Shown here piece by piece: positions 1-64,000 of a DNA stretch of 64,000 nucleotides; the first letter of the stretch is position 1; each line of letters begins with the position of its first letter. The stretch covers positions 192,001-256,000 of the forward strand of contig CAWDRG010000019.1 of assembly GCA_963804645.1 (NCBI GenBank), written 5' to 3'. Under the pieces are notes generated by a model. The model saw only the letters and a program-made list of their open reading frames with translations, was not told the origin of the DNA and did no database searches. Origin of the DNA: an uncultured Bacillota bacterium (GTDB taxonomy: Bacteria; Sysuimicrobiota; Sysuimicrobiia; Sysuimicrobiales; Segetimicrobiaceae). The position numbers and the translations under genes were made by a program.

Positions 1-12
1 GCGCGACGTGGC

Positions 13-1254
13 GTGTGCGGGGCCGTCCTGCGGTCCGGCAAGCCGGTGTTTGTGCCCGTCCCGAAGCGTCCGACGGCCGCCGGGGCCGCGGCGTGCGCGG
101 CCGGCGGTGCCGCGTATATTCCGCTCGCGATCCGCGAGCGCGTCATCGGCGTCCTGCGCGTGTGCCGGCGTCCGCCGGGGACGCTGACCGACCACGACCT
201 GGCCCTGCTCACCGCGATCGTGCGGTACCTCGGCAGCGCGCTCGAGGTCGCCTATCTGCACCAGCAGGCGAAGGACATCTCCGGGACCGACGCGCTGACG
301 GGACTGGCGAATCGTCGGGCGTTCCTGGATCGCATCGAGGCGGAGATGGCCCGGGCCCGGCGGAGCGGCGGGCGCGTGACGATTGTGCTGCTGGACACCA
401 ACGAGTTCAAAGCGGTGAACGACGCGTACGGCCATTATATGGGGGACCGCGCGCTCATCCGCGTCGCGGAGGCCCTCGTGCGCAACATCCGCCGGTCCGA
501 TCTGGCCGTGCGGTACGGGGGCGACGAGTTCCTCGTGGTGATGCCGGACACCGCGATGGCGCAGGCGCGGCGGGTCATCGCGCGGATCGGCGTCGAGGCC
601 CTGCACGTCGACGTCAAGGACCTTCCGCGAGTGACCCTCAGCATGTCCTGGGGCGCCGCGACGTGGCCGGACGACGCGGCAACGACGGACGGCCTGCTGC
701 GGGTCGCCGACGCGCGCCTCTACGCGATGAAGCGCGGACGTCGGAGCATTCCCGAGGCGCCGCCCGAGCTGCCGGCGCCGGTCCGCGCATCCACGGTGCG
801 GCGCTGGGCGCGGGCGGTGCCGCTCGCCGTGTCCGCAGCGGCGGCGGCGCTCACGCTCGTCGCGGCGGGGGCGCTGTTCAGCGGCGCCGCCGGTGTCCGC
901 CACGCGGTGCTGGCCTACCGGTCGGGGCCGGCGCCTGCGGTGGAACACGCCGCGGTGCCGAGCCGTCCCGTCGCGACCCCGCGAGCGTCGCTCGTGCCAG
1001 CGCGGGGCGTCCCGCCGGCCGCGGGAAGCGGGCGGCGCGTCGTCGTGGTCTCCGGGCTGCTGTCGGTCCCGGCCGCCGCGCGGGCGCGGGCAGCGCTCGC
1101 CGAGATCGGCCTGATCCCAGGGTTTCGCCACATGGCGTTCGCACCCGACGTCGCGCGGCTCTTCTACGGGACGTTCACGTCGGTCGCGCAGGCGCGCGTC
1201 TTGGCAGGGCGGGTGCGGGCCGCGGGCTATCCCGCGTTCGTGATCGTGCTGTGA
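13..1254 (+). CDS. Diguanylate cyclase, GAF-GGDEF-TM-SPOR-like; probably 5'-truncated by the window edge
   Basis: TDALTGLANRR, DTNEFKAVNDAYGH and RYGGDEF motifs; GAF-like N-terminal part; hydrophobic helix followed by SPOR-like tail (YGTFTSVAQARVLAGRVRAAGYPAFVI). Confidence 0.85.
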   Translation: MCGAVLRSGKPVFVPVPKRPTAAGAAACAAGGAAYIPLAIRERVIGVLRVCRRPPGTLTDHDLALLTAIVRYLGSALEVAYLHQQAKDISGTDALTGLANRRAFLDRIEAEMARARRSGGRVTIVLLDTNEFKAVNDAYGHYMGDRALIRVAEALVRNIRRSDLAVRYGGDEFLVVMPDTAMAQARRVIARIGVEALHVDVKDLPRVTLSMSWGAATWPDDAATTDGLLRVADARLYAMKRGRRSIPEAPPELPAPVRASTVRRWARAVPLAVSAAAAALTLVAAGALFSGAAGVRHAVLAYRSGPAPAVEHAAVPSRPVATPRASLVPARGVPPAAGSGRRVVVVSGLLSVPAAARARAALAEIGLIPGFRHMAFAPDVARLFYGTFTSVAQARVLAGRVRAAGYPAFVIVL

Positions 1255-1319
1255 TCCCGGCGCGCTGAGCGCCGCGTCGCCGCAGACTGCGGCACGTTCC
1301 CCGGGTCGCGGCAGCGCCG

Positions 1320-2825
1320 ATGCGCAGAGGGCAACTCGCGGTGCGGTGGCGCGATTTTGCCGCCGGGGCGGCGGCCGGGGCGGCGGGGACGCTCGCCGCG
1401 TTCGCGCTGCGCATTGTCGGCGGTGCGCCGACACCGGACGAGATCCTGGCGCAGTGGTTCGTGGGACGCCTTCCATTTCCCGTCTTCGCATGGCTGCTCG
1501 CTGCGCTGCAGCACGCCGCCAAACCCCTCGCGTTCGCGCTGACTGTCGCCGCGACGCTCATGGGATGCGGGCTCGGCGGCCTGGCGTACGGCCGGGGCAT
1601 CCGGGCGCCTCGGCACCGCTCGCGCTTCGCTCAGGCCTCGGCCGCGGCCGTCGGGGCTGCGGCGCTCGGCGCCGTCGTCGTGCTGTCTCTCCGCGGCGTG
1701 CTCAGCGCGGCCGTCGTGGCGCCGGCGCTGCCGCTCGCCGTCGGCGCGGCGCTCTATGGGCTGCTGCTGGCCCGGTGGATCCCGGGGACGGCGCCCGCCC
1801 GCATACCCGGCACCGGGACACTGTCCGGAGAGCCGGTCGGCGCCGCACGGGTCGCGCGCCGGCGCCTGCTACGCCACTCCGCGCTGCTCGTCACCGGGCT
1901 CGCCGCGGCCGTGTTGATCGTGCGCCGGATCGCCCGGGCGCCCGCCGCCGCGCGCGGGCTGCCGCCGGAAGTCACCCCGAACGACCAATTCTATCAGGTC
2001 TCGAAAAACTATCCGTTCGATCCGACCGTGGACCGGGCCACATGGTCGCTCGAGGTTGGGGGGCTCGTGGCCGCGCCGCTCACGCTGTCGTACGCCGAGT
2101 TCCTGCGCGCCGCCCCGCCCGTGGAGTGCTACCGCACCCTTGAATGCATCAGCAATGAGGTGGGCGGCGACCTGATCGGGAACGCGAAGTGGAAGGGGAT
2201 CCGGGTGCGCGATGTCCTGGCGCTCGCCGGGGTGCGTCCGACCGCGACCACGGTGGTGTGGCGGAGCGCGGACGGGTACCGCGAGTCGGTGCCGCTGGCG
2301 GCGGCGATGGATCCGGACGCGCTGCTCGTCTACGAGATGAACGGTGCCGCTCTTCCACAGAAGCACGGCGCGCCCGTCCGGGTGCTGCTTCCGAACCGCT
2401 ACGGTATGAAGCAGCCCAAGTGGCTGACCGCGATCGAGGTCTCCCGGCTCGACATCATGGGGTACTGGGAGCGGCAGGGGTTGAGCAAGGCGGCCATCGT
2501 GAAGACGCAGAGCGCCTTCCTGGAGGCCGCGCCGGGCGCGCTCGTGTCCCTCGGCGGCTGGGCGTTCGCCGGGCGCCGCGGCATCGCTCGGGTCGAGATC
2601 AGTGCGGACGGCGGGACCTCGTGGATCCCGGCGTCGGTCAGCGCACCGCTGGACACGAACTGCTGGCAGTTTTGGACCGCGGCGTGGCGCGCGCCGGGGC
2701 CGGGCGAGTACACGCTCACGGTGCGGGCCGCCGACGCCGCGGGCGTCTATCAGGCCGGCAGATTCAGACGCCTTCCCGACGGCGCCGAGGGCTACGACGC
2801 CGTGCGCGTGCACGTCTCGGGGTAG
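1320..2825 (+). CDS. Membrane-anchored molybdopterin-dependent oxidoreductase (sulfite oxidase family)
   Basis: EVTPNDQFY, TLECISN (Mo-ligating Cys), HGAPVR, YGMKQPKW motifs; N-terminal TM helices; C-terminal Ig-like dimerisation domain. Confidence 0.9.
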   Translation: MRRGQLAVRWRDFAAGAAAGAAGTLAAFALRIVGGAPTPDEILAQWFVGRLPFPVFAWLLAALQHAAKPLAFALTVAATLMGCGLGGLAYGRGIRAPRHRSRFAQASAAAVGAAALGAVVVLSLRGVLSAAVVAPALPLAVGAALYGLLLARWIPGTAPARIPGTGTLSGEPVGAARVARRRLLRHSALLVTGLAAAVLIVRRIARAPAAARGLPPEVTPNDQFYQVSKNYPFDPTVDRATWSLEVGGLVAAPLTLSYAEFLRAAPPVECYRTLECISNEVGGDLIGNAKWKGIRVRDVLALAGVRPTATTVVWRSADGYRESVPLAAAMDPDALLVYEMNGAALPQKHGAPVRVLLPNRYGMKQPKWLTAIEVSRLDIMGYWERQGLSKAAIVKTQSAFLEAAPGALVSLGGWAFAGRRGIARVEISADGGTSWIPASVSAPLDTNCWQFWTAAWRAPGPGEYTLTVRAADAAGVYQAGRFRRLPDGAEGYDAVRVHVSG

Positions 2826-2945
2826 CGGCCCGGGGCCAAGGCGGGCGGCAGGCCCGCGAGACGAGGACCTCGAGTTCCCCGTGACGGTGCGCGCACAGTA
2901 TGATGTGATGGTCTGCGCCGGCGACCAGTTCGTGGAGGTGCGTGC

Positions 2946-3242
2946 ATGGGCCAGCTCCTTGCCGTCTTCCGGTCACGAGGCGACGCGTGGAATCACGCGC
3001 GTCCGATGGAGGGACAGGAAGACTGGCCGGCTCACGCCGCGTTCATGAACGTGCTCCAGGCAGACGGGTTCGTGGTGCTGGGTGGGCCGCTCGAGGGAAC
3101 GCCCGACACGCTCCTGATCATCCGCGCGAACGATGCGCAGGAGGTCGCGTCACGCCTGGCCGGCGACCCGTGGACGCGCAGCGGCTTGCTGCGAATGACG
3201 CGGGTCGCTCCTTGGACACTCCGCCTCGGCTCCCTCGGGTGA
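2946..3242 (+). CDS. YciI-like protein
   Basis: HAAFMN...LGGPL...DPW pattern; GGAGG RBS upstream. Confidence 0.7.
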   Translation: MGQLLAVFRSRGDAWNHARPMEGQEDWPAHAAFMNVLQADGFVVLGGPLEGTPDTLLIIRANDAQEVASRLAGDPWTRSGLLRMTRVAPWTLRLGSLG

Positions 3243-3353
3243 CGCCTGGAGCGCGACGCGGCCGCGCGATGTTCTAGACGGCGGCGTGGCCGAGGCTCCC
3301 CGCTCGGGTGCCGACGGCAGGAGTTCGAACCACCCACCGGAACCCCATCACAC

Positions 3354-3662
3354 ATGGCCGCGTACATCGTGATCATGCGATTGCACACCCGCAATCCCGC
3401 AGAACTCGGCGCGTACGCGAAGGACGCGCCGGCGTTTCTCGCCGGACACGCGGTGAAGTTCCTCGCACGCTTTGGCCCCTGCGAGGTGGTCGAGGGACCG
3501 GCGGTCGAAGGCGTCGCCATCCTCGAGTTCCCGACGGCCGCGGAGGCCCGGGCCTGGTATCGGAGCCCCGCGTACCAGGCGGCGAGCCAGCATCGTTTTC
3601 TCGGCGGCGATTACAGCGCCGTGATCGTGGAGGGCGCCGACGCGGACAGCACCCATCGCTAG
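3354..3662 (+). CDS. DUF1330 family protein
   Basis: EVVEG...ILEFPTAAEARAWYRSPAYQ signature. Confidence 0.85.
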   Translation: MAAYIVIMRLHTRNPAELGAYAKDAPAFLAGHAVKFLARFGPCEVVEGPAVEGVAILEFPTAAEARAWYRSPAYQAASQHRFLGGDYSAVIVEGADADSTHR

Positions 3663-3921
3663 AGAGGTGCCGCTCCCGCGCCGCGGCCGCCTGGCGCCTT
3701 TTTGGGAACATCTGTTCGCCAGGCGAAGAATTGTCCGTTCGAACAGATAGGGGATCGCCCCGTCGGCGCGAACCCTCAAGCTTTGTGTCCGGCATCTCTG
3801 AGGGGTCACGGGAGGAGCCGCGGGTGATGATCGCTCACGACCTCACGGCGGTGGCAACTCTGCTTCGGGCGGCGCGGCGCCCCGACGTGGGCCGCCCCAT
3901 GCACCGGGACGGTCTTTCCTG

Positions 3922-4314
3922 ATGGTGGTGCCGGCCGTGTGCCGACCGCTGCTCAGCAGGCGCGGTCTCGGCATACCCGTCGTCGGCACGTTGGTGCTGT
4001 TGCTCTGCGCTGGCGCGGCGCCCGCGTGGGTCGCGACCTCGGACGTGCCGACGGTCGAGCGCTTCCAGGGGATCTACCTGCAGCAGGCGGTCGAGATCGC
4101 GACGGTCGGCGACCGCATGGTGCTCGAGACTCGGTATACGCGGTTCGAGAAGTGCGGCGGGAAGCGAGGCCTCGCCGAGGAGTACAACGACCACACCGTG
4201 GAGATCCTGGGCCGCGAGACCGTCGGGGTCGGATTCGTGGCCGGGGTCGTCAATCTGATCGAGGGGTGTCCGTCCCCCTCCGCCCCGGCGCCCCAGCCGG
4301 CCGGCGGCGGCTGA
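3922..4314 (+). CDS. Hypothetical exported protein
   Basis: Signal-peptide-like hydrophobic segment; protein-like composition; no recognised family. Confidence 0.45.
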   Translation: MVVPAVCRPLLSRRGLGIPVVGTLVLLLCAGAAPAWVATSDVPTVERFQGIYLQQAVEIATVGDRMVLETRYTRFEKCGGKRGLAEEYNDHTVEILGRETVGVGFVAGVVNLIEGCPSPSAPAPQPAGGG

Positions 4315-4387
4315 CCGGATCGACCCCACCCTGGGGGAGCGAGGGTGCGATGCCGGCCGCCGCGCCGCCAGCGGTTCCCGCCGCGCG

Positions 4388-5320
4388 TCAGCGCAGCGAG
4401 GAGACGATCAGATCGGTGTTGTGCCGCATCATCCTCAGGTAGGTGTCGCCGTCGGACCCCGCAGGGCCAAGCGTGTCCCCGTAGAGATTGGTGACGACCC
4501 GCACGCCGGTTTCCTGGCCGATCTGCTCTTCGACCTTGGGGTTGACCGAGGTCTCGAGGAAGATCGCCTTGACGTGCTCGCTGCGGATGACCCCGACGAG
4601 CTGCGCGAGGTGCTGCGCGGAGACCTCGGCCTCCGTGTTGGTGCTCGGAATCACGGCCCCGACGAGGGTGAGTCCGTAGCGCGTCACGTAGTAGCTGAAC
4701 GCGTCGTGGCTCGTCACGAGCTTTCGCTCGGCCCGCCGCAGGGTGGCGATCTGCGCGAAGATGTACTTGTCGAGCGCGTCGAGCTGCGGGACATAGCGCG
4801 CCGCGTTGGCCCGATAGTAGGCGGCGTTGGCCGGGTCGGCCTGCGCCATCGCGTCGCGAATGTTGGCGACCATCTGCGCGGCGTTCGGGACGGCAAACCA
4901 GATGTGCGGATCGCCCCGCGGAGACTCGCGGCTTCCCGGCAGCAGCGAGATGCCCCGGCTGGTATCCACGACCCGGACGCGCCGGTGCACGCTCTGTAAC
5001 AGATTGACCATCCACGCGTCTTCCATGCCCGCGCCATTTTCCACGAGCAGGTCGGCGGCTGAGAGCTTTTGCAGATCCCCCGGCACGGCCTCGTAGTCAT
5101 GCGGGTCGACGTTGGCCGGCAGAATCCCCACCACCTGCGCCGCGTTGCCGGCGACGATGCGCGCGAAATCGGTGACCTGCGTCGTGGTCGCCACCACCCG
5201 GAGCGGCCGCGCTGCGCTGGCGCTCGACCCGGCGCCCGTCCATGCGAGCCCGATCACAAGCAGGGCGGTCACCCCTGCGAGGGCCCCGCGCTGCCACAAC
5301 CTGAAGCGCGTCATCTGCAT
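4388..5320 (-). CDS. Zn/Mn ABC transporter substrate-binding protein (ZnuA/TroA family)
   Basis: DPHDYE, GDPHIW, TSHDAF and GDTL metal-ligand motifs; signal peptide; GGGAGG RBS. Confidence 0.92.
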   Translation of the reverse strand: MQMTRFRLWQRGALAGVTALLVIGLAWTGAGSSASAARPLRVVATTTQVTDFARIVAGNAAQVVGILPANVDPHDYEAVPGDLQKLSAADLLVENGAGMEDAWMVNLLQSVHRRVRVVDTSRGISLLPGSRESPRGDPHIWFAVPNAAQMVANIRDAMAQADPANAAYYRANAARYVPQLDALDKYIFAQIATLRRAERKLVTSHDAFSYYVTRYGLTLVGAVIPSTNTEAEVSAQHLAQLVGVIRSEHVKAIFLETSVNPKVEEQIGQETGVRVVTNLYGDTLGPAGSDGDTYLRMMRHNTDLIVSSLR

Positions 5321-5364
5321 CGTGCGTGTCCTCCCTCCCGTACGTGAGTCGCGGTAGTCAGGGT

Positions 5365-5385
5365 AAACGACATCAATTGTCATTA
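5365..5385 (-). promoter_or_regulatory. Putative Zur/Fur-family operator upstream of the canonical substrate-binding protein
   Basis: AT-rich imperfect 21-bp palindrome TAATGACAATTGATGTCGTTT overlapping a CATAAT -10-like hexamer. Confidence 0.6.
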
Positions 5386-5450
5386 TGCCCACTGGTCGAT
5401 GCGGTCGGACGGCCGTGGGGGGTCGGAGGCGCATCGCGTCGGAGCCGCCG

Positions 5451-6308
5451 TCAGGGCGTGGCGCGCCGCGGGATGCGGAGGCGCCAGACGCCGTAGCGGG
5501 GCGCGAACAGCCAGGCCGCAAAGAACATCGCGGTCGCCATCAGCACGATCGCCCCGCCCGACGCGATGTTCAGGTAGAACGAGGCGTACAGGCCGGCGAC
5601 GCCGGAGAGCGCGCCGAGGGCGGCGGCCACCACCATCATCGGGACGACCCGGTCGGTCAAGAGGCGCGCCGTGGCCGCCGGCGTCACGAGCATCGCCAGC
5701 GCGAGCACGGTGCCCACCGCCTGCACCGAGACGATCACCACGAGCGCGAGCAGCACCAGCAGGCCGTTGTCCAAGAGGGCGATGGGGAGGCCCATCGCCT
5801 GGGCCATGTCCCGGTCGAACGACGCCAGGGTGAGCTCCTTGTGGAAGAGGCACACCGCCGCGATCACGAGGACCCCGACCGCAAGCGTCAGCCAGAGATC
5901 CTGCGAGGTCACCCCGAGGATATCGCCGAGGAGAATGGTCGCCAGGTCCCGCACGTACGAGCGGATGCTGCTGATCAGGACGACGCCCAGCGCGAACGCA
6001 CCGACGAACAGCACCCCGATCGCGCTGTCGCTGCTGACGCGGCGGTGCTGGCTCACCGCGCCGATGCCGAGCGCGGTGAGTACCCCGAACGCGAGGCCGC
6101 CGAGCAGGATGTCCACGCGCAGCAGGAAGGCGATCACGATGCCCGGGAAGACCGCGTGCGCCATCGCATCGCCGAGAAACGCCATCCCCCGCAGGACGAC
6201 GTACGTCCCGATGATCCCGCAGAGGAGGCCGATCAGCACGGCCTCCGCCAGCCCGCGCTGCAAGAACCCCAGACCGAGCGGGGCGAGCAGCGCGTCAGCG
6301 AGCGGCAT
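5451..6308 (-). CDS. Zn/Mn ABC transporter permease
   Basis: GDAMAHAVFPG motif; multiple TM helices; operon context. Confidence 0.92.
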   Translation of the reverse strand: MPLADALLAPLGLGFLQRGLAEAVLIGLLCGIIGTYVVLRGMAFLGDAMAHAVFPGIVIAFLLRVDILLGGLAFGVLTALGIGAVSQHRRVSSDSAIGVLFVGAFALGVVLISSIRSYVRDLATILLGDILGVTSQDLWLTLAVGVLVIAAVCLFHKELTLASFDRDMAQAMGLPIALLDNGLLVLLALVVIVSVQAVGTVLALAMLVTPAATARLLTDRVVPMMVVAAALGALSGVAGLYASFYLNIASGGAIVLMATAMFFAAWLFAPRYGVWRLRIPRRATP

Positions 6309-7083
6309 CGTACACCACCAGGCCGGCGTCGAGGACGGCGACCGTCGAGCCGTACGTGGCACGCAGCACGTCGGGGACGAACACCGCCCGGGCGGGGCCG
6401 TACGCGACGAGCCGCCGGTTGAGGCACAGCAGGCGATCGCACCGCTGGGCGGCGGCGGTGAGATCGTGGGTAGACATGATAACGAGCGCCCCCTGGTCCC
6501 GGAGGTCCCCGAGCAGGCACAGCACCGCGTCCTGCGTCGTGGTGTCGACGCCAGCCAGCGGCTCGTCGAGGATCACGACGTCCCCGCGCTGCGCGAGCGC
6601 GCGCGCCAGCAGCACGCGCTGCCGCTGGCCGCGGCTGAGCTGGCCGATCTGCCGCCGCGCGTAGCTCGCCATGCCGACCCGCTCGAGGGCGTCCATCGCG
6701 GTCCGGCGGTCGGCGGCGCGCGGCGCGGCGAGCCACCCGAGGGCCCGGACGCGGCCCATCAGCGCCACGTCGAGGACGCTGACCGGAAACTCCCAATTGA
6801 CCTGCTCGTGCTGCGGCAGGTACGAGACGTGGTGCCACGCCTCCGCGGGGGCCATGCCGTGCAGGCGGATCGCGCCGCGCGCCGGGGCGAGCACCCCAAC
6901 CAGCGCCTTGAGCAGCGTGGTTTTGCCGGCCCCGTTCGGGCCGAGCAGCCCGACGATCGTCCCCGGCTGCAGCGCCGCGGTGACCCCGTCGACGGCCACG
7001 TGGTCGCCGTAGGCGATCGAGACGTCCTCGAACTCGACGGCGGGACCGCGCGGGCGGATCTCGACGATCGGGCGCTCCGGCAT
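6295..7083 (-). CDS. Zn/Mn ABC transporter ATP-binding protein
   Basis: GPNGAGKTT, LSRGQRQR, LDEP and STHD motifs. Confidence 0.93.
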   Translation of the reverse strand: MPERPIVEIRPRGPAVEFEDVSIAYGDHVAVDGVTAALQPGTIVGLLGPNGAGKTTLLKALVGVLAPARGAIRLHGMAPAEAWHHVSYLPQHEQVNWEFPVSVLDVALMGRVRALGWLAAPRAADRRTAMDALERVGMASYARRQIGQLSRGQRQRVLLARALAQRGDVVILDEPLAGVDTTTQDAVLCLLGDLRDQGALVIMSTHDLTAAAQRCDRLLCLNRRLVAYGPARAVFVPDVLRATYGSTVAVLDAGLVVYDAAR

Positions 7084-7090
7084 CGTCCGG

Positions 7091-8122
7091 CTACCGCAGC
7101 GCGGTGACGATCGCGTTGGTGTCGTACTGCATCATCTTCACGTAGGTGTCGCCGTCCGAGCCCGGCAGCCCGAGCGCGTCCGCGTACCAGTCGGTGACCA
7201 CGCGCACGCCCGCGCGGCGTGCGATCTCGGCGGTCACCGCAGGGTCCGCCGAGGCCGTGACGAGCATGGCGTGGACGTGCTGCGCCCGGACCCGGGCCAC
7301 AAGCGCTGCGACGTCGACCCGTCCGGCGCCCGGGGCGGGGATGTCGAGGGACACATACGTCAGCCCGTAGCGCGCGGCGTAATAGGCGAGCCCGCCGTAC
7401 GTGGTGACGAGCGTGCGCCGCCCCCGCGGGAGGGCGGCGGTCTGCGCCTCGATCGTCCGGTCGAGCCCGGTCAACTCGCCGGTGTACCGCGCGGCGTTCC
7501 CGCGAAAGTACGACGCGTACGGCGGTGCGACCGTGCTCAGCGCGTCGCGAATGTTCGCGACCATGCGCACGGCGTTCGGCACCGCGAGCCACAACCGCGG
7601 ATCCCCGTGCGGCGCCGGCGAGGGGGCGAGCCCACGGCTGGCGATCGCGACGGGGACGATCACGCTGCCCCATCCGGGGCCGTACCGCTGGCCCTCCTCC
7701 GGGAGCGCGCGGGCGCCCCGGTCGGTCACCATGACCCGGACCCCCGGCGGGGCCCCGTGCACCACGGGGGCCATCCAGGCCGCTTCGAGCCCCGCGCCGT
7801 TTTCCACGACGAGGTCGGCGAACGCGAGGCGCTGCAGGTCACCGGGACCGAGGGTAAAGTCCGACGGGTCGACGTTCGCGGAGAGGATGGGGTCGACATG
7901 CGCGAGCATCCCACCGATGATGCGCGCGAAATCGGCCACCTGTGTCGTCGTCGCGACGACGCGGACCATCGGTTCCCCGTCGGCGTTGCGCAGATCGGGC
8001 CGAGGCAGGGGCTGGTCGGCCCACTGCGCTCCCGCCTGCCCGCTGAGGACCGCGCACAGCAACACCGCGATCGTCCCGCCGATCGCGCGCCGGCGTCCCG
8101 CGCGTCCGCCCCACGTATTCAC
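7091..8122 (-). CDS. ZnuA/TroA-like substrate-binding paralog lacking His ligands
   Basis: VVATTTQVADFARI and VENGAGLE are near-identical to the 4388-5320 protein; start codon approximate. Confidence 0.85.
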   Translation of the reverse strand: MNTWGGRAGRRRAIGGTIAVLLCAVLSGQAGAQWADQPLPRPDLRNADGEPMVRVVATTTQVADFARIIGGMLAHVDPILSANVDPSDFTLGPGDLQRLAFADLVVENGAGLEAAWMAPVVHGAPPGVRVMVTDRGARALPEEGQRYGPGWGSVIVPVAIASRGLAPSPAPHGDPRLWLAVPNAVRMVANIRDALSTVAPPYASYFRGNAARYTGELTGLDRTIEAQTAALPRGRRTLVTTYGGLAYYAARYGLTYVSLDIPAPGAGRVDVAALVARVRAQHVHAMLVTASADPAVTAEIARRAGVRVVTDWYADALGLPGSDGDTYVKMMQYDTNAIVTALR

Positions 8123-8226
8123 GCCGCGATCACTCCCCGCGATGGCACACCGAGGTCCTCGTCTGTTATGCCCCGGGGCGGTGCGGGGTAGACGCGCCAG
8201 CGCGCGCCGACCGGCCGATCCTGCGG

Positions 8227-8712
8227 CTACCGGTGGGGCGGCCACTCCAGGTCGTCGATGAGCATGTAGCCGGTCACGTTGACGAGCGAGCGGGCGGGTG
8301 CGCCCGCGGCGTTCAGCGCCGACAGCACCTGGACCCGGACGATGCGGTAGGCGTCGTTCTCGTAGGGCGCGGCGGGGAGCGACGGGTCGTCGATGACGTA
8401 GTCTCCGGTTTGCCGAAGCAGTTTGACGATGCTGCCGGTCGACAGGGCGTGACAGTCGCCCGCGCCGTGCGGATCCTGTCCGGTCCGCAGAAGCTGCCAG
8501 GTCTGCTTCAGGCTGGGGATCGCCCCGCAGAGCAGCGACGCGGTGCGCGCGCCCGTCGGCCCCGCGGGGACGACGAGCACCGACCCGGGGACCGCGCGTG
8601 CGTTGAAGGCGATCTGGTCGGGACGCTGCGGCATGGTGTCGGCCGCGGCGGCCGCGGCGGCGCCGAGCGCGACTGCGAGTGCGGCGAGGGCCGTGGGGAT
8701 CCTGGATCGCAT
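8227..8712 (-). CDS. Hypothetical secreted protein
   Basis: Signal peptide MRSRIPTALAALAVALGAAAAAA; RBS; two Cys. Confidence 0.65.
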   Translation of the reverse strand: MRSRIPTALAALAVALGAAAAAAADTMPQRPDQIAFNARAVPGSVLVVPAGPTGARTASLLCGAIPSLKQTWQLLRTGQDPHGAGDCHALSTGSIVKLLRQTGDYVIDDPSLPAAPYENDAYRIVRVQVLSALNAAGAPARSLVNVTGYMLIDDLEWPPHR

Positions 8713-8741
8713 CGTCTCCGCTCCTCGGCCGTGCGGTCCGC

Positions 8742-10727
8742 TTACGGCTGGTCGAGCGGGACGTCCTGCCAGCTGACGCCCAGGTAGTTCGTCAGGAGCG
8801 GGGTGCCGAGCGTCGGGGCCTGCCCGCCGCACAGCCCCACGAAGCCCGACTTGTTGTTGAGGTCGAGGAAGCCCTGGGCCTGCGGAGACGTCTGCTGCTT
8901 GCCCTGGAGCCCCCCGTTGAGCCACGCCCAGTTGCTCCCGCTGCCCTGCGTGATGTTGCCCTGCGCGTAGATATAGCCGCTGAACACGAAGTTGCCGTCG
9001 ATCTCGATATCGCCGGTCGCGAGAATCACGCCCCAGTTGCCCGAGCTGAACGGCGGGTTGATGCCGTTGCAGTTCGAGCCGGACGACTGGCCGTGCACCG
9101 ACCCCGTGATCGCCACGATCTGTCCCCCGCCGGTGTTGTTGCTGATGACGAGGCTCTCGGGACTGGCCTTCGTCCCGCTGAACGTGACGTTTTGGGAGTT
9201 GATCGTCGTCGTCGGCGGGCTCGAGCAGTGCTGCGAGTTGCCGTTGACGTTGTCGAAGACGTTCGTGCCCGGGTTCACGTTCTCGGTGCACGCGTACGAG
9301 AGCGCGTTGATGATCGGATAGATCGGGACGTACCGGATCCCGTTCTGGTTCCCGGTGCCGTAGAACGTCGCCGGGACCGTTCGGCTCAAGTCGTCGATCA
9401 CCAGCCCCCAATCGAAATACCGCTCGGGGAAGGTGGCCGTATCGTCCGAGGAGTTGTTCGAGCTGCCGTTGATGTTGCCGTTGTAGCCGTAGTAGTCCGA
9501 GCCGCCCGCGCACGGGTTGCCGCTGGCCAGCGTCACCGCGCCGGTGGAGGTGTTCACGCAGAACGGCGCCGTCGCGTAGACGAGCATCATCTTGCCATTC
9601 GTCGAGGGCACCGATGACCAGTAGGTCGGGGTGTACGTGCCGTTCGAGGCGTACGTGACGCCGCTCTGCGCCCCGCTCGCGTTGGTCTGCGAGGCCTGGA
9701 CGACGCCGACCCCGGCCGGCAGCGTGCCCTTGTTCCAGTCCTTGACGATGTTGGTGAAGTCGGTCGACGTCATCCCCTGGGGCGTCATCGGGTGCCAGTT
9801 GACCGGCTCCGTATAGCTCGTTCCGAGCGCGATCGTCGTCATGCCCCCGGCCGTGTTGCTCGTCGACCGGTTGCCGTCCTGTTTGCACGAGGTCGGGGCC
9901 ACCTCCCCGATCGCCGGGTACCCCGCGCCGCTCGTCGGCAGCGGGCCGGACAAGCCCTTGCCCTGCTGGATCACCTGAAAGTACGCCTGCAGGTCCTGGC
10001 ATTCGCCGAAGTACGTCCCCGCGTTCGTCGGGCTCCCGCACGGCGGGGTCGTCGCGGACCCCGCGGCCTCCCCGTACACGATCGCGCCCGCCATCACCTG
10101 GGGGCTGACGAGGTTGAGCGCCGTCGCGGTGGCCGCGCACAGGGGCGAGTACCCATAGTTCTCGAATTCGACCGTCGAGTTCGAGTAGATGTCGTTCCCG
10201 GTGGACGGCGTCGTGTCGCCGTCGAAGTTCACGCCCTGGCCGTAGATCTGATATTCCCACGGGTTGACGTTGATGTTGACGAGCAGCCGGACGCGCCGCT
10301 GCACCCCGCCGAACGTGGCGGTGGAGAGGACGGGCAGCAGCGACGGGTTGCTCTGTTCCACGGCCTGAAATTTCACGGTCCCCGTCGCCCCCGGAGTCGC
10401 GGCCGCGAGGCTGTTGGTGAACGACGACACGGTGACGCCCGCGGTGTAGCCGAAGGCCGCGAGCCGGCTGAGGGCCTCCTGGGCGCCGGCGTCCGCGAGA
10501 TCCATCGCCACCATGCTGTTGCGGTTCAGCGTGCCAAACCCGAGGTCGCCCTGGGTCTCCACCGCGAACGCGAAGAGCAGCATCCCGACCAGGAACATAA
10601 TGAAGACGGCGGAGATGAGCGCGATTCCACCCTCATCGGAGGCGGGCCGGTGCGGAGCGGAGGCCGGCAGGCTCCGAAGCCGGGACCGTCGGTGTCGCAT
10701 TGGGAATGGCCGCGGGTCGTCGTGCAT
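8742..10727 (-). CDS. Large PilX-like minor pilin or pilus-tip protein
   Basis: Class III signal GG|IALISAVFIMFLVG without E5; AMDLADAGAQEAL PilX-like helix; Thr/Gly/Asn/Cys-rich body; GGAGG RBS. Confidence 0.75.
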   Translation of the reverse strand: MHDDPRPFPMRHRRSRLRSLPASAPHRPASDEGGIALISAVFIMFLVGMLLFAFAVETQGDLGFGTLNRNSMVAMDLADAGAQEALSRLAAFGYTAGVTVSSFTNSLAAATPGATGTVKFQAVEQSNPSLLPVLSTATFGGVQRRVRLLVNINVNPWEYQIYGQGVNFDGDTTPSTGNDIYSNSTVEFENYGYSPLCAATATALNLVSPQVMAGAIVYGEAAGSATTPPCGSPTNAGTYFGECQDLQAYFQVIQQGKGLSGPLPTSGAGYPAIGEVAPTSCKQDGNRSTSNTAGGMTTIALGTSYTEPVNWHPMTPQGMTSTDFTNIVKDWNKGTLPAGVGVVQASQTNASGAQSGVTYASNGTYTPTYWSSVPSTNGKMMLVYATAPFCVNTSTGAVTLASGNPCAGGSDYYGYNGNINGSSNNSSDDTATFPERYFDWGLVIDDLSRTVPATFYGTGNQNGIRYVPIYPIINALSYACTENVNPGTNVFDNVNGNSQHCSSPPTTTINSQNVTFSGTKASPESLVISNNTGGGQIVAITGSVHGQSSGSNCNGINPPFSSGNWGVILATGDIEIDGNFVFSGYIYAQGNITQGSGSNWAWLNGGLQGKQQTSPQAQGFLDLNNKSGFVGLCGGQAPTLGTPLLTNYLGVSWQDVPLDQP

Positions 10728-10768
10728 GCTCCACCTCCAACTCGCTCGCCGCGCCGCGGCGGCGGAGT

Positions 10769-11375
10769 TTAGAGACTCAGGGTCGCCCGGACCCGGTCGA
10801 TGCGGTCGCGCAGCTGCCCGAGCGCGCGGAACTCCGCCGGGCGGCGTGCGGCCGGAGGCCAGCTCCTCGCCGATCGCGCGCGCCACGGGATCGATTGCGT
10901 GCCCGATCGTCTGGGCGTCCCCGAGCAGCGTGTGCCCCCACCGGGTGTGGACGTCGCCGGGCATCGCGGCGCCGGCCGGGCTCTCCACCGACTCGCGCAC
11001 AAGGCTTACGAGGTTGGCCGACTCCTCGGCGTCGGCGACGCACGTCTCCACCGCCGGCACGGCGAGCCGTCCCGCGCCGTGCCGCTCGGCCGCCGCGCAC
11101 GCCCGCGGCAGCACCGCGAGCACGTCCACCAGATCGCCGTTTTCCTCTTCCAGAATGTCGTCGAGCCCGCCGGCGTCGGCGTCTGTCGAGGCGGAGGGGT
11201 CCGCGGGCGCAGGTGCGCCGGCCGAGGGGCCTGGTGCCGCCGTCTGCGCGGCGGCGTCCGTGGCCGGCGACGGGGCGCGGCTCCCGCCGAACGCAAGCCA
11301 TCCCGCCACCGCCGCGACCGCGGCGCAGCCCGCGGCGATCCTCAGGCGTCCTCTCAGCAGCGAACCGGTCTCCAT
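10769..11375 (-). CDS. Hypothetical membrane-anchored protein, apparent frameshift near 10840
   Basis: N-terminal TM; the C-terminus AEFRALGQLRDRIDRVRATLSL* lies in another frame; the 877-aa ORF-track fusion is a product of this shift. Confidence 0.55.
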
Positions 11376-11406
11376 GCGCGCGTGTGCCCTCCGGACGTCG
11401 TGGCCG

Positions 11407-11835
11407 CTACAGCAGCCGGAACCGAACGATCTCGCCGGTCGGCGAGACGAACACCAAGGCGGCGGCCTCGTGCCCCGGCTCGATTTGGAACACCGTCGCC
11501 CCTCGGACCGCGTACCCCGGCGGCATCGTCAGGACGTCGAAATGGTTCGCGAGGAAATGCGTGGACGGATCGCTCTGGTAGCGGCGCCCGGTGGAGTCCA
11601 CGAGGAGGAAGTGCTCCCGGTCGATCTGCACCGAGTCCGCGCCCACGTTCTTGATCGCGATGTCGATCGTGACGTACATCGACGTCTCGCCGACCGACCG
11701 TGAATAGTACGGGCGGCCGATCGTGATCGCGAGATGTCCGGCGGGGAACGCCCACTCCGTGACCAGGATGGTGACGGCGGCCAGCGCGAGGCCGGCCGCG
11801 ATCTGCCCGAGCCGCCGGCGCCAGCGCTCCGTCAC
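11407..11835 (-). CDS. DUF4352-like Ig-fold membrane-anchored protein
   Basis: TM followed by YVTIDIAIKNVG...FLLVDSTGRRY...PG..VRGATVFQI pattern. Confidence 0.7.
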   Translation of the reverse strand: MTERWRRRLGQIAAGLALAAVTILVTEWAFPAGHLAITIGRPYYSRSVGETSMYVTIDIAIKNVGADSVQIDREHFLLVDSTGRRYQSDPSTHFLANHFDVLTMPPGYAVRGATVFQIEPGHEAAALVFVSPTGEIVRFRLL

Positions 11836-12531
11836 TGCGCCTTCCCGCGTCCTTGGGCCAGGGTGCGCGCGATCCCGCTCTTGGACGCCTGGTCGTACCC
11901 GGGGATCTGTCCTACCTCGCGCCACGCCCTGATCGCGCCCGCCGTGTCGCCAGCGGTCATGCGGATGTGCGCGACCAGCCACAGCGATTGGAACCGCTCC
12001 AGGTCGTCGCCCGCGAGGCCGGCGGCGTCGCGCGCCAGCACGGTCGCCTCGGCCGTAGTTGTGCAGCCAGCGCCAGTACACCCACGCGGCGCCGGTGTGC
12101 AGGTCGAAGTCGTTGGGGTTGTTGCGGATGCCCTCTTCGTAGAACGCGACCGCCTGCTGCGGATGGGAGAAGTGAAACGCAAGCCACTGCCCGCCGAGCG
12201 CGTATGCATCCACGAAGTGCGGATCGAGCCAGGTGATGAGCCGCACGAGCGGCATGAGCGCCTCGTCGTCCTGCTGCAGGAGGCTGCCGCCGATGATGCG
12301 CCGCCGGTGCTGATACTCGTCCACGCGCAGCCACAGAAAGTCGGCGGCGAGGCCGCGCACTTCCCCGAGAAAGCTCCGCACCACGACGGCCGCGACCGAG
12401 AACGTCACGCCCGCCTCGTCGTTCACCGCGAGGCGGTATTGATCCACGAGCGCCTGCGAGCCGGCGACGCAGGCGAGCAGCGCGACGACGGCGGTGGCGC
12501 GGCGGAGGCGCAGCAGCGAGTCGGCCGTCAA
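11832..12531 (-). CDS. TPR-like pilus accessory protein (PilG/XapA-like), apparent frameshift near 12055
   Basis: AADFLWLR, ITWLDPHFVDAY and YEEGIRNNP motifs; continues in ORF 11832-12209; translationally coupled to its neighbours. Confidence 0.65.
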
Positions 12532-13294
12532 AACTCGCGCTCCTCGAACATCTGGATGCCGACGTACAGAAACAGGCAGACGAGCGCGGCGGCGTAGATC
12601 GTGGTCCGGCCGAGGTAGGCCCACGGGACGAGCTCGTCGTGCACCACCGCGGTGCGGGTGTTGAAGTTTTCGAAGTTCGGCAGCAGGTAGTACAGCGCTT
12701 GGCCGAAGTAGGCGACGACCGGGTGCGCGGAGATCAGGTCGAGGTAGGTGGTGACCGCGCCTTTGAGATAGCTCACGACAAACACGAGAATCGTCAGCGC
12801 CGCGGTGACGGTCGACGTGGCGACGGACGCGATGCCGAGGGCGACCGCCGAGAGCACCGTGAACGCGAGCCAGAGCAGGTACGCGCCCTTGACCGCTTCG
12901 AGCTCGGACCCGCCATGATCCGTGTAGATGAAGAACGTCAGGATCGCGACCATCGGCGCGATCGCCAGCCCGATCGCGACGGCCGCGCCCGCGAACTTGC
13001 CGACGACGAGCTCCCAGCGCCGGATCGGCTTGCTCAGCACGTTGTAGATGGTGCGGCTCTCGATCTCGCCGGACAGCTGCGTGCTCACGATGACGAGGGT
13101 CGCGACCGTCCCGAACAGGAAGATCACCGTCATCGCGATGTCCTTGAAGAACTTGATCTCGACGCCGAGCTGGAAGAACGAGAGGAACGCGCTGCTGAGG
13201 ATGATCCCGCAGCCGAAGATCACGAGCGCGGGCAGCGTCCGGCGGCGGGACGCCTCGCGCATCGCTTGCTGGGCGATTACCACGATGGGCGAAC

Positions 13295-13298
<4 letters not shown>
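12528..13298 (-). CDS. ABC transporter permease (pilus-associated, PilI-like)
   Basis: EIESRTIYNVLSKPIRRWELVVGKF; multiple TM helices. Confidence 0.88.
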
Positions 13299-14236
<938 letters not shown>

Positions 14237-14475
14237 GGCGACGCACGCTCCTCGTTCCAGTCCTCCGGAACGTCCCCTGCGGTTATGCCCGCGCCCCGCG
14301 CGGCGTAGACCTCCCGGACTCGGGGCGGCGGGCGTTCCCGTCCGCCGTGCGCGGTGCGGGCGCACTTCTGTTCGCACGTCTAAGAACGCCACGGCACGGG
14401 CACATAGTCGGGCAAGCGCAGTGCTGCGTCGCCGCCCGCGCGGGACGCCGATGGCGGCAAAAGGGGGCGAATCGG

Positions 14476-15015
14476 ATGTTGGGCCGGGTTCTGCGGAGGA
14501 TGCACGATCGCGAGGCCGGGTTCACGCTCATCGAGTTGATGATCGTGATCCTGGTCATTCTGATTCTGGCGGCGATTCTCGTGCCGCAGTTCGGACTGGC
14601 GCAGGAGCGCGCGCGCAAGGCGAAGTGTGTCTCCAACCAGCGGACGCTTGAGACGGCCGTCGCGATGTGGTCGACGGATAACACCGGAAGCAACTACGCT
14701 GGCGGTACGATGGACGGATCCACGCCGAATTTCACCGCGCTGACGACGACCGGGCAGCCGCAGTACACGACGGTCGGGGCGTTCATCGAGCCCGACGACG
14801 GCACCGTCGCAGACCAGGACGGCGTGGACTACTACCTGTCGAACGGCAGCGCGTCCGGCACCGTGGCCAACGCGAACGCGTCGGCGCCCTCGTACGGCCA
14901 CGTCGCGTGCGCCTACGATGGCGTTACCGATCCCTGGGTCAACAACTACGACACCGCCGGCGGTGGCGGCGGAGCAGGCTTGAACCACACGCGCGGCGCG
15001 GCCGCCTCACCGTAA
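14476..15015 (+). CDS. Type IV major pilin 1
   Basis: Prepilin motif G|FTLIELMIVILVILILAAILVPQF. Confidence 0.92.
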   Translation: MLGRVLRRMHDREAGFTLIELMIVILVILILAAILVPQFGLAQERARKAKCVSNQRTLETAVAMWSTDNTGSNYAGGTMDGSTPNFTALTTTGQPQYTTVGAFIEPDDGTVADQDGVDYYLSNGSASGTVANANASAPSYGHVACAYDGVTDPWVNNYDTAGGGGGAGLNHTRGAAASP

Positions 15016-15176
15016 GAACGGGCGTCCGTGCGTCCGCACGTTCGTGAGTCTGGGCACGGTGTGCGGAGGGCATGAAGCGCTACACGACACAGTGTGACCA
15101 CTATGACGGGCGGAGGGGGGGAGGCGAGCACCGGGGGGGTCGGTTGGATCAAGTCAGTGACCGAAAGGAGTCGCCA

Positions 15177-15713
15177 ATGTATCGTCGACTGATGCAGATG
15201 CTCAAGCAACGCGAGTCAGGCTTCACCCTGATCGAGCTGATGATCGTGATCCTGGTGATCCTGATCTTGGCGGCGATCCTGGTGCCGCAGTTCGGACTCG
15301 CCCAGGAGCGCGCACGCAAGGCGAAGTGCGTGTCGAACCAGCGCAACCTTGAAACCGCGGTCGCGATGTGGGCCACGGACAATACCGGCACGAACTACAC
15401 CGGCGGCACCATGGCGTCGACGTCCAACCCGAACCTCGGCAACCTGGCGCCGGCCAGCGGGACGCCGTACACGACGCCGGGAGCGTTCGTGGAGCCGGAC
15501 GATCCCAGCGTGACTAGCGGCGCGGACTACTACCTGTCGAACGGCAGCGCGTCCGGCACCCTGGCCAACGCCAACGCATCGGCTCCGTCGTACGGCCACG
15601 TGGCGTGCGCATTCGACGGCGTCTCGGATCCGTGGGTCAACAACTACGATACTGCGAGCGCCGGCAACGGCAAGTCCCTGAACCATACCCGAGGCGCGGC
15701 GGCATCGCCGTAG
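15177..15713 (+). CDS. Type IV major pilin 2, paralog of pilin 1
   Basis: G|FTLIELMIV...; AAGGAG RBS; long blocks identical to pilin 1. Confidence 0.92.
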   Translation: MYRRLMQMLKQRESGFTLIELMIVILVILILAAILVPQFGLAQERARKAKCVSNQRNLETAVAMWATDNTGTNYTGGTMASTSNPNLGNLAPASGTPYTTPGAFVEPDDPSVTSGADYYLSNGSASGTLANANASAPSYGHVACAFDGVSDPWVNNYDTASAGNGKSLNHTRGAAASP

Positions 15714-15758
15714 CGCGCGGGCACGCAGCACTGGACGCAGAGAGCGCTCGCGGAACAC

Positions 15759-15793
15759 CCGAGGGGGCCGGGACGTTCGTCCGGCCCCCTCGG
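15759..15793 (+). terminator. GC-rich hairpin after the pilin genes
   Basis: CCGAGGGGGCCGG...CCGGCCCCCTCGG 13-bp inverted repeat; no U-tract. Confidence 0.6.
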
Positions 15794-15854
15794 CATCGCT
15801 GCCGGTCCCCACGCGGTCCGTCCGCCGGGTCGCCCGGCCGGGGACGGCGGAGGA

Positions 15855-17210
15855 GTGAGTGGCATGTCCGCAGGGAGTAACGTCGCCGCGCCGCCGCGCG
15901 GACTGGGGGATCTCGCCGCATCGCGCTCGGATTGGGCCGCGCTGGCCGCGGTCGCCGTGATCGTCGGCGTCGTCCCGCTGGTCGTCGACCCGCACTGGTA
16001 CGATCGCTACTACTGGCCGAAGGTCGAGCTCTTCTACGCCGCGACGGCCCTGGGGGCGGTCGCGCTGTTGTGGCGAGGGCGGACCGACTGGCTCGGGCGG
16101 CTGCGGTCGCCCGTGGGCTATGCGCTCCTGGCGTGGCTTGCCGCCCTCACGGTGTCGACGCTCGCCTCGATCGATCCAGCCACCAGCCTCGTCGGCGACG
16201 ACTACCGCTACGAGGGGCTGGTGACGTGGCTGGCCTACGGCGTCGCCGCCGTGGTGACCGGGGCGGCGCTGGTCACGGCCGCCCGGGTGCGCGCGGTTAT
16301 CGGCGTCGGGCTCGGCGGGGCGGTGGTGATGTCGGTGCTGGCCCTTCTCCAATATTGGGGCGCGCGTCCGGTCGCGCTCGACTTCGAGCGTGCGGGGTCG
16401 CTGCGCGTGTTCGGCACCGTGGGCAACCCGATCGCGCTCGGCGCCTACCTCGTGCTGCTGCTCCCGATCGCGGTCAGCCTCTACGCTGCCGAGGAACGGC
16501 CCGAGTGGTGCCAGCTCTGGGGCGCGGTCGTGGTGCTGCTGTACGCCGGGCTGCTCGCGTCGCTCGCGCGGGGCGCCTGGGCGGCTCTCCCCGTCGGGCT
16601 CGCGGCGTGGGCCGCGGCCCTGGGGCCGCGCACCCTTCGGGCCGCCGCGCGGCCGCTCGCGGTGCTCGTGCTGTGCTGCGCCGCCGTGACGCCGGTCGTG
16701 CTGCTCACCGGCCCCGTATCGGGCCAACTGGATCCCGCGGCGGTCGCGAACAGTCTGCACGGCCGGATGTTTCTCTGGGAGACGTCCGGCACGCTCGTCG
16801 GGCAGCGCCCGCTGTTCGGGTGGGGCCCGGAGACCCTGGCTCAGATCTACCCCGCGTACGGGACACCTGCGTTTTACGCGGTGTACCCCTACGCGCGGAT
16901 GATGAACCTGATCGTGGACCGTCCCCACAACGACCTGCTGCAGCAGGCGATCGCCACCGGTCTCGTCGGGCTGGCGGCCTATCTCTGGCTGTGGGGCGCT
17001 CTGCTGCGCACCGGCTGGCGTGTCGCGCGCGCCGGCGCCGCCCCGTGGACGCGCACGCTCGCCGCGGGGCTGCTCGGCGGGCTGGTTGCGTACTTCGTGC
17101 AGCTCCAACTGGCGTTCAGCTACGTCAGCGTCGCCCCCGTGCTATGGGTCCTGATCGGGGTCCTGCTGGTGCTCGATCGCGGGCGCGCCGGTGGCGGTCT
17201 GGCGGGCTGA
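15855..17210 (+). CDS. O-antigen ligase / O-oligosaccharyltransferase family (Wzy_C), likely pilin glycosylation
   Basis: GTVGNP, RGAW, R..LW...RPLFGWGP and PHNDLLQ motifs; many TM helices; directly after the pilins. Confidence 0.85.
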   Translation: MSGMSAGSNVAAPPRGLGDLAASRSDWAALAAVAVIVGVVPLVVDPHWYDRYYWPKVELFYAATALGAVALLWRGRTDWLGRLRSPVGYALLAWLAALTVSTLASIDPATSLVGDDYRYEGLVTWLAYGVAAVVTGAALVTAARVRAVIGVGLGGAVVMSVLALLQYWGARPVALDFERAGSLRVFGTVGNPIALGAYLVLLLPIAVSLYAAEERPEWCQLWGAVVVLLYAGLLASLARGAWAALPVGLAAWAAALGPRTLRAAARPLAVLVLCCAAVTPVVLLTGPVSGQLDPAAVANSLHGRMFLWETSGTLVGQRPLFGWGPETLAQIYPAYGTPAFYAVYPYARMMNLIVDRPHNDLLQQAIATGLVGLAAYLWLWGALLRTGWRVARAGAAPWTRTLAAGLLGGLVAYFVQLQLAFSYVSVAPVLWVLIGVLLVLDRGRAGGGLAG

Positions 17211-17353
17211 GGCCGGTGGACCGGCTGTTCGGGACCCCGGGGACGTCTGAAACCCCTCCGCGGGCGGTATAACGGGGGGTACGAAGGCGGAGAGGGCGGC
17301 GCATGGGGCGACACGGCCGACGTGAGGAGGCGTACGTCGCGCGGGGGGCGCCC

Positions 17354-17890
17354 GTGAGCGGTGAACGCGGCTTCACCCTGATCGAGGTGATGATCGCGAT
17401 CATCATCATGACGGTGGGACTCCTCGCCGTCGCCAGTGTGTTTCCGCCGGGGCTCGTGCTCTCGATGTACGGCAAGGACCAGTCGAAGGCGGCGAATCTG
17501 GCGCAGCGTTGGGTCGAGGATCTCAAGAACGGCCCGATCGCGACGATCGCGGCGGACGTGGGGGACTTCGGCACCGTGGCGAGTCAGTACTACGACAGCA
17601 ACGGCAACGGGACCACCGCCGCCGCGGCCGTGTTCACGGTCGATCTGCAGATTGAATATTGGGTGTGGAATGCGGGGACGGGCCAGTACGTGGAGTCCGG
17701 GAGCCCGTGGACCCTGCCGGGATCCGGGCAGTACATGTACCGCGTGTCGGCCGCGACGCACTGGCTCCAGAACGGCCACACCGTGTTCACGTCCGGGCAC
17801 CTTGCCAGCCCGAACGGATGCGTGGTGGGCGGCGCCGAGGTCCCGACCGGGCCGGGGTGCATCATGATCAGCACGTTCGTGGAGCCATGA
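17354..17890 (+). CDS. Minor pilin, PilV-like
   Basis: ERG|FTLIEVMIAIIIMTVGLLAV. Confidence 0.85.
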   Translation: MSGERGFTLIEVMIAIIIMTVGLLAVASVFPPGLVLSMYGKDQSKAANLAQRWVEDLKNGPIATIAADVGDFGTVASQYYDSNGNGTTAAAAVFTVDLQIEYWVWNAGTGQYVESGSPWTLPGSGQYMYRVSAATHWLQNGHTVFTSGHLASPNGCVVGGAEVPTGPGCIMISTFVEP

Positions 17891-18601
17891 GGGGGAGACG
17901 GCGCCGACCGGACGTACGCCGCTGGCTGGCGGACGCCCGCGGAATGACCCTCGTGGAGCTCATGACCGTGCTCACGGTATTCTCGATCGTGATGGGCGCC
18001 GTGGCGTCGCTGCTGATCACCAGCCTGGCGGTGTATTCAAAGGGCGGCGTGAACGCGCAGGCGCAGGTCGGCAGTCAGGTCGGGATCGACCGCATCGAGC
18101 GCGATCTGCGCCAGGCGCGCCGCCTCATCACCGGGATCGTCGAGACCGTCGGTGCGTCGAGCTTCACGTTCAACACCGCAGTGTTCCCCGACGCAGATCA
18201 GCGTCGCGCTGCCGCACCTGGCCACGGTCACGCTCTCGGACTCGACGACGATCTACGCGACCGACACCAACGCGTCGAACCAGACGCCGTACGACGGCTG
18301 GTACGTCAGCTACTATCTGTCGTCGGCGCAGACCGCGGCGGCGGGATCGCTCGCGCCGGCCATCAACGCGGCGGGACCGTACCTCATTCGGGTCCAGTAC
18401 GACCTGACGGCGCTCCGGCTGATCTACGACACCGTGGAAGGTACCTCGGCGGCCCTGATGATCTCGGCCACCGGGGGCTGTCCGACGGTCGCCTCGACCG
18501 ATGTCACGGTGACCCTTAAGGGGTCGGCGAAGGCGTCCAACGAGAACGTGGCGACGACGGAGCAGGTCAGCAGCGACGTGACGCTGCGCAATCAGCAGTA
18601 G
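17887..18601 (+). CDS. Minor pilin, PilW-like, apparent frameshift near 18178
   Basis: RG|MTLVELM...IERDLRQAR; C-terminus VTLRN in ORF 18152-18601. Confidence 0.75.
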
Positions 18602-18719
18602 GAGGGGGCGGGGACGTGGACCGAGAGCGCGCGGCGCACTGGGGCGTGTGGGGCAGGCCGGCGAGACCGCGGGCCTGTTGGGCCGCCGCGCGTGGCGCGG
18701 CAGACGGGAGAGGGCGCCC

Positions 18720-19902
18720 ATGCGGCTAGGGGCGACGCTCACCCGGGTTCGAGACCGCGTCGTCCGGGGCCGCCGCGCGGCCCGTCCCGCGGCGCAGCTC
18801 CGCGCCGCCGTGCCGGACGCCTCCGACCCTCGCCGGGCCGTCGCGCGCGCGGCCGCGGCCGTCGGCGTCGACATCGGGAGCGCGTGGATCAAGATCGTGG
18901 AGCTGGTCGGCGGCCGCGATGGGTTCAGCGTGCGCGCGCGGCTCACCGTGCCGACCCCGCCGGGCACGGTGCGCGGCGGCCGGATCTCGTTTCCGCCGGT
19001 GGTCGGACGGGTGCTACGCGACGCGCTCAGCCACGCCGGCATCCGGACGCGACGGGCGGTCGCGTCCGTGAGCGGGCACGTCTCGCTCGTCCGAGAGGTG
19101 CGGCTGCCGCGTCTGTCCGGGGATGAGCTCCGGGAGGCGGCCCGCTTCGAGGTGATGCGGTATCTGCCGTATCCGATCACGGAAGCGACCTACGACGCGT
19201 TCGTGCTCGGAGAGGTGCCGGACACCGGCGCGGCGCGGATGGAGGTGCTGCTCGCGGCGGCGCGCACAGACCTGCTGGCCCAGCACGTCGACACCCTGCG
19301 CGCGGCCGGTCTCGAGCCCGCCGTGATCGATGTCGAGCCGTTCGCGCTGCTGCGGGCGATGGTGCCGGCCGGCACCCCGGCGGGCCGCCCCGGCCTGTAC
19401 CTCCACCTGGGCGCCACACACACCGGCATCCTCATCGTCGACGGGACCACCCCGCGGGTCGCGCGCAGCGTGGTCGGCGGCGGAAACGTGATCACGCAGC
19501 GCATCGCCGCGCAGCGCGGGCTGTCCCTCGAGGAGGCGGAGACCTACAAGATTCGCCTGTCCGGCCAGCGACGTGCCGGAGGGCGAAGCCCGAACGATCG
19601 AGGGGCTGCTCCGGGACGCGGTCGCGGATCTCACCCTCGAGGTCCGCCGGTCCATCGACTACTTTCAGGGACAGTACCGGGGGGTGATGCCGGACCGCGC
19701 CGTGCTCACGGGCGGCGGCGCGATGCTGCCCGGACTGCCGCGGCTGCTCGGCACCGAACTGGACATGCCGGCCCAGATCGGCGATCCGTTCGGACAGCTC
19801 GCGGGGTCGGCCCAGCCTGGGGACGCCGGCCCCGCGCCAGACCACGGCGCCCCGCTCGCGGTGGCGCTGGGGCTCGCTCTGAGAGGGGTTGAGGAGCCAT
19901 GA
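18720..19902 (+). CDS. pilM: Type IV pilus assembly protein PilM, apparent frameshift near 19568
   Basis: VGVDIGSAWIKIVE, EEAETYK; then EVRRSIDYF, LTGGGA and VALGLALR in the second frame. Confidence 0.88.
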
Positions 19903-20481
19903 TTCGGATCAACCTGCTGCCGGCGCGGCCGCGCCGGAGTCTCATTCCCGAACCCGCGGTGTTCGGTGCGCTGGCGGCCGTCTTCGTCGCGCTCGCGCTC
20001 ACGTATCTGTACGGCGTGTGGCGCACGAACGAGCTCAATGGCGAGATTCAATACGATCACCGCGGAGACCGCCGCGCTCCACCCGCGGGTGGAAGACGTG
20101 CTGCAGCTGGAAGCGAACATCGAGGATCTGCAGGCCCGGGAGTCGCTGCTGCAGGGCCTCGAGGATCACGCGACGCCGTGGGCCGACCTCTTGACCGACC
20201 TCGCCCAGCGCACGCCCGCCGATGTCTGGCTGGCGAACGTCTCGTCCGTCGGCTCCAACAGCACGTTCACGGTGCAGGGCACCGCGCACTCCTACAATTC
20301 GGTGGCCGCGTTCATGCGGCAGCTGAAGGTCTCGCCGTTCTACGGCCGCGTGACGCTCGGGACCGCGCAGGACATCAACGACCAGTCGGAGCAGACGGAG
20401 GCCGTGCAGTTCGGACTCTCCCTGTCGATGCGGCCGCAGTCGGACGTCGCGAAACAGGAGCTGGAGGGAGTCGCGCCGTGA
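19899..20481 (+). CDS. pilN: Type IV pilus assembly protein PilN, apparent frameshift near 20048
   Basis: MIRINLLP motif; TPADVWL...GTAHSYNSVAAFMRQL in the second frame. Confidence 0.85.
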
Positions 20482-21101
20482 ATTCCCGCGAGCGCTTGAT
20501 GTTGATCATCGGGATCCTGCTCCTGGGCGGGGTCTGTCTGAAGTTCTTCGTGTACGATCCCCAGCAGGTCGCGTACGCCGACCTCGAGCAGACACGCGAC
20601 TCCGCGACCACGGATCTGCTGCGGCACCAGAAGATCATGCTGCGGTCCGGCCAGGTACGCGCGCAGTATCGCGCGCTCGCCGGACAGCTCGCCACGGTCG
20701 AGGCCAAGCTGCCGAAGGACGATGAGATTCCCGCCCTCTTGACGGAGATGGAGCAGTTCACGACGACGCGCGGGCTCCGGATCATCAGCATCAGCCCCGG
20801 TGAGCGTCAGGACCCCAAGGCCGATGATGCCAAGGCCGCTGCCGGGTCCAAAGCCGCGCAGACGGCGTCGACGACGAAAGCGGCCCCGTACGCGAAAATG
20901 CCCTTGAAGATCACCGTGCGGGGCACGTTTCCTGAGGTCGTACACTATTTCCACGACCTGGGGAACTTCCCGCGACTGATCGTGGTGGACAGCATCGCGG
21001 TCGCCCCGGAGAAGCTGCCGCAGTTGATCGTCAGCATGGACGCGGAGATCTATATTCTCGACGCGCCGACCGCGGCGCCGCCGACGAAGGCGAAGCCATA
21101 G
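20478..21101 (+). CDS. pilO: Type IV pilus assembly protein PilO
   Basis: KLPKDDEIPALL and G.F.EV..YF.DL...PRLI motifs; follows pilN. Confidence 0.85.
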   Translation: MNSRERLMLIIGILLLGGVCLKFFVYDPQQVAYADLEQTRDSATTDLLRHQKIMLRSGQVRAQYRALAGQLATVEAKLPKDDEIPALLTEMEQFTTTRGLRIISISPGERQDPKADDAKAAAGSKAAQTASTTKAAPYAKMPLKITVRGTFPEVVHYFHDLGNFPRLIVVDSIAVAPEKLPQLIVSMDAEIYILDAPTAAPPTKAKP

Positions 21102-21448
21102 CGTCATCCCGGCCGCGGCGCGCGAGTCTGGCCGAACACGCGCCGGGGCATACATCAGTGAGATATGGTCACATCCCATCGTTCGGTTCCGCGTCGTGAC
21201 CGTCCGGGTGAGCCCGCTGTTCCCGGCGTCGCTCGCGCGCGCGTGTGGCGGGTGCTGGTGCGAGGCATCGGGTATGCGTCCGTCGGCTGGCTCCTCGCGG
21301 CGCTGACACCGCCGGCCGACTCGGCGCCCATCGAGGGGCCGGGTCGCGTCACGGCGGAGTGCGTCCGCGCGGACGCTGGCTCCGCGTGTCCCGCACCGGC
21401 GGAGGCGCTGGCGGTCGCCGCCGCGGGCGGTCGGTCGGAGGTCGGGAG

Positions 21449-22048
21449 ATGAACGTCGTGCGCCGCGCGGCGCGGTCGCCGCTTGGATTGACGCTGGTGC
21501 TGGTTGCGGGTCTGGCGCTGGCCCTGGTGGCGGTGCACAGCGTGTTCCTCACCGAGGCGAACGAGGTCGCCCCGCAGCAGTCGGCGGTGCCCCGGGGTCA
21601 AGTCAGCCCGGATGCCGATGCCTTGGCACCGGCGGCCGAGGCGGTCGGCTACAACGGGCAGCTCCCCGTGGGCCTCAACGAGTTTCGCGGGCACGCGGTG
21701 GTGTTGAACTTCTGGGCGTCGTGGTGTCCTCCGTGCCGCGCGGAGGTTGGCGTGTTGGAGCAGGCCTACCTGCGGTACCGCGGGCGCGGCCTCGTCGTGA
21801 TTGGCATCGACGCGGAGAGCGACAGCTGGCAGACCAGCGCGCTGTTTTTGCGGCAGCACGGCGTGACGTATCCGGCGGGCCGCGACGTGCGGGGCACGAT
21901 CGCCCGCGACTACCGGATCGGTAACCTTCCCACCACTTACTTCATCGGCGCGGACGGCCGCATCGTCGGGCCTCCCGTGATGGGGGGCTTCACCGGATCG
22001 GACGGAGAGCAGGACCTTGAGCGCGAGATCCGCACGCTGCTGCAGTAG
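21449..22048 (+). CDS. TlpA/ResA-like membrane-anchored thiol-disulfide oxidoreductase
   Basis: VLNFWASWCPPC and LPTTYFI motifs; N-terminal TM. Confidence 0.9.
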   Translation: MNVVRRAARSPLGLTLVLVAGLALALVAVHSVFLTEANEVAPQQSAVPRGQVSPDADALAPAAEAVGYNGQLPVGLNEFRGHAVVLNFWASWCPPCRAEVGVLEQAYLRYRGRGLVVIGIDAESDSWQTSALFLRQHGVTYPAGRDVRGTIARDYRIGNLPTTYFIGADGRIVGPPVMGGFTGSDGEQDLEREIRTLLQ

Positions 22049-22112
22049 CGTCCGACGGCCCCCGGGCGGGGAGCCGCGTGCGGGGCGCATCGCGCGCGCG
22101 GACGTGGTCCGC

Positions 22113-23966
22113 ATGGTGCTGAACGCGCGCCGCCCGGACGCAGCGCCGGGCCCGTACGACCGGGAGGTCCCGCCGCCGGGCCCCCCCGACGCGGTGGAGC
22201 CGACCGCGGCGTTCCCCACCGACGACGGGGCATCCGGCGGGAGCCACCGGGCCGCCCGCCCAATCGGTGATCTCCTCGTGTCCGAGGGCCTCGTCACGCG
22301 CGAGCAGGTCGCGCGCGCGATGGAGATTCAGCACCAGAGCGGCGGGCTGCTGGGACGGATCCTCGTCGAAATGGGTGCGCTCAGCGACGCGCAACTCGCC
22401 CGCAGCCTGGCGCAGCAGTGGGGACTGCCGTACACCGATCTTCCCGAGAGCGAGATCGCTTCCGACGTCGCCCAGCTCATCCCGACCTACCTCGCCCAGC
22501 GCCACGGCGTCATCGCGATTTCTCGCAACGGCGACCGGCTGGTGGTCGCGATGTCCGACCCGTCCAACGTCGCGGCGATCGACGACGTCCGTCTCTTGAC
22601 CGGACTCGAGGTCGACATCGTCATCGCGAGCAACGACGACCTGACGCGCGCCCAGGCGCGCCTTTACGGGATCGCGGCCGACGTCGAGGAGGTGCTCAAG
22701 CAGAGCGGCCAGGCTGCCGAGCCCGACCTGATCCCCGAGATCGGGCCGCTTGAGAACGTCAGCCTCGACCGCCTGCGGACGCTTGGCGAGCAGGCGCCGA
22801 TCGTCCGGATCGTCGATCAGATCTTCCTGCAGGCCGTCCGCGCGGGCGCGAGCGACATCCACATCGAGCCGCAGCACAAGGACATGGTCGTGCGGTTCCG
22901 GATCGACGGGCTCCTCGCTGACATCATGACGCCGCCCAAAGCCTTGCAGCAGGCCCTGACGTCGCGCATCAAGATTCTCGCCAACATGGATATCGCGGAG
23001 CGGCGTCTCCCGCAGGACGGGCACATCCACCTCCGGATCGAGGGCCGCGAGCACGACCTGCGCGTCAGCACGCTCCCGACCGTGCTCGGGGAGAAGTGCG
23101 TGGTGCGAATTCTCGATCAATCGTCGACGCGGGTCTCGCTCACCAGGATCGGCCTCCCCGACGACGTGTTGGCCAAGTGGGAGAGCCTCGTCAGCAAGCC
23201 GTACGGCATGATCATCGTCACGGGCCCGACGGGCAGCGGGAAGACGACGACCCTCTACACCTCGCTGTCACGGATCAATACGCCTGAACGCAACGTCGTC
23301 AGCGTGGAAGACCCGGTCGAGTACCAAATCCCGCGGGTCAACCAGGTGCAGGTGAATGTCCGGGCCGGGCTGACGTTTGCGAGCGGGCTGCGCAGCATTC
23401 TCCGCCAGGACCCCGACGTGGTGTTGATCGGTGAGGTCCGGGACCGCGAAACGGCGGAGATCGCGATCCAGGCCTCGATGACCGGCCACCTCGTGCTGAC
23501 GACCCTGCACACGAACGACTCCGCCGGCGCGGTCACACGATTGACCGACATGGGGATCGAACGGTTCCTCATCACGTCGTCGTTGATCGGCGTGCTCGCC
23601 CAGCGGCTCGTGCGCGTGATCTGCCCGCACTGCAAGGAAGCGTACACGCCTCCGGCCGCCGCCCTGCGGCGCCTGGACCTGGACCCCGAGCAGGAGCGGA
23701 CCATCAAGCTCTACCGGGGCCGGGGTTGCGACTTTTGCCGCGGCACCGGGTACCGGGGCCGGACCGGCGCGTTCGAACTAATCACGATGAGCGACCATCT
23801 GCGCAGCCTGATCCTGTCCGGGGCCTCGACCGACGAGATCCGCTCGGCGGCGCAGGTCGAAGGGATGCGGACGCTGCGCCAGGACGGCATCGAGAAAGTG
23901 CTCTCCGGGGTGACCACGATCGAAGAGCTGCTGCGCGTGGTGTTCGTGCACGATGAGACGACGTAG
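22113..23966 (+). CDS. pilB: Type IV pilus assembly ATPase PilB (GspE/PulE family)
   Basis: ASDIHIEP, GPTGSGKTTT, LRQDPD and tetra-Cys zinc motif; start approximate. Confidence 0.95.
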   Translation: MVLNARRPDAAPGPYDREVPPPGPPDAVEPTAAFPTDDGASGGSHRAARPIGDLLVSEGLVTREQVARAMEIQHQSGGLLGRILVEMGALSDAQLARSLAQQWGLPYTDLPESEIASDVAQLIPTYLAQRHGVIAISRNGDRLVVAMSDPSNVAAIDDVRLLTGLEVDIVIASNDDLTRAQARLYGIAADVEEVLKQSGQAAEPDLIPEIGPLENVSLDRLRTLGEQAPIVRIVDQIFLQAVRAGASDIHIEPQHKDMVVRFRIDGLLADIMTPPKALQQALTSRIKILANMDIAERRLPQDGHIHLRIEGREHDLRVSTLPTVLGEKCVVRILDQSSTRVSLTRIGLPDDVLAKWESLVSKPYGMIIVTGPTGSGKTTTLYTSLSRINTPERNVVSVEDPVEYQIPRVNQVQVNVRAGLTFASGLRSILRQDPDVVLIGEVRDRETAEIAIQASMTGHLVLTTLHTNDSAGAVTRLTDMGIERFLITSSLIGVLAQRLVRVICPHCKEAYTPPAAALRRLDLDPEQERTIKLYRGRGCDFCRGTGYRGRTGAFELITMSDHLRSLILSGASTDEIRSAAQVEGMRTLRQDGIEKVLSGVTTIEELLRVVFVHDETT

Positions 23967-24046
23967 CCGGGTCGACAGGCGCTGGCCGGTCCGGAGTCTG
24001 ACCGACGCTCCGGTCGGCCGCCCGGCACGCCGCGGGAGGCACTGAC

Positions 24047-25258
24047 ATGGCCACGTTTGTGTACGTCGGGCGCGATGCCGAGGGGCAGGCGATTCGCGGA
24101 GCGATCGACGGCGACACCGAGATCGCCGTCATTACCCGCCTGCAGGGCATGGGGTACGCCGTCACCGGGTTGCGGCGGCGAGCCGCGCGCCCCACGGTCG
24201 AAGATTTGCTGGCCCGGTTTCGCGGCGTCCGGCTCAAGGAACTGTCCGTGCTCACGCGTCAGCTCGCCACGATGATCAATGCGGGGTTGACGGTCGTGCA
24301 GGGTCTCGTGATCCTCGAAGCGCAGAGCATGAACCGAAAATTGGTGGAAGTCATTGCGGCCGTTCGCCGGGACGTCGAGGCCGGCACGCCGCTCTCGGAG
24401 GCGCTGAAGAATCACCCGCGCGTGTTCAGCGACCTGTTTGTGAACATGGTCAAGGCGGGGGAGACCGGCGGCGTCCTCGACGACATTCTCGCCCGGCTTG
24501 CCGCGCTGCTCGAGAAAGAGTTGGCGCTACGCCAGAAGATCAAGGCGGCGATGATCTACCCCGCGGTGATTGGAGTCTCGGCGGTCGGCATCGTGACGTT
24601 TATCGTGTTTTTCATCTTGCCCCAGTTTGTCGCGTTTTTTGCGCAGCTCAACGTCCCGCTGCCGCTGCCGACGCTGTTTCTGATCGCGGTGACGAGGATC
24701 ACGAGCCATTTCTGGTGGCTGCTTCTGTTGCTGGCCGGGCTCGGCACGTGGGGAGCCCGGTATCATATCTCGACGTCGATCGGCCGCGCGCAATTCGACT
24801 ACCTCAAGCTGCGAATGCCGTTGCTCGGCCCGGTCAACCGCAACGTGGTGATGTCGCGGTTTGCCCGCACGCTCAGCGCGCTGATGCACAGCGGCGTGCC
24901 GATTTTGGTGGCGCTGGATGTCGTCTCGCGTGCGGTCAGCAACTCCGTGATCACGCAGGCGCTGCACGCGCTCCGCGAGAGCATTCGCGAAGGCGAGAGC
25001 ATGGCCGCACCCCTGCAGGCCAGCGGGGTCTTCCCGCCCATGGTCGTGCAGATGGTCTCGGTCGGCGAGCGCACCGGGGAGCTGGATGCGATGCTGGCGA
25101 AGATCGCCGATTTTTACGACACCGAGGTCGAGTTTGCGGTCGCCGGATTGACCTCGATCCTCGAACCACTGCTGATCATTGTGATGGGCAGCGTCGTTGG
25201 GTTTATCGTGATTGCCTTCTACCTCCCATTGTTCAACATGATCGGGGCGATCAAATAG
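24047..25258 (+). CDS. pilC: Type IV pilus platform protein PilC (GspF family)
   Basis: TRQLATMINAG, AMIYP, GERTGELD and ILEP motifs. Confidence 0.95.
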   Translation: MATFVYVGRDAEGQAIRGAIDGDTEIAVITRLQGMGYAVTGLRRRAARPTVEDLLARFRGVRLKELSVLTRQLATMINAGLTVVQGLVILEAQSMNRKLVEVIAAVRRDVEAGTPLSEALKNHPRVFSDLFVNMVKAGETGGVLDDILARLAALLEKELALRQKIKAAMIYPAVIGVSAVGIVTFIVFFILPQFVAFFAQLNVPLPLPTLFLIAVTRITSHFWWLLLLLAGLGTWGARYHISTSIGRAQFDYLKLRMPLLGPVNRNVVMSRFARTLSALMHSGVPILVALDVVSRAVSNSVITQALHALRESIREGESMAAPLQASGVFPPMVVQMVSVGERTGELDAMLAKIADFYDTEVEFAVAGLTSILEPLLIIVMGSVVGFIVIAFYLPLFNMIGAIK

Positions 25259-25305
25259 CGCGGCTGTAGGATCCCATTATAGTTGGCAGCATCGCGGAAT
25301 AACTG

Positions 25306-26682
25306 GAGGTACCCTCAAAGGGTGTGTAAATGCTGAAGGCGGTGTATCCTCCTGAGAGAGAGACCAACAACCAGGCCTTGTCAGAGGCCCAGGGAGGAAA
25401 CACACCGCCATGGACAAGCAGAACACGGATCACGACACGTCGTCAAGTCCCAGCTGGGACAAGTTGGAGGCCTGGGCTCGGATGCAGATCCAGACGTGGT
25501 TCCAGGATCTCCTCGAGGCGGAAGTCACGGAGCTGCTCGGGCGCCGCAAGGCGCAACGCCGACCGGCCGTGGACGCGCCGGCGGGCTATCGCAACGGCTA
25601 TGGCAAGCCGCGGCGGCTGACGCTGAGCGCCGGGACGATTACGGTGCGACGTCCGCGCACCCGCGGGCTGGAGGACCGGTTCGAGAGTCGGCTCTTGCCG
25701 TTGTTCGTCCGCCGGACGCGCGAAGTGAACGCCCTGCTGCCGGAGTTGTATCTGCATGGCCTGGCCCAGGGGGATTTGGCGCTGGCGCTGCGCGGGCTCC
25801 TGGGCGAGGCCGCGCCGCTGTCCGCGAGCACGGTGGCCCGGCTCACAGAGAAGTGGCAGGGGGAGTACGAGGCGTGGAACCAGCGCCGGGTGGACGAGCT
25901 GGAAGTGGTCTACCTCTGGGTCGATGGGGTCTATGTCAAGGCCGGTCTGGAGAAGGACAAGGCCGCGCTCCTGGTCGCGCTGGCGGGCTTGAGTGATGGC
26001 CGCAAGGTGCTCCTCGCCGTCGCGAGCGGGCCCCGGGAATCCACGGAGGCCTGGGGCACGTTCCTGCGGGCGCTGCGCGCGCGGGGGCTCTGCGCGCCGA
26101 AGCTGGTGATCGGGGATGGCCATCTGGGGATCTGGGGCGCGCTGCGCGACGTGTATCCGGAGGCGGCGGAGCAGCGGTGTTGGAATCACCGCATCGTCAA
26201 CGTGCTGGACACGCTCCCCAAGCGCGCGCAACCGCAGGCCAAGCCCCTCCTGACCGCGATCGCGTACGCGGAGACGCGGGAGGAGGCCGAGCGGCGGAAG
26301 GCCGCCTTCCAGCGCTGGGCCACCGGCCGGGGGCACGAGGACGCCGTGCGCGTACTGGATCGCGACTGGGACCGGTTCGTCACCTTCTACCAGTTCCCCC
26401 GGGAGCACTGGTCACATCTGCGGACGTCGAACCCGGTGGAGTCACCCTTTGCGGCCTTGCGGTTGCGCACGGATGCCGCGAAACGCTTCAAGAAGGTTGC
26501 CAACGCGCGCGCGATCATCTGGAAGCTGTTGCTGGTCGCGGAGCGCCGCTTCCGACGGCTCACCGCCCCGGAGCGTGCCACTGAGGTCTACCTAGGCGTG
26601 AAGTTCGTGAATGGCGTGAAAGTCACGACCAACGGTCAGGAGGTCGCCGCCTGAAGATTTACACACCTATTGACGGAACCTC
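25306..26682 (+). mobile_element. IS256-family insertion sequence A (1377 bp)
   Basis: Imperfect 26-bp TIRs GAGGTACCCTCAAAGGGTGTGTAAAT / GAGGTTCCGTCAATAGGTGTGTAAAT; 8-bp TSD AATAACTG at 25298-25305 and 26683-26690. Confidence 0.93.
25410..26654 (+). CDS. IS256-family transposase
   Basis: YRNG, YLWVDG, IGDG, QRCWNH and RTSNPVES motifs. Confidence 0.95.
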   Translation: MDKQNTDHDTSSSPSWDKLEAWARMQIQTWFQDLLEAEVTELLGRRKAQRRPAVDAPAGYRNGYGKPRRLTLSAGTITVRRPRTRGLEDRFESRLLPLFVRRTREVNALLPELYLHGLAQGDLALALRGLLGEAAPLSASTVARLTEKWQGEYEAWNQRRVDELEVVYLWVDGVYVKAGLEKDKAALLVALAGLSDGRKVLLAVASGPRESTEAWGTFLRALRARGLCAPKLVIGDGHLGIWGALRDVYPEAAEQRCWNHRIVNVLDTLPKRAQPQAKPLLTAIAYAETREEAERRKAAFQRWATGRGHEDAVRVLDRDWDRFVTFYQFPREHWSHLRTSNPVESPFAALRLRTDAAKRFKKVANARAIIWKLLLVAERRFRRLTAPERATEVYLGVKFVNGVKVTTNGQEVAA

Positions 26683-26953
26683 AATAACTGGCAGCAATTT
26701 GGCAGCAGCGTCGCACGTAATAGGCACTATCCCATCGGCGCTGGTCGACATCTAGCATAATCGGTTGCCAGCGCGACCATGCCCAGGGCTGGGGTTTCGG
26801 ACAGGCCCGAACCGCCTTTCATGGGGCCGTTGGTCGGCTAACCCACCATTTCCACCTGTCCGCCGACACACCACGGAAGTAACTCCGGGGTGCGAGCGGA
26901 CCCTCGAACTCGCCAGATCTGCACGCCGGTAGTGTGTGCGCATTTGAACATCC

Positions 26954-28323
26954 GAGCTAAAGTCGAGAGGTGTGGAAATTCAAGTGGCGTACCCTTTCCG
27001 AGATCCACCCACATCGGAACCTCCCTTGCCGGGGAGGGGAAAGGAGTACGCCAGTGTCAGCATATCAGCCACAACGGGGGTTGGACAAGGAGGAAGTCCG
27101 CTCGACTTTGGACGTGCTCGCGCGTGAAGGCGCGCAGCGCATGCTGATTGGCGCCTTGGAGCAAGAAGTCGAGGAGTTCCTCGGCCGGGCTCGCTATGAG
27201 CGTGGCGGGGCTCGACGGCGTGGGTACCGGAACGGCGCGGGGAAGCCGCGCAAGATCGCGGTCGGCTGCGGGACGCTCGAGGTCCGCCCACCGCGGGTAC
27301 GGGACACTGAGGAGGGGTTTCAGTCCCAGCTGCTGCCGCGGTATCAGCGGTCGAGCAATGCGGTCCGGGCGTTGCTGCCGGAGCTCTACCTGCAAGGCTT
27401 GGCCACTGGCGACTTTGAGCCGGCCCTCCGCACCTTGCTCGGGGAGGCCGCGCCCCTGAGTCAGACGTCGATCGTCCGCTTGAAGGCGAGCTGGCAGGCC
27501 GAATACGACACCTGGGCCCACCGCCGGCTGGCCGCCCGCTACGTCTATTGTTGGGCCGACGGCCTCTACTTAAAGGCGGGGCCCGCCGATGAGAAGACGG
27601 CCGTGCTGATCATCATCGGGGTGACGGAAGACGGCCACAAAGAGCTTCTCACGATGATCGAAGGCTACCGTGAATCCCGTGAGAGCTGGCGGGATGTATT
27701 GCGGGACCTGCGCCGGCGTGGCCTCAAAGACGTCCGGGTGTTCACCGGGGACGGCGGTCTCGGGCTCTGGGCCGCGGTTGGCGAAGTCTATCCAGAGGCG
27801 CGGCAGCAGCTGTGCTGGTGCCACAAGATGCTCAACGTGTTGGACAAGCTGCCGCAGCGCCTCCAGCCGGAGGCGCGGACCTTGATGCGCGACGTTTACA
27901 CCGCGCCCACGCGCGAGGAGGCCGACGCCCGGATCAAGAAATTCGCGCTGCGGTTCGAGCGGGACTATCCGCGCGCGGTGGCATCCCTCACCGATCACCA
28001 GGCCGAGTTGCTTACGTACTACGATTTCCCGCGGGAGCACTGGAAGAGTCTCCGGACGTCCAACCCGATCGAATCGGTCTTTGATCCGGTGCGCCTGCGA
28101 ACGCGCGCGACACGCCGGATGCGCAGAGCACAAACTGGACTGCATCTGGTCTTCCAATTAATCCGTCGGGCAGAGCAGCGATGGCGTCGAATCGACGCAC
28201 CGCACTTGGTCGCCAAGGTGCTTGAGGGTGTTCAGTTCGTCGATGGTGTGGAAGTGCTTGCGTCAGCGAAGAAAAGGAAGGGCGCCGCTTGATGCAATTT
28301 CCACACCTCTTGACTATTAGCTC
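26954..28323 (+). mobile_element. IS256-family insertion sequence B (1370 bp)
   Basis: TIRs GAGCTAAAGTCGAGAGGTGTGGAAATT / GAGCTAATAGTCAAGAGGTGTGGAAATT; 8-bp TSD GAACATCC at 26946-26953 and 28324-28331. Confidence 0.93.
27054..28292 (+). CDS. IS256-family transposase
   Basis: YRNG, WADG, GDG, CWCH and RTSNPIES motifs; AAGGAG RBS before GTG. Confidence 0.95.
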   Translation: MSAYQPQRGLDKEEVRSTLDVLAREGAQRMLIGALEQEVEEFLGRARYERGGARRRGYRNGAGKPRKIAVGCGTLEVRPPRVRDTEEGFQSQLLPRYQRSSNAVRALLPELYLQGLATGDFEPALRTLLGEAAPLSQTSIVRLKASWQAEYDTWAHRRLAARYVYCWADGLYLKAGPADEKTAVLIIIGVTEDGHKELLTMIEGYRESRESWRDVLRDLRRRGLKDVRVFTGDGGLGLWAAVGEVYPEARQQLCWCHKMLNVLDKLPQRLQPEARTLMRDVYTAPTREEADARIKKFALRFERDYPRAVASLTDHQAELLTYYDFPREHWKSLRTSNPIESVFDPVRLRTRATRRMRRAQTGLHLVFQLIRRAEQRWRRIDAPHLVAKVLEGVQFVDGVEVLASAKKRKGAA

Positions 28324-28414
28324 GAACATCCTTTCTGGGTCGAGCCCGCTATTGTGTAGTTAGACGATCACGCACAGGCTTAGTGCAAGCGAGATGAATT
28401 GGCTTGAGCATTAT

Positions 28415-28663
28415 GTAGTACTGGGTAGTACTGGGTAGTACTGGGTAGTACTGGGTAGTACTGGGTAGTACTGGGTAGTACTGGGTAGTACTGGGTAGTA
28501 CTGGGTAGTACTGGGTAGTACTGGGTAGTACTGGGAGTACTGGGTAGTACTGGGTAGTACTGGGTAGTACTGGGTAGTACTGGGTAGTACTGGGTAGTAC
28601 TGGGTAGTACTGGGTAGTACTGGGTAGTACTGGGTAGTACTGGGTAGTACTGGGTAGTACTGG
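28415..28663. repeat. Tandem repeat (GTAGTACTGG) x25
   Basis: 12 perfect 10-mers, one 9-mer (GAGTACTGG), then 12 perfect 10-mers; no spacers. Confidence 0.97.
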
Positions 28664-29043
28664 GGGAGTGGATCATGCACGCGACATCGAAGTTTCGGAT
28701 GGCAGTCAGCGTTGTAATAGGGATTTGCCTCGTACTATGGGGCATTCCCCTCGCGGGTCAAGCGCAGGAAGTTCGGTCAATCACGCGCACTCAGGGGATA
28801 CTTGCCTCCGTAAATCTTGCAGGCATGACGGCAACGCTCCACACGTCCGCCGGACAGCGCGTGTTCACACTGACGTCGGTGACCGTGGTGCGTGTTGGTG
28901 AGGAGTTGGAGTTCCTAGATTCACTGCCGCCGTTTGTCGGTGCTGCGGCGATTGTGCTGTCGACTGACGTTGACGGTACCCAGGTTGCAGGGCGTGTGGA
29001 TATTTTGGTCTGAAGTTGCCCCGGTTTCGTGGAGGGTACAACG

Positions 29044-29868
29044 CTAGGCTACCACGGGCTGGTTAGCGCACCTCCTTTCGTACTCCGCCGGAGAGAGGTA
29101 CTCGAGGGCAGAGTGGCGCCGATGTGGGTTGTACCAACCTTCGATGAAGTCGAACAGTGCCCGCCGCGCATCACCGCGGCTGATAAACGTGTGCCGGATG
29201 AGTAGCTCGGTCTCCAAGGTCGCGAAAAACGCTTCCGCAAGCGCATTGTCATACGCGTCGCCGGCGCTGCCCATGGAGGGGACGACGCCCGCATCCTGAC
29301 ATCGCCGTCCGAAGGCAAGGCTCGTGTACTGCGTTCCGTGGTCCGAGTGGTGCACCACGCCCGCCGCGGGGCGGCGATTCCACAGCGCCATGTTCAACGC
29401 ATCGAGCACGAGCGTGGTGTCCAGCGCGTGACTCATGGCCCATCCCACCACGCGCCGACTGAACGCATCCAGCACCACGGCAACATACAACCAGCCCAGC
29501 CCCGTCCGCACGTACGTGATATCGGCGACCCAGAGCTGGTTCGGCGCGGCCGCAGCGAACTTCCGGCGGACCAGGTCGGGCGCCAGTGTGGCCTCCCGAT
29601 CGCGGACGGTCGTCTGTGGTCGCCGACGCCGATGGGCCCCTACAAGTGTGGCCGCGCGCATCAGACGAGCGACCCGTTTGCGCCCGCAGCGTACCCCGCG
29701 CGCCCGCAGCTCGGCATGGACGCGCGGCGCGCCGTACGTGTGACGACTGAACGTGTAGATCGCCTGAATCTGGTCCTGGAGGACACCGTCCGCCTGAACC
29801 CGGGCCGATGGCGGGCGATGGTGCCAGGCGTAGAACCCGCTGGGGGAGACACCCAGGACTCGACACAT
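29044..29868 (-). CDS. IS3 OrfB (DDE/rve domain); normally reached by -1 frameshift
   Basis: WVADITY, HHSDHGTQY, DNALAEAFF and YNPHRRHSAL motifs. Confidence 0.93.
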   Translation of the reverse strand: MCRVLGVSPSGFYAWHHRPPSARVQADGVLQDQIQAIYTFSRHTYGAPRVHAELRARGVRCGRKRVARLMRAATLVGAHRRRRPQTTVRDREATLAPDLVRRKFAAAAPNQLWVADITYVRTGLGWLYVAVVLDAFSRRVVGWAMSHALDTTLVLDALNMALWNRRPAAGVVHHSDHGTQYTSLAFGRRCQDAGVVPSMGSAGDAYDNALAEAFFATLETELLIRHTFISRGDARRALFDFIEGWYNPHRRHSALEYLSPAEYERRCANQPVVA

Positions 29869-29982
29869 AGTGGCGATAGGGGCCGTGGCCTTCTCTCGCT
29901 TTACGAATTCGAACGCTGCGACGGCGTCCGGGTCTCCTGCGCGAAGAAGGCGGCCGCTACCCTGTAATTGGTCGTCGCGTGT

Positions 29983-31203
29983 CTACGCTGGGGACTCCTC
30001 CAGTGACACCTTGTACCCGAGCGCTTCCAACCGTTTGACCGCTCGGCGAGCGATGGTGGCCCGAGGGCGCCGGTCGAAGTGGGTAGGGCCGAGGTCCTGG
30101 TAGATCGTGCCCGTTTTGAGCATGTGGTACATGCTGACCAGGATCGCATGCGCAACGGCCAGTGCCGCCCGCTTCTTCCCACGGCGTCCGGCCAGCCGAT
30201 GAAAGAGCGCGCCCAGATACGTGTTCTTCGTCCGGGCCGCCGCATGCGCGGCTTCGACGAGCGCGGTCCGGACATACGGGTTCCCATGCCGGGTCTGACC
30301 ACTCCGGCGCTTCCCGGCGCTTTCGTCGCTCCCGGGACAGACGCCGGCCCAGGACGCCAGGTGCGCTGCGTCGGGGAACCGGGTCATGTCCGTGCCGATC
30401 TCGGCCAGCACGTCTTCCGCAATCCGCCGGCCGATGCCGGGAATCATATCCACGACCTGCAGCGCCGGTTCGTCCGCCTGCATCCGCTCCGCAATCGCGA
30501 GCACGAGGCGCTCGATCATGGCCTCCAATGCCTCGAGGTGTTCCAGTTGCAGCGCGAGCAGCATCTGCTGGTGCGGGCCGACCACACCTTGGAGCGCCCC
30601 TTGGAGGGCCGCGCGCTTGCTCCGCAGCCGTCCGCGCGCCAATTCCGCGATCACCGCTGGATCCGTCTCCCCGTGAATCAGCGCCTGCAACATGGCCCGC
30701 CCTGACTTGTTGACAACGCTGCTGGTAACATCGCCCAGCTTGATGTTCGCACCCTCCAGTACCTTCTGGATGCGATTGACCTCGCGCGCGCGCTCCTCGA
30801 TCACCGCCCGACGATAGCGCACCAGTTCACGCAGTTCGCGCTGGGGCCGGGCGGGAATGAAGCTGCCGCGCAGTAGTCCATGCCGAAGCAGATCGGTGAT
30901 CCACTCGGCGTCCTTGACGTCTGTCTTCCGCCCCGGGACCGCCTTGATCGCCTGCGCATTGACCACCAGTAGCTGTAGGCCCGTGGCCTCGAGCAGGTTG
31001 TAGATGGGCTTCCAGTACACCCCGGTGCTCTCCATCGCCACGTGCGTACATCCCGTTGCCTGCACCCATTCGGCCAGCGCCACCAGCTCTGCCGTGATCG
31101 TGCCAAAGGTCCGGAGCTCCTTCCCGGTCGGTGTGATGGCACACGCCACCACGGACTTCTTGTGCACGTCCAACCCACAGCAGTGCGAGTACAAGACCTC
31201 CAT
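29983..31203 (-). CDS. IS110 DEDD recombinase/transposase
   Basis: GLDVHK, MESTG, KTDVKDA, IPGIG and ESAGK (catalytic Ser loop) motifs; GGAGG RBS. Confidence 0.96.
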
Positions 31204-31224
31204 CCGCCCCACCTCCCTGGGCGC

Positions 31225-31420
31225 CTCGGGGCGGTAACCGTGCGGGGAAGAGTCTACCCTGCGTGCTTCCCGAATGGGAGCAACATTTTGTGGTGCCAGA
31301 CGGTTACCGGGGTCAGACTTTTTTGCGGGCTCGCGGCACCAAGCGGCGTCGGCCTCAGCTCCACCGGGGCGCTCGGGTTCCCAGTTCCCCGACGGCCACT
31401 TTCATCCTTTCGCTGGTGCC
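31225..31420 (-). ncRNA. Putative IS110 bridge/seek RNA in the upstream non-coding end
   Basis: Non-coding end of about 240 nt; stems CGGTAACCGT/ACGGTTACCG and TGCTCCC/GGGAAGCA; matches to target (GCCGCTT, AAAAAAG) and donor (CAGGGTAG); boundaries approximate. Confidence 0.75.
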
Positions 31421-31425
31421 GCACA

Positions 31426-31701
31426 CTACGCGGCATGCCGGACTTTTTTCAGGATTTCTCGCTCTTCCCGTAAGACCCGATTCTCGCGGCGGAGGCGACG
31501 GAGCTCGTCGCGTTCCTCGGTGGTCAATCCGTCCGTGCGCCGTCCGGTATCGAGATCCGCTTGCCGGACCCAGTTCCGCAACGATTGATCAGCGATCCCG
31601 AGATCTTTGGCGATCTGCCCGATCGACTTCCCCGACTCTCGGACCAGCCGCACAGCTTCCTCCCGATACGCTCGCGGGTAGGCCGGGCGAGTCTTCCCCA
31701 T
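31426..31701 (-). CDS. IS3 OrfA (HTH), C-terminus altered by the IS110 insertion
   Basis: YREEAVRLV...IAKDLGI...LRNWV and ELRRLRRENRVLREEREILKK. Confidence 0.9.
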   Translation of the reverse strand: MGKTRPAYPRAYREEAVRLVRESGKSIGQIAKDLGIADQSLRNWVRQADLDTGRRTDGLTTEERDELRRLRRENRVLREEREILKKVRHAA

Positions 31702-32548
31702 CGTGGACCTCCTTCGTGGGGCTTCCGGCCCCAACGATAGACTGTCCACGAAACCGGGTCAACTTCAGGTCTTCCCTGCGGCTGGGACTGTGGGAGTGAA
31801 CGCAGGCGGGAACACCGGCCATGAGGGCGTCTCGGGTAGCGCCGGCGGGTCAGGCGGTGTCGGGCCCTGTTCGGAGTGCGGGAGCGCGGCGGGAACAGGT
31901 CCCGGTGGAGCCGGTGGCGGCGGCAACGGCGGCAGCCATGAGAGTGGCGGGCAGCGATGAGGGCGGGCGGTAACGAGCGGTGCGGGTCGCTCGGGGAACG
32001 ATACTATCGACAGTAAGGTTTTATCACTTACCGGAAGCGTTGGCTGGGGCCAAACCTTTTTGCTCAGGTGATCGCGGCCGGTTCGGGTGCGCTCATCTCC
32101 GTTGGGGACCCGGCGGGACAGATCCTCGTGCTCGACGTGACGCCTGCCGACGCGATGGGGACGGGAGTCGGGACGTTCACCCTGGCGAGCCAGTGGGGCC
32201 AGAAGCTGGCGCACGGTCTCTGCAACGCGATGCCGTCGTCGCACTGGAACGTCAACTACGCCAGACCGTAAGGGCGGTCACGGAAAGGAGGTGGCCGAGC
32301 CCGGCGCGCCCCTCGACCAGAGGAACAGGTTGGCTTGATACGCGGTGAGGGGCCCGTCGTGAAAACCACTTGGGGGCTGCCTTGTGGCAGTCCTGGTTCG
32401 CCCTTGTCGACGGCGGCGCCGCGGACAAAGGTGATGACCGAAATCAAGGGGGTGAACACGGTTCCAGAAGGTTCTGCGCACTGATGGCCGACATTCGGTG
32501 GAGCACGTCTCCTTGGATGAGGCCAATACTTGTCGGCGGAGGTCTAAG

Positions 32549-34084
32549 TTGGCTACCAAACAACCGAACATCGTCGTGATTATGGCCGATGACATCGGCT
32601 ACTGGAACATCGGGGCGTACCACCGGGGCATGATGGCCGGGCGGACGCCGCACCTCGACAAGCTCGCCGCCGAGGGCATGCTATTCAGCGATTACTACGG
32701 GGAGGCGAGCTGCACGGCGGGGCGGGCGGCGTTCATCACCGGCCAGCTCCCGATCCGCACGGGTCTCACGACCGTCGGCCAGGCTGGCGCGGATGTCGGC
32801 ATGCCGGACTCGGCGCCCACGATCGCGACCGCTCTCAAAGACATGGGCTACGCGACCGGGCAATTCGGGAAGAACCACCTGGGCGACATGAATAAGTACC
32901 TGCCCACGGTCCACGGGTTCGATGAGTTCTTCGGCTATCTCTACCACCTCGACGCCATGGAGGACCCCGCCCACCCGGCCTACCCGCAGGAATTGTTGAA
33001 CATGGTCGGCCCGCGCAACATGGTCCATTCCTGGGCCACGGAGACGGATGACTCGACGGTGATGCCGCGCTGGGGCAAGGTCGGCAAGCAGAAGATTGAG
33101 GACGCCGGCACGCTGTATCCGAAGCGGATGGAGACCGTGGACGATGAGATTCTCGCGGCCAGTCTCAAGTTCGTCGACAAGGCCAAGGCAGCTGGCAAGC
33201 CGTTCTTCCTCTGGTTCAACCCGACCCGCATGCACATCGTGACCCATCTGTCGCCGAAGTATGAGGCGCTGCGCAATTCGAAGAACGGCTGGACCATTCA
33301 CGAAGCCGGGATGGCCCAGCTCGACGACAGCGTCGGCGCGCTCATGCAGTACTTGAAAGACAACGGGTTGGACGACAACACCATCGTCATGTTCACCACC
33401 GACAACGGCACCGAGACCTTTACCTGGCCCGATGGGGGACAAACGCCGTTCTACGGTTGCAAGGGCACGGGCTATGAGGGTGGGTTCCGCTGCCCCGCGT
33501 TCATTCGCTGGCCCGGCAAAGTCCCCGCCGGCACGGTGGAGCCTGGCATTATCTCGGGCATTGACTGGTTTGCGACCTTTGTGGCCGCCGCCGGCAACCC
33601 GAACATTGCCGAGGAGCTCAAGAAGGGAAAACAACTCGCTGGAAAGACCTATAAGGTACATCTGGACGGCTATAACCAGATGGACCTAATCACTGGCAAG
33701 GGGCCATCCGCCCGCCACGAGATCTTCTACTTCGCGGAAAGCAACCTTGCGGCGGTGCGGATCGACGACTTCAAGTATCGCTTCATTGAGCAACCCGGCG
33801 GCTGGATTGGTACCAAGGAGCATCCGGACGCGCCGGTGCTCGTGAACCTGCGCCTGGATCCCTTCGAGAAGGCGACGTGGCCACTGGGAAACGGAAATCT
33901 GGGATCCTACCAATTCTTCGACTGGTTCAGGTACGAGTTCTGGCGCTTTGTGTTTGTCCAACAGGAAGTGGCGAAGCTGGCCATGACGGCCATCGAGTTC
34001 CCGCCGGCGCAGAAGGGCGCGAGCTTCAACCTCGATGCGGTGAAGGCGAAGATCGCGGAAGCGATGGCAAAGCACGGACAGTAG
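32549..34084 (+). CDS. Arylsulfatase (formylglycine-dependent)
   Basis: PNIVVIMADDIG, SCTAGR, GKNHLG and TTDNG motifs; GGAGG RBS before TTG. Confidence 0.93.
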   Translation: MATKQPNIVVIMADDIGYWNIGAYHRGMMAGRTPHLDKLAAEGMLFSDYYGEASCTAGRAAFITGQLPIRTGLTTVGQAGADVGMPDSAPTIATALKDMGYATGQFGKNHLGDMNKYLPTVHGFDEFFGYLYHLDAMEDPAHPAYPQELLNMVGPRNMVHSWATETDDSTVMPRWGKVGKQKIEDAGTLYPKRMETVDDEILAASLKFVDKAKAAGKPFFLWFNPTRMHIVTHLSPKYEALRNSKNGWTIHEAGMAQLDDSVGALMQYLKDNGLDDNTIVMFTTDNGTETFTWPDGGQTPFYGCKGTGYEGGFRCPAFIRWPGKVPAGTVEPGIISGIDWFATFVAAAGNPNIAEELKKGKQLAGKTYKVHLDGYNQMDLITGKGPSARHEIFYFAESNLAAVRIDDFKYRFIEQPGGWIGTKEHPDAPVLVNLRLDPFEKATWPLGNGNLGSYQFFDWFRYEFWRFVFVQQEVAKLAMTAIEFPPAQKGASFNLDAVKAKIAEAMAKHGQ

Positions 34085-34097
34085 GCGGAGCGGCAAC

Positions 34098-34129
34098 CGG
34101 GTGGGCGGCCCGTACCAGCCGCCCACCCG
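34098..34129 (+). terminator. Hairpin after sulfatase 1
   Basis: CGGGTGGGCGGC...GCCGCCCACCCG 12-bp stem. Confidence 0.65.
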
Positions 34130-34183
34130 TTCGGTCCGGAGCACGCGGCAGCGACCACGATCGAGACATAAAGGGGGAAGACA

Positions 34184-34348
34184 ATGGCGACGGCACCTAC
34201 CGTGCTGACATATCGCGTGCTGTGCGTGTCGTCGTCAGCGGCGGTCGAGCGTGTGCAGATTGGCCCGCTCGAACGGTATGGTGAGGTGCTCAGTGGAGCG
34301 TTTATCACGGTGGTTGGATTCGTGTTTCTCGTGTGGGTGCGATGGTAA
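34184..34348 (+). CDS. Small membrane protein or gene fragment (54 aa)
   Basis: AAGGGGG RBS; MATAPTV...LERYGEVLSGAFITVVGFVFLVWVRW; absent from the ORF track. Confidence 0.45.
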   Translation: MATAPTVLTYRVLCVSSSAAVERVQIGPLERYGEVLSGAFITVVGFVFLVWVRW

Positions 34349-34912
34349 TTGGGACACCGGACCCCACGGGCAGCGCCGGGATCCACGCCCGATCGGACAC
34401 ACGAGCGGCAGCCCGTTGAACCCGGTGTATCACGACGCCAGTGCCAGACCAGCGGCCTCGACTCGGGCGCACGGGTCGTGTGCAGCCGACCGGGAGCTTC
34501 CCCACGTGGTTCGTGCCCCCCGTTGCGCCGACGTTGTGCCAATGGAGTCGCCGAGCGCGCACGATGTGGGTGATATTTTGCGCATGTCTTCGGCTCGCAC
34601 GCGATAGTTCTTCTGCGATCGCCTCGTACTCTTGCTATAGTGGGCGTGTAGCGGGAGCCCTTAGTCGCAACTACGAGCCATTGGGCCGGTGCCCCGCACC
34701 GTGAGTCGCGTCACACTGGTCGTACGCTGCAGCGAGTACCGCAGGCCCCCGAGACGCTCTCGGCTTCACGGATGTGACGCGGGTCGCGGGACCTCTATCG
34801 TACGCGCGTCGTCGATTTCGCGGCTCGCGTCGTCGCGATGCCGCTCTCAGGGTTCAACGTAAGCCACGGCTTGACCGCGCTTTACCGCAGGAACAACGAG
34901 TGGGGGTGCACC

Positions 34913-37270
34913 ATGGCAGATTTGAAAGAGTACAAACCCGGGACGGCATTCCCTGGGGTGATCGGACGCACGTTCGACGTGTCGAGTCCCGCCTGGCCGG
35001 CGCCGCTGCGTGCCAGAGAGGGCGCACCCAACGTGCTCTTCATTATATTGGATGATACGGGGTTCGGACACCTGGGCTGCTACGGGAGCCCCATTGAGAC
35101 ACCGAATCTGGATAGCCTGGCGGCCGGCGGCCTGCGCTACAACAATATGCACACGACGGCGCTGTGCTCGCCCACCCGTTCGTGCGTCCTCACCGGGCGA
35201 AACCATCACTCGAATGCCATGGCGTGTATCACCGAGGGCTCGACGGGGTACCCGGGCTACAATGCGAATATCCCGCACGAGAACGGCTTTCTCTCCGAGA
35301 TCCTGCTGCAGCACGGCTACAACACCTACGCATTCGGCAAGTGGCATCTGACGCCGGCCGACCAGATGTCGGCGGCCGCCCCGCGCGACCGGTGGCCGCT
35401 CGGACGCGGCTTCGAGCGCTACTACGGCTTTCTGCCCGGCGACACGCACCAGTACTATCCGGAGCTGACCTACGACAACCACCGGGTCGAGCCGGAGAAG
35501 ACGCCCGAGGAGGGGTACCATCTCAGCCAAGACCTGGCGGACCGGGCGATCAGCTTCATTGCCGACGCCAAACAGGTGGCGCCCAACAAGCCGTTTTTTG
35601 CGTACTTCGCCCCCGGGGCGTGCCACGCGCCGCATCAGGTGCCGAAGGAGTGGGCGGACAAGTACAAGGGGAAATTCGACGACGGCTGGGACGCGTATCG
35701 GAAGAAGACGTTTGCCCGGCAGAAGCAGCTCGGTATCATCCCGGCCGACGCCGAACTGTCGCGGCACGATCCGGATGTGCAGGACTGGGGCAAGCTCTCG
35801 GCGGACGAGCGGAAGCTGTACGCCCGGATGATGGAGGTGTTCGCCGGCTTCCTCAGCCACGTCGACCACCACATCGGACGGGTGCTCACCTTTCTGAAGA
35901 CGATCGGCGAGTTTGACAACACGCTCATCATGGTCCTCTCCGACAACGGGGCCAGCGCCGAAGGGGGGCCGACGGGCTCGGTCAACGAGTCCAAGTTCTT
36001 CAACATGGTGCCGGACTCGTTGGAAGAGAACCTGAAGGCGATCGACGACCTCGGAGGCCCCAAGTACTATAACCACTACGCCTGGGGATGGACCTTTGCC
36101 GGGTGCACGCCCTTCCGGCGCTGGAAGCGGGAGACCTATCGGGGCGGGATCAGCGACCCGTTCATGGTCCACTGGACGAAGGGGATCAACGCGAAGGGCG
36201 AGATCCGTACGCAGTTCGCTCACGCGATCGACATGGTGCCGACGGTGCTTGACGCGCTGGGCATCGAGCCGCCTGCGACGATCGACGGGGTCACCCAGTC
36301 GCCGATCGAAGGGGTCAGCTTTGCCCACACCTTCGACAACGGCACGGCGCCGAGCAAGCACATCACCCAGTACTTCGAGATGCTGGGCCACCGTTCGCTC
36401 TATCATGATGGGTGGCGGGCGGTCTGTCCCTGGCCCGGACCGTCGTTCACGGAAGCGGGCAAGCCGTTCGGCATGCCGATTCCGTACGCGATGCTGACCG
36501 AGCTCGACGCCAAGCACTGGGAGCTCTACCACGTCGCCGCGGATTTTGCCGAGAACCACAACGTCGCCGCGGAGAACCGGGCGAAACTGATCGAAATGAT
36601 CGCGACCTGGTACGTCGAGGCGGGCAAGTACAACGTCCTGCCGATCGACGGCCGGGGTGCGCCGCGCCTCGCCGATCCGCGCCCGCAGATCGCGGTCAAT
36701 CGCACGCGCTACATGTATTATCCTGGTACGGAAACGGTGCCGGCGAACTCGGCCGCCAACGTGCTCAACCGCTCGCACAGCATCACCGCGGACGTGGAGA
36801 TTCCGAAGGGCGGCGCGGAGGGCGTGCTCGTGTGTCACGGCGGGGTGGATGGCGGCTACACCTTCTACCTCAAGGACGGGAAGCTGCACTACGGGTACAA
36901 TTATGTCGCCGAACAGTACTACCACGCCGTCTCTGCACAGCCGGTGGCGGCGGGCCGTCACCAGCTGCGGTTCGAGTTTGAGGTCACCGGCAAACCCGAT
37001 ATCATGAAGGGGAAGGGGACGCCCGGGACCGGCCGGCTCTACATCGACGGGAAGCAGGTCGGGGAAATTCAAATGCCCGTCACCACGCCGCTCGCGATGT
37101 CGCTCGGCGGCGGGATCACGTGTGGAGCGAATCCCGGCTCGCCGGTCACGCCGGAGTACGAGCCTCCATTTGCGTTCACCGGCACGATCTACAGCGTGAC
37201 GGTGGATGTCAGCGGGGACGCGATCACGCACCCGGAAGGCGCCATGCGCGCGGTCATGGCTCACCAGTAG
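34913..37270 (+). CDS. Arylsulfatase (AtsA-like) with C-terminal beta-sandwich domain
   Basis: PNVLFIILDDTG, LCSPTR, GKWHL and SDNGAS motifs. Confidence 0.94.
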   Translation: MADLKEYKPGTAFPGVIGRTFDVSSPAWPAPLRAREGAPNVLFIILDDTGFGHLGCYGSPIETPNLDSLAAGGLRYNNMHTTALCSPTRSCVLTGRNHHSNAMACITEGSTGYPGYNANIPHENGFLSEILLQHGYNTYAFGKWHLTPADQMSAAAPRDRWPLGRGFERYYGFLPGDTHQYYPELTYDNHRVEPEKTPEEGYHLSQDLADRAISFIADAKQVAPNKPFFAYFAPGACHAPHQVPKEWADKYKGKFDDGWDAYRKKTFARQKQLGIIPADAELSRHDPDVQDWGKLSADERKLYARMMEVFAGFLSHVDHHIGRVLTFLKTIGEFDNTLIMVLSDNGASAEGGPTGSVNESKFFNMVPDSLEENLKAIDDLGGPKYYNHYAWGWTFAGCTPFRRWKRETYRGGISDPFMVHWTKGINAKGEIRTQFAHAIDMVPTVLDALGIEPPATIDGVTQSPIEGVSFAHTFDNGTAPSKHITQYFEMLGHRSLYHDGWRAVCPWPGPSFTEAGKPFGMPIPYAMLTELDAKHWELYHVAADFAENHNVAAENRAKLIEMIATWYVEAGKYNVLPIDGRGAPRLADPRPQIAVNRTRYMYYPGTETVPANSAANVLNRSHSITADVEIPKGGAEGVLVCHGGVDGGYTFYLKDGKLHYGYNYVAEQYYHAVSAQPVAAGRHQLRFEFEVTGKPDIMKGKGTPGTGRLYIDGKQVGEIQMPVTTPLAMSLGGGITCGANPGSPVTPEYEPPFAFTGTIYSVTVDVSGDAITHPEGAMRAVMAHQ

Positions 37271-37280
37271 GTCGGCCAGG

Positions 37281-37312
37281 GGCCCGGCAGTCCTCTGAAG
37301 GGCTGCCGGGCC
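37281..37312 (+). terminator. Hairpin after sulfatase 2
   Basis: GGCCCGGCAGTCCT...AGGGCTGCCGGGCC stem. Confidence 0.65.
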
Positions 37313-37650
37313 TCATGCTGTCAGCCCCTCCACGAACGTCGGTTTGATTCGTGACTCGCCGCCGTGTCCGAAGAACCATCTCACGGAGCGACCGGCGGGA
37401 GGCCGCCCGCGTACCCAGGACCACACGGCGGCATACGTGCGGCATAAATGGATACAACGCGCGAGATGGTCGACGCTTATGTCCAACGGCTGCGACTCGC
37501 CCGTTGTGTCACCCGGTCCGTCTCGCGTGCGTGCGCCCCTCCGGCCACACGTTCCGCGAGCCGCCCGCAATGAATGGGTATTTCGGTCCGATCGAGAAAG
37601 TAGGGCCAAATGCTGCGAGGCGCACTCGGGGCCTGCGGAGGTGGCATGGG

Positions 37651-39210
37651 ATGACACGGGCTCGCTTGCGGAAGTGGGTCGTGGCGGTCGCGCTGACGGC
37701 GCTGCTCGGGGCCGGCGCCACCTGGGATCTGTTGCCGGCACCGGGCGCCCCCGAGCCGCCGCTGATCTTTGGGCTCTCGGCGGAACCGGTGAATCTCGAT
37801 CCGAACCTCAGCGTCGGGGCGGCGGCGCAGACCGTCAAGATGCAGCTCTACAGCGGGCTGTTCCGCTTCGGCACCGGGGGGATCGTGCAGAACGACCTGG
37901 TCGCGTCCTACGAACAGCCGACGCCGACGACGTACGTGTTTCACCTCCGTCGCAACCTGAAATTCAGCGACGGATCTCCGCTGACCGCGACGGACGTCGC
38001 CTTCACCTTTGAGCGCATCGCCGACGCCAAGGTCGGCGCGTATCTCCGGACGCTGCTTGGTGGGGTCCAGAGCGTCGACGTGGTCGATCCGCAGACGGTC
38101 AAGGTGACGCTCAGCGCGCCCGACGCGGTCTTCACCACGCTGCTCGCGCTCCCGCAGGCGGCGATCGTCTCCAAGGCGTTTGCGCTCGCGCACAACGACG
38201 ACCTGAAGGCCGCCACGCTCGGCGAAGGGCCGTACGTGCTCGGCGAGTGGCAGCGCGGCGTCCAGCTCACGGTCGAGCGGAACCCGAACTACTATCAGCG
38301 CGGGCTGCCGCGAACCTCAGAGATCCGGTTCGTGTTCTACCCCGACGACAACTCGCGCTTCGCGGCGCTTGAGTCGGGCGCGGTCGACATGATCGAGTAC
38401 GTGCCGTGGCAAGACATCTCCGCGATTCGCGCCAACCCAGAGTTTGGCTACCAGGGCACGCCCGGACCGTTCATGTATCTGCAGTTCAACGTGACGCAGG
38501 CGCCGTTCAATGACGCGCGTGTGCGGCGCGCCATGGGGTACGCGATCGACCGGGACGCGATCGTCAAGACCGCGTTCTTCGGCCGGGGCACGCCGATCTA
38601 CGGCCTGCCGATCACCAAAGGGAACCTGGCGTATGACCCGGCCCTGGACCACTACTACACGTACGACCCCGCCAAGGCCAAACAGATGCTTGGGGAGGCG
38701 GGCTTTGCGAATGGGTTCACCGCGACCCTCCTCAGCACGTCTCAGTACGGAATGCTCAAGGACACCGCCCAGGTCGTGCAGCAGAACCTGAACGCGATCG
38801 GGGAGCACGTGACGCTGGCGCTGCCGGACTGGGCGACCCGCATCGCGACGGGCAACGCCGGACGCTACCAGTTCGCGGCGAGCGGCGCGGTCGGCGACTA
38901 CCCCGACCCGGACTTTTTGACGGTGTACTTCCACTCGGGCCCGACCTACTACAACTACACGACCGGGTACGACGACGCGACAATGGATGCGATGCTGAGC
39001 ATGGCCCGCGGCATGCTCGATCCGGCCGGCCGTGCGGCCATGTACGGGAGAATCGAGCGGAAGGCGCTGGACGACGCGCCCTATATCTTCCTGAACTACC
39101 GGGAGCAGGGGTACGCGTATAAGAAGAGCGTCGGCGGGTTCCGGATCTTGCCGGGGTTCCTCGTGTTCTATACGGCCGGCACGCTGGATACCATCACGGT
39201 CACGAACTAG
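37651..39210 (+). CDS. Peptide/nickel-type ABC substrate-binding protein (family 5)
   Basis: NLDP, FSDGSPLTATDV, GEGPY and NDARVRRA motifs; signal peptide. Confidence 0.92.
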   Translation: MTRARLRKWVVAVALTALLGAGATWDLLPAPGAPEPPLIFGLSAEPVNLDPNLSVGAAAQTVKMQLYSGLFRFGTGGIVQNDLVASYEQPTPTTYVFHLRRNLKFSDGSPLTATDVAFTFERIADAKVGAYLRTLLGGVQSVDVVDPQTVKVTLSAPDAVFTTLLALPQAAIVSKAFALAHNDDLKAATLGEGPYVLGEWQRGVQLTVERNPNYYQRGLPRTSEIRFVFYPDDNSRFAALESGAVDMIEYVPWQDISAIRANPEFGYQGTPGPFMYLQFNVTQAPFNDARVRRAMGYAIDRDAIVKTAFFGRGTPIYGLPITKGNLAYDPALDHYYTYDPAKAKQMLGEAGFANGFTATLLSTSQYGMLKDTAQVVQQNLNAIGEHVTLALPDWATRIATGNAGRYQFAASGAVGDYPDPDFLTVYFHSGPTYYNYTTGYDDATMDAMLSMARGMLDPAGRAAMYGRIERKALDDAPYIFLNYREQGYAYKKSVGGFRILPGFLVFYTAGTLDTITVTN

Positions 39211-39234
39211 CGGCGGCGTTCCGAGCAGGCTTGC

Positions 39235-40203
39235 TTGCTCAAGTACGCGTCCCGCCGCGTCCTGATCGCGGTCGTCCTCTTGTGGGTGATTGCGAGTCTG
39301 GTGTTTGCGTTTCTGCACCTGCTGCCGGGCGACCCGGTGCTGATCATCCTCGGGTCGGAGGGCGGGTCGCAGGCGCCCAGCCCGGACCAGGTCGTCGCCG
39401 TGCGCCACGCGCTCGGCCTCGACCGGCCGCTCCCGGAGCAGTACGGCCGCTGGCTGGCGCAGCTCGGGCGGTTCGACCTGGGGACGTCGCTGTACGACTC
39501 GACGTCGGTCACGAGTGATATCCTCGGGCGGCTGCCGACCAGCCTGCAGCTGATCGCGGTGGCGGTGGCGCTGGCGGTGGCCGGCGGGATTGCGATCGGC
39601 ATCGCCGCGGCCCGGCGGCGCGGCACATGGGTCGACGCGGCGCTGTCCGGCGTGCTGGCGAGCGGACTCTCGATCCCGGTGTTCGTCGTCGGCACGCTCA
39701 TGGTGCTCGTGTTCGGCGTCCTATTGAAGTGGGTGCCCATCGGCGGGTACGTGCCGTTCACGCGGGACCCCGCGGCGTATCTGCGGCAGCTCGTCCTGCC
39801 GGCCGTGACGCTCGCCTTCAGCCTGCTCGGGATCGTGGGACGGATTACCCGCGGGAGCGTGCTCGAGGTGATGCACCAAGAGTACGTGCGGACGGCGCGT
39901 GCGAAGGGGCTCAGTGAAGCCCGGGTGCTCACGCGGCACGTGCTGCGGACGGCGCTGATTCCGATCGTGACGGTGATCGGCGTCCAGTTTGGGATTCTGA
40001 TCGGCGGCACCGTGCTGGTCGAGTATGTCTTTAATTGGCCGGGCATCAGCACGCTGCTGTTCACGGCGATTCAGCGCCGCGATTACCCCACGGTGCAGGG
40101 CGTGGTGCTGGTGACCTCGGCGCTCTTCATCCTTATCAACATGGTCGTGGATCTGTCCTACGCGGCGCTCGACCCCCGGATCCGGTACGAGGGCGGCGCG
40201 TGA
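39235..40203 (+). CDS. Peptide ABC permease (DppB/OppB-like)
   Basis: LPGDP, EYVRTARAKGL, RDYP and DPRIRY motifs. Confidence 0.93.
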   Translation: MLKYASRRVLIAVVLLWVIASLVFAFLHLLPGDPVLIILGSEGGSQAPSPDQVVAVRHALGLDRPLPEQYGRWLAQLGRFDLGTSLYDSTSVTSDILGRLPTSLQLIAVAVALAVAGGIAIGIAAARRRGTWVDAALSGVLASGLSIPVFVVGTLMVLVFGVLLKWVPIGGYVPFTRDPAAYLRQLVLPAVTLAFSLLGIVGRITRGSVLEVMHQEYVRTARAKGLSEARVLTRHVLRTALIPIVTVIGVQFGILIGGTVLVEYVFNWPGISTLLFTAIQRRDYPTVQGVVLVTSALFILINMVVDLSYAALDPRIRYEGGA

Positions 40204-41027
40204 GGCGCCGCGACCCCGCCCGGCGCGTGCAGGTGGTCACGAGCGCGGCGGTCGTGGCGGCGGTGGTTGCCGCGGCCGCGTTCCCGGGGCTGTTCACCGG
40301 GAAGGATCCGCTGCTGATGCACCCGACCATCCCGTTCGCGCCGCCGGGCGGTGCGTATCTGCTCGGCACCGACGAGTTCGGGCGCGACCTCTTTTCGCGC
40401 ATCGTGTACGGCGCGCGGCCGTCGCTCGAGGTCGCCGCTGGGTCCGTCGCGGTCGCCGGCGCGGTGGGGACGGCGCTCGGTGTCATCGGCGGGTACTGGT
40501 CGGGCGTGTGGGAGACGGTCACGATGCGGTCGGCCGACGTGGTGCTGTGTTTCCCGCCCATCCTGCTCGCGATGCTGATCGCCGGGTTTCTCGGCGCCGG
40601 CGTCGGGCACCTGATCCTGATCATCGGGTTCCTCTATCTTCCGCAGTTCAGCCGGCTGGCGTTCGCTCAGACGCTCGCGGTACGCCAGGCGGAGTTCGTG
40701 GACGCGGCCCGGGCCGCCGGCGCGTCGTCGGGGCGCATCCTCGGGCGCGCGGTCCTGCCGAATATCGTGGGCCCGCTCGTCATCCAGGCGTCGCTCTCCG
40801 CGGCGTCGGCGATGCTGCTGGAGTCCGGGCTCAGTTTCCTGGGCCTCGGCGTGCTTCCGCCGGCGCCGTCGTGGGGGCTGGAGATCGCCACCGCCCGAAA
40901 TTACATGTTTCAGACCCCGTACTATGTGCTGTGGCCGTCGCTGGCGCTGAGCCTGACGATTCTTGGGATCAACACGATGGGCGACGCGCTGCTCGACTAC
41001 CTCGATCCCCGGCGCCGCGCCGGCTGA
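40200..41027 (+). CDS. Peptide ABC permease (DppC/OppC-like)
   Basis: LGTDEFGRD, EFVDAARAAGA, LSFLGLG and PSWG motifs. Confidence 0.93.
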   Translation: MRRRDPARRVQVVTSAAVVAAVVAAAAFPGLFTGKDPLLMHPTIPFAPPGGAYLLGTDEFGRDLFSRIVYGARPSLEVAAGSVAVAGAVGTALGVIGGYWSGVWETVTMRSADVVLCFPPILLAMLIAGFLGAGVGHLILIIGFLYLPQFSRLAFAQTLAVRQAEFVDAARAAGASSGRILGRAVLPNIVGPLVIQASLSAASAMLLESGLSFLGLGVLPPAPSWGLEIATARNYMFQTPYYVLWPSLALSLTILGINTMGDALLDYLDPRRRAG

Positions 41028-41203
41028 GGCGGGCGCCCGGCGACAGGGCGGATGTACTGGGCACTCCTGTCGTGCGCGGTTCCACGGGCGGCAGTCCGCC
41101 GCGTCCTCCCGACTGGGACCGCGCCGTTGAACACCCGGTCGCCTGCGCCCGCTGGTGTCAGGGACATCGTGTGCGGCCGTGCCTGCGTGACATGGGCTCG
41201 AGC

Positions 41204-43105
41204 TTAGGCGTGAGCCGCACTGCCTGCCGGGACGAGACCGCGAGAGGGCGCTCGCGTCGGCATCGGGCGCGTCGGAAGGGTGGGGGGCAGGGGCGGTGCT
41301 GCGATCAGGGCGTCGAGTTCGTCGCTGTCGAGCGACTCCCGCTCCAGCAGGGCGGTGGCGATTCGCTCCAGTTGTGCCTTGTGCTCGCCGAGGACCTGTC
41401 GGGCCCGGTGGTAACATTCGTCGATGATCCGCCGGACCTCCATGTCGATCTCATACGCGGTCTCGTCGGAGTAGCCCCGGCTCTCGATCAAGTCATGACC
41501 GAGAAACACCGGCCCATGCTTCGTCCCGAGCGTGAGCGGGCCCAGTTTGTCGGACATCCCGAACTCGGTCACCATTCGCCGTGCCAGCTCGGTCGCGTGT
41601 TCGAAGTCGTTCGCCGCGCCGGTGGTGATCTCAGAGAACACGAGTTCCTCGGCCACCCGGCCGCCGAGCATCGCCGTGATGGTGGCCAGGATCTCGCCAC
41701 GGGTGAGCGTGTACTTCTCCTCTGCCGGCAGGAGGAGGACATACCCGAGTGCCATCCCGCGCGGCAGGATCGTCACCTTGTGCGGCGGACTCGCGTGCGG
41801 CAGTAGTTTTCCAAGCAGGGCGTGCCCACCCTCATGGTACGCGGTGAGCGCGCGTTCCTTGGCGCTCAAAATCCGGCTCTTGCGTTGCGGACCGGCAAGC
41901 ACGCGCTCGATCGCCTCGTCGAACTCGGCGCGACCGAGACGCGTCTTCTCCCGGCGCGCCGTCAGGAGCGCCGCCTCGTTGACCATGTTCGCCAGGTCCG
42001 CTCCGCTGAATCCCGGTGTCCGGCGCGCGAGGAGGTCGAGGTTGACGTCGTCGGCGATTGGCTTCCCGCGCACGTGCACGTCCAAGATCGCCCGCCGTCC
42101 CTTCGCGTCGGGATTGTCCACCACGATGCGCCGGTCGAACCGGCCCGGCCGCAGCAGCGCCGGATCCAGAATATCCGGTCGGTTCGTCGACGCGAGCACG
42201 ATGACCCCCGAGTTCGTATCGAACCCATCCATCGCGACCAGCAACTGGTTGAGCGTCTGTTCGCGCTCGTCGTGCCCGCCGCCGACTCCCGCCCCGCGGT
42301 GGCGGCCGACCGCGTCGATTTCATCGATGAAGACGAGACACGGGGCGGATTTCTTCGCTTGGTCGAACAGATCCCGCACCCGGCTGGCCCCGACCCCCAC
42401 GAACATCTCCACGAACTCGCTGCCCGCGAGCGCGAAGAACGGGACCCCGGCCTCCCCGGCAATGGCCTTCGCGAGCAGCGTCTTGCCGCTGCCGGGAGGA
42501 CCGATCAGGAGGACGCCTCGGGGGATCTTCGCCCCCAGCGCCTGGAATTTCTTCGGATATCGCAAAAACTCAATGATCTCCGCGAGCTCTTCCTTGGCTT
42601 CCTCCACGCCAGCCACGTCCTCGAACGTCACCCGGGACTTTACCTCGGTGTGCGGCCGCGCCTGGATCTTGCCGAACGACATCGCCTGGTTCGGGCCCGA
42701 CTGGGCCCGCCGGAGCATAAACAGCCAGACGCCGACCACGACGAGGATCGGCAGCATCATGGTCAGCAGGGTCGACCAGGGCGACGACCGGGACTGCGGC
42801 TCCGCCGTGATCGTGACGCCTTTGGCTTCCAACACCCCGATGTACGAGGGGTCACCGGCCGGGACGTATGCGTGGAATGCACGGCCGTCCTTCATCTGAC
42901 CGGAGACGGAGTCGTTCGTCACGGTGACCCGGCTCATCTGGCCGGCCTCGGCCTTGTTGAGAAAATCGCTGTAGGGAATCTCTTGTGGCGGGAGCGCCCG
43001 AGGCTGCGGCGCGCCCTTCGGGGTGAGAAACAGCGCCATCGCCATGTCGACGGCGATAAAGATCGCGAGCCCCCAAATATACGCGCGCCCCGCAAACTTA
43101 CGCAC
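41204..43105 (-). CDS. ftsH: ATP-dependent zinc metalloprotease FtsH, probable paralog
   Basis: Two TM helices; [23 protein letters not shown] and HEGGH motifs. Confidence 0.95.
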
Positions 43106-43674
43106 GCTCAGCGGCCCTCCATTTGTCCACTCGGGGTGGCGGGTCCATTGCGCACGTGTGACCCCGGGGCGCGTGTGTTCCGCGACGCCGATCGCGACGG
43201 GGGCATCTGCGTGTACCCAACCAATGCCCCGGCGGAGCGTCGGAGCAGCTGCGTCCTAGCGCTCCCGGCTACATCCACGGGGCGCGACGGTCGTGTCATC
43301 CTCCGTGATCGGTTTGGGCCATCCACGCTGTGCTCTCCTGGGGGCGACGCGTACGAACGAAACGTCGATCATCCCGACCACGAGCTAAGCGTAGCACCAT
43401 GTGCAGATCCCTGACTGTGCAAAACCGCTCACATTTCTTCACACCGTGCGCGTGGCAACGACGGCGGCAGTCGTGTTGATCTCCGTGCATTCCGTTGAGC
43501 TACGCACAGGAACGGAGGCCGAATCGCGATGTCGGCACCGGACGACCCTCTCGGACGAGGTACGTCTCGCGGGCCAGGACGTTCGCATAGTCGCAGCGAT
43601 GTCGCGGCCTCGTCGGGCCAACACGCGCGCTCGGGCCACCGCTCTCTTTGGTCTCTCTGTGGTCGTTGACGCCC

Positions 43675-43718
43675 TGTGACATTATTCACAGCCCCCCGGC
43701 GCCGTGCGGTGCTACGCT
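43675..43718 (+). promoter_or_regulatory. CRP/FNR-type site plus extended -10 (class II-like promoter)
   Basis: TGTGA-CATTAT-TCACA at 43675-43690; TGC-TACGCT at 43710-43718. Confidence 0.7.
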
Positions 43719-43804
43719 TTTGGTGGCCGATCATTGTCACACGTCTCATGGCGCAACTCGCTCAGTAGCGTTGAGCGCATCCGAGACGAAAGGGGGGAAC
43801 GCCA

Positions 43805-43954
43805 ATGCTGTGGACGCTGGTCGTCGTCCTCTTCGTGTTGTGGCTGTTCGGGTTCGGCATGCATGTCGGGGGCAGCCTGATTCACTTGCTACTGGTATTC
43901 GCGCTGATCGTGTTGATCTTCAACTTGTTCAGCGGCCGCCGGATGTTGACGTAG
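43805..43954 (+). CDS. Small membrane protein, lmo0937/DUF5670-like (49 aa)
   Basis: MLWTLVVVLFVLWLFGFGMHVGGSLIHLLLVFALIVLIFNLFSGRR; RBS; absent from the ORF track. Confidence 0.85.
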   Translation: MLWTLVVVLFVLWLFGFGMHVGGSLIHLLLVFALIVLIFNLFSGRRMLT

Positions 43955-44017
43955 ATCGCAGATCTGGCGGTCGGAAGCCCGAGACCAACATCTCATATGT
44001 TCCGGGGGGGCGTTAGG

Positions 44018-44323
44018 ATGCGACTGCACAGGTACACCTTGAATCTGAGGAGCGTGAGGACCGCGGTGCTGGCGGGGAGACGCTATCCCGGGCTTGCCTT
44101 CATATTAGCGATGGTGGCGGTGCTGGCGATAGGGGTATTGCCGGCCGCTGCCGCGGTCGCCGGTCGCGGCATGACGTTCACGCTGGGCGTGGCGACGTTG
44201 TCGCCGATTGTGGCGTTGATCGCGGGGATCTTGATTCTGGTCGTGCCGCGGCTTCTGAACTTTATCGTCGCGATTTATCTCATCTTTTCCGGGTTGCTCG
44301 GGCTTGGGCTCTTTGGGCGTTGA
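44018..44323 (+). CDS. DUF3096-domain membrane protein
   Basis: PIVALIAGILILVVPRLLNFIVAIYLI signature; start uncertain. Confidence 0.8.
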   Translation: MRLHRYTLNLRSVRTAVLAGRRYPGLAFILAMVAVLAIGVLPAAAAVAGRGMTFTLGVATLSPIVALIAGILILVVPRLLNFIVAIYLIFSGLLGLGLFGR

Positions 44324-44799
44324 GCGCCACATCACCGCGGGCAGGTGCGGGGGAGACGACGGCCGCGATGCGGCGACGGCGACCGCTCGTTCGACGTGAC
44401 TTCACCCCCCGGTGGGTTTGTTGAAGAACGAGGCGATGATGCCCAGTCATGGTGTGTGGTGGAGGACGGCGACTGTTTGCACCGGCCCCATCCCCCAGCG
44501 ATCGCGTTGCCGTCCTCGCCGGTCTCGCGCGGCCCCTCAGCCGTACTCGGCCGCCACCGGTACTTCTGGAGCTCGACCGCTCCCGCGAGCGCGTACTTGA
44601 GCAGCGCCAATGCCGCCACGATGTCATGGACGTGACGCCGTCTGGTATGTCGACTTCGTTTCGCGAATGAGTAACGCACCAACCCATCCCGGTCGTCGAG
44701 CTGCGGATCTTGGACCATCGCGGACGAGCCCCGATCCCCCACGGCGATCTTCACCGAGGAGACGCTCCAGAAGTCTGACGACCTTCCGCCGTTGACCCC

Positions 44800-44842
44800 T
44801 GTGACATTGCTAACAGTTCCGCAGGCCGGGGAGTGCTACGCT
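44800..44842 (+). promoter_or_regulatory. Second CRP/FNR-type site plus extended -10
   Basis: TGTGA-CATTGC-TAACA at 44800-44815; TGC-TACGCT at 44834-44842. Confidence 0.65.
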
Positions 44843-44891
44843 TTTGGTGAGAGAGTGTTGTCGCCAGTCTCATGGTGAGGAGGAAACCCGG

Positions 44892-45125
44892 ATGAAGGCA
44901 GTGGATCGCATGAAAATCGGGGTTGCCCTTGTGCTCGCCACGTTCTTGGCCGTTCTTGGAATCGGACTTCGTCCCGGTGCACCGCCGGGGAACCCCAAGA
45001 TACGTGTGGTGGTTGGCTCCGATCATCCTGATGCGTCGAGGCGAGCGGAGACAGGCACCAAATCGACCTTCACGGTGGACGGTGTTCCTCTCATCGTCGA
45101 TGAGGAAACTGTCATCTATGCGTAG
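44892..45125 (+). CDS. Small hypothetical exported protein
   Basis: GAGGAGG RBS; N-terminal hydrophobic helix; downstream of the promoter module. Confidence 0.55.
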   Translation: MKAVDRMKIGVALVLATFLAVLGIGLRPGAPPGNPKIRVVVGSDHPDASRRAETGTKSTFTVDGVPLIVDEETVIYA

Positions 45126-45454
45126 GCTGAGAGTGTGAGGGACTCAGATAGTCCCCGGGTGGGCGCGGCGTAGACGCGAGCTTGGACGACCGAGAGGCCG
45201 GGTTCGCGTGAGTTCTGGTTAGGTTGTCGCCCAGCCGGCCGGCGGAGCACGTTGTCGCCGAGGGGGACCTCCAGTGAAGGCGCCGATTCGGATGCGAGTC
45301 GGCCCGTGATGGCGGGTCGAGCAATCCGGCCGACCAATTCATTACCAATTTGTGTGGCCTGCTTGTCCGATTCGGCAAGAGGATCGAGGTCGATCCAAAT
45401 GGCGCCCATCGCGGATTTGCACTCGGCAACGCAACAAGCCCGACTGAAGGTGTC

Positions 45455-46675
45455 GTGGTGACCTTCGCGACCCTGTTTCGGGTCGCTTGGCAGGCGTTGG
45501 AGCGGAATGGCATGCGGTCGCTGTTGACGATGCTCGGCATCATTATCGGTGTCGGGGCGGTCATCACGTCGATGGCAATCGGGTCGGGGGCCCAAATGGC
45601 GGTCCTCGCACAGATCGAGAGCCTTGGGGCGAACCTCGTTGTCATCAGCCCTGGTGCGGTCACAAGCGGCGGGGTGAGCCTTGGCACCGGTACCCAGACG
45701 TCGTTGACACTTCCGGACGCTGCGGCGATCGCGCAGATCGTCCCGGATGTCGTCGCAGCGGCGCCATTTTCACAAACCAACGCGCAGGTGGTCGCCGGCA
45801 ACGCCAACTGGTCTACGGTTATCGGCGGCACAACGCCGGCGTACACGACGGCGCGTGACTGGGCGGTGACGCAGGGGACCTTCTTCACCGACGCCGAGGT
45901 GGCCCAAGCAGCGAAGGTCGCGGTCTTGGGCGCTACCGTTGCCCAGAACCTGTTCCCCAGTGGAGGTGCGGTCGGTGCGACCGCGGTCATCCGAGACGTC
46001 CCGTTTCGAGTGACGGGCGTCCTCGTCGCCAAGGGGCAGTCGGGATTCGGACGTGACCAGGACGACACGGTGTTGGTTCCCATCACCACCCTGCAGGACC
46101 GTCTCACGGGCCAGACGTGGATCGGCACCATCTTTGTCTCAGCCGACACGGCGGAAGCGGTCCCGGAGGTGGTGGACGCCACGGAACGCCTGCTACGCCT
46201 TCGGCACAAGCTCACCGCGGCCGAGCCCGATGATTTCTCGGTGCGCAATATCTCCGATCTCCAGCAGGTGCGCGAGGCGACATCGCAGACCCAGGCCCTG
46301 CTGCTGGCGGGTATCGCGGTCGTTTCCCTTGTCGTCGGCGGGATCGGGATCATGAACATCATGTTGGTGTCGGTCACGGAGCGAACCCGGGAGATCGGGC
46401 TGCGTCTGGCTGTCGGCGCCCGGGGGCGCGACATTCTCTTGCAGTTCTTGGTCGAGGCGCTCACACTGGCCTGTCTGGGCGGCGCGATCGGCATTGCGAT
46501 GGGGCTCGCCTCCATCGAGGCCGTGGCGATCCTCGCACATTGGCCGGTGGTCATCTCCGGGTTTTCGATTATCTTGGGATTCACCTCGGCTGTCGTGATC
46601 GGCGCCGTGTTTGGGTTCTATCCTGCGCGGCGTGCCGCCGCGCTCGAGCCTATCGCGGCGTTGCGCTATGAGTGA
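45455..46675 (+). CDS. MacB/FtsX-like ABC permease
   Basis: RSLLTMLGIIIG, GGIGIMNIMLVSVTERTREIGLR and PIAALRYE motifs. Confidence 0.93.
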   Translation: MVTFATLFRVAWQALERNGMRSLLTMLGIIIGVGAVITSMAIGSGAQMAVLAQIESLGANLVVISPGAVTSGGVSLGTGTQTSLTLPDAAAIAQIVPDVVAAAPFSQTNAQVVAGNANWSTVIGGTTPAYTTARDWAVTQGTFFTDAEVAQAAKVAVLGATVAQNLFPSGGAVGATAVIRDVPFRVTGVLVAKGQSGFGRDQDDTVLVPITTLQDRLTGQTWIGTIFVSADTAEAVPEVVDATERLLRLRHKLTAAEPDDFSVRNISDLQQVREATSQTQALLLAGIAVVSLVVGGIGIMNIMLVSVTERTREIGLRLAVGARGRDILLQFLVEALTLACLGGAIGIAMGLASIEAVAILAHWPVVISGFSIILGFTSAVVIGAVFGFYPARRAAALEPIAALRYE

Positions 46676-47194
46676 GCGGTGGCTTGACGCCGTGCCTCGG
46701 TGGTCGGCGCCTCCCGTCCTTCTGCGGTGGCACTGTGCGCTCTCGCCGAGACGGCACGCTTCGCGCCCGCTGCGGATCCGCTCCTGAACGCGAGCGTGCG
46801 TCCTGATCTTCTGTATGCGATGGCGGGGGAAGACGGCGACCCCCAGACGACGAGCCTCCACGGAGACATGTGGGCTGGCGTGCTTCGAGACGGCGCCGAT
46901 GTCACCGCGTGTCTTGGAAGGAGGCGCCCCCCCGCAACGACAAACAGACAAACGCGCCGCATGGTGGGGTGGGTCCGATGCGATCGCACCGCGTGGGTCC
47001 CCGGCTAGTCGCGGCAGCGTCGATCGTAGCGAGTGGCGCCCGGGCCCGCGATCGGAGGGGATGACAGGGCCGGTCACAGCGACGTTGCCACGGGGTGGGC
47101 ATTGGTGCGCCTCGCTGTCGACTGCCGCGAGAGGATCCGTGATGCTGCGGCGTTCTAAAACCACGTAGTCGAGTCGTGACCGGGAAGGAGCCAC

Positions 47195-48766
47195 GTGCGG
47201 ATGCCTGGAGCGGATCGCCAGCACGCGCTCGATCACGTCGTCGTGATCATGTTCGAAAACCGGTCCTTCGACAACCTGCTGGGGCGGTTGTATCAGCCGG
47301 GCGAGGTCTCGTCGTTCGAGGGTGTCCTCGGCAAGACGCTGACGAATCCCGTTCCCGAGTGGGCCGAGAACCGTGCCGGCGGGGCGGTGATCCCGTACGG
47401 GGTGGCGACGAACATGAACACCCCCGACCCCGATCCGGGGGAGGAGTACCCCCACGTCAACACCCAGCTGTTCGGCACGATCAACCCGCCGGGGAACCGC
47501 GGCAAGCGACTCGCCGAGATCGTCGCGCCGTATAACCTTCCCGACGGCCCCGGCCGGCAGCCGACCATGGACGGGTTCGTGGCCGATTACATCAGTGCGT
47601 TTCTGGCCGGGCACGGGCGCCAGCCGACGTACGACGAGTACGCGCAGATCATGACGGGCTACACGCCCGCGCAGATGCCGGTGATCTCGGCGCTCGCGCG
47701 GGGTTTCGCAACCTTCGATCATTGGTTCTGCGAGGTGCCGTCGCAGACGTTCACGAACCGGGCATTCTTTCATGCCGGCACCGCGTCGGGATACGTCAAC
47801 AACATCCCGCCGGCGGACGCCTTCCCCGTACGCAACGACGCCGAGACGCTCTTCGAGCGGCTGGAGTCCGCGGGCCTGACCTGGCGTGTGTACTGCGATC
47901 CGCCGAGCCACCTGTCCTTCACCGCGATCATCCACGCGCGGCGCCTCGTCGACCGGTTCGCCACGCACTTCTTCACGGTCGACCAATTTCTCGAGGACGC
48001 CGCCCAGGGGCACCTGCCGACGTACGCGTTCATCGAGCCCAACATGTGGTTCGGTCACAACGACATGCACCCGCCCTGCGGCGTGCTGCCCCCGGGGGTC
48101 GCGTGGGACCCGCCGTCGTCCCTCCTGGGCGGCGACGCGCTGCTGGCGAAGATCTACGACGCCGTGCGGACGGCGTCATCGCCCGCCGGCTCGAACTATC
48201 TCAACACCCTGCTGCTGGTGGTCTTCGACGAGCACGGCGGCACGTACGACCACGTGCCGCCGCCGTCCGTACCGGCGCCCGACCCGTCGGCGCCGGCGGG
48301 CCAATGCGGCTTCACGTTCACCCGCGCGGGGGTCCGCCTGCCCGCGATCGCGATCTCCCCGTGGATTCCCCCGCGCACCGTGGTGAACGAGCCGCACCGC
48401 CACACGTCGGTGATCCGGACGCTGCGGGAACGCTGGTCGCTTGGCGCGGCGCTCACCGCGCGCGACGCGACCGCTCCCGATCTCGCGGGCGTCCTGACGC
48501 TCACCGCGCCGCGGGCGCAGGAGGATTGGCCCATCGTCGTGCCGCAGCCCGTGCCTTCATTCCATGCGTCGCTGATCGCGCCCGGCGTGCTGCTCCACCC
48601 GCTCGGCACGGCCCTGCTCCACGGGGCGCTGGCGTTCGCCAGACATGTCGGGCGCCCCGCGCCGGACCTTGCCCAGGACGCCATCCTCACGCACGACGAG
48701 GCGACCCAGATCCTCCATGAGGTCTCCGCCGAGATGTTCCCGAACCTGCGGCCGCCGGCTGGATGA
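47195..48766 (+). CDS. Phosphoesterase / phospholipase C family protein
   Basis: HVVVIMFENRSFD, TFTNR, DMHP and FDEHGGTYDHVPPP motifs. Confidence 0.9.
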   Translation: MRMPGADRQHALDHVVVIMFENRSFDNLLGRLYQPGEVSSFEGVLGKTLTNPVPEWAENRAGGAVIPYGVATNMNTPDPDPGEEYPHVNTQLFGTINPPGNRGKRLAEIVAPYNLPDGPGRQPTMDGFVADYISAFLAGHGRQPTYDEYAQIMTGYTPAQMPVISALARGFATFDHWFCEVPSQTFTNRAFFHAGTASGYVNNIPPADAFPVRNDAETLFERLESAGLTWRVYCDPPSHLSFTAIIHARRLVDRFATHFFTVDQFLEDAAQGHLPTYAFIEPNMWFGHNDMHPPCGVLPPGVAWDPPSSLLGGDALLAKIYDAVRTASSPAGSNYLNTLLLVVFDEHGGTYDHVPPPSVPAPDPSAPAGQCGFTFTRAGVRLPAIAISPWIPPRTVVNEPHRHTSVIRTLRERWSLGAALTARDATAPDLAGVLTLTAPRAQEDWPIVVPQPVPSFHASLIAPGVLLHPLGTALLHGALAFARHVGRPAPDLAQDAILTHDEATQILHEVSAEMFPNLRPPAG

Positions 48767-48923
48767 GCCGTCGAGCCGGAGCGCCCCTGGTGCCCGCGCC
48801 GCCGCGGGCGGCCGGAGAGGGAGTGCTATACTCTGCGGGGAGTCATGCCCATGCGAAGCGCGGCGCGCCCATGGGGCGACGGCGTGAGACGGTTGGTATG
48901 CGGGTGAGGGCGGCCTCAGCCCT

Positions 48924-50405
48924 GTGATGGAAGCGTCCCCGCAGCGGGTGCCGACCCGCGTCCCGGCCATCGCGGTGGCCGGGCTCGTCGCCGCCGGCGC
49001 GGTGCTCCGGTTCGCTTGGCTCGGACGCAACAGCCTCTGGTACGACGAGACGTTTACCGCCCTGGTGAGCAGCCTCGCGTGGCCGAAACTTCTCGCGTTC
49101 ATCCGCCTGACCGACACCCATCCGCCGCTCTACTACGCGGTCGTCAAGCTCTGGACGGCGGTCGCCGGCACGAGCGAGGCCGCGCTGCGGTTTCCATCCG
49201 CGTGCTTCGGGGCCGCCGTCGTGGGGGCGACGTACGCCCTCGCGCGCCGGGTGACGACGGTTCCGGTGAGCCTGCTTGCCGCGCTGTTCGTCGCCCTGGC
49301 ACCGATCGACGTGATGACGAGTCAGGACGCCCGAATGTACGCGCTCCTCGAGCTGCTCGCGGTGGGGAGTACGTGGGCGCTCGTCGCCGCCACCGAGACC
49401 CGGCGCGCCCGCGTGTGGGTGGGCTACGCGCTCCTCCTCGCGCTCATGGGCTACACCCAGTACCTCGGCGGGCTCGTGGGGATCGCGCAGGGGCTCTGGG
49501 TGCTGCTGTACCGGCGGTCCGAGGCCCCGCGCTGGGGTGCGGCGGCGGTCGCCGTCTTGGTGCTCTACGCGCCGTGGCTGCCGTCGATGTGGTGGCAGGT
49601 GACGCACCCTCCGTTCATCGGCTGGTACGCGCAGCCGCTCTACCTCAGCGTCACCGACCTGCTCGGGCTCCTCGCGTTCGGCGGGTCGCTCCTCGGCACC
49701 GCCAGCTTCTTTCAGGCCAGCACGCTGCCGTTCGTGGAGCGGCTGATCCTCGTGCTGCCGTTCTGCGTGGTGCTGTGGCGCGGGATCGTCTCGCTGCGCG
49801 CCACCCCCTCGGCGCTCGGCCTGGTCATCCTGCCGCCGCTGGTGGTGGTCGGCACGATGCTGGTGCTGTCGGCGCCGCGCCCGCTGCCGGTGTTCCTGCC
49901 GCGCTGGTTCTCGTTCCTGCTGCCGTTCTACGCGGTGCTCCTCGCCCAAGGGGTCGTGGATCTCGCGGCGCATGTCCGGGCGCGCCGCACGCTCGTCGTC
50001 GCGGCCGTGACCGCCGCGCTGGTGCTGTCGAGCGTCCCCGTGTTGTGGGGGTACTATTTCGATCCGGGCGCCAGGCCGGACCGCTGGCGGGACGCCGCGG
50101 GGCTCCTGCGCCAGAATCTCGACCGCGACAACATCCTGATCTACGCCTCGCCCGAGGTGGCGATTGCCCTCCGGTACTACCTGCCGAGCCCGCCAGGCGC
50201 CGCGGCCTACCTGCCGATCACCGTGACGCCCGAGTGGCTTGACGGGATCACGTCACGGTACCAGCAGGTGTGGCTGGTGCGCACCGCGGTGGAGGAGCCG
50301 CGGGTCACCGCGCGGCTCGGGCTGTTTGCGGCTCGCTTCACGGTGCTCAGCACACGCGACTTCGGGGGGGTGCGGGTCTATTCGCTCAGGCCGACCCGGC
50401 GGTAG
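48924..50405 (+). CDS. GT-C glycosyltransferase (GT39/PMT-like)
   Basis: SLWYDE, DTHPPLYY, SEAALRFPS and SQDARMY motifs; many TM helices. Confidence 0.88.
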   Translation: MMEASPQRVPTRVPAIAVAGLVAAGAVLRFAWLGRNSLWYDETFTALVSSLAWPKLLAFIRLTDTHPPLYYAVVKLWTAVAGTSEAALRFPSACFGAAVVGATYALARRVTTVPVSLLAALFVALAPIDVMTSQDARMYALLELLAVGSTWALVAATETRRARVWVGYALLLALMGYTQYLGGLVGIAQGLWVLLYRRSEAPRWGAAAVAVLVLYAPWLPSMWWQVTHPPFIGWYAQPLYLSVTDLLGLLAFGGSLLGTASFFQASTLPFVERLILVLPFCVVLWRGIVSLRATPSALGLVILPPLVVVGTMLVLSAPRPLPVFLPRWFSFLLPFYAVLLAQGVVDLAAHVRARRTLVVAAVTAALVLSSVPVLWGYYFDPGARPDRWRDAAGLLRQNLDRDNILIYASPEVAIALRYYLPSPPGAAAYLPITVTPEWLDGITSRYQQVWLVRTAVEEPRVTARLGLFAARFTVLSTRDFGGVRVYSLRPTRR

Positions 50406-50598
50406 TCCCCACGGGTTCGAGGGCCGCCGCCGCAGGAGTTTCGGAACCCGGGATAGCTGATCCACCGGGTCGCCCATAAAGAGGCCGATAAGGCGGCCGC
50501 TGCCAGCATCGTGGCAGGGGCCTCTATTTTCGCATTCGAACGGAGTACTTGCATTCACGAGTATCTTATGCTACTAATTACCATAGGATGAGGCGTCG

Positions 50599-50988
50599 AT
50601 GACAAAACCGACCCCGAAGTTGCGCGTGGACTTCACGGCGCCGCGCGGCCCGGTGGCGGCGCGGCTGCGGCAGCAGCAGCATGAGCTGTTGCGACGGTTT
50701 CGGTTGCCGGCGGAGTTGCTGGAGCAGTTGCCGGGATCGTTGTCGTTGACTCATTTGCGGTGTGGGAAACCGACGTGCCACTGTGCGCGCGGTGAAGGAC
50801 ATCCGGCGTGGCATCTGACGTACACCGTCGGGGGGCGGAAACAGGTGCTGCACATTCCGACCGCGCTGGCGGAGGAGATCGGGCACCGGGTGGAGGCGGG
50901 GCATGCGGTGCAGGATGCGGTCCGCGACGTGCTGGCCGCTAACGCGCAGTTGTTGAAGTTGGCGCGTCAGCAGCAGCGGCGGCGATGA
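50599..50988 (+). CDS. DUF6788-like IS accessory protein
   Basis: GSL...RCGKPTCHCARGEGHP motif; ATGA-coupled to the transposase. Confidence 0.8.
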   Translation: MTKPTPKLRVDFTAPRGPVAARLRQQQHELLRRFRLPAELLEQLPGSLSLTHLRCGKPTCHCARGEGHPAWHLTYTVGGRKQVLHIPTALAEEIGHRVEAGHAVQDAVRDVLAANAQLLKLARQQQRRR

Positions 50989-52184
50989 GAGGGCCGACCC
51001 CGCGGCGTCTGTGGAAGTACGTCGTGCAGCGCTTACGCTTGGCCACCTACTTCGCGGCGCCTGGGGATGAGCGGCCCGCGCCGCAAATTCCGGCGCGGGC
51101 GATCTTGTGGGGGCTGGTGATCGGGCACATTCTGCGGGAAGACGCGTTTGCGGGGGTGGATGCCCTGGTCCGGGGCGCGGCCCGGGCGCTGGGCGTGGGC
51201 CGGCGGTTCAGTCACGATACGCTGGCATATGTGACCGCGCGGTTGGATCCGGGGCCGACGCGCGCGGCGTTGAGCGCGGTGGCACGCCGCGCGAAGCGGA
51301 ATAAAGCCTTGGTGGGCAGTGGGTGGATTGGCCTCGCGGTGGATGGCACCGCGACCACCTGTCTCAGCAAGCCGGGGACCGACTGTCCGTACTGTCGACC
51401 GTTGCGCAAAGAGGATGGCACCCTGCTAGGGTATCGGCATGAGATGGCCGTGCTGAGCATCGTGAATGCGGGCGTGACGTTGCCGTGTGACCTGGAGCTC
51501 TACGGGCCGGGCGACAGTGAGTCGGCGGCGGGGCAGCGCGTGCTGCGGCGCGGGGTGGCGGCGTTGGGGCCGCGGTTCGCCGACTATGTCGTGGGCGACA
51601 GCAAATTCGCGACGGCACCCTTCCTGCATACGGCGGGGGACGTCGGCCTGCGGGTGGTGGCGCGCTTAAAGGACAATCTCCCGGAGCTCCATGCCGCGGC
51701 GCAGGCGCGGTTTGTGGGCCGCATGCCGACCGCGACGTTCACAGACGGTCGCGATCAGCTGGAGGTGTGGGATGCGAGCGATTTCGATCCGTGGGTGGGG
51801 CTGCGGTGGAAGACGGTACGCGTCCTGAAGTATCGGCAGACCAAGCCGAACGGCAAGATCATCGAAGCGTTCTGGTTGACCGATTGGCCGGTGAGTCTGG
51901 TGTCCAGTCACGCCTTGTACCGCATGGCCAAGAGCCGGTGGGAGATCGAGAATCAGATCTTCAATGTGGCGAAAACGTACCACGGATTGGAGCACGTCTG
52001 CCACCATCAAGGCACGAGCCTTGTGGCGAGTTGGCTCATTACGCTGCTGGCGATCGCCATCGAAACGCTCTACCGTCTCCGCTTCTTGCATCGCGGCTCG
52101 CATCCCGTGCTCGCGGCGATCGACCTCTGCCGGCGCCTGCGGATGCAGCTCGCGTGCCGTCCCGCTAGCGCGGCCCCCGGCTAA
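50985..52184 (+). CDS. DDE transposase
   Basis: LAVDGT, VVGDSKF and RWEIEN motifs; CPYC. Confidence 0.88.
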   Translation: MRGPTPRRLWKYVVQRLRLATYFAAPGDERPAPQIPARAILWGLVIGHILREDAFAGVDALVRGAARALGVGRRFSHDTLAYVTARLDPGPTRAALSAVARRAKRNKALVGSGWIGLAVDGTATTCLSKPGTDCPYCRPLRKEDGTLLGYRHEMAVLSIVNAGVTLPCDLELYGPGDSESAAGQRVLRRGVAALGPRFADYVVGDSKFATAPFLHTAGDVGLRVVARLKDNLPELHAAAQARFVGRMPTATFTDGRDQLEVWDASDFDPWVGLRWKTVRVLKYRQTKPNGKIIEAFWLTDWPVSLVSSHALYRMAKSRWEIENQIFNVAKTYHGLEHVCHHQGTSLVASWLITLLAIAIETLYRLRFLHRGSHPVLAAIDLCRRLRMQLACRPASAAPG

Positions 52185-52466
52185 CCCCCAGGCAGCGTGT
52201 CGAGGACGCGACCTCTGGCTTGCGGCCTCTCGAAGCCGCCGGCCTCGTCTCCCTCCACCCCCCAACAGCCCTTGCGTCGATGCCGGTCGGATTGATTCGG
52301 GACGCAAACACGCGCTCGGGCCTCTATTTTCGCCTCTCTTGCGTCCCCCCCAACGCAGGTTGCGAAATTGCTGCCGCCGCCGTGCGCTTCTTGTCAGTAA
52401 TCGACGTCCTGTGATATACTGACGAAGGTTCGAAGTAAGGGCGGGCCCCAATCGTGGCGTGATCGG

Positions 52467-52494
52467 GAGTGGGTAGTTCGGGACCCACTCTTTT
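52467..52494 (+). promoter_or_regulatory. rimP-leader terminator-like hairpin
   Basis: GAGTGGGT...ACCCACTC-TTTT upstream of rimP; TATACT -10 at 52415-52420. Confidence 0.7.
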
Positions 52495-52540
52495 CCTTCT
52501 TACCGGAACGCCGGAGGAGGGGGGCACGCGAGGGCAACGG

Positions 52541-53035
52541 ATGAGACGCCGGGAGATCGCGGACCAGGTGACGGTGCTGGCGGCCCCGATCGCTGCGAGG
52601 CTCGGCCTCCAGATCGTGGACGTCGAACTGGCCGGCGCCGCGGGGCACCAGGTGGTCCGGGTGCTGGTGGAGCGGGACGGGGACGTGGGCGTCGAAGACT
52701 GTGCGAAGCTCAGCGAGGCGCTCGGGCGGGAGATGGACCTGTACGACCTCCCGATCGGGACCTATACGCTGGAGGTGGCATCGCCCGGTCTGGACCGGCC
52801 GCTTCGGAGGCCTGAGGAGTTCATCAGGTTTTCCGGGCGGAACGTGTCGGTGACGACGTTCGCGCCCGTAGACGGGCAGCGGCGGTTTCGCGGACAGCTG
52901 CTCGGCCTGGTCGACGGGGCGGTGACAGTGCGGCTCGAGGATGGACGCGAGGTGCGGTTTCCGCCCTCGGACATCGCGCAGGCGAGGCTCGTGGTCGGGA
53001 TGGACGATCTGCGGGCGGATCTGAGACGGTCATAA
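52541..53035 (+). CDS. rimP: Ribosome maturation factor RimP
   Basis: YTLEVASPGLDRPL motif; operon position. Confidence 0.95.
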   Translation: MRRREIADQVTVLAAPIAARLGLQIVDVELAGAAGHQVVRVLVERDGDVGVEDCAKLSEALGREMDLYDLPIGTYTLEVASPGLDRPLRRPEEFIRFSGRNVSVTTFAPVDGQRRFRGQLLGLVDGAVTVRLEDGREVRFPPSDIAQARLVVGMDDLRADLRRS

Positions 53036-53101
53036 CGCTGGACGACAGGCTTCCGGGCGGTGCGGGAGGGCGGCCGCCGGAGGCGTGGGGGTGACGCCAG
53101 G

Positions 53102-54301
<1,200 letters not shown>

Positions 54302-54304
54302 GCG

Positions 54305-54661
54305 ATGCCCAAAGTACGCAAAATCCCTCAGCGGCAGTGTGTCGCCTGCGGCGAGACGCGGAGCAAGCGGGACCTGGTCCGCGTCGTCCGCACGCCCGCG
54401 GGCGACGTGCGTGTGGACGCGACGGGCAAGTTGTCCGGGCGCGGGGCCTACGTGTGCCCGGCCCCCAGCTGTGTCGACCGTGCCCTTCGCGACGGCCGGC
54501 TCGCGGGCATCCTCGAACGGCCGCTGCCGGAAACCCTGTCCGAGGCCCTCAGGGAGGCGGTGTCGCGGGATACGACGCCCCGCGCCCCCGTCGTGCGTCG
54601 GATCTCGCTCCGCCAGGCCGCGGAGGCCCTGCGGGGCGAGCCGGAGGGACGGAACGAATGA
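54305..54661 (+). CDS. ylxR: YlxR (DUF448) RNA-binding protein
   Basis: PQRQCVAC and GRGAYVC motifs. Confidence 0.93.
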   Translation: MPKVRKIPQRQCVACGETRSKRDLVRVVRTPAGDVRVDATGKLSGRGAYVCPAPSCVDRALRDGRLAGILERPLPETLSEALREAVSRDTTPRAPVVRRISLRQAAEALRGEPEGRNE

Positions 54662-54692
54662 GCGGACGTGGAGATGAAATGGAGGGATCCTT

Positions 54693-57194
54693 GTGAAGGT
54701 GCATGAGCTGGCCAGGGAGCTCGGCCTGACCAGCCGGGAGCTGATTGCGCGGCTGGAGACGATGAAGGTCCCGGTCCGCAACCACATGAGCACGCTCGAC
54801 GACGACACGGTGGCGCGCCTGCGCCGCGGTCCGTCCGAGGGCGCGGCGGCAGCCGCATCTTCGCCGGCGGCGCCCGAGCCGCCGCGCGGTCCGGCGAAGG
54901 CCGTGGACGAGGACAAGATCAAGCAGAGTGCCTTCCTCCAGACGAACTACGGCGCGGAGATCAAGGGCGTGCGCGTCATTCGGACGCAGCGCGTGGAGGC
55001 GGCTCCGCCTCCGCCGCCCGAGGTGGTGGAGGTACCGGCCGAGGCCGCCCCGGTGAGGGCGGGGCAGAAGGCGCCCGTGCGTCCCGGAGCCCCAGCGCCC
55101 GCCAAGAAGCCGGAGATTAAGAAGTCCGCCCCGACGGTGCCGGCCAAGGAGCAGCGGCCCGCCGCGCAGGCGCCGGCTGCGGTCCAGGCGGCCGCACCGG
55201 CCGCCCCCGCGAAGGACAAGCCCACCGTGCGGTTTGGCGATGTGCGCAAGGCGCCGCGCTACGCGGCGGGGACGGCCGACGCGGGCACGCGCCCACTTCC
55301 CGAGACGGCCCCCGTGAGCGTGCCGGCGGAGCCGGCCAAACCGGTCGAGCCGGTGCGGCCGCAGCCCGCCGCTGCGGCGATGGCCCCCGCGGCCCCGGCG
55401 GTTCCGGCCCCCGCGGCCCCGGCTCCGGTGCGGTATCTGGAGCTCGACGGGCCGATCCAGGTCGGCGAGTTCGCCGCGCGCATGGGCGTGGGCCCGGGCG
55501 AGGTCGTCAAGAAGCTCGTCGAGAGCGGCGTGATGGCCGGCATCAACCACATGATCCCGCTCGAGGTGGCGAGCAAGATCGCCCCTGCGTTCAATTTCTC
55601 GGTCAAGGCCCCCGAGGTGGTGCAGGTCAACGAGGTCGCGTCCACTCTGGAGGCGGCCGAGGTCGCGCCCCACGAGAAGGGGACGACGCCCAGGCCGCCG
55701 GTCGTCACCGTGATGGGCCACGTCGATCACGGGAAGACGAGCCTGTTGGACGCGATTCGGAAAGCGTCCGTCGCAGCCCAGGAGTTCGGCGGGATCACCC
55801 AGCACATCGGCGCCTATACGGTCGACGTCGGCGGGAAGCCGGTCACGTTCCTCGACACGCCCGGCCACGAGGCGTTCACCGCCCTGCGGGCGCGGGGCGC
55901 GCAGGTCACCGACATCGTCGTGCTGGTGGTGGCCGCGGACGACGGCGTGATGCCGCAGACGATCGAAGCGATCAATCACGCGAAGGCGGCGCGGGTGCCG
56001 ATCATCGTGGCGATCAACAAGATCGACCTGCCGCAGACGAACCCCGACCGGGTGAAGCAGGAACTGTCGGATCTCGGCCTTGTGCCCGAGGACTGGGGCG
56101 GGGACACGATCATGGTGCCGACCTCGGCGCGCCAGGGGACCGGCCTCGACACGCTTTTGGAGATGATCCTGCTTGTGGCCGAACTGCGCGACTTCCGGGC
56201 GACGCCGGACCGGCCGGCGCGGGGGACCGTGATCGAAGCGCGGCTCGATCGGGGCCGCGGCCCGGTATCCACGGTGCTCGTGCAGGACGGCACGCTGCAC
56301 GCCGGCGACGCCGCGGTGGTCGGGGAGACGTACGGTCGCATCCGGGCCATGACGGACGACAAGGGTGTGCGGCGGATGGAGGCGGGGCCCAGCATCCCGG
56401 TCGAGGTGACGGGGCTGAGCGAGGTCCCCGCCGCCGGCGACCTGCTCGAGGTGGTGACGAACGAGCGCATCGCCAAGGCCGTCGCCGAGGAGCGGCGGGA
56501 GCGCCGCCGGGCGACCGATCAGACGCAAATCCGGCAGCTCAGCGTGGAGGAGATCTCCAAAGAGGCCGGCTCCCAGACCGAGCGCAAGGAGCTGCGCCTG
56601 ATCATCAAGGGCGACGTGCAGGGCTCCGTCGAAGCGCTCGTCGGCGCGCTCGAGCGCGTGACGACGCGGGAGGTCGTCATCACGATTCTCCACGCGGCGG
56701 TCGGCAACGTGACCGAGTCGGATGTCATGCTTGCCGCGGCGAGCCACGCGACCGTCATCGGCTTCAACGTGCGGCCCGAGCCGCCGGTGCGGCGTCTCGC
56801 CGAGAGCGAGGGCGCCGACGTGCGGCTCTACCGGGTGATCTACGAAGTGCTGGACGACGTCAAAAAGCTCGCAACCGGCCTGATCCCGCCCGAGGAAGTC
56901 GAGGTGATCACCGGCCGCGCGGAGGTCCGGCGCGTCTACTCCATCAGCCGCGTCGGCGTGATCGCGGGGTCGTACGTGCTCTCCGGCAAGATCACCCGCG
57001 GCAGCAAGTGCCGGCTGATCCGCGACGGCGTCGTGGTGCACGAGGGGGTCATCGGGTCGCTGCGCCGGTTCAAGGACGACGTGCGCGAGGTCACCGCCGA
57101 CTTCGAGTGCGGCATCGGCTTGGAGCGGTTCACTGACGTCAAGGAACGGGACATTATCGAGACGTACGCGATCGAGACGAAACCGGCCGCCTGA
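54693..57194 (+). CDS. infB: Translation initiation factor IF-2
   Basis: [22 protein letters not shown] and NKID motifs. Confidence 0.98.
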
Positions 57195-57219
57195 TCAGAT
57201 CCCCGCCGGGGATGGCGCG

Positions 57220-57501
57220 ATGGTCGTCGGTGTGCTGCACGTCGAGTGCGGCCTTCCTGGAACCCAGAGCATCAAAGACAAGCGGCGGGTCGTGAAGTCG
57301 CTCCTCGACCGGCTGCACCATCGGTTCCACGTGGCCGCGGCCGAAGTGGCGCACCAGGACTCGTGGCGACGGGCGGGGCTGGCCGTGGCGTGCGTGAGTA
57401 CGAGCGCACGCCACGCCGACGAGGTGCTGGCGCACGTCGCGCACGCGATCGAGCTGCACGCGGATCTCGTGCTGCTCGACTACCACATTGAGATGCGGTG
57501 A
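57220..57501 (+). CDS. ylxP: DUF503 protein (YlxP)
   Basis: SIKDKRRVVKS...AEVAHQD motif; operon position. Confidence 0.9.
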   Translation: MVVGVLHVECGLPGTQSIKDKRRVVKSLLDRLHHRFHVAAAEVAHQDSWRRAGLAVACVSTSARHADEVLAHVAHAIELHADLVLLDYHIEMR

Positions 57502-57507
57502 GACACC

Positions 57508-57873
57508 ATGACGTCCCCACGGATCGCCCGATTACGCGAACTGTTCAAGCAGGAGGCCAGCGTCATTCTTCAGCGGTCGATGAACGATCCCCGCGTCGGG
57601 TTCGTGTCGGTCACGGACGTGGATCTGAGCGGTGACCTGAGGCACGCGAAGATCTTCGTGAGCGTGTATGGCGACGCGAAAGAGAAGACGCGCACGATGG
57701 CGGCGCTGACGAGCGCGCGGGGATTCGTCCGGACCGAGCTGGCCCGTCGGATCCGGCTCCGGTACTTCCCCCAAGTGCACTTCCAGATGGATGAGTCGAT
57801 CGAGCGGGGCGCCCGCGTGAACAGCCTGCTGCGGCAGGTGAAGCCCCCCGACCCCCCGCGGGACCCTGCATGA
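57508..57873 (+). CDS. rbfA: Ribosome-binding factor A
   Basis: DPR, DLRHAKIFVS and RYFPQVHF..DESI motifs. Confidence 0.95.
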   Translation: MTSPRIARLRELFKQEASVILQRSMNDPRVGFVSVTDVDLSGDLRHAKIFVSVYGDAKEKTRTMAALTSARGFVRTELARRIRLRYFPQVHFQMDESIERGARVNSLLRQVKPPDPPRDPA

Positions 57874-58844
57874 GCCCAGCCACGCGGATCGCCGAGGCCC
57901 TCCGAGGCCGCAGCCACGTGCTGCTGCTCGGCCACGTCTCCCCCGACGGCGACAGCCTCGGGTCCACCCTGGCCCTCGCCCGGGCGCTGTGGACGTGCGG
58001 GCAGCACGCGACCGTGGGGAGCGCCGACGGGGTGCCCACGATGTACCGGTTTCTGCCGGGGAGCGAGCGGATTCAGACGGCCCTTCCGGACGGCGCGACG
58101 TACGATGCGGTCGTGTTCATGGAGTGCAGTTCACCGGAGCGCGCCGGGGCGCTCGCGGCCCGCGCCGCCGGCGTTCCGCTCTGGGTCAATATCGATCACC
58201 ACGTCAGCAACTCGGGGTTCGGCGACCTGATCGACCACGATCCCGCGGCCGCCGCGGTCGGGGAGCTCGTCTATCCGATCGTCCGAGAATTTCTGCCCAC
58301 CCTCGACGCCGGAACGGCGACGTGCCTGCTGTGCGCGCTGTTGACGGACACCGGCAGCTTTCGGTATCAGAGCGTCGCGCCGGGCACGCTCCGCATCGCC
58401 GCGGACCTGGTCGCCGCCGGCGCGAGCGTGGCCGAGGTGTACGAACAGGTCTACGAGAACCGGCCCGCCAGCGCGCTGCACCTGCTCGGCAAGGCGCTCG
58501 ACCGCTGCGCGCTTGCGGAAGAGGGCCGCGTCGCGTGGACCGTCGTGACGCAGGCGATGCTCCGGGAGACCGGCGCCGTCATGGAGGACTCCGAAGGCAT
58601 CATCGGCGCGCTCCGAGGGATTGCCGGCGTCGAGGTCGCCGCGCTGTTCAAGGAGGAGCCGGACGGCATTCGCGTGAGCCTGCGGGCGCGGGGCCGCGTG
58701 CGGGCGCATGTGATCGCGGGGGCGTTCGGCGGGGGCGGGCACGCCGCGGCCGCCGGCTTCACCGGTCACGGCAGCCTGGATGACGTCGTGCGGCAGACGC
58801 TCGAAGTCGTCCAGCGTGAGCTGGGCGCGGTTTCGGAGTCGTAG
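57870..58844 (+). CDS. nrnA: DHH/DHHA1 oligoribonuclease / pAp phosphatase
   Basis: HVSPDGD, IDHH, DTGSF and GGGGHAAAAG motifs. Confidence 0.9.
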   Translation: MSPATRIAEALRGRSHVLLLGHVSPDGDSLGSTLALARALWTCGQHATVGSADGVPTMYRFLPGSERIQTALPDGATYDAVVFMECSSPERAGALAARAAGVPLWVNIDHHVSNSGFGDLIDHDPAAAAVGELVYPIVREFLPTLDAGTATCLLCALLTDTGSFRYQSVAPGTLRIAADLVAAGASVAEVYEQVYENRPASALHLLGKALDRCALAEEGRVAWTVVTQAMLRETGAVMEDSEGIIGALRGIAGVEVAALFKEEPDGIRVSLRARGRVRAHVIAGAFGGGGHAAAAGFTGHGSLDDVVRQTLEVVQRELGAVSES

Positions 58845-58852
58845 GGGCGCCG

Positions 58853-59800
58853 GTGGACGGAATCCTCTGCGTGCTGAAGCCGCCGGGCATGACGTCGCAC
58901 GACGTCGTGGATGTCGTGCGGCGCCTCGTGGGGATTCGCCGGGTCGGGCATACCGGGACGCTCGACCCGGGCGCCGCGGGCGTGCTCGTGTGCTGCGTCG
59001 GCCGCGCCACGCGGCTCAGCGAGTTCTTGATGGACGCCGACAAGGAGTACCGCGTGGAACTTCGGCTCGGGATGAGCACGAGCACCGGGGACGCGTACGG
59101 CGAGCTCCTCCCGCCCGCCGACGCGGAGCAGGCCGCGCGGCCGGTGCCGCGCGCGGCGCTGGACCAGGCGCTCCGGCAGTTCACGGGAGAGATCATGCAG
59201 ATCCCGCCGATGGTGTCGGCGATTCACCACGGCGGGACGCGGCTGTACCAGCTCGCGCGCCGCGGCGAGGTGGTCGAGCGGGACGCACGCAAGGTCTCGA
59301 TCTACCGCATCGACGTGCTGCGCGCCTCCGAGGATGGGCGGACGGTCCTGCTGCACGTCTCCTGCGGCAAGGGGACGTACATCCGCACACTGTGCGCCGA
59401 CGTGGGCGACGTGCTCGGCGTCGGCGGGTACGCGCACTTCATGATCCGCACCCGCGCGGGGCAGTTCGAGCTCGAGGACGCGTGGACGCTCGAAGAGCTG
59501 GCCGCGGCCCAAGCGCGCGACGCGCTGGCCGAGGCCCTCGCGTCGATGGACCGCGCCGTCACCCACCTGCCGGCGGTGGACCTCCCCGACCGGTCGGTGA
59601 CGGACGTGCTGCACGGTCACCCCGTGCCGTTATGGAAGCTGGGAGACACCCGCGTGTCGGACGACAGTCCGGTCCGGCTCCGCAGCCGGCAGGGCACCCT
59701 CATCGCGCTGGCGCGCATCGAGGACGGGGCGCTGCGGCCGTTCAAGGTGCTCGCGGGACCCGAGGGAGGGTCGGTTGCGCATCGCGCGCGGCCTCGCTGA
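58853..59800 (+). CDS. truB: tRNA pseudouridine(55) synthase
   Basis: GHTGTLDP and GTYIRTL motifs. Confidence 0.96.
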   Translation: MDGILCVLKPPGMTSHDVVDVVRRLVGIRRVGHTGTLDPGAAGVLVCCVGRATRLSEFLMDADKEYRVELRLGMSTSTGDAYGELLPPADAEQAARPVPRAALDQALRQFTGEIMQIPPMVSAIHHGGTRLYQLARRGEVVERDARKVSIYRIDVLRASEDGRTVLLHVSCGKGTYIRTLCADVGDVLGVGGYAHFMIRTRAGQFELEDAWTLEELAAAQARDALAEALASMDRAVTHLPAVDLPDRSVTDVLHGHPVPLWKLGDTRVSDDSPVRLRSRQGTLIALARIEDGALRPFKVLAGPEGGSVAHRARPR

Positions 59801-60722
59801 GGTTCCCGAGGCGCTCCCGGCGCCCGTGCTGGCGCTTGGGACGTTCGACGGCATCCACGTGGGGCACCGGCAGGTGATCGGCGGCGCCATGGCGCGCGCG
59901 CGGGATCTCGAGGGCACCGCGGTCGTCGTCACGTTCGAGCCCCATCCGCTCGAGGTGCTCCGGCCCGGCACCGACCCGGTCCTGCTGACGACCCTCGACG
60001 AGCGCCTCGCCCTGCTGGACGACGCCGGCGTGGACCTCACGGTCGTGCTTCCCTTCGACCTCGCGTTCTCGCAAATCACGGCGGAGACGTGGCTCGACGA
60101 GATCCTCGCCGGACGCCTGGACGCGCGCGCGGTGTTCGCCGGGTCGTCGTACACGTTCGGGCACCGGCGCCAGGGTACTGCGGCGCGCCTGGCGGAGTGG
60201 GGCCGGGACCGCGGGGTCGAGGTGCACCTGATCCCGGCGGTGCTGGTGAGCGGCGAGCCGGTCAGCAGCAGCCGGATCCGCACCGCGCTGCGGGAGGGGC
60301 TCGTTGACGAGGCGGCGCGCCTCTTGGGCCGCTGGTACGGATTGGGCGGCACCGTGACCTCGGGGCAGGGCCGCGGCCGCACGATCGGGTTTCCCACCGC
60401 CAACCTGGTCCCGCCGGCCCGGAAGGTGCTCCCGGGGCAGGGCGTCTACGCGACGATCGTCGACGTGGACGGGCGGCGATACGGGGGAGCGACCAACGTG
60501 GGGCGGCGCCCCACGTTCGGCGGCGGCGACGTGACGGTGGAGACGCATCTCCTGGGATTCGCCGGCGAGCTGTCCGGGCGCACGACCGTCGTGTCATTCG
60601 TGCAGCGGCTGCGCGAGGAGCGCACGTTTCCAGGCGCCGACGCCCTCGTGCGGCAGATTCACGACGACGTCGAGCAGGCACGGCAGTTGCTTGCCGGGGT
60701 GGGACCGGGTATAATACGGTAG
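59775..60722 (+). CDS. ribF: Bifunctional riboflavin kinase / FAD synthetase
   Basis: GTFDGIHVGH, SSSRIR and GFPTAN motifs. Confidence 0.96.
   Translation: MRIARGLAEVPEALPAPVLALGTFDGIHVGHRQVIGGAMARARDLEGTAVVVTFEPHPLEVLRPGTDPVLLTTLDERLALLDDAGVDLTVVLPFDLAFSQITAETWLDEILAGRLDARAVFAGSSYTFGHRRQGTAARLAEWGRDRGVEVHLIPAVLVSGEPVSSSRIRTALREGLVDEAARLLGRWYGLGGTVTSGQGRGRTIGFPTANLVPPARKVLPGQGVYATIVDVDGRRYGGATNVGRRPTFGGGDVTVETHLLGFAGELSGRTTVVSFVQRLREERTFPGADALVRQIHDDVEQARQLLAGVGPGIIR
60687..60715 (+). promoter_or_regulatory. Sigma70-type promoter for nusB inside the ribF 3' end
   Basis: TTGCTT-N17-TATAAT. Confidence 0.6.
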
Positions 60723-60843
60723 TGCCGGAGGGCCACCGGAGGGGCGCGGAAGACCACGGGGCATTGCAGGAGCCCCCGGCCACGAGTCTGACCACCGTCG
60801 CGGTGGTCAATTTGTTTGGGACGCAATTCGGAGAACGGTGACG

Positions 60844-61266
60844 ATGCGGCGGCGGGCGCGCGAGGCGGCGTTGGAGGTCCTGTTCCAGATGGACCTGGGG
60901 AAGTTGTCGCTCGACGACGCCCTGGAGTCGATCCGCGGGCAGGGCTGGCCGCCGGACGACTGGACGTTCATCGTCACCCTCGCGCGCGGGACGCGCGAGC
61001 GGCTTGAGACCATCGACACGGTGATCACCGGGGTCGCCGAGCACTGGACGCTGGAGCGCATGGCGACCGTCGACCGCAACATCCTCCGCCTCGCCGTCTT
61101 CGAACTGCAGTCCGGGGACACCCCGGTCGGGGTCGTCATCAATGAGGCCGTCGAACTCGCCAAGCGCTACAGCACCGAGGAATCCGGTCGCTTCGTGAAC
61201 GGCATGCTCGGCAAAATCGCCCGATCCGGCCCCTCGCCGCTAGTGCGGCAGGCGGCGGACGTATGA
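60844..61266 (+). CDS. nusB: Transcription antitermination factor NusB
   Basis: RRRAREAA, DRNILR, INEAVELAK and FVNGML motifs. Confidence 0.96.
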   Translation: MRRRAREAALEVLFQMDLGKLSLDDALESIRGQGWPPDDWTFIVTLARGTRERLETIDTVITGVAEHWTLERMATVDRNILRLAVFELQSGDTPVGVVINEAVELAKRYSTEESGRFVNGMLGKIARSGPSPLVRQAADV

Positions 61267-61282
61267 GGGGCGGGGGTGGCCG

Positions 61283-61567
61283 ATGCGCGTGCGTGCAGTC
61301 GTGTCGGGACGGGTGCAGGGCGTCGGGTTCCGCTATTTCACCCGCTCGGCCGCGACGCGCCTCGGGGTCGGCGGATTCGTCCGCAACCTGCCCGACGGCC
61401 GCGTCGAAGTCTCTGCCGCAGGTGATCATCGGGCGCTCGAGGCGCTGCTGGCCGTGCTGCGCGAGGGTCCGGCCGGAGCGGCGGTCCGCGGCGTCGCCGT
61501 GGAGTGGGTCGACGCCGCCGAGGCGGGAGCGTCCGGCGCCGGGGCGCGCGAGTTCACCATCCGCTAG
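61283..61567 (+). CDS. acyP: Acylphosphatase
   Basis: GRVQGVGFR and VRNLPDGRVE motifs. Confidence 0.94.
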   Translation: MRVRAVVSGRVQGVGFRYFTRSAATRLGVGGFVRNLPDGRVEVSAAGDHRALEALLAVLREGPAGAAVRGVAVEWVDAAEAGASGAGAREFTIR

Positions 61568-61573
61568 GTGAGG

Positions 61574-62488
61574 ATGAAGGGAACGTCGCGCCGACCGGCC
61601 GCCATCGAAACGCTCCTCGCTGAGCACGGTCGCTTGGTCGAGGATGCGCTGGATCGCTATCTCCCCAGTTCCGCCACACCGCCGCAGGCCGTGCACCAGG
61701 CGATGCGCCACAGCGTGTTCGCCGGGGGCAAGCGGCTCCGCCCGATCCTCGTCATCGCCGCCGCGGGGGTCGTCGGAGCGCCGCCCGGGCACGTCATGGC
61801 GTCGGCGTGCGCGATCGAGCTGATCCATACCTACTCGCTGATCCACGACGATCTCCCCGCGATGGACAACTCGCCGACCCGGCGGGGCCGCCCGACCTGC
61901 CACGTGCTCTACGGCGAGGCGATGGCCGTGCTCGCCGGGGACGCGCTCCACGCCCTCGCGTTTGAGCTGCTCGTCCGCAACGCCGAGGTGCCGGGCATCG
62001 AGCCCGCGCGCGTGCTGCGGGCGATCGGCGAGGTGACGCACGGCATCGGCACGGCGGGGATGGTCGGCGGGCAGGTGCTGGATCTGCTCGCCGTCGGCGG
62101 GCCCCTCGACGAGGCCGCCGTGCGGGAGATGCACCGGCTCAAGACGGGCTCGCTGATCCGGGCGTGCCTGCGCGTGGGGGCGATTCTGGGCGGCGCCGAG
62201 CCGGCGACGCTCGAGGCCCTGGGCCGGTACGGCGCGCACGTCGGGCTCGCCTTTCAGATCGTCGACGACATCCTGGACGTCGTCGGCGAGCAGGCGAAGC
62301 TCGGCAAGGAGACCGGCAGCGACGCGACGATGGCGAAGGTGACGTTCCCGTCGGTGTTCGGCGTCGAGCGCTCGCGCGCCATCGCCGAGGACGCGACCCG
62401 GCAGGCGGTCGAGGCGCTGGCGTTCCTCGGCGCCCCGGCGGACCGGCTGTGCGATCTCGCCGAGTTTCTGCTGCACCGCGAGCGATGA
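61574..62488 (+). CDS. ispA: Farnesyl/geranylgeranyl diphosphate synthase
   Basis: GGKRLRP, HDDLPAMD and FQIVDDILD motifs. Confidence 0.93.
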   Translation: MKGTSRRPAAIETLLAEHGRLVEDALDRYLPSSATPPQAVHQAMRHSVFAGGKRLRPILVIAAAGVVGAPPGHVMASACAIELIHTYSLIHDDLPAMDNSPTRRGRPTCHVLYGEAMAVLAGDALHALAFELLVRNAEVPGIEPARVLRAIGEVTHGIGTAGMVGGQVLDLLAVGGPLDEAAVREMHRLKTGSLIRACLRVGAILGGAEPATLEALGRYGAHVGLAFQIVDDILDVVGEQAKLGKETGSDATMAKVTFPSVFGVERSRAIAEDATRQAVEALAFLGAPADRLCDLAEFLLHRER

Positions 62489-63324
62489 CGACGCGGGCCG
62501 CGCCGGCGGTGGGTATGCGCCTCGACCAGTGGCTGGTGGCGCGGGGATTGACGGCCACGCGCGAGGAGGCGCAGGCGGCGATCATGGCCGGCCTCGTGAC
62601 CGTGGACACGCAGCGCGCGGACAAGCCGGGACGGCACGTTGGTCCGGACGCCGCGCGTCGTGCTGCACGGGCCCGCGCGTCCGTACGCCAGCCGCGGGGG
62701 GATCAAGCTGGCGGCGGCGCTCGACGCGTTCACGCTCGACGTGCGCGGGCGAGTCGCGGTCGATCTCGGCGCGAGCACCGGGGGGTTCACGGACTGCCTG
62801 CTGCAGCGGGGCGCCGCGCGGGTGTACGCGGTGGACGTGGGCCGCGGACAGCTGGCGTGGACGCCTGCGGACGCGATCCGCGCGTCGTCGTGCTCGAAGG
62901 CACGAACGCGCGGTCCCTGACGCCGGACGCCGTCGGAGGCCCGCGGGGGCTCGTCACTGCCGACCTGGCCTTCATCAGCCTGCGGCTCGTCTGGCCGGCG
63001 ATCGCCGGGCTCGTGGTGCCGGACGGCGACGTCGTCGCGCTGGTGAAGCCCCAGTTCGAGGCGGGCCGGGCCCGCGTGGGGCGGGGCGGCGTCGTGCGCG
63101 ATCCGGAGGTGCACGCGGCCGTGCTCGAGGACGTACTGCGCGGTGCGGAGGCGCACGGCCTGGTGCCGGCGGGGGCGATCCCGTCCCCGATCACCGGCCC
63201 GGCGGGCAACATCGAGTATCTCGTGCACCTGCGCCGCGCGGCGCCGTCCGCCGCGCGCCCGGACGTGGCGGCGGTCGTGCGCGAGGCGCACGCGCGGCTG
63301 GCGCCGGAGCGGGCGCGCCCGTGA
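62485..63324 (+). CDS. tlyA: TlyA rRNA 2'-O-methyltransferase, apparent frameshifts near 62650 and 62865
   Basis: RLDQWLV (S4 domain); YASRGGIKL and [11 protein letters not shown] in a second frame; KPQFE and GNIEY back in the first frame. Confidence 0.9.
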
Positions 63325-64000
63325 CCACCGTCGGCGCTGTACGTCAATCCCGGGAAGCTCGAGGAAAATCCCGAGGTCGCGCGGCTCGCGCGCGAGGCCG
63401 TGGGGATGCTGGTCGAGCGCGGCGTCGCCGTCCTCGTGAACGACGGCGCCGCCGCGCCGCTCGGGTTCCGGGACCTGGGGGTGCCGGAGACCGCGCTCGC
63501 CGCGCGCGCGGACGTGTTCGTCGTGTTCGGCGGGGACGGTACGATTCTGGCCGCGGCCCGCGAGGCGGCGCCGCGGGAGATCCCGCTCCTCGGCGTCAAC
63601 CTCGGCGCCTTCGGCTTTCTCGCCGAGGTCACGGATGCCGAGGTGAAGGACGCGCTCGAGCGGCTGCTTGCCGGCGACTATCATCTGGACGAGCGCATGA
63701 TGCTGCGGGCCGAGGTGCGGCGTGCGGACCGGCCGATCAAGGAATTCCTCGCGCTCAACGACATCGTCGTCACCAAGACCGGCTACGCGCGGCTGCTGCG
63801 GGTCCGCACCTACGTCAACGACAACCATCTCGCGACCCACCGCGCCGACGGCCTGATCGTGGCCACGCCGACAGGCTCGACAGCGTACTCGCTGTCGGCG
63901 GGCGGGCCGATCGTGCACCCGTCCGTGCCGGCGATGGTCGTGACGCCGATCTGCCCGCACACGCTGAACGCGCGCGCGGTCGTGATCTCGGCCGACGACG
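63321..64000 (+). CDS. nadK: NAD kinase, partial; apparent +1 shift near 63336
   Basis: GGDGT, GVNLG.FGFL, ALND and [15 protein letters not shown] motifs. Confidence 0.93.

Follow-up and report, generated by a model that had tools for sequence, protein, structure and literature searches.

The window, by which we mean the whole 64,000-nucleotide stretch of DNA analysed here, carries on its minus strand an intact IS110-family element that sits in the AAAAAAG (A6G) run of an IS3-family element. The evidence presented below makes it very probable that this element is guided by a bridge RNA (seekRNA) and that it belongs to a lineage specialised on the IS3 recoding signal. The nest had been singled out in an earlier note, and all the coordinates and strings given there are present in the sequence; the features are listed in Table 1.

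Table 1. Features of the IS110/IS3 nest, with positions in the window
Feature	Position	Strand	Basis
IS3-family host element, ~1.27 kb minus passenger, with the IS110 insert inside	29007..31767	-	NF033516, inverted repeats
IS3 orfA (HTH_Tnp_1) as far as the A-run	31445..31749	-	PF01527, E = 6e-13
AAAAAAG run of the IS3 (putative recoding site)	31443..31449	-	junction sequence, frame analysis
IS3 orfB part (HTH_21, rve, rve_3)	29044..29956	-	Pfam, frame analysis
IS110-family element, 1486 bp including right core copy	29957..31442	-	empty-site contig
Right end, 26 nt including core, ...CAATTACAGGGTAG	29957..29982	-	junction sequence, guide match
IS110 transposase gene, 406 aa, ATG at 31203	29983..31203	-	Pfam, NCBIfam, homologue alignment
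Non-coding left end, 239 nt: conserved hairpin, ATGAAAGT motif, predicted bridge-RNA region	31204..31442	-	conservation in at least 40 homologues
Conserved left-end hairpin (CATGCCGC...GCGGCA)	31417..31437	-	homologue alignment
Predicted target-binding loop	31311..31354	-	alignment fold, guide/flank match
Target loop outer helix	31354-31351/31314-31311	-	alignment fold
Target loop 5' strand GACGCCGCU	31350-31342	-	pairs with transposase-sense strand at A-AG-CGGC
Target loop inner helix	31341-31336/31330-31326	-	alignment fold
Target loop 3' strand CAAAAAAGUCU	31325-31315	-	equals left flank + core + first 2 element bases
Predicted donor-binding loop	31232..31309	-	alignment fold, match to right end
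Donor loop outer helix CGGTAACC/GGTTACCG	31309-31302/31239-31232	-	compensatory change in 8/8 pairs
Donor loop 5' strand	31301-31286	-	alignment fold
Donor loop inner helix	31285-31276/31271-31262	-	alignment fold
Donor loop 3' strand, starts CAGGGUAG	31261-31254	-	equals right end + core

The IS3-family host and the empty site

The host has the organisation of an IS3-family element: an orfA with an HTH domain, an orfB with an rve domain, 0 and -1 frames overlapping at an A-run, and imperfect terminal inverted repeats (29010-29048 and 31730-31768); orfB matches the NCBIfam model NF033516 (IS3 family) with 336 bits. As for its outer boundaries, a metagenome contig from run X2 joins position 29006 to 31768, so that this relative is entirely without the IS3. 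A search of its own genome gave no second copy of this IS3. The neighbourhood is rich in insertion sequences, with an IS256-type transposase gene at 26970-28292 near the nest.

The insert separates orfB from orfA by 1486 bp, and the interrupted orfA reading frame (31426..31749) continues into the IS110 left end, up to a stop at 31426. In the virtual empty site, orfA ends as ...EREILKKAAAFFAQETRTPSQRSNS*, the sequence through the junction reads ...ILKKAAAFFA..., and frame analysis puts orfB at -1 with respect to orfA over the AAAAAAG run. The phase of the run relative to orfA is AAA-AAA-G, which differs from the textbook slippery phase, A-AAA-AAG; frameshifting probably takes place at this run, by a mechanism that may not be the textbook one.

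The empty site is seen in a 187-nt contig from run X12, a ~93% relative of the IS3, where 29956 is joined to 31443; this contig skips 1486 bases and leaves two ambiguous bases at the join, so that both the unoccupied target and the core (CT/AG) can be read from it. The empty target with a CT core at the IS3 AAAAAAG, which had been reconstituted on paper in the earlier note, is thus directly observed. The left copy of the core is the AG at 31444-31443, the last two bases of the run, and the right copy is the AG at 29958-29957; on the minus strand, the left junction reads ...CCTGAAAAAAG|TCCGGCATGCC... at 31443/31442, and the right one ...CAGGGTAG|CGGCCGCC... at 29957/29956.

The IS110 element

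In agreement with the IS110 family, the ends of the element (TCCGGC... and ...CAGGGT) have no inverted repeat relation and the target is not duplicated past the core dinucleotide; the long upstream non-coding region (239 nt) and the short right end (26 nt) are those of the IS110 group, as opposed to the IS1111 group. A 7-nt inverted pair occurs in the family, with TGAAAAT inside the left end and ATTTTCA next to the right one; both motifs are degenerate in the window copy (ATGAAAGT and CAATTACA).

Regarding the transposase, its reading frame extends back to a GTG at 31212, and a GGAGG lies 9 nt before the ATG; the product matches DEDD_Tnp_IS110 (PF01548, E = 4.7e-38), Transposase_20 (PF02371, E = 7.9e-23) and the NCBIfam model NF033542, 'IS110 family RNA-guided transposase' (276 bits vs a cut-off of 140), and its homologues align over the full length. 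No other copies of the element were found in its own genome, which holds two paralogues at ~70% nucleotide identity.

The predicted RNA of the left end

The structure of the left end was derived from an alignment of 40 sequences and has four helices with 25 pairs; in these sequences 92.2% of the helix pairs are paired vs 30-45% in slid controls, compensatory change occurs in 17 of the 25, and the observed values were reached by none of 500 shuffles. An outermost helix, GGCTGG/CCAGCC in Bacillota homologues, had no consistent alignment to the window copy and was excluded from the pair count. Covariation and folding, which had been proposed as a check of the region, thus yield two internal loops with covarying closing helices, a conserved arrangement found in bridge RNAs and seekRNAs, and support the two-loop bridge RNA architecture for the predicted RNA. 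A single-sequence fold of 31204-31444 had a stability not above that of shuffles (z = 0.58), and an Rfam scan of 28900-32000, with E up to 10, returned a chance-level match alone (E = 3.1).

As for the target loop, two of its segments correspond to the two target flanks, each on a different strand and core included, just as the earlier note had read them: GCCGCTT at 31347-31341 and AAAAAAGTC at 31324-31316. The latter, AAAAAAG plus TC, matches at 9/9 positions; the former is a 7-nt run, and the right flank is only partly matched in the window (7 contiguous bases; 11/14 central positions), the guide specifying ...GCGGCGU where the actual site has ...GCGGCCG. AAAAAAG is rare in the 5.3-Mb genome (68.6% G+C), with 61 occurrences when both strands are counted; that two of them should be the left junction and, 125 nt from it, the guide is more than chance would give. 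No free AAAAAAGCGGC site was found in this genome.

In the homologues, the guide segments were located by fuzzy anchors (loose regular expressions gave many false ones), and guides and flanks covary across family loci with unrelated targets. When the left end is placed without reference to the guide, the 3' target guide agrees with the left flank at 8 or 9 of 9 positions in 20/35 loci, and the mean match is 6.0 vs 3.66 for shuffled pairs (maximum 4.49, 1000 shuffles). For the 5' target guide, the mean run from the core into the right flank is 3.44 vs 1.97 for shuffled pairs (maximum 2.79 of 1000); this run is at least 6 in 10/34 family loci and below 6 in 24/34, and matches of 5-6 of 8 are frequent in the larger of the two transposase clades described below. 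Where the 5' guide varies, the variation falls on wobble bases of the Ala codons that follow the A-run. The TC that follows AAAAAAG had been likened to a handshake guide, a reading that holds in 24/36 family loci, where the two bases after the core are the first two element bases, with 7 different matching dinucleotides.

The second stem-loop had been said to carry the element's own end plus core, and its 3' strand, CAGGGTAG at 31261-31254, indeed equals the right end and core at 8/8 positions. The earlier search had ended with no convincing second donor guide, and no conventional one emerged here either: nothing in the donor loop complements the element's left tip, the sense-strand complement of the donor-loop 5' strand is nowhere in 37 elements, bar one mis-anchored case, and a column-by-column covariation scan for such a guide was dominated by phylogeny and register shifts. 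The donor-loop 5' strand resembles a subterminal segment of the left end (31420-31406), in the same sense and just after the conserved hairpin; the clade may recognise its left end via this segment past the hairpin, not via the tip, a geometry undescribed for IS621.

Recurrence in IS3 elements

Scanning metagenomes for this A6G guide produced 50 loci, 48 with a readable left junction. In 38/48, the junction falls at one and the same position in the orfA of an IS3 (...LKK|AAAFFA), always in the same orientation (IS3 sense); the assignment is based on Pfam HTH_Tnp_1 in the sense frame for 31, on short flanks ending MENEFLKK for six, and on an A7 run for one. The exact-AAAAAAG junctions, 39 in all, are distributed over 22 different flank sequence clusters, which argues against one clonal locus assembled many times, and HTH_21 and/or rve in the -1 frame were found in 10 of the 14 right flanks submitted to Pfam. 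The relatives at the same IS3 site come from many soils. The junctions outside IS3 (10/48) comprise three in IS630-like genes and seven in other or unknown sequences, a UTRA-domain gene and an rve gene in antisense among them; the three IS630-like genes also have an A6G run, and six non-IS3 junctions are imperfect A/G-rich sites. The inspection of homologue flanks, suggested in the earlier note, supports its proposal that the RNA is programmed for the IS3 A6G signal, with two qualifications: the specificity is for the sequence, which is also met elsewhere, and the right-flank match is partial.

Among the relatives seen, the three closest carry guides that are the same or nearly so, and lie in three other IS3 variants: L096 and L099, with 88% and 83% transposase identity, share the target guides of the window copy exactly, and a contig from run X5 has ~97% DNA identity to the window element. 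For L096, the IS3 is on the left side only, the right flank being an arabinofuranosidase-like gene. In the transposase tree, the A6G-guide elements form two clades parted by strongly supported branches, a reading that disregards L128, L102 and L130, which have very long branches and for which the wrong ORF was probably picked. On the Streptomyces plasmid NZ_CP109482.1, an IS110 relative lies inside an IS3 at ...DFLGK|AAAFFAQEYR; here the run is GGGAAAAG and the guide GGGAAAAGTA, that is, the guide has changed to fit the variant run.

Proposed mechanism and alternative explanations

In the explanation that we favour, the element has integrated between orfA and orfB with no duplication beyond the 2-nt core, and its 239-nt left end would encode an RNA with two internal loops. 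The 3' strand of the target loop (CAAAAAAG-UC) reproduces the left flank, followed by the core and the element's first two bases; the 5' strand (..CGCCGCU-U) complements the core plus right flank, and the donor-loop 3' strand (CAGGGUAG) reproduces the right end and core of the element. The polarity is reversed with respect to IS621: the CT core and the IS621-style rule, by which the 5' guide reads the bottom strand and the 3' guide the top strand, apply on the strand opposite the transposase. The guides would be tuned to the one nucleotide-constrained stretch of IS3, the slippery run and then Lys-Lys-Ala-Ala codons, so that the lineage would land preferentially in many kinds of IS3, always in sense; each landing parts orfA from orfB and hence would block the synthesis of the OrfAB transposase. 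RNA production would possibly occur by read-through from an IS3 promoter-like site at 31762-31734. In this explanation the mechanism is of the known bridge RNA/seekRNA kind; the RNA would be made and would bind the transposase, and recombination would proceed via a circular intermediate, the latter as in IS621 and ISEc21. The lineage appears specialised in parasitising and disabling IS3 elements.

The recurrence in IS3 could also arise if the RNA specified a short A-rich word, approximately AAAAAAG plus GCGGC, of which IS3 is the commonest carrier in G+C-rich genomes, with no evolved IS3 specialisation. Such an account is consistent with the ten junctions outside IS3, among them the three IS630-like genes with A6G and the six imperfect A/G-rich sites, and with the rarity of A6G, since 61 sites in a genome would funnel any A6G guide to few carriers; we consider it improbable, because the same guide is present in two separate transposase clades, the guide of the Streptomyces relative is retuned to GGGAAAAG at the same IS3 position, the variable 5' guide positions fall on Ala-codon wobble positions, and the orientation is constant in 38/38 IS3 cases. 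Slightly less improbable, and still unlikely, is that the window holds a decayed or immobile copy whose guides record a past event, with function lost: the copy is single in its genome, which gives no sign of recent activity, no RNA-seq run was found to contain the sequence, and no free target is left in that genome, whereas the 406-aa ORF is intact and aligns over the full length to its homologues, the helices and guides are all intact, and a ~97% identical copy lies in another IS3 variant (run X5). Finally, a chance nest in an IS-rich 'sink', with the upstream region as a mere leader or promoter and the flank similarity as a coincidence or an insertion relic, was rejected and keeps hardly any probability; it would agree with the IS-rich neighbourhood and its IS256-type gene, with the one copy in the genome and with the unremarkable single-sequence fold, but it is contradicted by the helix covariation of the left end, by guides that match their flanks and covary with them across loci of unrelated targets, and by the same junction in 38 other IS3 contexts.

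Beyond specialisation on the IS3 signal, a wider reading is offered tentatively, and we doubt it a little more than we believe it: bridge-RNA elements may have converged at least twice on transposon recoding signals (IS3 and, for one lineage, IS630), because a transposon cannot change that stretch by synonymous drift. Their guides would track variant runs, and the elements would be dedicated IS3 hyperparasites or silencers that borrow the IS3 promoter and recognise their own left end subterminally.

Implications

The favoured explanation would provide a natural example of RNA-guided targeting between mobile elements, where one is aimed at a functional nucleotide signal of another, and RNA-guided IS110 targeting would explain a recurrent class of 'split IS3 pseudogenes'. 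The recoding run is constrained at the nucleotide level, and would for this reason continue to offer a target in IS3 elements of diverse kinds; each insertion would abolish OrfAB synthesis, and the elements may thereby restrain the spread of IS3 in soil Actinomycetota, Chloroflexota and others, and the sense-oriented insertion, if the wider reading is true, would let the IS110 borrow the IS3 promoter for its own guide RNA. Dozens of natural guide/target pairs are now at hand, informative on right-flank mismatch tolerance and on guide retuning (AAAAAAG to GGGAAAAG). As a distinct predicted bridge-RNA clade, in which the polarity is reversed, the non-coding region lies upstream and the donor loop is unexplained, these elements may widen both the engineering toolbox and the mechanistic picture.

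Comparison with known systems

IS621 and its bridge RNA are reportedly also the subject of work by Hiraizumi et al. in 2024. In the available text of Durrant et al. 2024 (PMC11208160), IS621 is an IS110-group element with a bridge RNA, and the element described here is similar in its DEDD recombinase, long non-coding left end and short right end, in its RNA (here predicted) with two loops, one for both target strands and one for the donor, and in its 2-nt core within the pairings, scarless insertion and CT on the appropriate strand. Compared with that same text, the target-loop guides stand in the opposite order with respect to the transposase strand: in the present element it is the right-flank sense strand that pairs with the 5' strand, the left-flank sense sequence is found in the 3' strand, and the CT core lies opposite the transposase strand, unlike IS621, as the earlier note had pointed out. 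Further differences from the IS621 of that text are that the search for a left-tip donor guide was negative here, that the target is another IS and not a REP-like repeat, and that the transposase is of the IS110-proper size class and not of the ~320-aa IS621 class (sizes from the available text of PMC11187229).

As for ISEc21, the available text of Siddiquee et al. 2024 (PMC11187229) gives as natural target of its seekRNA a conserved stretch within IS3-family transposase genes; the two elements share the IS110 type, the upstream non-coding region and the RNA-guided choice of target, which is here read from sequence. In that text ISEc21 targets the IS3 DDE codons, and is thus a precedent, whereas the A6G recoding run is the target here; the ISEc21 transposase has 358 aa vs 406 aa for the present one. 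The top-strand match of ISEc21 is 3' of the bottom-strand match, the reverse of the order in the present element; neither the window copy nor its homologues have the guide order of IS621 and ISEc21 as described in the available texts of PMC11208160 and PMC11187229, the latter of which reports the order found here for IS1111-type seekRNAs. The specialisation on the IS3 recoding site appears undescribed: literature searches found no description of it, though the supplementary tables of PMC11208160 and PMC11187229 may list such targets.

A conserved sequence of another mobile element also serves as the landing site of an IS1111-group member of the superfamily; that member differs in having its non-coding region downstream of the transposase, and in targeting a terminal repeat rather than an intragenic recoding signal.

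The IS3 Host, Its IS110 Insert, and the Empty Site

The IS3-family element is bounded by imperfect inverted repeats, and its orfB is an IS3 family transposase by NCBIfam (336 bits). Between orfA and orfB lies a 1486-bp insert whose sole long ORF is an IS110-family transposase, with the Pfam domains DEDD_Tnp_IS110 (E = 5e-38) and Transposase_20 (E = 8e-23) and a 276-bit match to the NCBIfam model "IS110 family RNA-guided transposase". On the minus strand, the insert junctions read ...CCTGAAAAAAG|TCCGGCATGCC... and ...CAGGGTAG|CGGCCGCC..., with AG (CT on the plus strand) at both. The only promoter-like site found is IS3's own, at 31762-31734, and the guide RNA would presumably be expressed by read-through from it. 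The surroundings of this nest are rich in IS: adjoining it, at 26970-28292, is a transposase gene of the Mutator/IS256 type (PF00872, E = 8e-70), and 25 copies of a 10-nt unit, GTAGTACTGG, with 99% identity, lie between that gene and IS3 (28415-28664).

Features of the IS3 host and of the IS110 insert (window coordinates)
Feature	Position	Strand	Remarks
IS3 imperfect inverted repeats	31768-31730 and 29048-29010	minus	bound the IS3-family element
IS3 orfA (HTH_Tnp_1)	start 31749	minus	Pfam
IS3 orfB (HTH_21, rve, rve_3)	end 29044	minus	Pfam
IS110 transposase	ATG at 31203	minus	406 aa; Pfam and NCBIfam
Target loop outer helix	31354-31351 / 31314-31311	minus	
Target loop 5' strand	31350-31342	minus	GACGCCGCU
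Target loop inner helix	31341-31336 / 31330-31326	minus	
Target loop 3' strand	31325-31315	minus	CAAAAAAGUCU
Donor loop outer helix	31309-31302 / 31239-31232	minus	
Donor loop 5' strand	31301-31286	minus	
Donor loop inner helix	31285-31276 / 31271-31262	minus	
Donor loop 3' strand	31261-31254	minus	begins CAGGGUAG (position of these letters)

Regarding the empty site, public metagenome contigs were mapped to 28950-31850. A contig from sequencing run X12, an IS3 relative differing by 1 + 11 letters in 187, joins 29956 to 31443, skipping 1486 bases, with 2 ambiguous bases; the empty target is here seen directly, beyond its reconstruction in the earlier note. A contig from run X2 joins 29006 to 31768, and thus represents a relative lacking IS3 entirely; another, from run X5 (2602 nt), carries a ∼97% identical IS110 copy hosted by another IS3 variant. 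In a run X1 contig, an 11-nt tandem duplication (TACCCTGTAAT, plus strand) of the right tip of the element occurs right at the junction, at 29957; this could be a footprint or an artefact of assembly. With the window flanks joined in a script, orfA ends in ...EREILKKAAAFFAQETRTPSQRSNS* and orfB stays open through the run in the -1 frame; the phase of the run relative to orfA is AAA-AAA-G. This frame layout, together with what is known of the IS3 family, makes AAAAAAG the probable IS3 recoding site.

A Predicted Two-Loop Guide RNA

The non-coding left end is conserved across 80 homologous genome loci, with transposase identities of 45-69%. For 40 aligned non-redundant RNA regions, the RNAalifold consensus consisted of three helices; a fourth was added by hand, the two inner stems being evidently homologous. 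The resulting 25 pairs are 92.2% paired on the alignment vs 30-45% with the partner slid by 1-3 columns, and compensatory changes occur in 17 of them; covariation covers 8/8 pairs of the donor loop outer helix, and 0/500 shuffles attained any observed pairing measure. The left end is therefore predicted to encode an RNA with a target loop, reading the insertion-site flanks, and a donor loop, reading the element ends. The earlier note left folding and covariation to be checked, and the guide strings and positions it proposed coincide with strands of these alignment-derived loops. In the Bacillota homologues L004, L006, and L009-L011, TG-N-TATAAT immediately precedes the outermost helix (GGCTGG), ∼150 nt before the transposase start, and may be part of an internal promoter of the RNA; no comparable sequence is present in the window copy.

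Across loci whose targets differ widely, the target loop 3' strand reproduces the left flank, the core (AG or, in some cases, AA), and the element's first two bases; the donor loop 3' strand reproduces the element's last six bases plus the core. The 3' target guide was compared with the left flank in 35 of 79 listed loci (44 were left out for weak anchors or short flanks), after placing the left end crudely, via ATGAAAAT and CATG landmarks, without using the guide. The two agree at ≥8/9 positions in 20/35 loci, with a mean match of 6.0 vs 3.66 for shuffled pairings (maximum 4.49 in 1000 shuffles). The two bases after the core, read as handshake guides in the earlier note, are identical to the first two of the element in 24/36 loci, with seven different matching dinucleotides. 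The target loop 5' strand is the reverse complement of the core plus the right flank, more loosely and with its register shifting by 0-2 nt: runs counted from the core average 3.44 vs 1.97 shuffled (maximum 2.79 of 1000), and runs of ≥6 occur in 10/34 loci (shuffled mean 0.8). In the window copy this run is A-AG-CGGC (7 nt), and both guides jointly specify a 14-mer, the central 11 of which agree with the site. The Chloroflexota homologues L012, L014, and L058 have a common target like ...TTTCG(T/C)(A/C)C(C/G)-AA-TGACG..., which seems to be a repeat in their genomes.

As for a second donor guide, of which the earlier note also found no convincing case, the donor loop 5' strand has no complementarity to the element's left tip, and its sense-strand complement is absent in 37 elements. 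This strand (..GGCACCACAAAA) instead resembles, in the same sense, the segment 31406-31420 (..GGCACCAGCGAAAGG), just past a conserved hairpin, ∼22-36 nt into the left end; the longest common word averages 5.65 vs 4.96 shuffled (maximum 5.30, 200 shuffles), and the variable 4-5 nt after CACC in both segments co-vary across lineages (window; L004-L136).

A Probable Aim at the IS3 Run

A metagenome scan for N-AAAAAAG-NN-TGA after the inner stem returned 50 loci; 2 end before the junction, leaving 48, and 39 of these have an exact AAAAAAG junction. Pfam was run on 37 of the exact left flanks: in 29 the sense frame encodes HTH_Tnp_1, another 6, too short for the domain, end in ...MENEFLKK, and 2 have winged-helix domains of IS630-type transposases (NCBIfam score for IS630 94.5 bits, under the cut-off of 100); of the other two exact junctions, one is in an IS3-like flank with an A7 run and one is unknown. 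The 9 imperfect junctions include 2 that Pfam places in IS3 orfA, where the run is mutated, 1 in an IS630-like HTH gene, and 6 other or unknown ones; these 6 include a UTRA-domain gene and an opposite-strand rve gene. In total, IS3 accounts for 38/48 junctions, in line with the earlier note's reading of an element aimed at the IS3 signal, and the other 10 are IS630-like (3) or elsewhere (7). All 38 IS3 insertions share the IS3 orientation; right flanks, where readable, continue as ...AAAYFA, VAAWFA, or AAAFFA, and in 10 of 14 submitted to Pfam the -1 frame encodes HTH_21 and/or rve. The 39 exact junctions form 22 flank-sequence clusters, and therefore many independent IS3 hosts. The window's own genome has no free copy of the target 11-mer; on its contig C9 (∼1098455-1099224), ∼800 bases nearly all A + G hold 10 of its 61 AAAAAAG words, ∼1.2 kb from the IS110 paralogue L002.

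Among individual loci, L110, L114, and L129 form a sub-lineage with the same guide in IS630-like transposase genes (...QEAFKK|); the site of L129 is different and imperfect, in an IS630-like HTH gene, with a 32-nt duplicated flank. L096 (2138-2481) has IS3 orfA on the left and an arabinofuranosidase-like gene on the right, and the flanks of L105 derive from two IS3 types; these may reflect either chimeric assembly across the 1.5-kb repeat or genuine rearrangement or recombination between copies.

Two Origins and a Retuned Guide

The window transposase is 88% and 83% identical to those of L096 and L099, whose target guides are identical to its own; identity is 46-48% with the large metagenome group and 55-66% with many relatives having other targets. 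In a maximum-likelihood tree (75 rows, three mis-called rows disregarded), elements with the AAAAAAG guide split into two clades: the window copy with L096 and L099 (support 100; sister L007 weakly supported, 82), and 15 rows with the Actinomycetota element L067 as sister. The branches between them have SH-aLRT of 98-100, so that one target was reached at least twice. On the Streptomyces plasmid NZ_CP109482.1, an IS110 with 61% identity to the large group sits between IS3 parts, namely an orfA remnant ending in ...RMKTDFLGK and an annotated IS3 family gene starting AAAFFAQEYR. The IS3 run is GGGAAAAG and the IS110 guide GGGAAAAGTA; the guide has tracked the variant run at an unchanged IS3 position. 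The order in this nest (110321-116556) is ISAs1 transposase gene, IS3 orfA remnant, IS110, IS3 fragment, IS701 inside IS3, and remaining IS3.

Comparison with Known Systems

According to a passage of PMC11187229, the top-strand match of ISEc21 is 3' of its bottom-strand match, an order that is reversed in RNAs of the IS1111 type. In the window element, the 3' strand of the target loop is the one with the left flank's sense sequence, so that the element obeys the IS621 rules only if the site is read opposite the transposase strand (core CT); the earlier note likewise placed the CT core on that strand, unlike IS621. On this reading, the 3' guide and handshake bases would pair with the strand that, after exchange, connects the left flank and the element's left tip, as the earlier note proposed. 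Full-text literature searches and term searches within two recent preprints returned no account of IS110 insertion at the IS3 slippery run. The mechanism would be of the known bridge/seekRNA kind, and the specialisation for an IS3 target appears not to have been described before.
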